A DNA stretch of 64,000 nucleotides, from the NCBI RefSeq assembly GCF_009914755.1, contig NC_060947.1. The stretch is one strand, 5' to 3'. How positions within the stretch are numbered: position 1 is the first letter of the stretch; the number at the start of each line of letters is the position of its first letter. Made by a program: the position numbers and the translations under genes. Origin of the DNA: the human T2T-CHM13v2.0 reference genome, Homo sapiens. The notes beneath the pieces were generated by a model. The model had not been told where the DNA came from. It ran no database searches and saw nothing but the letters and a program-made list of their open reading frames with translations. Shown here one piece after another: positions 1 through 64,000 of this stretch.

Positions 1-1019
1 CTGGGAGGTGTCTCCCAGTCAGGATACATGAGTGTCAGGGATTCACTTGAGGAGGCAGTCTGTCCCTTATCAGAGCTCAAACGCTGTGGTGGGAGATCTG
101 CTGCTCTATTCAGAGGTACCAGGCAGGGACGTTTAAATCTGCTGAAGCTGCACCCCCAACTGTTCCTTCCCCCAGGTGCTCTGTCACAAGGAGGTGGGGG
201 TTTTATCTATAAGTCCCTGACTGGAACTGCTGCCTTTTTTTCAGAGATGCCCTGTGCAGAGAGGAGGGGATCTGGAGAGGCAGGTTGGCCACAGTGGCCT
301 TGCTGAGCTGCGGTGGGCTCCACCCAGTTCGAACTTTCCAGCAGCTTTGTTTACACTGTAAGGGTAAAACTGCCTACTTAAGCCTCAGCAATGGCATATG
401 CCACTCCCCCCACCAAGCTCCAGGGTCCCAGGTCAAGCTCAGAGTGGTGTGCTAGCAGCAAGAATTTCAAGCCAGTAGATCTTAGCTTGCTGGGCTCCAT
501 GGGGTTGGGACCCGCCGAGCCAGACCGGTTGGCCCCCTGGCTTCAGCCTCCTTTCCAAGGGAGTGAATGGTTTTGTCTGGCTGGACTTCTGAGTGCCACT
601 GAGGCATGAAAAAAAAACAACTTTTGTGGCTAGCTTGGTGTCTGCCCAAACGGCCACCCAGTTTTGTGCTAGAAACCCAGGGCCCTGGTGGCATGGGCAC
701 TGGAGTGAATCTCCTGGTCTGCGGGTTGTGAAGACCATGGGAAAAGTGCAGTGTCTGTGCTGGAGTGCATGGTATAGTCCCTAATGGCTTCCCTTGGCTA
801 GGAGAGGGAGTTCCCTGACACCTTGCACTTTCTTGGTGAGGTGACACCCCTACCCTGCTTTGGCTGACCCTCCTTGGGCTGCACCCACTATCCAACCAGT
901 CCCAGTGAGATGAACCTGGTACCTCAGTTTGAAATGCAGAAATCACCCATCTTCTGCATCGATCTCGCTGGGAGCTGCAGACTGGAACTGCTCCTATTCC
1001 ACCATCTTGCCAGCTTCCC
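1..1019 (-). mobile_element. LINE-1 5'UTR (L1PA7/8-like), element continues beyond the left window edge
   Basis: Reverse complement begins GGGAAGCTGGCAAGATGG...AATAGGAGCAGTTCCAGTCTGCAGCTCCCAGCGAGATC. Colinear with the 5'UTR of the L1 at ~20.8-21.9 kb. Confidence 0.93.
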
Positions 1020-1786
1020 ACTTTTTTTTATCTTCACTGTCTTTACTTTTAGTCCACTTGTGGTTTGGGGAGGGTCGGGTGGGCACAGGCACATCATTAG
1101 GGAGAACATGCTTACTTTTCCTAAGAAAATTAGATGGATCCTGGCTGACCCCTGAAGTGCATAATCAGAATCCCCCTCCTCTTTCTGCCCTCCCTATTGC
1201 CATAGGTGGCTGATTACCTCTTTTTCTTGGTGTCCGGTTTCTCCCCATTTTTCATCTCTCCTCCCATTTCCAGAGTCCTTCCCTCCCTTGGCCTTATGTA
1301 CTAGGGACTTGATGGCCCCTTGAAGTGTGCTGATGATATTCAGAGGGCAAGATTTTGCCTGTACCTTTGTTCTCTTTTGCTCCTGCAAGGCTACTTGTGG
1401 ATCAGAGCCCTTGATCCCACTCAGAAAGGACCCCATCAATGAGAAGCTTTTCAGTGGTGTGTCCTTTCACCCGGACGTCACTCATATCTCTTTGTCACTT
1501 GTTGTGTATGTCACCACGCAGTGATACACCCCTGAACTAGATCTTTCAGGACAGCTTTGGTGACACGAAGCTGCCACTTGTTGTTGTTCTTTTTCTCCTC
1601 TTTCTTTCTTCTTCTTCTTCCTTTTTCCTTTCACTTTCAGCTCTCTGCGGGACAAATGTTCTATCGAGACTGCTTCTTCTGCTCATTGGTGATGGGTGTG
1701 TCCCCTTGCAGCACCAGGCCTGGAAGGAGGCTTCACTTTCATTTTTAAAGAAGCAGAGATGAAAGTCACCAGTTCAGTTTCTCTGG

Positions 1787-1998
1787 TGAACAATGAGAAC
1801 ACTTGGACACAGGGTGGGGAACATCACACACCGGGGCCTGTCTTGCTGTGAGGGGAGGGGGAGGGATAGCATTAGAGATATACCTAATGTGAATGATGAG
1901 TTAATGGGTGCAGAACACCAACATGGCACATGTATACATATGTAACAAACCTGCACATTGTGCACATGTACCCTAGAACTTAAAGTATATATATAAAA
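1787..1998 (+). mobile_element. 5'-truncated L1PA 3' end (~210 bp, L1PA4-6-like)
   Basis: TGAACAATGAGAACACTTGGACACAGG...GTACCCTAGAACTTAAAGTATA followed by a short A/T tail. No clear TSD. Confidence 0.92.
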
Positions 1999-2229
1999 CA
2001 CCACCCAGGAGTTACTTTTAAGTGAAATGTCATCGTGAATTCATGGATTTCCCAGTACCTCTTGGCTCGCTGTTTGTCCCCATTCTTTTTGTGGACTCTG
2101 TAAATGTCCAATCCTGAGCCAGTGGGAGCCTTGGCAAGTTGTGTCCTGTTGCCTTTCTTTCCAGCCCAGCCATGTGAACACAACAGCGATCCACATTTCA
2201 GTGTGTACAGGCAGGCTGTCTCTGCCACG

Positions 2230-2462
2230 TGCCCATTTTCCCACTCTCACTCACACAGGCAGATGCCCACAGACCACAGACACACCCACACACGCACTCA
2301 GAAGGGACTCCACACCCCAAAACATAATCACAAACACACAAGCAGAGAAACACACAAGAAACTTGACACGGGCACAAGGGTGTGGGCCCAAGTGTTCCCC
2401 CACACAGACATGTACGCACATGCACCCCCACAGGCATAACACTGCCCACAAACTCTCCCATA
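2230..2462. repeat. CA-rich low-complexity tract
   Basis: Degenerate CACAC/ACACA runs. These account for the overlapping H/T- and C/V-rich ORFs in the track. Confidence 0.6.
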
Positions 2463-3298
2463 CAGGCTCTGAATCACCACTTGCGATGGGCATGCTTTTT
2501 TGTCTCCAGGCCTGGGTCATCATGCCATTGATTGGGTAACTTGGGCGTTCCTTTGAGAATGAATGCAGGAAGTCTGTTATCAGATAGGCCCCAGCAGTTG
2601 GTGTGAAACTGGAGCTTTCTTGGTCAAACTGCTTAAAAACTTACACTCGGAAAGGATCCCATCATCACAAAGCTTCTTGGTTGTGTGTTTTTTCACGGGG
2701 ATGTCACTGGTGTCTCTTTGCCACTCCCGTTCATTGTCATTGCTTCTTCTCAGTCTGATTCTTTTGTCTTTTTTTTTGTTTTTCATTTTTTATTTTCACT
2801 GCTTTACATTATTTTTAACATAATTGGTATCAGTTTCAGTTTTTTTCTTTTGTGTTTTTCAATTTGTTCTTTTACTTTTTTATTTAGTACTTTCAGATTG
2901 TAATTGATTTTTGCATTTTCTTTCTATCAATTTTTCTGGACCGAAGGTAGTCATTTTAGGTGGTGAATTTTTCTTCTTCCCAGTGGTGGATTCATAGTGA
3001 TATCTTATCTTCTTTTAATTTCATGGTTTTTGAGTCTTTTTTTATTGAGTTGTTTTTGAGTGGTTATTGAATGGCTTTATTGAATGTTATATGAAATATT
3101 TTTTCTCCATTTATTTTACTCTGTAACTTTTTTTTTTCGTGGCTTATCAGGGCATTTAAGAAACAGTTTTATTAAAGTTGATTATATATCAATTAGGGAT
3201 TATTAAGTCATTATTTTAAGAAGATCATTTCTCTTTTGCATCATATGTTTTAATTTTCTTTTGCTTATTGTTTAAGTGACCCAAGTTATGAACCACAT

Positions 3299-3594
3299 TT
3301 TTTTTTTTTTTTCTGAGAGGGAGTCTCGCTCTGTTGTCTAGGCTGGTGTGCAGTGGTGTGACCTTGACTCATTGCAACCTCCACCTCCCAGGTTCAACCG
3401 ATTCTTCTGCCTCAGGCTCCTGAGCAGCTAGGACTACAGGTGCATGCCACCATGCCCAGCTGATTTTTTGGTACTTTTAGTAGAGATGGTGTTTCACCAT
3501 GTTGGCCCGGATGGCCTCCATCTCTTGACCTCGTGATCTGCTCACCTCGGCCTCCCAAAGTGCTGGGATTACAGACCTGAGCCACCATACCTGG
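3299..3594 (-). mobile_element. Alu (AluSc-like) with 10-bp TSD
   Basis: Poly(T) plus dimeric Alu. TSD TGAACCACAT at 3289-3298 and 3595-3604. Confidence 0.95.
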
Positions 3595-4259
3595 TGAACC
3601 ACATCTTCTCTTCCGCTGTTCACCTTAGACTCTTGATCATATTTTGGGGTATTTCTTTTTTTTTTTAATTTGATCAAATGTGATAGTAAGAAATGTCATA
3701 TTTTATGTGTCATTAATAGCTAATAGAGAATATATTTTTGGAATATATATTTAACCTTTACTTCATTCTATAATGCTTTTTACATTTCTGTCATATCTTA
3801 TACACAATTTTTACTACACTGAGAAATTTATTCTTAAAGTAGTGATAAATCAACTCATTTTAATATAAATTCATGATTTTATAGACTATATGACTTGGCT
3901 TAAATAGATCTTTCTGAGAAATCAGGAAAATTTGAAAGCCATCAATAAATTATTTACTCTTTGATAATGAAAATATTTTAATAAAAATGCTAAAAACACT
4001 TAATTTTAAACCAAAATACAGTATAGTATCTGGTAAAGAGATTTAAACCTATGTTGCAAAGATGATTAAAATGATTCATACGCAATGACCCTTTATAGAG
4101 ATTCATTTAAATTAAAATTTATTTTTCTACATCAAAATGAGGAGATCATCATGACTAAGAAATTTTGGATTACTAAATTCTTAAAAAATTGTCCACTTTT
4201 AAAATTCTATTAAGGTACAATAAATCAAACATATACTATGTTTTCTTTATCATTTATAG

Positions 4260-4280
4260 AAATTTAAAGTATGATAACAG
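4260..4280 (+). CDS. Putative 21-nt micro-exon of an unidentified + strand gene
   Basis: Acceptor ttttctttatcatttatag|A and donor CAG|gtattt. Only one frame is open (xNLKYDN-). Splicing to 6124 gives ...NLKYDNSLMM*. Confidence 0.35.
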
Positions 4281-4974
4281 GTATTTCTTGTTGAGGTGAT
4301 TAGCTTGTCTCTCATACATTGGTGTTTGGAGAATTGTTTACTGAAACATTTGAAATGGTAATCCACAAATTGTTTAACTTTTTTATTATACCATCTGAGA
4401 ATATGTTTGCATATTTGTGAAAACAATTGGAAACTGTCTCAGTTATGTTCATTTTGAGAATTACTATGTTTTGGTGGACACATTTGCTGGAATTTTGTGC
4501 AGATATTTTTAAAATATTTAAGTTTATGTGGTTACTATGAGATATTATTAAATAAATAAAACATGTTCGGAGTAATGTGTATAATACAAACTCATTTTTT
4601 GTAACAACAAACAGAAAGAGTTACATGTTGGTAAGTATATGTGTCTTTGATTGGTTATGGAAAAAATTATTAGGCATTTATTCCATACTTTTAACATCTT
4701 TTAACCTCCACAGATTTAGAATTGTTTTTCTGGAAGAAATTGTTAATCTTCTCTTTTATACATTTCATGTTGTTTTCCTCATTTTAATGCCTTCGTATTA
4801 TATTTCTAAATATAATTTTCTTTTATAAAACATGCAAATTTTATACGAAGAAAAACAGCATAAGTAAACTTAAAGACTATTTATATACAATGTGGTTCCA
4901 TTTAAAAGATAGATAATGGATGCCATTAATTCATAGAATATATAATACATTTCTTTATGTTAATACAGAAACAA

Positions 4975-5730
4975 AGCCTGATAGAAATATAGTCAAAGAA
5001 CAGGCAATTCATAGGAGACAAAAATATATGGCCAATAATAATAATAAATATAGTTGACTTTAATATTAGGTCATCATATTTGCCACAATCAAAAAAGTCT
5101 CCAGAATTCTCAGTTTTAGAAAGGATTTGGTTAAATATCTACTGTCTATAAAATTGTACGTTTCTAAAGTATTTTATCTCTATCGTAATTTTAATGTTTG
5201 TAAGTTTTGACTTGTGTTTTATTTGTAGAATATATGGAAATAATTCTACATATCAATAAATTGGCTTGCTTGTAGTAAAAATGTTGCAAGCATATTAAAT
5301 ATCTTTCAACAGAATTTGAACATCTTTCAACAGTTAAAATTATACTGTAACACGATGCAATATTTTGAAGCCATTGAAATATTGAGACTGATCTATTTTT
5401 ATATTAAAAATTATTAAGACATTTATAAGTGAATAAAAACAAATTGCCGAAGTGTATGCTAGGATGATCTAATTTATATTATAAACTCCAAATCTAAATT
5501 ATTATATTATTATAAATACTATATATGTGTACATTTAAATAGAAATAAAAAGGTCTAGACAGAATTGATAACTATGTTTTCTTCTGTAAATAGGAGAAAG
5601 ACTGAGGAATGGTAAAAGTTTAGCAGTAAGAAGAATTATGTCTATGTTGTTTGAATTATATACAGTTAGATTGTATTCATGTATTTATTCATGTATTATT
5701 TGTGTAAATAAATAAATAAATATAAAATTT
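4975..5730 (+). mobile_element. Highly diverged L1ME-type 3' remnant
   Basis: aaagaacaggcaattcatagg...atatatggccaataa resembles the L1 ORF2 end. atgcaatattttgaagccattg and aagtgaataaaaacaaattgc resemble the L1ME 3'UTR. Confidence 0.5.
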
Positions 5731-6123
5731 CCAAGGAATATAGGAGTTTGTCAAGGGGCTATGAGGGAACAATGAGGCTGATTGATTAGTTTTGGAAGCC
5801 TAATAAAACAAGAGTAATAGCGGTAGACATCCCTGTACTTTTTGGGGGAGAAATATGCCTAAGATAATAGAAACATCTGGTCCACCTAACAGATAAATTA
5901 TTTTGCATTCAAATACATTAGATACCAAAAAGATGCAGGTTATTGACATTGTATGCCTTTGATTTAATATTTATTAAGCACTCATCTAATAATTTTGCAT
6001 TCTCTTTAACTTGCTTAATAGGGAAATTGGGGTGTTTTCTGCTCAACAGACATATCTGACCTGTATGATAATGGAATTTCTCATTATAAGTCAATAAACT
6101 TTTGTTCTTTCTGTATCTTTCAG

Positions 6124-6385
6124 TCTTATGATGTAATCAGCGCGATTTCACTTCCTGAATTTCGATGAATTCTAAGACATGGGCAAGATCGGGTTGTAAG
6201 ACCTCTGAGATTTAAGGCCATGCCCTGGATCATGGTGAACTTACCAAAGCAAACAATGCCTGTGAGATGGTCCTGCAGCAGCCAACCAGTGAACTCTTTT
6301 GGTGACATCCTGTTCTTGTTGTATAACTTTATATTCCTATAAATCCATTAAGGCCCCAATAAAGTTTGTCTCTAAGCGCTGTGTT
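6124..6385 (+). other. Putative terminal exon (short coding end plus 3'UTR) of an unidentified + strand gene
   Basis: Strong polypyrimidine acceptor ttttgttctttctgtatctttcag|T. Stop at 6134-6136 (..SLMM*) or 6166-6168 (SYDVISAISLPEFR*). Locally GC-richer with retained CpGs. AATAAA at 6358-6363. Confidence 0.5.
6358..6363 (+). terminator. Candidate polyadenylation signal AATAAA
   Basis: Canonical hexamer ~235 nt after the strong acceptor, with GT-containing sequence downstream. Confidence 0.45.
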
Positions 6386-8130
6386 AGATCTATATGACTA
6401 CATCTAGTAAATTGTGAATTTTAAGTAAATATTTTATAAGAACTCCTATGTAAAGCATTACTAAAATTAGTGTTGAAATATGACCTTCTTCCTACATTTA
6501 TTCATTTATTTATGTCTATTTATTCATTTATTTTAGTGAAAAATATAAGGAAAGTAGAGGAAGGTTAAATCCAAAAAAGAATTGTTTCCAGTACACTTTC
6601 TTTAATTTGCTGTCAGTTTTTGCATGGAATCTACATCTTTTTATGCTAATCCTCATCCTAGTATTTTACATCTTAACTATTTTTTTCTGACTGAAATGGT
6701 TGATGTGCTTGTTTTTTGTAATTTTCTACTTTCCTTCTAAAATGCTTAGTATTGAACAAATAGAATATCCTAATTAAAAACAGTAATAAATATTATGGTG
6801 AAAAAATACAAGTAAAATGGGAAAACATTAGATAGCAGCTTTCAATATTTCATATAGTTCATAAATGTTTCAGGAATTACAAGGTTATAGAAAAAAATTT
6901 ATAGACTATAATAATTTCCAGGGATATAAAAAAATAAAGCTTCTACCTTTGAATTGTAATAATAAAAGATAAACAGACTTGAAAGCATATATTATATCTG
7001 AAAATGTCAGATAAACTTGGCTTATAAATTAAAATATAAAATAATAATACAATTTGTTCAAATAAGTAATTAAAGCTTACATTGTAAAATGAATATTTAG
7101 AGAGATTGTGAAACCTGAGTATTTTACCCAATCCTCTGAAATTAGTCCCTAGCATCAGAATTAAAGAATCTGAAAAATCACAAATGGAGGTATGGTGACA
7201 TTTATGTATATTCTAGAGTTATGTTATGCACACTTAATAAATTATAGACAGTTATTTTAAAGATTGTATAATATTACTAATCACACATTAGAGTTTTAAA
7301 ACTTCTGAGCCAGGCTGAACATCACAAACAGTAAACACAGACTTCTTTAAAAGGACATCTGGTGAAAGGCATTTTATGCATCAGAAGGCACAGTATTATA
7401 AAGATGACAACACTCTTCAAAATAATCAAACTATTCAATGCAACCCTTATCAAAATTAAGGTTGCCTACTTTGAAGAAATTTATAACCTGATTCTAAAGT
7501 TCATATGAAAATGTAATGGACCCAGAATAGCCAAAACAATCTTGAAGTATACAAAGTTTGAAGAGTCACATTTCCAAATTTTAAAACTTATTACAAAGCT
7601 ACAATAAACAAGTCTATGTGGTACTGGCATAGGATATAAATATTGATCAATGAAATAGAATCCAAAGTCCAGACATAAGCCCTCACAAAAGTTAATTTGC
7701 AGCCAATTAACTTCTGAGAAGGAGGCAAGACAAAAGGGGAAATAACTATTTTCAATAAATGGTACTGGGACAACTTGGTATCTACATGCAAAAAAAAAAC
7801 AAAAAAACAAAAAACTTCCACCCCTACCTCATGCAAAATACAAAAATTAACTCAAAATAGGCCAAAGACTCAAATATAAGGGTTACACTATAAAACTCTT
7901 GGGAGGAAATATAGAATAAATTTTTGTGACCTTGAATTAAGTATTAGATTTTTAATTCTTACACCAAAGCACAAGTTAATAAAGGAAAAAAAAGATAAAC
8001 TGGACATAATTAAAATTGAAAAAAAATTTGCTTCAGTGAACACAGTCAAGAAATTTGAAAGACAGCCACAGTGCAAGATTATTTTTGCAAATAATATGTC
8101 TCATAAATGACTTGTATCTAAAATATATAA

Positions 8131-8456
8131 GACCAGGCATGGTGGCTCATCCTGTAATCCCAGCACTTTGGGAGGCTGAGGCAGGGGGATCACTTGAGGT
8201 CAGGAGTTTGACACCAGCCTGGCCAACATGATGAAACCCCATCTTTACTAAAAATACACACACAAAAAAAATTAGCAGGGTGTGGTGGTGTATGCCTGTA
8301 ATCTTAGCTACTCAGGAGGCTGAGGTGGGAGGATAGCTTGAACCTGGGAGGCAGAGGTTGCAGTGAGCCAAAATTGCACCAATGCACACTCCAGCCTAAG
8401 CAACAGGGCAAGACGCCATCTCAAAAAATAAAACAAAATAATAAAATAAAATAAAC
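8131..8456 (+). mobile_element. Alu (S-type)
   Basis: Dimeric Alu with an (AAAAT)n tail. Confidence 0.95.
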
Positions 8457-8787
8457 AGTAATTACCGCTAAATAATAAAACAAACAATAAACCAATTTTA
8501 TAACGAAAGGATCTGAATAGATTCTTCTGTAAAGAAGACATACAAATCACAAATTACACATGAGAAGATGCTCAACACTATTAGTCATCAGGGAAATGCA
8601 AATCAAAATCACAAAGAGACAGCAATTTATACCCAGTAGGATACTTATTATTATTATTATTTTAAATAGCAAAATAATAAATGTTAGAATGTGGGAAAAC
8701 AGGAACATGCGGCATTGTTGCTGGTAATGATAAATGTGCAGCCACTGGGCAAACAATTTTGTGGTTCCTCTCTAAGTTAAAAATAAT

Positions 8788-9076
<289 letters not shown>

Positions 9077-9734
9077 CTACCCAGCAATTTTACTCCTGAT
9101 ACATAGCCAAAATAACTAAAAAACAGGTGTTCAAACAAAAATTGTACAGGACGGTTTACAGCAGAAATATTTGTACTAGGAAAATGTGGAAACAACTCAA
9201 ATGCCCATCAACTGGTGAATGGAAAACAAAATGTATATTCACACAATGGAATATTAATTTAGTCATATACAGGAAATAAGTATACATACTGCCAGAATAA
9301 ACCTTGAAAGCATTATGCCAAAAAAAAAAAAAAGGAAAATAATTCTTGCCTGGTGGTCTGGGAAAAGCAAAAGCATTATGCTATGTGAAAAAAGCCAGTC
9401 ACACAGTACCATATATTATATAATTTCATATAAATAAAATGTCCACATGAGGCAAGTCTATAGGTTCAGAAAAAATATTTGCTTAAGGATGGAGTTTCCC
9501 TTAAGTTATGATTGAGAATTGATGTCTAAGGACTGTGTGATTTTATTCAGGGTTAATGAAAATGCATAAGAATTGACTGTAGTGATATTTACACATATCT
9601 ATGCTTATCTATAAATATCCAAAACCATTGAATTGTACACTTTAAATCACGGATTGTATTATATGTGCATATCTCAAGTTGTTTAAAACAATAGATGTCT
9701 GGCTAGCACCTCCCAAGGCAGCCTCTCCCAACTT

Positions 9735-10030
<296 letters not shown>

Positions 10031-10060
10031 AGCCTCTCCCAACTTATTAAATTCCTATGC

Positions 10061-12911
<2,851 letters not shown>

Positions 12912-13002
12912 CATATTAATCCCTTCCCCATAAAGAGAGATAAACTCACTGCTGAGTGTTGTTTACTTTTCTTCTGATATCCTCTAACTTAAATACTATA
13001 AT

Positions 13003-13180
13003 GTGAATCACACTGATTACATCACAAGACTGAAAGACACAGAAAGAGAACAAAAGTTTATTGACTTATAATGAGAAATTCCATTATCATACAGGTCAGC
13101 TATGTCTGTTGAGCAGAAAACACCCTGCTTTCCCTATTAAGCACCTTAAAGAGAATGCAAAATTATTAGATGAGTGTTTA
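13003..13180 (-). repeat. Inverted copy of 5975-6151 (~93% identical)
   Basis: Reverse complement aligns to 5975-6151 with about 11 substitutions and 2 small indels (hand count). Confidence 0.95.
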
Positions 13181-13568
13181 GGAAAATGTGGCACATATAC
13201 ACCATGGAATACTATGCAGCCATAAAAAAGGATGAGTTCATTGTCCTTTGTAGGGACATGGATGAAGCTGGAAACCATCATTCTGAGCAAACTATCACAG
13301 GGACAGAAAACCAAACACCGCATGTTCTCACTCATAGGTGGGAATTGAACAATGAGAACACTTGGACACAGGGCAGGGAACATCACACACCAGGGCCTGT
13401 CATGGGGTGGGGGCATGAGGGAGGGATAGCATTAGGAGAAATATCTAATGTAAATGACGAGTTAATGGGTGCAGCAAACCAACACGGCACATGTATACAT
13501 ATGTAACAAACCTGCACGTTGTGCACATGTACCCTAGAACTTAAAGTAGAATAATAATTAAAAAAAAC
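13181..13568 (+). mobile_element. 5'-truncated L1PA5/6-like 3' end (~390 bp)
   Basis: GAAAATGTGGCACATATACACCATGG...GTACCCTAGAACTTAAAG plus an A-rich tail. Inserted into the ERVL 3' region. Confidence 0.94.
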
Positions 13569-15684
13569 AAGCTCACATACTGATATAAAGTCAATACATC
13601 TTTTGTTACATTATAAAGGAATAAGAGAGGAAATGAAACAAAGATATTTGCTTAATAAATGTATATTATACATAATATACATATACATATATATAATCTT
13701 AATTTTAACACATAGAAAAGAAATACTCATGACAATTATGGTCTTTTTTTCCTTAATTGGTCATGTGGTCATAGCTGGTATTTTGAACAACCTATTTCTA
13801 CAACCCATTCTGTATTCTCTTTGCTTGCAGCAAGCACCTCAGCCAAATGTAATTCCTTACCTGCTGGTGTGATCCAAACCTTCATTCCTGAAGGGTTTCG
13901 GCCATTTGTTGTTCTGCCTGGATTGGGTCATTGTAGTTTTCCATTGACCCTTAATCATAGGGTGTGGTAATATTAAGAGACTCCCTAGAAGATCTTCTGT
14001 ATTCCATAAATACTCTTTCTTACCTCCACTGGGGTACGGTAGTCTACCTTCTCCTTGGTAGTTTGGACCAATTACATAGGTCACTAGGCAATTTGCCACT
14101 TTCTTGGTTGCAGGAGGAATCAGATGCAACAACTTATTATTTGCCTTAGGAAGGACATCTTGGCATGCCCCACACCACATAACCCCTAGAAATTTTAAAG
14201 AGGTTGAAGTCTCCTGAATTTTAGTTGGATTTATTTTCTACCTTCTGAAATGCAAATGTCTTAGCAATAAGTGCAAAGTATTTGTTACTTTTTGCTCATT
14301 AAGTCCAATCAGAAAATGTCTTCGATGTAATAGGTCTGTGAAATATCTTGTGGAAGAGAAAAACAATCAAGGTCCCTTTAAACTAAATTATGATGTAGTG
14401 CTATAGAGTTAAGACACTCTTGAAATAGTACAATAAAGATTATTACTGGTCTTTGCAGCTGACAGAAAACTGGTTCTGGTGGACATTATGGACAAATTTG
14501 GAGAAAAGGTGTTTGCCAGATTATTAACTGCCTAGCAGGTACCAGGAGATGTGTTAATTTGCTCAAGCAGTGAATCCACATCTAGTGGAGGAGTTTCCAT
14601 TGGAATCACCACTTGTTTAATTTTATGATATTCCACTGTAATTTTCCAAGACCCATCTCTCTTCTGCACGGTAAAATAGAAGAGTCGAATGGGGAATGTG
14701 GTAGGAATCAACATCTTTGAATCTTTCAAGTATTTGATGGTGGCATTAATGTCTACAATCCTTCCAGAGATGCAGTATTGCTTTTGATTTACTATTTTCC
14801 TTGGTATACACAACTCTAATTGCTTCTATTTGGCCTTTCTCACTATAATAGCTTTCACTTTTCTGGTTAGAAAACCAGTGTTGAGATTCTTCCAGCTGCT
14901 AATTATTTCTATTCTAATGATGCATTCTGGAACTAGAGAAATAACCACAGAATGGGATCAGTGACCTACTGGACTCACCGCAAGATAGACCTCAGCAAAT
15001 ACTTCATTGATCACCTGACCCCCATAGCCCTTACTCTGACTAGAGAGCCTCCCCTTCATTCAAGGGTTTCTGTGTTTGTAAACTGGATGAAGCCTGAAAA
15101 TTAATTGAGTGTTGTGGTGTTTTTTTTTTTTTTTTTTTTTGCTTTTATGATTCAAATTAGACTTTCGTTTATTTGACCTGGACATTTTCTGCTTATACAG
15201 ATCAAGTAAAGACTTAGTAGCTTTCTCATCTATTTCACTTATGGAAACTAGCCAACACCATAGTTCTGTGTGAGTCAGATTATTCTGATTGGGGCTTTTA
15301 CACTGCTGTCCATTACAGTAATTATACTCACCTTTCTTTTAATGATTGTGTGCCGCAACTTCACCCCTGCTATCTCAAGATCCAATTATACCTATTGCAT
15401 TTAAGTTTTCCAATTGAGTGATTGCAGGTTTCACCGTAAGATCTGTCCTACAGAGAAAAGCAATCATGGAGCTCTTCAAGGATGCTGGGGATCCCCTCAC
15501 AAATCTATTTCCCAAAGCACTGGTGAAAGTTACACTTTCTAGACTCTTCCAGTGTTGATGACTAAGCCTTAAAAGACAAATCTACTCTAGTATTTTAATC
15601 TCCCTAATCCTGTGAATTTCTTCTTCTCCATTAAACCAAGGGTGTTTGGGTATTTCCAAGTCACTCATAATTGGCTGTCTTTTT

Positions 15685-16180
15685 TTTTAAAACATGAATT
15701 TATTCAGCCCATAATTCCAGAAGTTGCATAAATGAAAGAGTTAAAAAACAGCAGAGACTGTATCTGTGTGGTATAGGCTTTAAGAGCAATGACAGCTCAA
15801 GAAATAGGAGCGAGCAATGTAGGGAAGGAAAAACTATGAGCTGTTTTATTAGATATGTGAGTCTAAAATTTAGATGAGTGTTATTAAAGGAGAAAAGGTA
15901 TCAAAGGTATGAAGATCATACTTGAGGAAATTCCCAGAGAAAGACTTTAATATAGATAATGCAATACAATCAGGAAATAGTTATCTGATGATTAATTTTT
16001 AAAAATATTACTTTTAGTAGACTGTTATGCAGTAAAATGGGACAATAGTGGTCACAGACTTAATAAAGATTAAACTAAGTGACCAAAAAGGTGATTATGC
16101 AGTAAAATGAAAGAATAGTGGTAACAGACTGTTAATAAGGATTAAATTAAGTGATCAATTAAGTAATTATTAAATAATTA
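15685..16180 (-). other. L1 3' transduction (unique sequence between the L1 3' end and a second poly(A), inside the TSDs)
   Basis: Minus-strand AATAAA at 15699-15704 and poly(A) remnant at 15680-15688. TSD at 15669-15684 and 21945-21960. Confidence 0.8.
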
Positions 16181-21944
<5,764 letters not shown>

Positions 21945-23125
21945 AATTGTCTATCTTTTTGATCCACTTTTCAGCCAGGAAACTACACCAACTGTTAGAG
22001 CCCTTTCTAACTCCCCAAGCTGCAACATTCAATACAGAATTTCTACTTGGTGGTCACAAATGAACAAATTCAGCCTGATGCAACTTTATATTTCTTCCAC
22101 CTCCATTTCATACCTTAATATGCATTCCCAGAAAAGTGCCCTGAATATCTACTTGTATCAATTAGAAAACTTAGGTTTATTTTTGAAGTGTGAAGTACTC
22201 CTTCATGGGTCACACTTTATTCCATACATTTAAGGATCTGCTGGAACTTGATTCTATTTATGGATCTAGAAGCAAAGTTGGGTGGTGACGGTTGGTCCCA
22301 AGGAGAATCAGCATTGTCATGCTTGGAAACTGCCTCTATGGAGACTATTATCATTCCATTAGACAGAAGTGGAAAGGCCAATACCACTATGAGTGGGGAC
22401 AGTGCTACTACTGGGAGATTGAAAGGCTACTTCCACCGGCAAAACAACAAAACAAAACAAAACAACAACAAAAAAACACTTCATTAAAATTTAAAAGCTC
22501 AATGTCTCTTGCGTCATTGAGTTTTTCTATGCATCACCATCTCAATTTACATGATCCCATTTTTTCCCAGTCTGTGACTCACTTTCACATTAGATACCCT
22601 GAGAGGCTGGCATTTAAACTCTCTTTGTAATTCAGGAAATTCCATGATAAGAACATGTGTTTGATTTTCATTATGTTCAGTCCTGTGGCTACAGGAGATA
22701 AGCTTCTCTCTCAGAGCATAGCTTAAAGCTCTTAGGTCATTTGTGCAGTTCCTAAGGTAGGAATTCAAATCCCTGAGCTCATCCTTTAATTTTTTAATCA
22801 CTTTGTCCATTGACATTAGGAGAAACCAACCAATGTCATTATATTTCTTAGTTTTCCACAAATGTTCAAAAGTATTATATACAGAGTCACTAAATTCCTT
22901 GACTCTTATATGTGGTTGATTAGAACTATAAAATAGTAATATTTTGCATATGTCTATTGACGGATCACACCATGGATTATTACTGCTCTCTATATGATCT
23001 TGAATAGGGAGTCCTTAGCATTTTAAAATCTAACCAAATTAGTAAATTCCAGAAACTCTAAAGCCAATTCAGGAAACTTATCCTTAAAATTTTGTTGCTC
23101 TAGAACCACTTCTGGTACCAAAATC
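21945..23125 (-). mobile_element. ERVL internal region, 5' part (leader and gag)
   Basis: ORF 22547-22861 (WKTKKYNDIGWFLLMSMDKV...DELRDLNS) is ERVL gag-like. Leader TTTTGGTACCAG abuts the LTR. Confidence 0.85.
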
Positions 23126-23631
23126 TGTATTATTCATGGTTCTTCAGAGAAACAGAATGAAAAGTAGATATATATAAGAAAGAAGTTATTATGGGAATTG
23201 GGTCATGTGATTATGGACATGGAGAAGTCCCACAAAATATCATTTGCAAGTTGGACAACCAGGGAAGTTTATGCTATAGCTCAGTCCAATTCTGAAAGCC
23301 TGAGACACTGGGGGGACACAGTTTCAAGTACCAGAGTCTGAAGGCTGAAAAATGTAGAGTTCTGACCTCCAAGCATACAAGAAGTTGGGTTTCCCTGCTC
23401 AAAAAAGAGAGATAAGTTTGCCTTTCATCTGCCTTTTTGCTATATTTGGGCCGCCAACCAATAAGATGATGCCCACCCACATTTGGTGAGGATAGATTTT
23501 CCTTAGTCCATTTATTTAACTTCCAATCTCTTCTGGAAACACACTCACAGACATAAAAAGGAATAATGCTTTACCCACTACGTTGGTATCTCTTAACTTA
23601 GTTAAGTTGATGCTTACAACTAACCAGTACA
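23126..23631 (-). mobile_element. MLT2-type 5' LTR of the ERVL provirus
   Basis: TGTATT...CAGAGAAACAGAA at one end and GTTAAGTTGA...TAACCAGTACA at the other. TG...CA termini. Confidence 0.85.
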
Positions 23632-23839
23632 GTGATCATCTCTGACCACTGGCCATGACTATCTTTAGCACTCAGTGAGTTGCCATGTGCCTGAAACCAC
23701 TCTCTTCATATAAACTTTTCTCATATTCTTATTTAGAGTTCAAGCCCCTACTCACTATAAGATACCTAGAAGGAAGCAAAAAAAAAAAAATCAGTAAATA
23801 TGACAGCAATATTTACATCTCAGAGAAGTAATCTTTTTA

Positions 23840-23919
23840 TTAGGTCAGTGCAAAAGTAATTGCGATTTTGACACTACTTTAGATGACAATAACTGCAAAT
23901 TACATTTGCACCAAACCAG
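23840..23919. mobile_element. MADE1 (Hsmar1-derived MITE)
   Basis: ~80-bp imperfect palindrome TTAGGTCAGTGCAAAAGTAATTGC...GCAAATTACATTTGCACCAAACC in a TA context. Confidence 0.85.
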
Positions 23920-24003
23920 TAATTTGTGGAATGGTTTGTCTTCTTTATTGCAATCTTCCCATTCAAGACTGAGCTTGGAAACTTGTTCTTGTAGAATTAA
24001 ATT

Positions 24004-24005
<2 letters not shown>

Positions 24006-24054
<49 letters not shown>

Positions 24055-24378
24055 ATATGTATATATGTATGTGTATATGTGTGTGTATATATATATATAT
24101 ATATCTTAGACAAGATCTTGCTCTGTGGCCCAGGCTGGAGTCCAGTGGTGCAATCTTAGCTCAGTGCAACCTCCATTTCCTGGGCTCAGGTGATCCTCCA
24201 ACCTCAGCTTCCTGAGAAGCTGGGACTACAGGCCCACACCCAGTGAATTTTTTTGTTTTTAGTAAAGATGGGGTTTTGCTTGTTGCTCAGGTGGGTCTTG
24301 AACTCCTGGGCTCAAGTGATCTGTCTGCCTCAGCCTCCCAAAGGGTTGGGATTACAGGTGTGAGCCACCACAACCAGC
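24006..24378 (-). mobile_element. AluJ whose tail has become a ~100-bp (TA)n/(TATG)n microsatellite
   Basis: AluJ features (GGGCTCAAGTGATC). TSD ATTAAATTAT at 23996-24005 and 24379-24388 encloses the microsatellite at 24007-24104. Confidence 0.9.
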
Positions 24379-24492
24379 ATTAAATTATTTTTCTAAATCA
24401 AAAAAAAATTCCACTCAGAAACATTTTGTAATCCTTTGTGGATATGGAATGAATATTAAACATGCTAATGTAAACGACTGAATATAGTTTAT

Positions 24493-31152
<6,660 letters not shown>

Positions 31153-31269
31153 TGATTATTTAATATAGTTTATAAAATGCAAGACTATAGAAATATGGAA
31201 CAAAAATATTAAAAATTATGAATATACATAAAACAAGGCTACATGAAGAGATTTTTAAAGTTTCTGAAT

Positions 31270-32323
<1,054 letters not shown>

Positions 32324-32364
32324 TAGGTATAATCCCTGAGATAATAATAATTTACTCTGTCAAA

Positions 32365-32490
32365 ATGTATTAGTTTAAAGCCTACTATGTCACAATTGCT
32401 GTATCAAGTACTGGGAGTATAATGATGAGTAAAATAACAGTCAATGTAGCTTATAGTATAACATGGAGGGAAGATAATTAAACAAGATAT
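32365..32490 (-). mobile_element. L2 3'-end remnant
   Basis: gcctactatgt...tactgggagtataatgatgagtaa...gcttatagtata resembles the L2 3' end. Confidence 0.45.
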
Positions 32491-32883
32491 AAAACATGGC
32501 TGAATTCAGGTGCTAAAATTATACACTCAGAGATCTCACATCTTTTAGTTCACTTTTTCACTGTTCACTTTCTGCCAGGCTGTCTCTTTGTAGTGAGAAA
32601 GAGGACACCTGCAGCACCTTCAGGATTATATCACATTAAGCTCACACACTAAGGAGAAGAAGCAATCTCTTTCCCAATATTCCATATTAATTGTTTAAAT
32701 AATACTGTTGTTGATCCTGCTTGGATTGCATACCATTCATGAATTCATGAATCCACCAGAGTGGGTGATCTGATTGGTCAGCCTAAGGCTATGAAATTAC
32801 CATTATGGAAAGAAGAGTTCAGTTTCAGTATCTTGATTGACGACTTCACCAAGTCATTGGTAAATGGGTAAAGAAGGATTTCT

Positions 32884-33081
32884 TTTTTTAAAATTTTACT
32901 TTAAGTTCTGAAATACATGTGCAGAAAGTGCAAGTTTATTACATAGGTATACATGTGCCATGGTTGTTTGCTGCACCTCTCAACCCATCATCTAGGTTTT
33001 AAGCCCCACCTGCATTAGGTATTTGTCCTAATGCTCTTTCTCCTCTGGCCCCCACTTCCCGACTGGAAGCCATCATTCTCT
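32884..33081 (-). mobile_element. Short L1PA8-10-like 3' end with a tiny 5' inversion and 16-bp TSD
   Basis: TSD GTAAAGAA(G/T)GATTTCT at 32868-32883 and 33082-33097. Inverted piece CTGGAAGCCATCATTCTC at 33063-33080. Confidence 0.88.
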
Positions 33082-33139
33082 GTAAAGAATGATTTCTAAA
33101 AGGAAAATACACAATGCAGCTTAAGAAGTAACAAATGGA

Positions 33140-34603
33140 GAAGTAATTTTAGCAGGATAGCACAGTAGCATGTTTAACACTAGCATCCTCCCACAGTAAT
33201 AAAAATTTGGCAACCATTCACAAAGAGAAGTGCCCTTTTTGTAGCCTTGAGTCCCAGTTAGAATGTTGCAAAACCCCAGTGGATCCCAAGACTGAGGAGG
33301 GCTGTTTGAGAGAACAGGCTTGCACCCAGGTGGTAGGCTCACCAACCATGGTCTCACCTACCGACCCAGAAATGACATTTTCCTCAAGTGGACTTGATTA
33401 TAACATGATTTGGGTCTGTTGCTGCCACCAGAACCACCTGCTAAGAGACCTGGGAAGAGTCACACTCACTATGCCTTGGATGACAGGCCTGCCAAATCTT
33501 GTCCCAGCTGTGAACTCTAAAATGGCTCTGTAACCCAGCTCCATCTCCTCTTGGCCATCATCTACAAGTAGTCTTTCTTGCTCAGGGATGTGCAGGGTGT
33601 CATGCCTGTCCATGTCCCCAGAAGCAGTCTTGTAGATTTCAGTCCTACAGCAGATCCCCAAACGAATATGTTACTTGGCTTCAGATTCTTTCTTCTGCTG
33701 TTTAAGAGCAGTGTTGCCTGACCAGGGACCTTCCAGAAGACACCACTGCTCAAAGCCAGGCCCAATGACCTCAATGCCCTTGTGCAGTACAAAGCAGTTC
33801 TGTAATCCAGCTCCATTCTCTCCAGCCACAGAGAATAAGTAATCCTGTTGACTCAAGGACCCACCAGAGATGTACTTTTTAGTTTTTTTGGAGACAGACC
33901 CAGTGACCTCAATCCAACTACAGATTATGAAACAGCCTTGTGTCATGGCTTCAGCTCTGCTAAACCATGGTCTGGGACCAGTTCTGTCTATTCAGTGACC
34001 CACCCAGTGTCCCAGAAATATGCCTCCTGGGGGCCCAGAGGGAGTCATATCTATCTACACAACTGATAACAGGCCTACTGTGAACCCAACAGCAGCTGCA
34101 TGACACAGCTCTAACTCCACTTAATTTCAGTCTCAGAGGAAAATCCATCATAAAGGGACCTAAGGTCTTTACCTGGTAAAATCAGTCAGTAATGACTGGA
34201 ATAGGAGTTTTCTCCTTCAAATGAACAGGCACCAATGCAAGGCTACACAAAGAAGAATCAGACAAACATGACACACTTGAAACAAAATAAAACAATAAAA
34301 CCAATAAACCTCCAGTAATTGACCCAAAAAAATTGAGATCTATGAATTGCCTGTCAAAAATTCAAAACAATAATCTTAAAGAAGCTCACTGAGATGCAAG
34401 AAGACACAGATAGGCAACTAAACAAAATCAGGAAAACAATGCATGAAAAAAATGAGTTTACTGAATATATACCATTTTACAAACCACAAGAAGAAATCCT
34501 GGAGCTGAAGAATACAATAACAGAACTAAAAATACAATAAGAGAGATTCAATGGCAGAGTCAATTGTGCATAATAAAAAATCAATGAACTCAAAGGTCAT
34601 TTA
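33140..34603 (+). mobile_element. Old L1M 5'UTR and ORF1 N-terminal remnant
   Basis: ORF1-like gagatctatgaattgcctg...aatcttaaagaagctcactgagatgcaag...gaaatcctggagctgaagaatacaataac. Confidence 0.75.
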
Positions 34604-34727
34604 AAGGTACAAGAGATTTTGGATTACATGGATGAATCACATAGTGGTGAAGTCTGAGATTTTAGTGCACTTATCACCCGAGTAGTGTACTTTGTACTCA
34701 ATATGTAGTTTTATATCCCTCCCTCCT
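34604..34727 (-). mobile_element. L1PB-like 3'-end fragment
   Basis: ttacatggatgaat...tagtggtgaagtctgagattttagtgcac...atcacccgagtagtgtac. Confidence 0.75.
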
Positions 34728-34731
34728 TTAC

Positions 34732-35266
34732 TTTTTAATGTAATACTGTTTATTTAACTTCAAAAACATTTCAGCATTCTAAACATACAAAAAATGGAAC
34801 GTTGCAAATCATGTTTAAGTACAGAAGGCTTTTGAACTTTCATTGATTATGTGGCTCTTCACTTTGCTGACAATGAAGAGTTCTACAGTTTGTTTAAAAA
34901 CTACCACACTTAATTAAAATTAAATAAATAAATAAACCAAAATAAAACTTCTCATGCAAGTTGACACCCTCTCTGTCCACAGATAAGATGGCAGCAAAAT
35001 GCTATATCACTATATACAGAAATAAGACAACCTGAGACTAAAGGGATGCCCACTGCAGAGTCAACAGGTCCAGCCTCCTTGTGGATACCCTGAGCTACAG
35101 CACCTCCAAAAAGCATCTTCTCCACAACCTCAATGCCAAACAAGCAAGGAGCATCAAGAGTTTGTCTTGGTTCTTTTGTTCTTTTTACAAACCATAGATA
35201 TATACAGTTGATAACTCAGGATTTCTAGCCAATAACCATATAGTTAACAGCACCTTACAAAAAAAA
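34732..35266 (-). pseudogene. HMGB1: Processed retrocopy fragment of the HMGB1 distal 3'UTR (no coding sequence)
   Basis: Reverse complement reads CTATATGGTTATTGGCTAGAAATCCTGAG...AAACAAACTGTAGAACTCTTCATTGTCAGCAAAG...GAAGTTAAATAAACAGTATTACATT, which I recognise from memory as the HMGB1 3'UTR. It ends just after AATAAA (34749-34754). Confidence 0.75.
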
Positions 35267-38200
35267 GTGTGGGAGATCTGGCAAGACGGCTGAATAGGAA
35301 CTGCTCCAGTCTGCAGCTAACAAGACCAACACAGAAGGTGGGTGATTTCTGCATTTCCAACTAAGGTACCCAGTTCATCTCAGTGGGACTGGTTAGGAAG
35401 TGGATGCAGCCCATGGAGGGCAAGCAGAAACAGGGTGGGGCATCGCCTCACCCAAGAAGTGCAAGAAGCCAGGGTGCTCCCTCCCCCAGCCAAGGAAAGC
35501 CATAAGGAACTGTGCTATCTGGCCCAGATACTACAATTTTCCCACTGTTTTTGCAATATGCAGACCAGGATATTCCCTAATGTGCCTACACAACCAGAAC
35601 CCTGGGTTTCAAGCACAAAATTTGGCAGCTGTTTGGGCAGACACTGAGCTAGCTGCAGGAGTTTGTTGTTGTTGTTGTTTTCATACCCCAGCAGTGCCTG
35701 GAACCCCAGTGAGACAGAACGGCTCACTTCCCTGGAATGAGGGTTGAAACTAGGGAGCCAAGTGATCTTGCTCAGCAGGTCCCACTCTCACAGAGCTCAG
35801 CAAGCTGAGAACCACTGATTTGAAATTCTCGCTGCAAGCACAGTAGTCTGAAGTCGACCTGGGATGATCAAGCTTAGTAGGGGGAGGGGTGTCCACCATT
35901 ACTGAGGCTTGGGTAGGCGATTTTCCCCTGACAGTGCTAAGGGGGCTGGGAAGTTAGGACTGGGTGGAACTCGCCATAGCACAGCAAGGAGGTTGTGGCC
36001 AGACTGCCTCTCTAGATTCTTCCTCACTGGGCAGGCCATCTCTGAAAGAAAGGGAGCAGCCCCAGTCAGGGGCTTATAGATAAAACTTCCAACTCTCTGG
36101 GACAGAGCAACTGGAGGAAAGAGTGGCTGTGGGTGCAGCTTCAGTGGACTTAAACTCTTCTGCCTGCCAGATATGAAGACAGCAGCAGATCCTAACAAGG
36201 AGGATTCTCCAAACACAGAGCTTGAGCTCTCCTAAGGGACAGACTATCTCCTTAAGTGGGAACCTGACTCCCATGCCTCCTGACTAAGAGACATCCCAGC
36301 AGGGGTCAATAGACGCTTCATACAGAAGAGCTCTGGCTGGCATCAGGCAAGTGTCCCTCTGGGAAGAAGCTTCCAGGGGAAGGAGCAGGCAGCAATCTTT
36401 GCTGTTCTGCAGCCTTTGCTGGTGATACCCAGGCAAACAGGATCTGGAGTGGACCTCAAGAAAACTGCAGCAGACTTGCAGAACAGGGGCCTGACTGTTA
36501 GAAGAAAAACTAACAAACAGAAAGCAATAACATCATCATAAACAAAAAGGACACCCACACACACAAAAACGCCATCCAAAGATCATCAGTCTCAAAGATC
36601 AAATGTAGATGAATCCACAAAGATGAGAAAAAAAGAGCACAAAAATTCTGAATATTTAAAAAACCAGAATGCTTCTTCTCCTCCAAAAAATTGCAACTCC
36701 TCACCAGCAAGGGCACAAAACTAGACAGAGAATGAGTTTGATGAATTGACAGAAGTAAGCTTCAGAAGGTGGGTAATAACAAATTCTTCCGAGCTAAAGG
36801 AGCATGTTCTAACCCAATGCAAGGAAGCTAAGAACCTTGATAAAAGGTTACAGGAATTTCTAACTAGTATAACCACCTTAGAGAAGAACATAAATGACCT
36901 GATGGAGCAGAAAAACACAGCACGAGAACTTCGTGAAACATACACAAGTATCAATAGACAAATCAATCAAGCAGAAGAAAGGATATCAGAGATTGAAGAT
37001 TAACTTACTGAAATAAGGCATGAAGACAAGATTAGAGAAAAAAGAATGCAAAGGAATGAACAAAGCCTCCAAGAAATATGGAACTATGTGAAAAGACCAA
37101 AGCTCCTTTTGATTGGTATGCCTGAAAGTGATGGGAAGAATGGAACCAAGTTGGAAAACACACTTCAGGAAATCATCCAGAGGAACTTCCCCAAACTAGC
37201 AAGACAGGCCAACATTTAAATTCAGGAAACACAGAGAAGTCCACTAAAATATTCCTCGGTAAAAGCAACCCCAAGACACATAATTGTTAGATTCTCCAAG
37301 GTTGAAAAGAAGGAAAAAATGTTAAGGGCAGCCAGAGAGAAAGTCAGGTTACCCACAAAGGGAAGCCCATCAGACTAACAGCAGATCTCTCTGCAGAAAC
37401 CCTACAAGCCGGAAGAGACTTGGGGCCAATATTCAACATTCTTAAAGAAAAAATTTTCAACCCAGAATTGCATATCCAGCCAAACTAAGCTTCATAAGCA
37501 AAGGACAAATAAAATACTTACCAGACTAGCAAATGCTGAGAGATATTGTCACCACCAGACCTGTCTTACAAGAGCTCCTGAAGGAAGTAATGAATATGAA
37601 AATGAAAAACCGGTACCAGCCACTGCAAAAACACACCAAAATATAAAGACCCAAGACACTATGAAGAAACTGCATCAACTAATGTGAAAAATAACAAGCT
37701 AGTATCATGATGAAAGGACCAAATTTACACATAACAATATTAACCTTAAAGGTAAATGGGCTAAACGCCCCAATTGAAAGACACAGGCTGGCAAATTGGA
37801 CAAACATTCAAGACCCATTGATGTGGTACATTCAGGAGACCCATCTCACATGCAAATACACACACAGGCTAAAAATAAAGAAATGGAGGAATATGTACAA
37901 AGCAAATGGAAAGTAGAAAAAGCAGAGGTTCAAATCTTAGTCTCTGATAAAACAGACTTTAAACCAGCAAAGATCAAAAAAGGCAAAAAAGGGCATTACA
38001 TAATGATAAAGGGATCAATGCAACAGGAAGAGCTAACTATCCTAAATATATGTGCACCCAGTACAGGAGCACCCAGATTCATAAAGCAAGTTCTTAGAGA
38101 CCTACAAAAAGACTTAGATTCCCACACAATAATAGTGGGAGACTTTAACGCCCCATCGTGAATATAAGACAGATCAACGAGAGAGAATATTAACAAGGAT

Positions 38201-38779
38201 ATTCAGGACTTGAACTGAACTCTGGACCTAGTGGGCCCAATAGACATCTACAGAACTCTCCACCCCAAATCAAAAGAATATACATTCTTCTCAGCACCAC
38301 ATAGCACTTATACTAATATCAACCACATAATTAAAAGAACACTCCTCAGCAAATGCAGAAGAATAAAAATCATAACAAACAGTCTCTCAGACCACAGTGC
38401 AATCAAATTAGAACCTAGGATTAAGACAGTCACTCAGAACTGCACAACTACATGGAAACTGAACAACCTGCTTCTGAATGACTACTGGGTGAATAGCGAA
38501 ATTAAGGCAGAAATAAAGATGTTCTTTGAAACCAATGAGAACAAAGAGACAAGGTACCAGAATCTCTGGGCAGAGCTAGAGCAGTGTGAAGAGGGAAATT
38601 TAGGGCACTAAATGCCAACATCAGAAAGTGGAAAAGATCTAAAACTGACACCCTAACATCACAATTAAAAGAACTAGAAAAGCAAGAGCAAACAAATTCA
38701 AAAGCTAGCAGAAGACAGGAAATAACTAAGATCAGAGCAGAAATGAAGGAGACAGAGACATGAAAAACACTTCAATAAA

Positions 38780-38884
38780 TTTTATTATACTTTAAGTTTT
38801 AGGGTACATGTGCACAACGTGCAAGTTAGTTACATATGTATACACGTGCCATGCTGGTGCGCTGCACCCACTAACTCGTCATCT
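38780..38884 (-). mobile_element. ~105-bp L1PA2-like 3' tip inserted antisense into the L1PA8 ORF2
   Basis: GTTAGTTAC...GCTGGTGCGCTGCACCCACTAACTCGTCATCT carries young-L1 diagnostics with intact CpGs. Confidence 0.9.
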
Positions 38885-40577
38885 TGAAGAGATTAACAAA
38901 ATAGACGGACCACTAGCTAGACTAATAAAGGAGAAAAGAGAGAAGAATCAAATAGACACAATATAAATGATAAAGGGAATCCAAATACTGATCCCACAGA
39001 TACAAACAACCATCAGATAATACTGTAAACACCTCTATGCAAATAAACTAGAAAATCTAGAAGAAATGGATAAATTCTTGAACAAATACACCCTCCCAAG
39101 ACTAAACCAGAAAGAAGTCAAATCCCCTAATAGACCAATAAGAAGTTTTGAAATTGAGGCAGTAATTCACAGCCTACCAACCAAAAAAATCCCAGAAACA
39201 GATGGATTCACAGCCAAATTCTATCAGAGGTACAACAAAGAGCTGGTACCATTTCTTCTGAAACTGTTCCAAACAATAGAAAAAGAGGGACTCCTCCCTA
39301 ACTCATTTTATGAGGCCAGCATCATCCTGATACCAAAACCTGGCAGATACACACAAACAAAAAGAAAATTTCAAGTCAATATCCCTGATGAACATCGATG
39401 TGAAAATCCTCAATAAAATACTGGCAAACTAAATACAGCAGCAATCAAAAAGTTTATCCACCATTATCAAGTTGGCTTTATCCCTGGGATGCAAGGCTGG
39501 TTCAACATAAGCAAATCAATAAATGTAATTCATCACATAAACAGAACCAATAACAAAAAACACATGATTGTTTTGATAGGTGAAGAAAAGTCCTTCGATA
39601 AAATTCAATATCTCTTCATGCTAAAAACTCTCAATAAGCTAGGTATTGATGAAACATATCTCAAAGTAATATGAGCTATTTATGACAAACCCATAGTCAA
39701 TATCATACTGAATGGGAAAAGCTGGAAGCATTCCCCTAAAAAACTGGCACAAGACAAGGATGCCCTCTCTCACCACTCCTATTCAACATAGTATTGGAAG
39801 TTCTGGCCAAGGCAATCAGGCAAGAGAAAGAAATAAAGCACATTCAAATAGGAAGAGAGGAAATAAAATTGTCTTTGTTTGCAGATGACATGATTATGTA
39901 TTTAGAAAACCTCAACGTCTCAGCCCAAAAACTTCTTAAGCTGATAAGCTGATAAGTAATTTCAGCAAAGTCTCAGGATACAAAATCAATGTCCAAAAAT
40001 CACAAGCATTCCTATACACCAACAATAGACCAACAGAGAGCCAAATCATGAGTGAATTCCCATTCACAATTGTTACAAAAATACCTAGGAATAAAATTTA
40101 CAAGGGATGTGAAGGACCTCTTCAAAGGAAACTGCAAACCACCGCTCAAGGAAATAAGAGAGGACACAAACAAATGGAAAAACATTTCATGCTCATGGAT
40201 AGGAAGAATCAATACTGTGAAAATGTCCATACTGCACAAAGTAATTTATAGATTCAATGCCATTATCATCAAGCTCCCAGTGAATTTATTTGCAGAATTA
40301 GGAAAAACTACTTTAAATTTCATATGGAACCAAAAAAGAGCCTGTATAGACAAGATAATCCTAAGCAAAAAGAATAAAGCTGGAGGCATCACACTACCTG
40401 ACTTCCAAATATACTACAAGGCTACAGAAACCGAAACACCATGTACTGGTACCAAAGCAGATATATAGACCAATGCAACAGAACAGAAGCCTCAGAAATA
40501 ACACCACACATCTACAACCATCTGATCTTCAACAAACCTGACAAAAACAAGCAATCAGGTTGAAGATTCCCTATTTA

Positions 40578-40887
<310 letters not shown>

Positions 40888-42270
40888 AATAAATGGTGCT
40901 GGGAAAACTGGTTTGCCATATGCAGAAAACAGATACTGGACCCCTTCTTTATACCTTATACAAAATTTAACCCAAGATGGATTAAATACTTAAGAGTACA
41001 ATCCCAAACCGTAAGAACCCTAGAAGAAAACCTAAGCAATACCATTCATCACATAGGCATGGGGAAAGACTTTGTCACCAAAACACCAAAAGCAGTTGCA
41101 AATAAAAAGCCCAAATTGACAAATGGGATCTAATAAACTTAAGAGCTTCTGCACAGCCAAAGAAACTATCATCAGAGTGAACAAGCAATCTTCAAAATAG
41201 GAGAAAATTTTTGCAAGCTACCCATCTGACAAAAGTCTAATATCCAGAATCTACATGGAACTTAAACGAATTTCAAGAAAAAAAACAAACCACCCCATCA
41301 AATTTTGGGTGAAGTATATGAACAGACACTTCTCAAAAGAAGACATTTATGTGGCCAAGAAACATATGAAAAAACAAAGCTCATCATCACTGGTCATTAG
41401 AGAAATGCAAATCAAAACCACAATGAGATACCATCTCATGCTAATTAGAATGGCAATTATTAAAAAATCAGGAAACAACAGGTGCTCACGAGGCTGTGGA
41501 GAAATAGGAAAACTTGTACACTGTTGGTGGGAGTGTAAATTAGTTCAATCATTGTGGAAGACAGTGTGGCAATTCCTCAAGGATCTAGAAACAGAAATAA
41601 CATTTGACCCAGCAAGTAAATCATTCTACTATAAAGACACATACAGATGCATGTTTATTGCAGCACTATTTACAGTAGCAAAGACTTGAAACCAACTCAA
41701 ATGCCCATCAATGATAGACTGGATAAAGAGAATGTGGCATATATACACCATCGAATACTATGGGGCCATAAAAAAGGAATAAGATCATGATTTTTGCAGG
41801 GGCATGGATGAAGCTGGAAGCCATCCTCAGCAAACTAACACAGGAACAGAAAACCAAACACCACATGTTCTCACTCATAAGTGGGAGTTGAACTATGAGA
41901 ACACATGGGCACAGGGACGGTAACATCACACACTGGGGCCTGTCGGGGGGTAGGGGGCAAGGGGAGGGAGAGCATTAAGACAAATACCTAATGCATGTGG
42001 GGCTTAAAATCTGGATGATGGGTTGATCGGTGCAGCAAACCACCATGGCACGTGTATAACTATGTAACAAACCTGTACATTCTGCACATGTATCCCAGAA
42101 CTTAAAATAAAAATAAAAGAAAGTATTATCTCCTTGTCTATTTTTTGAAAGAGTTTGAGTAGAATTGGTATTAGTTCTAAAACAAATGTTTAGTAAAATT
42201 CAGCAGTGTAGCTATTGAGTCCTGTGCTTTTCTTTGCTGGAAAACTTTTTACTATGGCTAAAATCTTATT

Positions 42271-42567
42271 TTTTTTTTCTTTTTTGAGACAGAGTCTCAC
42301 ACTGTTTCCTAGGCTAGAGTGTAGTGGCACAATCTTGGCTCGACGCAACTTCTGCCTCCCAGATTCAAGCATTCCCCTTGCTTCCGCCTCCTGAGTAGCT
42401 GGGATTACAGGCGCACATCACCACGCCCAGCTAATTTTTGTATTCTTAGTGGAGATCAGGTTTCACCATGTTGGCCAGGCTGGTTGTGAACTGCTGGCCT
42501 CAAGTGATCCACCCACCTTGGACTCCCAACGTGCTGGAATTAGAGGCATGAGTCACTGTGCCCGGCC
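42271..42567 (-). mobile_element. Alu (S-type)
   Basis: Dimeric Alu. TSD AATCT(T/C)ATT. Confidence 0.94.
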
Positions 42568-43095
42568 AATCTCATTGCTTCTTATTGGTCTTTTCAGATT
42601 TTGATTTTTTTTTAATGTTTCAATCTTGATAGATTGCGTATGTCCGGGAATTTATCTACTTTTTTTAGCTTTTCCAATTTACCACCATATTGTTGCTCTT
42701 AGTAGTCTCTAATAATCCATTGAATATCCGTAAGATCAGTTGCATGGTCCCTTTTTTATCTCTGAGTTTATTTGTTTGGATCTTTATTTTTTTAGTCTGG
42801 CTAAAGGTTTATCAATATTTTTATCTTTTCACAAAAAAACTTTTTATTTTGTTGATCTTTTATATTTTTGTTTCAACTTTATTTCTGCTCTGGTCTTTGT
42901 TATTTCTTTTCTTCTACGAATTTTGGTTTTGGTTTTTTCTTCCTTTTCTAATTCTTCAAGATGCATTGTTATGTTGTTTATTTAAAGTTTTTCTACTTTT
43001 TTGGTGTAGGTGCTTATTGCTATAAACTTTCTTCTTACCACTGTTTTCACTGTCGTCCTTTGGTCTTGGTAGGTTGTATTTCCATATTTCCATTT

Positions 43096-43386
43096 TATTT
43101 ATTTATTTATTTAATTTTTAGACGCAGTCTCACCCTGTCGCAGTGACGCGATTTCAGCTCACTGCAAGGTCCGCCTCCTGGGTTCACGCCATTCTCCTGC
43201 CTCAGCCTCCTGAGTATCTGGGACTACAGGCCCCTGCCACCATACCCAACTAATTTTTTTGTATTTTTGGTAGAGATGGGGTTTCACCGTGTTAGCCAGG
43301 ATGGTCTCGATCTTCTGACTTCGTGATCCGCCCGCCTCAGCCTCCCAATGTGTTGGGATTACAGGCTTGAGGCACTGCACCCGGCC
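43096..43386 (-). mobile_element. AluY
   Basis: Y diagnostics GGTTCACGCCATTC and GTTAGCCAGGATGGTCTCGATC. Small internal deletion. Confidence 0.92.
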
Positions 43387-44149
43387 CATTTGTTTTAACT
43401 TTTTACAGAAATTTTTCTTAACTTCTTTACTGAGTCACTTGTTATTCGGGAGCTTTTTTTTTTATTTCCCTGTGTTTGTATAGTTGGTACAGATACTTTT
43501 GTTATTGATTTTAATTTTGGTCCATTGTGATCAAAGATGGTTAATATTATTTTAAAAGTTTTTTTTAAGACTTTTTTTGTGACCTAACATATAGTCTATT
43601 GTTGATAATGTTCTATGTGTTGAGGAGAAGAATGTGTATTCTGAACCTGCTTGATGAAATATTCTGTAAATCTCTTAGGGTCATTTGGTCTATAGTGCAG
43701 ATTAACTCTGATATTTTTGTTTATTTTCTATCTAAATGACCTGTCTAATGCTGAACGTAGGGTCTTGAAGTCTCCAGCTATTACAGTTTTGGGGCCTATC
43801 TCTCTCTTTAGCTCTAATAATATTTGCTTTATATCTGGGTGCTTCAGTGTTGGGGGTGTATAGATTTACAATTATTATGTCCTCTAGTTTAATTGATATC
43901 TCTATAATTATATAATGACCTTCTTTGTCTCTTTTTATAGTTTTTGTCTTCAAATCAGTTTTGACTGAGAGAGGTATAGATACATCCCTTTATTATCATT
44001 CTATGTGTGTCTTTATAGGTGACATGTGTTATTTTTAGGGAACAGATCTTTTGGTCTTCTTTAAAATAAATCTATTCAGCCACTCTATGTCTTTTGATTA
44101 GGGAGTTTAGTGCATTTACATTCAATGTTCTTATTAATAAGTAAGAATT

Positions 44150-44471
<322 letters not shown>

Positions 44472-45215
44472 TTATTCTTGCCATTTTGTTATTTGTTTTC
44501 TGGTTGTTTTGTGGGTCTTTTTTTTCTTCTTTCTTTTCTGTCTTCCTTTTTGTGATGGTGATTTTCTCAGGTAGTATGTTTTATTTATTTATTTTTTTTT
44601 AACTTTCTGTATATCTGTTGTAGGTTTTTTGATTTGAGGTTACCATTAGCTTGCAAATAATATCTTATATCCCATTATCTTAAATTAACACTGATTGCAA
44701 AAACAAACAAGCAAAGAGGAAGCTAATGAAAACTCTATAGTTTGACTTTATCCCCCCTCTACTTTTTAACATTTTGCTTTTACGACTTAAACATTATTAT
44801 ATTGACTATGTCTTAAAGTTGTAATTATTTTTGATAGGTTCATGTTTTACTGTTTCTACTCAAGATATGAGTAGTTTACACAACACAATTTTAGTATTAT
44901 GAACTTACTATTACCAGTGAGTTTTGTACCTTCAGATGACTTCTTATTGCTCAATAAGAGCTTTTTTTCCAAATTAAGGAAACATTTGTTGCATTTTGCA
45001 TAGACATGTCTGGTGTTGATGGAATCCCTCAGGTTTTTTTTGCATGGGAAAGTCTTTATTTCTCATTTGTGTTTGAAGCATATTTTCACTGGAGATACTA
45101 TTTTATAATAAAAGTTTTTTTTTCTTCAGAACTTTAAATGTCATGCCACTCTTTCCTGGTCTATAAGGTTTTACTGAGAAATCTGCTTCCAGATACATTG
45201 GAGCTCCTTTGTATG

Positions 45216-45512
45216 TTTTATTTATTTATTTAGACAGAGTTTCACTCTGTCTCCCAGGCTGGAATGCAGTGGCGTGAAATCAGTTCACTGCAACCTCTGC
45301 TTACTGGGTTCAAGTTATTCTCCTGCCTTAGCCTCTGGAGTAGCTGAGATTACAGGCACCCGCTACCATGCCCAGCTAATTTTTGTATTTTTAGTAGAAA
45401 CGGGGTTTTGCTATATTGGCCAGGCTGGTCTCGAACTCCTGACTTCAAGCAATCCACCCACCTCAGCCTCCTAAAGTGCTGGGATTACAGGTGTGAGCCA
45501 CTGTGTCTGGCC
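45216..45512 (-). mobile_element. Alu (S-type)
   Basis: (TTTA)n tail plus dimeric Alu. Confidence 0.94.
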
Positions 45513-45572
45513 TATTTGTTACTTTTCTCTTGCTGCTTGTAGGATTTTTTCTTTATCCTTGACCTTTGGGCA

Positions 45573-47816
45573 TGCATTAGTCCATTTTCATGTTGCTGAT
45601 AAAGACATACCCAAGACTGGGAAGGAAAAGAGGTTTAATTGAACTCACAGTTCCACATGGCTGGGGAGCCCTCAGAATAATGGCCAGAAGTGAAAAGCAG
45701 TTCTTACATGGAGGCAGCAAGAGGAAATGAGGAAGAAGCAAAAGCAGAAACCCCTGATAAACCCATTAGATCTCATGAGACTTATTCACTATCAAGAGAA
45801 TAGCACGGGACAGACCAGCCCCCATGATCCAATTATCTCCCCCTGGGCCCCTCCCACAACACATAGGAATTCTGAGATATACAATTCAAATTGGGATTTG
45901 GGTGGGGAAACAGCCACACCATATCATCCCACCCCTGGACCCTCCAAATCTCACATCCTCACATTTCAGAACCAATTATGCCTTTTCAACTGTCCCTCAA
46001 AGTGTTAACTCATTTTAGCATTAATCCAAAAATCTATAGTCCAAAGTCTCATCTGAGACAAGGCAAGTCCTGTCCACCTATGAGCCTGTAAAATCAAAAG
46101 CAAGCTAGTCAGTCCCTAGACACAATTAGACTACAGGTATCGGGTAAATACAGCCATTCCAAGTGGGAGAAATTGGCCAAAACAAAGGGGCAGTCCAGTT
46201 TTAAAGCTCCAAAATGATCTCCTTGACTCCAGGTCTCACATCCAGGTCATGCTGATGCAAGAGTTGGGTTCCTATGGTCTTGGGCAGCTCTGCCCCTGTG
46301 GCTTTGCAGGGTACAGCCTCCCTCCCAGCTGCTTTCATGGGCTGGCATTGAGTGTGACTTTTCCAGGTGCATGGTGCATGCTGTCAGTGCATCTACTATT
46401 CTGGGATCTGGAGGATGGTGGCCCTCTTCTCACAGCACTACTAGGTAGTGCACCAGTAGGGACTCTGTGTTGGGGTTCCAACTCCACATTTTCTTCCACA
46501 CTGCCCTAGCAGAGGGTCTCCATTAGGGTCATGTCCCTGCAGCAAACCTTTGCCTGGGTATCCAGGTGTTTCCATACATCTTCTGAAATCTAGGCAGTGG
46601 TTCCCAAACCTCAATTCTTGACTTCTGTGCACCCTCAGCCTCAACACCACTTGGAAGCTGCCAAGGCTTGGGCCTTTCACCCTCTGAAGCCACAGCCTGA
46701 GCTCTATATTTTCCCCTATCAGCCACAGTTAGAGTGGCTGAGATACAGGGCTCCAAGTCCCTAGGCTGCAGACAGCACGGGGACTCTGGCCCTGGCTCAT
46801 GAAACCACTTTTTACTCCTGGGCCTCCAGGCCTGTGATGGGAGGGGCTGCTGTGAAGGTCTCTAACATGCCCTGGAGACATTCTCCTCATGCTCTTGGGG
46901 ATTAACAGTAGGCTCTTTGCTAGTTATGGAAATTTCTGCAGCTATATTAAATTTCTCCTTAGAAAATGGGTTTTTCTTCTCTACTGCATCGTCAGGCTGC
47001 AAATTTTCTGAACTTTTATGACCTGTTTCCTTTTTAGAATGGAATACTTTTAACAGCACCCAAGTCACTTTTTTAATGCTTTGCTACTTAGAAATGTCTT
47101 CTGCCAGATACCCTAAACAATCTCTCTCAAGTTCAAAGTTTCACAAATACCTAGGGGAGGGGCAAAATGCCATCAGTCTCTTTGCTAAAACATAACTAGA
47201 GTCACCTTTGCTCCAGTTGCCTACAAGTTCCTCATCTCCATCTGAGACCACCTCATCCTGGACCTTATTTTTCGTGTCACTATCGGCATTTTTGTCAAAG
47301 CCATTAAATAAGCCTCAAGGAGGTTCCAAAGTTTCTCACATTTTGCTGTATTCTTCTGAGCCCTCAAAACTGTTCCAACCTCTGCCTGTTACCCAGGTCC
47401 AAAGTCACTTCTACATTTTTGGTTATCTTCTCAGCAACACCCCACTCTACTGGTACCAATTTACTGTATTGGTTTGTTCTCACACTGCTAATAAAAAAAA
47501 TCTGAGACTGAGAAGAAAAATAAGTTTAATTGGACTTACAGTTCCACATGCCTAGGGAGGCCTCAGAATCATGGCAGGAGGTGAAGGGCACTTCTTACAT
47601 GGCAGCAGCAAGAGGAAATGAGGAAGAAGCAAAAGGAGAAACCCCTGATAAATTCATCAGATCTCATGAGACTTATTCCCTATCATGAGAATAGCACAGG
47701 AAAGACCAGTCCCATGATTCAATTACCTCCCCCTGGGACCCTTCCACAACATGTGGGAATTCTGGAAGATACAATTCAAGTTGAGATTTGTTTGGGGACA
47801 CAGTCAAACCATATCA
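45573..47816 (-). mobile_element. Two-LTR THE1 (THE1C-like) MaLR element: LTR 45573-45926, internal region, LTR 47465-47816
   Basis: Paired ~355-bp direct repeats (..GCAAAAGCAGAAACCCCTGATAAA..CCATATCA) around a ~1.5-kb THE1-type internal region with TGGTACCAA next to the LTR. Confidence 0.93.
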
Positions 47817-50800
47817 GGGAGTTTGATTTGTAAAGCCTTGAAGTAGTCTAATTTTGGTATATCTGCCTGGTGTTCTGTAACCTTCTATTACTTAAATATT
47901 GATATCTTTCTTTAGGTTTGAAAATTTCTTCATTATTATTTTTTAAAATAAATATTCTACCCCTATCTCTCTCTCTCTACTTCCTTTTTAAGGCCAATAA
48001 CCCTTAGATTTACCCTTTTGAGGCTATTTTCTAGATTTTGCAGGCAAGATTCATTTTTATTCTTTTGTCTCCTCTGACTGTGTATTTTCAAATAACATGT
48101 TTTCAAGCTCATTAATTGTGTCGTCCACTTGATCAATTTTGCTCTTGAGAGGCTCTGATGCATTCTTTAGTATGTCAATTGGGTTTTTTAGTTGTACAGT
48201 TTCTACTTGATTTTTAAAGTTATTTCAGTGTATTTTAAAAAATTTTTAATGGGATTCTGAATTTCTTTATTGTATTATCTTGGATTTTTGGGGGTTTCCT
48301 CAACACAGCTATTTTGAATTCTTTCTGTGAGATCACATATCTATATCACTCTGGGATCTGTCACTGGTGCCTTATTTAGTTCATTTGGTAAGGTCATGTT
48401 TTCCTGGATTGTCTTCATGCTTTGGGATGTTCATCAGTGTTTGGGCAGTGAAGAGTCAGATATTTATTGTAGTCTTCACAGACTAGGCTTGCTTTATCCA
48501 CCCTTTTTGGAAAGGCTTTCTAAGCAGTCAAAGGGAATTGAGTGTTGTGATTCAAATCTTTGGTTACTGCAGTTACATTCGCATTAGGGGAGAACTCCAA
48601 GCCCAGTAATGCTGTGACTCTTTTGGACTCATAGAAGTACTTCCTTGGTGGTCTTGGGTACAATCTGGGAGAATTCTCTAAATTATCAAGCAAAGACTCT
48701 TGTTCTCTTCCTTTTCTTTCTCCAAAACAAGTGGAGTCTTTCTATCTGTGCTTAGCTGCCTGGAGCTGGAGGAGCGGTGACACAAACACCCACGTGGTAA
48801 CAACTAGTGGGACTGTGCTGGCCACATCCAAAGCCAGCATAGTACTGGGTCTCACAAAATGTCCACAGAGACCACTGCCTTGCTACTGCTAATGTTCACT
48901 CAAGTCCCAAGAACTTTTTAGTTAACAGGTTGTGAATGAAACCAGGCTTGTGTCTTTCCCTTCAGAATGATGAGTTCCCTCCACCTGCCAATCAACCAAA
49001 GGTGATCTAGAAATGCCATCCAGGAGTTAGAGCCTGTAGTTGGAAACCTTAGGAATCTGCTCAGTGCTCTATTCTACTGTGGCTGAGCTGGCACCCAATG
49101 CCACAAGACAAAGTCCTTCTCACTGCCTCCTCTGCTTTTCTCATGCTGAAGTTGTCTGTCCTTGTGTCCATCACTGCCCCAGGCCCACAGCAAATACTGC
49201 CTGGCTACTGCTGATGTTCACTCAAGGCTCATGGGCACTTCAGTGAGCTTCTGGTAAATGCCACCAGGCTTGGGTCTCTACCTTCAGAGCAGTGGGCTTC
49301 TTTGAGGACCAGCGTGGGTCCAGAAATGTCATTCAGGAGTCAAGGACTAGAATCAGTGACCCCAGAAGCCCACTTTGTGCTCTACTCCACTGTGGCAGAG
49401 CTGGTGCCTAAGCTTCAAGACAGTGTCCCTTTGCTCTTTCTACTCCTTTCCTCAAGCAGTAGGAATCCCTTGCTATGTCCCCCACAACTGGAAATGTGCT
49501 GGGTCACACCTGAAGTCAGCAGGGCTCTGGGCCTCACCCAAAGCCCACAGTGAGTATAGCTAGGCAAGTACTGATGTTTATTCAAGAATCAAGGCCTCTT
49601 TAGTCAGCAGGTAATGAATCCTGGCAGGATTGTGTCTTTTCCCTCAAGGCAGTGGGTTTCCTTCTGGCCCAGGGTGTGTCTAGAAATGTCATTTTGGAGC
49701 TAGGGGCTGGAATGCGGGCCTCAGGACTCTGCCTGGTGCCCTATTATGCTGTGGCTGAGCTAGTATCCCAGTTTCAAGACAAAGTTTCCTATATTTTCCC
49801 CTCTCTTCTGCTCAAGCAGAAAGAAAGAGTCTCTCCCAGAGTTAGAAGCTCTTCTGCCTGGGGTTGAAGGAGGGGTTATGCATGTACTCCTTGACTGCCC
49901 CAGCTGGTGTCTCACTAGGTCTCATACACCCCAAGTCCACTGGCTATGAGCTCATATGGCACCAGTACTTGTATGGAAATTGCAGTTATTGTGACCCCGC
50001 CTATCTTTCAAGTTCTTTTAGGGCCCAAAGTTCTATTTAGCCCATGGTGGTAGGGCTGGCCGGAACTCAGCTTGCAAAGGCTGAGATAGACAAATTCCCT
50101 CTGGCTTGGGCTGGTTTAAATTTTCTCTCCATGGGTGCTGTCTGAATTTTGCCGTATGTTTTTTTCTGTTGTGACAAGGCAGCACTGAATTCCAATGCAA
50201 AGTTTCACAGTCACTGCACTATCTCCCCCTCAAGCACAGGGATTTTCTCTTTGTGCCAGGAACCATTGCTGGCTAATCTGAGGGGTGTTGTCAGTAACTT
50301 AAGGCTGTATTTTCTACCCTCTTCAGTGCCTCTTTCCTTGATGTGATGTTAAAATCAGGTACTGTGACCACTCACCTGATCTTTGGTTCTTATGAAGGTG
50401 CTTTCTTGCATGGGTAGTTGTTCAATTTGGTGTTCCTGTGCCGGGGGGTGATCACTAGAGGGTTCTATTTAGCCATGTTGCTTTGCCTCCTCCTTCCATC
50501 TGATTGTTTTATAAATGAACATCTGTATTAGCAATTATTAATAAATTTGAATACATGATACATAGAAAGTGTAAAGTCTCTGTAATACCATCCTCCACAC
50601 CCACAATCACTTGTGGTATCTACTATTAATGATTTGCTTATAATTTCCATTTTTTGGAGCTAAAAGGGCAACACTCTACATAATATTCTGTGTTTTTTTA
50701 TTCTATGATACATTAACAAAACGTTTTACTGTTACTACACATCAGTGTATACAGCTTTTTCTCATATCTTTCTAATAGATGTGCCACATTTATTTAATAA

Positions 50801-51466
50801 ATTATATATTAATGAAAATTTTGTATTTTCCCAATATTTTGCTATGTCACAGAGATTATAGTGTTTTGTAAGCTCTGCCAGAGACTGGACATCAGTAAGA
50901 AACTAGCGTATTATTTGATGGCATTATGGTCAGAGAACACAGGAAATCCTGAACACAGCCTCAAAGTGATTAGTGTAGCAGTATAAGTAACAGTGTGATA
51001 AGTGAGAATAAAGACATTTATCCAAAATTACTTAGCATTTTGGCAATAGACTCCATTTTGGAGATAAATAAGAGGAGCTTATTCAAATAAGAGGAGCTTA
51101 ACATGTGTACCTGCCCCTTTATCTTATATCAAACTGCAGTTTCAGAAAAATGCAGATATGTATAGTTATTTCACACATACCTTAGGGCCCTAGCTTGATT
51201 TCAGCTCTTACCACACTTTTGGTATATGAAAAAAAAGTAAATAAAAATGTCTCACCTGTGCGATAATTTTTTTTGCAGTGGTTGTTTAATGTGCAAGCAG
51301 TTGTCTTCAAATCTGATGAATCCATAACAATTTCTTCCACACTGGTGAAGGTGGAAAGAAGTAATGGAAAAAACTATCTAGAGGAATAAAGATTAACTTT
51401 GAATCAGAAGTAATCCTCTCCCTTTATGATTATTTTTCATGCTAACCCATTATGCTAAGATCCATG

Positions 51467-51905
51467 TGTATGGCAGTCATACCAGATAGCAATAACTCAA
51501 CTTAGCGTACACCGAGAATGACATGGTGGTCTAAAAAAAAATGTATGTTCAAAGTCCCAAGCTAAGGAATCTGGGAGTGGCTAATCCAGAGATTCACTTT
51601 TTTATCTATGAAGGACATCTGAACCCCTGGCCCATTTTTGGAATACACCTGTACAGGGGATTGGGGCCCTTTGTTTTGGGTTAAATGGTGGTTACAAGGA
51701 GAAGGTTGCTAGGTGGAGGGTGCTAAGTGAAAATGCTATATAAACAGCATGCATTTTACAAATAGTTGCAGTCTTCCTGTCCAGCTCACCAGCACTGGAC
51801 ATGCCTTGTATGTAAGTCTCCCCAGTAAAATGTATGTCTCATTTACTGGCTCTGGGTCTTTTCCTTGTCCTCTTGGACATGGTGCCATCCCTGTTAGAGT
51901 TACTA
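51467..51905 (+). mobile_element. 5' LTR (LTR47-like) of a class III ERV
   Basis: TGTATGGCAG...GATAGCAATAACT...CCCAAGCTAAGGAATCTGGGAGTGG, repeated at 57571-57685. TATA-like CTATATAAA near 51737. Confidence 0.8.
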
Positions 51906-53614
51906 AGGAGCTTGAGGCTCAGCCCACCAGCCCTCTTGCAGAGAAATTGCAGGTGTCAACCCCTTTAGACTAGGATGAAGGCCAAGACCCCAGAATCCCA
52001 ATAAGAGCAATGGTAGCCAGGATGTCTGGAGATTGAAGGCCACATTTAGAACTAAATGTATATTGGAAACCTAGGAATAAAGAGACTATCCTTGTATTAG
52101 TGGATACTGGAGCCAAATGCACTCATATATGGCATCATTTATCACTTCTAAGGTCCTATAGCAGCAACAGATGGTAATGGAGTGGGGTCAGACAGGTTGA
52201 ACTAGTATTACAGATTGGCAGACTGCCACCAAAACCATATTTAGTATACATAGCTCCCATCCCAGAATACATCTTGAGAAAGGATATCTTATTAGGCTTG
52301 ACCCTCCAAATAACTATTTTGGAATTTCCGCTGAGAGTTAGGATGGCAAAGCATGTGATCGGGGAAATGTAAAATGGACACTGGAGCTATTGCCATACCC
52401 TTGGTAAGTAGTAGCACTGAAGCAGTATCATCTGCCAGGGTTTAGGGGGCATAATGAGATCAATGGGGCTGTTAAGAAGTTAACCCTGGTAGGAATTATA
52501 AGGCAGCACACAATCCTGTATGGCCTGTGTGAAAAGCTGATGGGACATTGAGAATGACAGTAAATTACTGAGAATTAAATAATGTGGTCCTTTCTCAACG
52601 TTTGTGGCTGCATCCACTATCACCTCTCTTTTGATGAGAATAAGAGAGGCCCTTGGCACATAACATTTTATTATCAATTTACCAAATGTCTTCAGCATCC
52701 CCATTGCCCCATATAGTCAAGACTAATTTGAATTCTCCTGGGAAGAACAATGGACCTTTATCATCTTGCCTAAGGAATATTTGTATAGCCCCAGTATCTG
52801 TCAGGGCTTAGAGACAACAGACCTCAGTTGATGGACCACCTCGAAGGAAGTACAAGTTTCTCATTGCATTGATGATATTATGCTAACTCCTGAGTCTTTC
52901 CAGCTTATGAAATGCATCCTCCACCTTGCTGTCTCAGTTGGTGAACAGAAGATGGGCAGTCAGTGCAAAGTCCAGGATTCAGGCTTATCTGTCAAATACT
53001 TGGGGGTCATCTGGTCAGGTAAGACTAAAGTTATTCTGTCTGCCGTTATAGATAAGGTGCAGGGCTACCCACATCCTACCACACTAAAACAGTTGCAAAT
53101 CTTCTTAGGCCTTCTAGGTATAGGTGTCCTTTTATTTCCAATTTAGCACAACTGCTTAGGCCCCGTAAGTCTTAGTCAAGAAGGGGGCCCATTGGGCCAC
53201 AGAGGAGAATGTGGCCTTTGAATGAGAAAAAGTCACAGTGAAACAAATACAGTTCTTGGGAGTTATAATGCACAGACAGCCCTGTGAATTGGACATAGCC
53301 AGTTACCTCGAGGGGTTTGGTTTGGGTCAGTGCTAAAGGCAAAGACATAAACATGTGCCTTTAGGATTCTGGTCCCAACTATGAAAGGGGGCTGAAGTTA
53401 GGTATAGTGTCATGGACCAACAACTATGCACTACATACTATGCCTTACAAAAAGGGGAAGACATTGCACAGGGGGTCCCAGTGATAATTTGCACTCAATA
53501 TCCCATAGCAGGTTGGCTGAAGGATAACTTCCCATAACCAAAGTCTGGGAATGCCCAGACACAGACTGTGGCCAAATGGCATGCCTACTTGCAACAGAGG
53601 AGCACATTAATTAA

Positions 53615-53995
<381 letters not shown>

Positions 53996-55191
53996 TGAAA
54001 GTCTTTAATGAAAGTTACTGAGACTCCACAAATCTCCGTCATACCGGAGGGACAGGGTCCAATTCCTGACCAGGTCTGGTACACAGATGGCTTATTACAA
54101 AGTAATTCTTGCACCTGGAACACAGTGGCCACTCAGCTGTCCACTGATAGTACTTGACTTGATACTGGCAAAGGACATAGCAGCCAAATGGGCTAATCTT
54201 TCAGTCACTTGGATGATTCTCCTCCATGAGCTGGACCCAACAGACCTATGTAATGATAGCTGGGCCATTTTTAAGGGACTCATGGTGTGGCCACTACAAT
54301 GGGAAGCAGAGGATTGGATTATAGCAGGTCACCCACTTTGGGGTGCCAACATGTGAAAGGACATTCTCCATTGCATCCTGGGAATGCATATAATGCTCTA
54401 CCATGGGAATACCCACACTACATCTACACCATTGGAAATCAACAGGCAGACAAAGTAGCCCATAGGAGACTTTGCCTCCTAAAGGGTTTACTGGCTACAT
54501 AAGAAGACAGAAAATCAGGGACAATATACTTTTTGGGTCAGAGCAAATAATTGGGACCTGCAACTGTGATATAAAGGCATAGTACTCATCTGTCATTAAT
54601 ATCCTACTTGTGCACAGGAATGCCATAGGCCTTTATTGCACAGTACTGGGCAGATAACCTGGGGCCAGAGCCTAGTGCAAGTGTGGCAGGTAGACCATAT
54701 AGGACTTTTGCCTTTATCTGATGACTGCCCCTATGACTTGACTCATGTGAACACCTGGACAGGGCTACTGTGGGCATATCCCAGCAAGCATGCCACTGAA
54801 AAAGCCACTATAAAAGGTCTAGAGCAGCTGTGAGTGGTCTATGGCATCCCCACTGATATCAACAGTGACCAGGGCTCACACTTTACCAGACACAAACTGC
54901 AGAAATGGGCAGGGGCCCTGGATATACAATGGCATTTCCACTTGCTATACAAACCTACAGCAGAGGGTCTGATTGAACGAGTGAATAGATTGTTGAAGCA
55001 ACAACTCTGGCAGGAGACATGTTCTCTAGCTCTGTGGACATGCTGCTACCAGCAGCCATTCACACCTTGAATGAACATGCACATTCTCATCACTCCAGTG
55101 CATACACTTTTCTGATGCAAAGGCTTGATGTCATCTTCAGGATCCAGCTGGACAATGTAAGGGATAGTATACTTTATCCCAACCTGGGACT

Positions 55192-55595
55192 TAATATTAT
55201 ATGGATATTTGTTCCCTCCAAATCTCATGTTGAATCTCTCACCTCAATATTTGAGGTGGGGCCTAGTGGGAGGTGTTTGGGTCATGGGGATAGATCCCTC
55301 ATTGGTGTCATCCCCATGTTAATGAGTGAGTTCTCATTTTATTAATTAATGTGAGATCTGGTTTTTTGTCTGGTCCCTCTTCCTCTCTCTCATCCTCTTT
55401 CTCACCATGTGATATGTGCCCTTCCCCTTTGCCTCTCACCATGATTGTAAGCTTCACGAGGTCTTACCAGAAGCAAATTCTGTTGCCATGCTTCTTCTAC
55501 AGCCTGAAGAACTGTGTGCCAAATAATCCTTTTTAAAAATACAGAACGCAGCCTCGGGTATTCCTTTATAGCAACATGAAATGGACTAATATACA
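55192..55595 (+). mobile_element. Solo MST-type MaLR LTR inside the ERV
   Basis: ggatatttgttccctccaaatctcatgttgaa...tattcctttatagcaac...ggactaatataca. Confidence 0.85.
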
Positions 55596-56024
55596 AGGTA
55601 ATTTGCTATTGCTTTTGCAACAAGACCTACCCACTGGGGAGCATATCATTATGTGGTGTTGGACATAGCAAAGCATCCCCAGAGGGTCTGTTTTTTCTGG
55701 CCCATAGGGAAGAACTTAGAACAGGATATAGAGTTAATAACCATTTCATATCCTACCCCCCTTTGTGCTTCTAAAATAATGAATTCAAGTTCTCCCTTGT
55801 GCAAGGGGATGATCACCCTTTCATTAAGGAACATTATAGTACCCCTACTGTTTTACCTGTCTTCCTGCAATGCACTGCAAAGGGGATCAAATCCACTTGG
55901 CGTTGTAAACCAGACACCAGGCTGCTACCAGGGGTGGTGCTTTCTCAGAATGACACAACTTCCTGTGTCTTGTTCAATAGTCATAACTTACACTTTCTTG
56001 TAATCACTAAATATCTCATCTTTC

Positions 56025-56300
56025 TTTCTTTCTTTTTTTTTTCTTTTTTGAGGCCGAGTTTCACTCTTGTTGCCCAGGCTAGCCTCCATCTCCTGGGTTC
56101 AAGCAATTCTCCTGCCTCAGCCTCCCAAGTAGCTGGGATTACAGGCATGCAGCACCACACCTGGCTAATTTTGTATTTTTAGTACAGACAGGTTTTCTCC
56201 ATGTTGGTCAGGCTGGTCTCGAACTCCGGAACTCAGGTGATCTGCCCTCCTTGGCCTCCCAAAGTGTTAGAATTATAGGCCTGAGCCACGACACCCAGCC
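56025..56300 (-). mobile_element. Alu (Sp-like) with internal deletion
   Basis: TSD AA(T/C)ATCTCA(T/C)CTTTC at 56010-56024 and 56301-56315. Confidence 0.93.
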
Positions 56301-56763
56301 AACATCTCACCTTTCACCCATAGATAGTGTGCAGCAAACCTCTTCACTGAATGGATGCAGTCTCCTGAACAAAACAGACTGTTGCATCTGTTTTGTCTCT
56401 CTCCTTCCTTGTGGGCCTGCCATTGTGTATCCACATTGCTGACCTGAGTGCTTGGAGCCACTTCTTTATTTGGCATAATGACCCTCACCCATTTTCCTAT
56501 AGTAATAACAGCAGCTCATGCAATAAGTTTCCCACCATCAAAGAAATAAAATGACATGTTTTTCACCTACTACAGGAGCAGATTAATCTTATCCCACTGT
56601 GGGGTTTGCTATACACAATGGGCTCAGGTGGATGATGGGAGTACAGATACAAGTAGTGGTTTGTGTACCCTTATGTATCAAAAAGCATGATAACAACATA
56701 CCGAAAGCTAAAATCCGTAATATGGGATGGCTACTCTTACAGACCAATCTCTTCAGATAACCG

Positions 56764-57260
56764 GTGATATGTAACTGGGGTGGCAGACAGACTGTCTCCA
56801 CTTGGGGGCCCACCCCTTCCCTTGAGGATGACGATGGGCATGCTGCATCCATGGCTGGCCTTACTTACCCTATCATTGGACCAGTAGATGCACTTGAGAG
56901 CATCCTTCCTTACTTGCCGGGATGGATTGTGACCTCTTTAGAAGTTATTCCTACTAACTGGGAGAGTGTGAAAACCAGGCTCCACCAGAAGCATACAATC
57001 TGCTGGTTTTATCACTTGGCCATTTTTGTCCCCCAATTCAGGGCAATAAAAATAGAGATGCACATCGAGTCCCTGGATAAACATATGGCTGCAGCATTCG
57101 ATGATACCTGCCATGCTATTACTCTTCTCACTGAAGAAACAACTCCAATTAGACGTGTTACTTTGCAAAATTGCATGACCCTGAACATCTTAACTGTCAC
57201 CCAGAATGGAACCTGTGTATTAATTAAAACTTAATTCTGTGTATATATCCCTTAATACTC
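56764..57260 (+). pseudogene. env: ERV env transmembrane-subunit remnant
   Basis: LLTEETTPIRRVTLQNCMTLNILTVTQNGTCVLIKT*FCVYIP is a degenerate immunosuppressive domain plus CX6CC motif. Confidence 0.85.
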
Positions 57261-57570
57261 TCACAATGTAACCCAGACCATATGGGCCCTAAATACCAAT
57301 ATTTCTGCCATAGAATGTCAATCTTTGCACACTGTAATGTCTTGGTTTAATCAACTACTAAGTGTTTGGGAAAACTTTCCATACAGTATGATTGTTATTG
57401 TATTCATTACTTTGTTTCATTGTTGCAGTTGCTAGTGCTGCTGCAGCATCTGGCTGGAATGCTTCTCTGAACACCTTGCCCCAGAGAAATCATGGAAGAA
57501 TAGCACGATATGAATGTGAGAAAAAGAAAAGAATGTGAGGGCCATTCAAGGGTATGCTCGAAGGAAGGAG

Positions 57571-57685
57571 TGTATGACAGATGTACCTGATAGCAATAAT
57601 TTATCTGAAGCATGCCCAGATAATGATCTTATGTTATAAAAAGAATCCCATGCTAAAGAATCCCAAGCTAAAAATCTGGGAGTGG
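57571..57685 (+). mobile_element. Start of the ERV 3' LTR, interrupted by an Alu
   Basis: TGTATGACAG...GATAGCAATAA...TCCCAAGCTAAAAATCTGGGAGTGG matches the 5' LTR. Confidence 0.85.
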
Positions 57686-57830
57686 GGCCGGGAATGGTGG
57701 CTCATGCCTGTAATCCCAGCACTTTGGGAGGCCGAGTTGGGTGGATTATGAGGTGAGGAGTTTGAGACAAGATTGGCCAACATTGAGAAATCCCATCTCT
57801 ACTAAAAATACAAACAATTAGCCAAGCTTG
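57686..57830 (+). mobile_element. Alu left arm; the right arm resumes at 63965-64000 after the L1
   Basis: GGCCGGG...CTACTAAAAATACAAACAATTAGCC, continuing after the L1 as GGGCACCTGTAATCCC. Confidence 0.93.
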
Positions 57831-57942
57831 GGGGGTGGGGCCAAGATGGCCAAATAGGAACAGCTCCAGTCTACTGCTCCCAGCATGAGCGATGCAGAAG
57901 ATGGGTGATTTTTGCATTTCCAACTGAGGTACCACGTTCATC

Positions 57943-58284
57943 TCACTGGCTAGTGCCAGACAGTTGGTGCAGGACAGCGGGTGCAGCACACTCTGCTTGA
58001 GCCGAAGTAGGGCAAGGCATCACCTTCACCTGGGAAGTGAAAGGGGTCAGGGAATTCCCTTTCCTAGTCAAAGAAAGGGGTGACAGATGGCACCTGGAAA
58101 ATTGGGAGACTCCCACCATAATACTGCACTTTTCCAACAGGCTTAGCAAATGGCACACCAGGAGATTATATCCCGCACCCAGCTCTGAGGGTCCTACGCC
58201 CACGGAGCCTTGCTCATTGCTAGCAAAGCAGTCTGAGATCAAACTGCAAGGCTGCAGCAAGGCTGGGGGAGGGGCACCCGCCAT
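57943..58284 (-). CDS. ORF0: L1 antisense ORF0, open, 113 aa
   Basis: [23 protein letters not shown]...GVGPSELG matches the primate L1 ORF0 N-terminus. ATG lies in a GCAATGG context. Confidence 0.75.
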
Positions 58285-58858
58285 TGCTTAGGCTTGAATA
58301 GGTAAATAAAGCAGCTGGGAAGCTCGAACTGGGTGGAGCCCACCACAGCTCAAGGAGGCCTGACTGCCCCTGTAGGCTCCACCTCTGGGGGCAGGGCACA
58401 GACAAACAAAAAACAGCAATAACCTCTGCAGATTTAAACGTCCCTGTCTGACAGCTCTGAAGAGAGCAGTGGTTCTCCCAGCATGCAGCTGAGATCTGAG
58501 AATGGGCAGACTGCCTCCTCAAGTGGGTCCCTGACTCCTGAGTAGCCTAACTGGGAGGCACCACCCAGTAGGTGCGGACTGACACCTCACACGGCTGGGT
58601 ACGCCACTGAGACTAAACTTCCAGAGGAACAATAAGGCAGCAGCATTTGCTGTTCACCAATATCTGCTGTTCTGCAGCCACCACTGCTGATACTCAGGTA
58701 AACAGGGTCTGCAGTGGACCTCCAGTAAACTCCAACAGACCTGCAGCTGAGGGTCCTGACTGTTAGAAGGAAAATTAACAAACAGAAAGGACATACACAC
58801 CAAAAACCCATCTGTACGTCACCATCATCAAAGACCAAAGGTAGATAAAACCACAAAG

Positions 58859-59870
58859 ATGGGGAAAAAACAGAGCAGAAAAACCGGAAACTCTAAAACC
58901 TCCCCTCCTCCAAAGGAACGCAGCTCCTCACCAGCAACGGAACAAAGCTGGATGGAGAATGACTTTGACAAGTTGAGAGAAGAAGGCTTCAGAAGATCAA
59001 ACTACTCTGAGCTAAAGGAGGAAGTTTGAACCAATGGCAAAGGAGTTAAAAACTTTGAAAAAAATTAGACGAATGGATAACTAGAATAACCAATGCAGAG
59101 AAGTCCTTAAAGGACCTGATGGAGCAGAAAACCACAGCACGAGAACTACGTGATGAATGCACAAGCCTCAGGAACCAATGTGATCAACTGGAAGAAAGGG
59201 TATCAGTGATGGAAGATGAAATGAATGAAATGAAGCAAGAAGAGAAGTTTAGAGAAAAAAGAATGAAAAGAAATGAACAAAGCCTCAAAGAAATATGGGA
59301 CTATGTGAAAAGACCAAATCTACGTCTGATTGGTGTACCTGAAAGTGACGGGGAGAAAGGAACCAAGCTGGAAAACACTCTACAGGAGATTATCCAGTAG
59401 AACTTCCCCAATCTAGCAAGGCACGCCATCATTCAAATTCAGGAAACACAGAGAACACCACAAAGACACTCCTCGAGAAGAGCAACTCTAAGACACATAA
59501 TTGTCAGATTCACCAAAGCTGAAATGAAGGAAAAAATGTTAAGGGCAGCCAGAGAGAAAGGTCAGGTTACCCACAAAGGGAAGCCAATCGGCCTAACAGC
59601 TGATCTCTCGGCAGAAACTCTACAAGCCAGAAGAGAGTGGGGGCCAATATTCAACATTCTTAAAGAAAAGAATTTTCAACCCAGAATTTCATATCCATCC
59701 AAACTAAGCTTCATAAGTGAAGGAGAAATAAAATACTTTACAGACAAGCAAATGATGAGAGATTTTGTCACCATCAGGCCTTCCCTAAAAGAGCTCCTGA
59801 AGGAAGCACTAAACACCGGAAAGGAACAACTGGTACCACTCACTGCAAAAACATGCCAAATGGTAAAGAC
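58859..59870 (+). pseudogene. L1 ORF1p, disrupted
   Basis: Fragments ARELRDECTSL...RPNLRLIGVPE and MKEKMLRAAREKG, separated by in-frame stops and frameshifts. Confidence 0.92.
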
Positions 59871-59929
59871 CATCGATGCTTGGAAGAAACTGCATCAACT
59901 AACGAGCAAAATAACCAGCTAATATCACA

Positions 59930-63755
<3,826 letters not shown>

Positions 63756-64000
63756 ACAATGAGAACACATGGACACAGGAAGGGGAACATCACACACTGG
63801 GGACAGTTGTAGGGTGGGGGGAGGGGCGAGGGACAGCATTAGGATATATACCTAATGCTAAACGACGAGTTATTGGGTGCAGAACACCAACATGTCACAT
63901 GTATACATATGTAACAAACCTGCATGTTGTGCACATGTACCCTAAAACTTAAAGTATAAAAAAAAATTAGCCAAGCTTGATCGTGGGCACCTGTAATCCC

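What the first reader, a model, noticed from the sequence alone, without database searches (positions are those of the whole stretch)
13003..13568. L1 insertion that captured an inverted copy of a splice-acceptor region 7 kb away
Seen: 13003-13180 is the reverse complement of unique sequence 5975-6151 (~150 nt of intron plus the first ~28 nt of the putative terminal exon, ~93% identical). It is fused directly to the 5' end of a truncated L1PA5/6 (13181-13568). The composite interrupts otherwise nearly contiguous ERVL sequence with no TSD. The left junction shares GTGAA/TTCAC with the source. The source keeps CGCG where the copy has TGTG, so 6 kb is the likely donor. Inference: the second target-strand end primed on the neighbouring gene's unspliced nascent RNA (twin-priming-like, on a different RNA), or on local DNA during repair.
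Basis: partly seen in the sequence, partly recalled or inferred. Interest (0 to 1): 0.8.

Follow-up and report, generated by a model that had tools for sequence, protein, structure and literature searches.

The report
L1 insertion with inverted nearby duplication
An old L1 retrotransposon insertion next to the human NBDY gene carries an upside-down 175-base copy of that gene's last splice-acceptor region, taken from about 7 kb away, and it looks like a fossil of a kind of messy L1 integration already seen in cancers and cultured cells.

Summary
Window 13003-13180 is the reverse complement of 5975-6151, the last 149 nt of NBDY intron 2 plus the first 28 nt of exon 3. There are 11 substitutions in 176 aligned bases and 2 indel events. 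The whole 3.1-Gb assembly holds only these two copies. The copy abuts a 5'-truncated, A-tailed L1 3' end (13181-13567). The 566-nt composite sits in one break of a roughly 620-nt dispersed LTR-like repeat. All 17 paralogous places examined read straight across the break. In 9 of the 12 that carry both flanks, about 12 nt present there are missing here. There is no target-site duplication. Both junctions show microhomology: GTGAA between target and donor, and TTA(A) between donor and L1. This argues for a single L1 integration in which the upstream (reciprocal) target end primed about 175 nt of synthesis on + strand sequence 6.85 kb upstream and then joined the L1 cDNA. I favour a fold-back on resected single-stranded DNA (about 0.55) over priming on nascent NBDY pre-mRNA (about 0.2). 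The sequence cannot separate them. Both mechanisms are already in print for somatic and experimental L1 events, so this is a fixed germline member of a known kind. Primate orthologues could not be examined.

The parts
5975..6151 (+). Donor: the last 149 nt of NBDY intron 2 (5975-6123, with polypyrimidine tract and AG) plus the first 28 nt of terminal exon 3 (6124-6151).
   Evidence: One of only two copies in the assembly. The exon start is from the hub's gene table.
13003..13180 (-). Inverted copy of the donor. It reads NBDY-sense on the - strand.
   Evidence: 92.6% over 175 nt. 11 substitutions in 176 bases plus 2 indel events, K2P 0.066.
13003..13007 (.). Left junction with microhomology GTGAA. 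The bases can be read either as the target repeat or as the donor (reverse complement of 6147-6151).
   Evidence: Other copies of the target repeat read GTAAA(AT), and one (L005) reads GTGAAAT, at this position. The donor's reverse complement reads GTGAAAT.
13177..13185 (.). Donor/L1 junction with overlap TTA(A)-.-AAA. The donor's reverse complement reads ..TTAATAAAT and other L1 copies read ..TTAAGAAAA.
   Evidence: 4 other L1 copies in the window shown beside the donor. The repeat finder extends the donor match to 13185.
13181..13567 (+). 5'-truncated L1 3' end: the last ~55 codons of ORF2 onward, the 3' UTR, and an A-run at 13560-13567.
   Evidence: ORF2p residues 1220-1242. 94-95% identity to the best genomic L1 copies. 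81-89% identity to 5 other L1 3' ends in the window that span most of its length.
12897..13002 (-). Left part of the target: a dispersed LTR-like repeat. The - strand is inferred from TG.. at its 14076 end.
   Evidence: 40 matches scored of 52 candidates. 13 fetched loci match it at 73-81%.
13568..14075 (-). Right part of the same repeat. 13568-13576 aligns poorly and is of uncertain origin. Matches begin at 13572-13582 and end at 14075 in 17 of the 18 loci that show this part (14060 in L021; L006 stops at 14017).
   Evidence: 1231 candidates, 40 scored..

Best explanation
One L1 retrotransposition event, roughly 15-40 million years ago, made the whole 566-nt composite.

1. L1 ORF2p nicked the bottom strand at the right-hand junction and reverse-transcribed the 3' end of an L1 RNA. 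That product is the + strand L1 at 13181-13567 with its A-tail.
2. The top strand broke a few bases to the left, so no target-site duplication formed and about 12 nt (range 3-20) of target were lost.
3. The free 3' end of the upstream (reciprocal) target end, ending ..GTGAA(A), did not join the L1 cDNA at once. It folded back and annealed by 5-7 nt of microhomology to TTTCAC at 6146-6151 on its own + strand, 6.85 kb upstream. That strand had been made single-stranded by 5' resection of the break.
4. This end primed about 175 nt of DNA synthesis, which produced the inverted copy.
5. The new end then came off the template and joined the 5'-truncated L1 cDNA at a TTA(A) microhomology.

Shown: the structure, the uniqueness of the two copies, a single break in the target, both microhomologies, and the orientation. 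Inferred: the order of steps, that the template was DNA and not RNA, which polymerase acted, and the date.
For: **One event rather than two.**
- Copy and L1 abut with no intervening base.
- Together they fill one break in a repeat. Twelve distinct paralogous places carry both flanks. In those 12, 15-28 nt (50 in one) lie where the window has 3-13 nt, which implies 12 nt missing in 9 of them, 16 in 2 and 42 in 1.
- Five further paralogues differ upstream of about 12991 but also read straight across the break.

**Derived copy.** Only two copies exist in 3.1 Gb, and the one at 13 kb is the one that lies inside the break.

**Microhomology.** It is present at both junctions.

**Geometry.**
- The donor lies on the reciprocal-end side, on the same strand, inverted, and 6.85 kb away.
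- That is within the <10 kb that the bioRxiv preprint 10.1101/2024.12.14.628481 gives as the range of break-end resection.
- The same preprint describes L1 insertions with inverted duplication on the reciprocal end, formed by self-annealing of a resected 3' overhang that primes synthesis (passages).

**Intron content.** The copy crosses an intron/exon boundary. A DNA template explains this without needing a short-lived unspliced RNA.

**Age.** The copy/source distance is K2P 0.066 (SE of raw p 0.018). The L1 is 94-95% identical to its best genomic matches. These are of the same order.
Against: - Nothing in the sequence tells a DNA template from an RNA template. The donor lies in a transcribed gene, in the sense orientation that priming on its RNA would need.
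- In the preprint's two inverted-duplication examples the implied hairpins are small, and large loops gave inversions instead. A 6.85-kb loop with only 175 nt copied is therefore not the typical published case.
- I could not see from the text how far the donors lay from the target in PMC10191854.
- Co-arrival of the two parts was not tested in other primates.
- The endonuclease site is inferred only from paralogues, and 13568-13576 aligns poorly to them.
- The dating is crude: 11 substitutions, with no outgroup.
Confidence: 0.55

Rival explanations
1. The event and geometry are the same, but the template was RNA. The reciprocal target 3' end primed reverse transcription by ORF2p on nascent, still unspliced NBDY pre-mRNA. 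This is twin priming on a second RNA. The RNA may have been held near the site by a polymerase reading past the NBDY poly(A) site (window 7983), 5 kb upstream of the insertion.
For: - The orientation is the one twin priming gives (antisense to the L1), and there is microhomology at both junctions.
- The donor lies within the annotated NBDY transcript, in sense (hub table).
- Law & Burns 2026 (PMC13174262; passages and section 13) ascribe antisense tRNA, 5S, U5 and mRNA pieces at L1 5' ends to twin priming.
- PMC10191854 reports one somatic insertion in which pre-mRNA transcribed in the vicinity was co-inserted.
Against: - 149 of the 177 donor bases are intron, just upstream of a 3' splice site, so the RNA would have to be caught before splicing.
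- The donor lies on the very side and strand that a DNA fold-back demands. The RNA model predicts that only because the gene happens to lie there.
- The published pre-mRNA case was ascribed to strand switching of the RT, which gives the opposite orientation.
- There is no RNA-specific mark: no splice junction, no untemplated bases, no poly(A).
Confidence: 0.2
2. A template switch of the first-strand L1 cDNA. After copying 387 nt of L1 RNA, the growing bottom strand jumped by TTA(A) microhomology onto the - strand of the NBDY region (DNA, or an antisense RNA). It copied 175 nt and then annealed to the upstream target end through GTGAA.
For: It fits both microhomologies and the final orientation equally well. 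RT template switching is the accepted route to U6/L1 chimeras (PMC13174262, introduction passage).
Against: - It needs the - strand as template. No antisense gene is annotated there (hub table).
- As DNA, the - strand at the donor is either duplex or, after 5' resection of the left end, the strand that is degraded. This is inference.
- Known switch chimeras are mostly sense to the L1 and flanked by target-site duplications. This one is antisense to the annotated RNA and has none.
Confidence: 0.07
3. Endonuclease-independent use of a pre-existing double-strand break. L1 cDNA and a templated patch of nearby sequence were both used as filler in break repair, with no ORF2p nick.
For: There is no target-site duplication, a small target loss, and microhomology at both junctions. 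From recall, not from any call here: endonuclease-independent L1 insertions and templated-sequence insertions at breaks are described (Morrish 2002; Onozawa 2014).
Against: An A-tail is present and meets the target at a T-rich/AA-like bottom-strand site, as inferred from paralogues. This fits ordinary target-primed reverse transcription. Small target deletions also occur with endonuclease-dependent events.
Confidence: 0.08
4. Two unrelated events: a small inverted duplication and, separately, an L1 insertion that happened to land at its edge.
For: Inverted duplications with a median length of 284 bp and 1-15 bp microhomology are a common class of human structural variant without L1 (PMC12350158, passages). 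Co-arrival was not tested here.
Against: The two pieces touch with no base between them and share one break of the target repeat. A second hit within a few bases of the first is very unlikely in a 64-kb window that has only this one inverted two-copy segment. The two ages are similar.
Confidence: 0.05

Closest known systems
L1 insertion with fold-back inverted duplication of upstream target DNA ('process C' of Nam et al. 2023, PMC10191854; 'inverted duplication on the reciprocal end', bioRxiv 10.1101/2024.12.14.628481)
   Same: - An inverted copy of genomic sequence from the 5' (reciprocal) side sits between the target and a 5'-truncated, A-tailed L1.
- The donor is retained.
- There is microhomology at the priming point.
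- The copied length (about 175 nt) is within the reported 52-220 bp.
   Different: - This one is fixed in the germline and tens of millions of years old, not somatic, tumour or cell-culture.
- The donor is 6.85 kb from the break, whereas the preprint's two examples imply small hairpins.
- There is no target-site duplication, whereas the preprint notes a duplication between the two ends in its examples.
- The copy happens to contain a gene's terminal splice acceptor.
Twin priming (Ostertag & Kazazian 2001; cited, paper itself not read)
   Same: The second target end acts as a primer. The 5' piece is inverted relative to the 3' L1 piece. There is microhomology at the internal junction.
   Different: The inverted piece is not L1 sequence, so the second primer did not use the L1 RNA. 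There is no target-site duplication.
Antisense RNA/L1 chimeras in the catalogue of Law & Burns 2026 (PMC13174262)
   Same: A non-L1 piece lies at the L1 5' end, antisense to the L1, and arrived as one insertion. The authors suggest twin priming.
   Different: - Their partners are small RNAs, Alu and (mostly first-exon, spliced) mRNA from elsewhere in the genome.
- Here the piece is intron plus exon from 7 kb away on the same strand.
- This locus is not in the 4 supplementary files held: 0 hits for NBDY, LINC01420, or chrX at 56.1, 56.7 and 56.8 Mb. The hg38 position is my recollection, and long files may have been cut.
U6/L1-type chimeras by RT template switching, and 5' transduction
   Same: Foreign sequence is fused to the 5' end of an L1 in one event.
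   Different: Those are sense to the L1, are usually flanked by target-site duplications, and (for transductions) are attached to near full-length L1s. Here the piece is inverted, there is no duplication, and the L1 is 387 nt.

Membership tests
L1 insertion by target-primed reverse transcription | L1 sequence ending at the element's 3' end with an A-tail | tested here: met
   ORF2p residues 1220-1242. 94-95% identity to genomic L1 copies over bases 2-387 of 388. A-run at 13560-13567.
L1 insertion by target-primed reverse transcription | Target-site duplication flanking the insertion | tested here: not met
   No direct repeat at the two ends. Paralogues show about 12 nt of target missing instead.
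L1 insertion by target-primed reverse transcription | Endonuclease site (TTTT/AA-like on the bottom strand) at the A-tail junction | tested here: inconclusive
   Paralogues read ..AAAATTAAC.. across the site, which offers T-rich/AA bottom-strand sites. However, 13568-13576 aligns poorly, so the exact nick cannot be placed.
L1-associated fold-back inverted duplication | Inverted copy of genomic DNA from the reciprocal (5') side, between target and L1, with the donor retained | tested here: met
L1-associated fold-back inverted duplication | Short extra synthesis (52-220 bp in PMC10191854), primed at microhomology | tested here: met
   175-178 nt. GTGAA is shared by target and donor.
L1-associated fold-back inverted duplication | Template is DNA of the resected end, not RNA | not testable with these tools
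   The two templates have the same sequence. A survey of many events or an experiment is needed.
L1-associated fold-back inverted duplication | Both parts arise in one event | tested here: inconclusive
   A single break in the target repeat and abutting parts argue for it. Primate orthologues were not available.
Twin priming (classical) | The inverted 5' segment is copied from the same L1 RNA | tested here: not met
   The inverted segment is NBDY intron/exon sequence, with only two genomic copies.
RT template-switch chimera (U6/L1 type) or 5' transduction | The foreign piece is in sense orientation relative to the L1 | tested here: not met
   The piece is antisense to the annotated NBDY RNA while the L1 is on the + strand.
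   2 places in 3.1 Gb. The tool warns that very common words are skipped, but both candidates it found were scored.

The most novel reading that the evidence does not exclude
The inverted piece was reverse-transcribed from nascent, unspliced NBDY pre-mRNA. The upstream target end primed ORF2p on the read-through transcript of the neighbouring gene while that RNA was still tethered near the break. If so, this is a germline record of twin priming in trans on a neighbour's pre-mRNA. It would imply that local nascent transcripts compete with L1 RNA for the second priming step.
Probability: 0.2. Interest if true: 0.5.

Novelty: new member of a known kind. Interest (0 to 1): 0.35.

Why it matters
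The break-end remodelling recently described for L1 in tumours, normal colon clones and induced cell lines also happened in the primate germline and became fixed. This locus gives a clean, datable example with both junctions readable.

The event put a second copy of a working splice acceptor, on the opposite strand, 5 kb beyond the end of NBDY. It also created a 175-bp inverted repeat 6.85 kb apart. Either could matter for antisense exon capture, or for double-stranded RNA in read-through transcripts. Nothing here shows that either does.

For a specialist it is a tidy case, not a surprise.

Tried and rejected
- **Pfam.** A scan of 37 of the 93 stop-free six-frame pieces of 11700-16300 gave only chance-level hits. 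The first attempt, with pieces that contained stop codons, was an input error. L1 and RT identities came instead from searches against solved structures. A fourth such search, of the frame 13860-14237 (-), gave nothing meaningful.
- **Old-L1 paralogues.** Blast of the flanks against the window showed that 12578-12911 is an old L1 ORF1 region on the + strand, and not part of the target repeat. That corrected my first guess that the left flank was L1 all the way to the junction.
- **Tandem Repeats Finder.** A run on 10400-12000 found nothing, although repeat finder lists loose 30-40-nt direct repeats there.
- **Gilbert et al. 2005 (PMC1190285).** The paper is not held.
- **Dispersed-repeat reading.** Rejected.
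- **Direction of copying.** NBDY as the derived copy was rejected, because the 13-kb copy lies inside a break of an otherwise continuous repeat.
- **A-to-I editing.** I considered it as an RNA mark. Only 2 of the 11 differences are A-to-G in NBDY sense, and they cannot be polarised without an outgroup, so they carry no weight.

Full report
**1. The observation**

The repeat finder reports two adjoining inverted arms, 5970-6108/13047-13185 (139 nt, 94%) and 6106-6147/13006-13047 (42 nt, 90%). blastn joins them as 13006-13180 against 6147-5975, 92.6% over 175 nt. A global alignment of 13003-13180 with the reverse complement of 5975-6151 has 176 aligned bases, 7 transitions, 4 transversions, one 1-nt deletion and one 2-nt insertion.

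Exon 3 of NBDY starts at 6124 behind ..tttcag (hub table). The copied stretch is therefore 149 nt of intron, including the acceptor, plus 28 nt of exon. The two CpGs of the source (6141, 6143) are TpG-type in the copy.

**2. Not a repeat**

The window's own assembly (3.1 Gb in 24 contigs) could be searched. The 178-nt segment has two places in it, itself and the NBDY site. Within the window only two segments occur exactly twice, and this is the only inverted pair.

**3. The L1**

The frame 13174-13503 matches residues 1220-1242 of L1 ORF2p (E 6e-6). The 388-nt stretch is 94-95% identical to its best 39 other matches in the genome, from 5505 candidates of which 40 were scored, one being the query's own place. 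It is 81-89% identical to five other L1 3' ends in the window that span most of its length. An 8-base A-run ends it at 13567. I did not test the subfamily label L1PA5/6.

**4. The target**

The flanks are not both what they first seem. To the left, 12578-12911 is the end of ORF1 of an old L1 on the + strand. The evidence is blastn to four other L1 copies in the window and a weak match to the ORF1p C-terminus (E 0.24).

The last roughly 100 nt before the junction (12897/12909-13002) and the 500 nt after it (13572/13582-14075) belong to a different dispersed repeat (52 and 1231 candidates). I fetched 18 paralogous loci, which represent 17 distinct places.
- Twelve distinct places carry both flanks side by side. 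Counting bases between the alignment ends, 9 of the 12 have 12 nt more than the window, 2 have 16 more, and 1 has 42 more through an insertion of its own.
- The other five differ from the window upstream of about 12991, so they are a second form of the repeat. They still read straight across the insertion point.

The composite therefore fills one break in an otherwise continuous unit of about 620 nt, with no target-site duplication and a small loss. The first 9 bases after the A-run (13568-13576) align poorly to the paralogues, so the loss is uncertain within about 3-20 nt.

The unit ends ..ACA at 14074-14076 (TG.. on the - strand). It lies next to a reverse-transcriptase remnant of LTR-retroelement type on the - strand (14535-14825; Ty3 RT, E 2e-4).

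**5. The junctions**

*Left junction.* The window reads ..CTATAAT then GTGAATCAC... The donor's reverse complement reads GTGAAATCGC. Other copies of the target repeat read GTAAAAT, and one (L005) reads GTGAAAT, at exactly this spot. So 5-7 bases can be assigned to either partner.

*Right junction of the copy.* The donor's reverse complement continues ..GCTTAATAAAT. Other L1 copies read ..ATTAAGAAAATGTGG. The composite reads ..GTTTAGGAAAATGTGG. This gives an overlap of TTA(A) and, loosely, 7 of 9 bases.

**6. What this implies**

The L1 is on the + strand with its tail to the right. The first-strand primer was therefore the bottom strand of the right-hand end. The + strand of the insertion carries the antisense of + strand sequence from 6 kb. 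A 3' end that extends the top strand, meaning the left or reciprocal target end, must have copied a + strand template from 6151 towards 5975. The GTGAA overlap is where it primed, and the TTA(A) overlap is where the product met the L1 cDNA.

The alternative is that the first-strand cDNA jumped onto the - strand. This fits the letters equally well, but it needs either an unannotated antisense RNA or a DNA strand that resection of the left end would remove. This last point is inference.

**7. DNA or RNA**

A + strand template 6.85 kb upstream of the break could be one of two things:
- the top strand itself, laid bare by 5' resection and folded back on itself;
- the sense pre-mRNA of NBDY.

Both routes are already in print.
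- Nam et al. [quoted passage not shown] They ascribed these to 52-220 bp of extra DNA synthesis. They also found one insertion in which pre-mRNA transcribed nearby was co-inserted, which they ascribed to RT strand switching.
- The bioRxiv preprint 10.1101/2024.12.14.628481 (passages only) shows L1 insertions with inverted duplication on the reciprocal end in an induced-L1 clone and in a tumour. It models them as self-annealing of a resected 3' overhang that primes synthesis, and it gives <10 kb as the reach of resection.
- Law & Burns 2026 (PMC13174262; abstract, passages and section 13) ascribe antisense non-L1 pieces at L1 5' ends to twin priming. This locus is not in the four supplementary files held. 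The hg38 coordinates I searched for are from memory, and stored files may have been cut.

I favour DNA at about 0.55, against 0.2 for pre-mRNA, for four reasons:
- the piece is mostly intron, right at a splice acceptor;
- the donor lies on the side, strand and distance that a fold-back requires;
- the copied length matches the published fold-back cases;
- no RNA-specific mark is present.

Against this, the preprint's two inverted-duplication examples imply small hairpins, whereas here the loop would be 6.85 kb. The loop would be shorter if the Alu copies between about 8.1 and 10.5 kb arrived later, which I did not test.

**8. Age**

The copy/source distance is K2P 0.066 (SE of raw p 0.018). 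That gives 15-41 My for rates of 2.2 to 0.8 x 10^-9 per site per year (the rates are assumed). Two of the differences are clusters of 3 and 2 adjacent bases, which may each be a single event. The L1's 94-95% identity to its nearest relatives is of the same order. This is consistent with a single event but is not proof of it.

**9. What was not done**

No repeat library was available, so the family names are unverified. Figures of the cited papers are not held, so I could not see donor distances in the published fold-back cases.

**10. Verdict**

This is a real and well-preserved structure. It is best read as one L1 integration with a fold-back-type inverted duplication of sequence 6.85 kb upstream. 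It is a germline, fixed member of a kind already described in somatic and experimental settings, and it is of moderate interest.

Noticed in passing
window 11900-12911 (+), with 10637-11700 upstream: The 5' part of an old L1 on the + strand. ORF1-like frames run from about 12020 and end near 12900, with 59-63% blastn identity to four other L1 copies in the window and a weak ORF1p C-terminus match. It stops abruptly where the LTR-like repeat begins, so the L1 lacks its ORF2 and 3' end here. That would fit an LTR element having inserted into it. Upstream, loose 30-40-nt direct repeats (CCAGGC..-type) are reported by the repeat finder but not by Tandem Repeats Finder.
   Followed up: partly
window 14535-14825 (-): A reverse-transcriptase remnant of LTR-retroelement type (Ty3 RT, E 2e-4). 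It lies immediately 'upstream', in - strand terms, of the LTR-like unit that ends at 14075/76. About 90 nt on the unit's other side (12897-12990) is shared with 12 paralogous places. The whole looks like an internal-LTR-internal arrangement.
   Followed up: partly
loci L014, L015, L016, L020, L022 versus L004-L012, L017-L019, L021: The target repeat comes in two forms. They share everything from about window position 12991 rightwards but have different sequence to the left of it. This suggests a boundary between an LTR and two kinds of adjoining internal sequence. The five best right-flank matches all belong to the form that the window does not have.
   Followed up: partly
window 45614-45926 and 47505-47816: The only other segment of the window present exactly twice: a direct pair, 85.6% identical over 313 nt, 1.9 kb apart.
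   Followed up: no
window 13003-13180 (-): The copy keeps the polypyrimidine tract and the AG of the NBDY terminal acceptor on the - strand. A potential cryptic acceptor therefore faces leftwards, 5 kb beyond the NBDY poly(A) site. No transcript is annotated there.
   Followed up: no
window 6010-6011 and 6027-6029 versus 13144-13145 and 13126-13128: 5 of the 11 substitutions between donor and copy sit in two clusters of adjacent bases. They could be single multi-base events, possibly errors made when the copy was synthesised.
   Followed up: no
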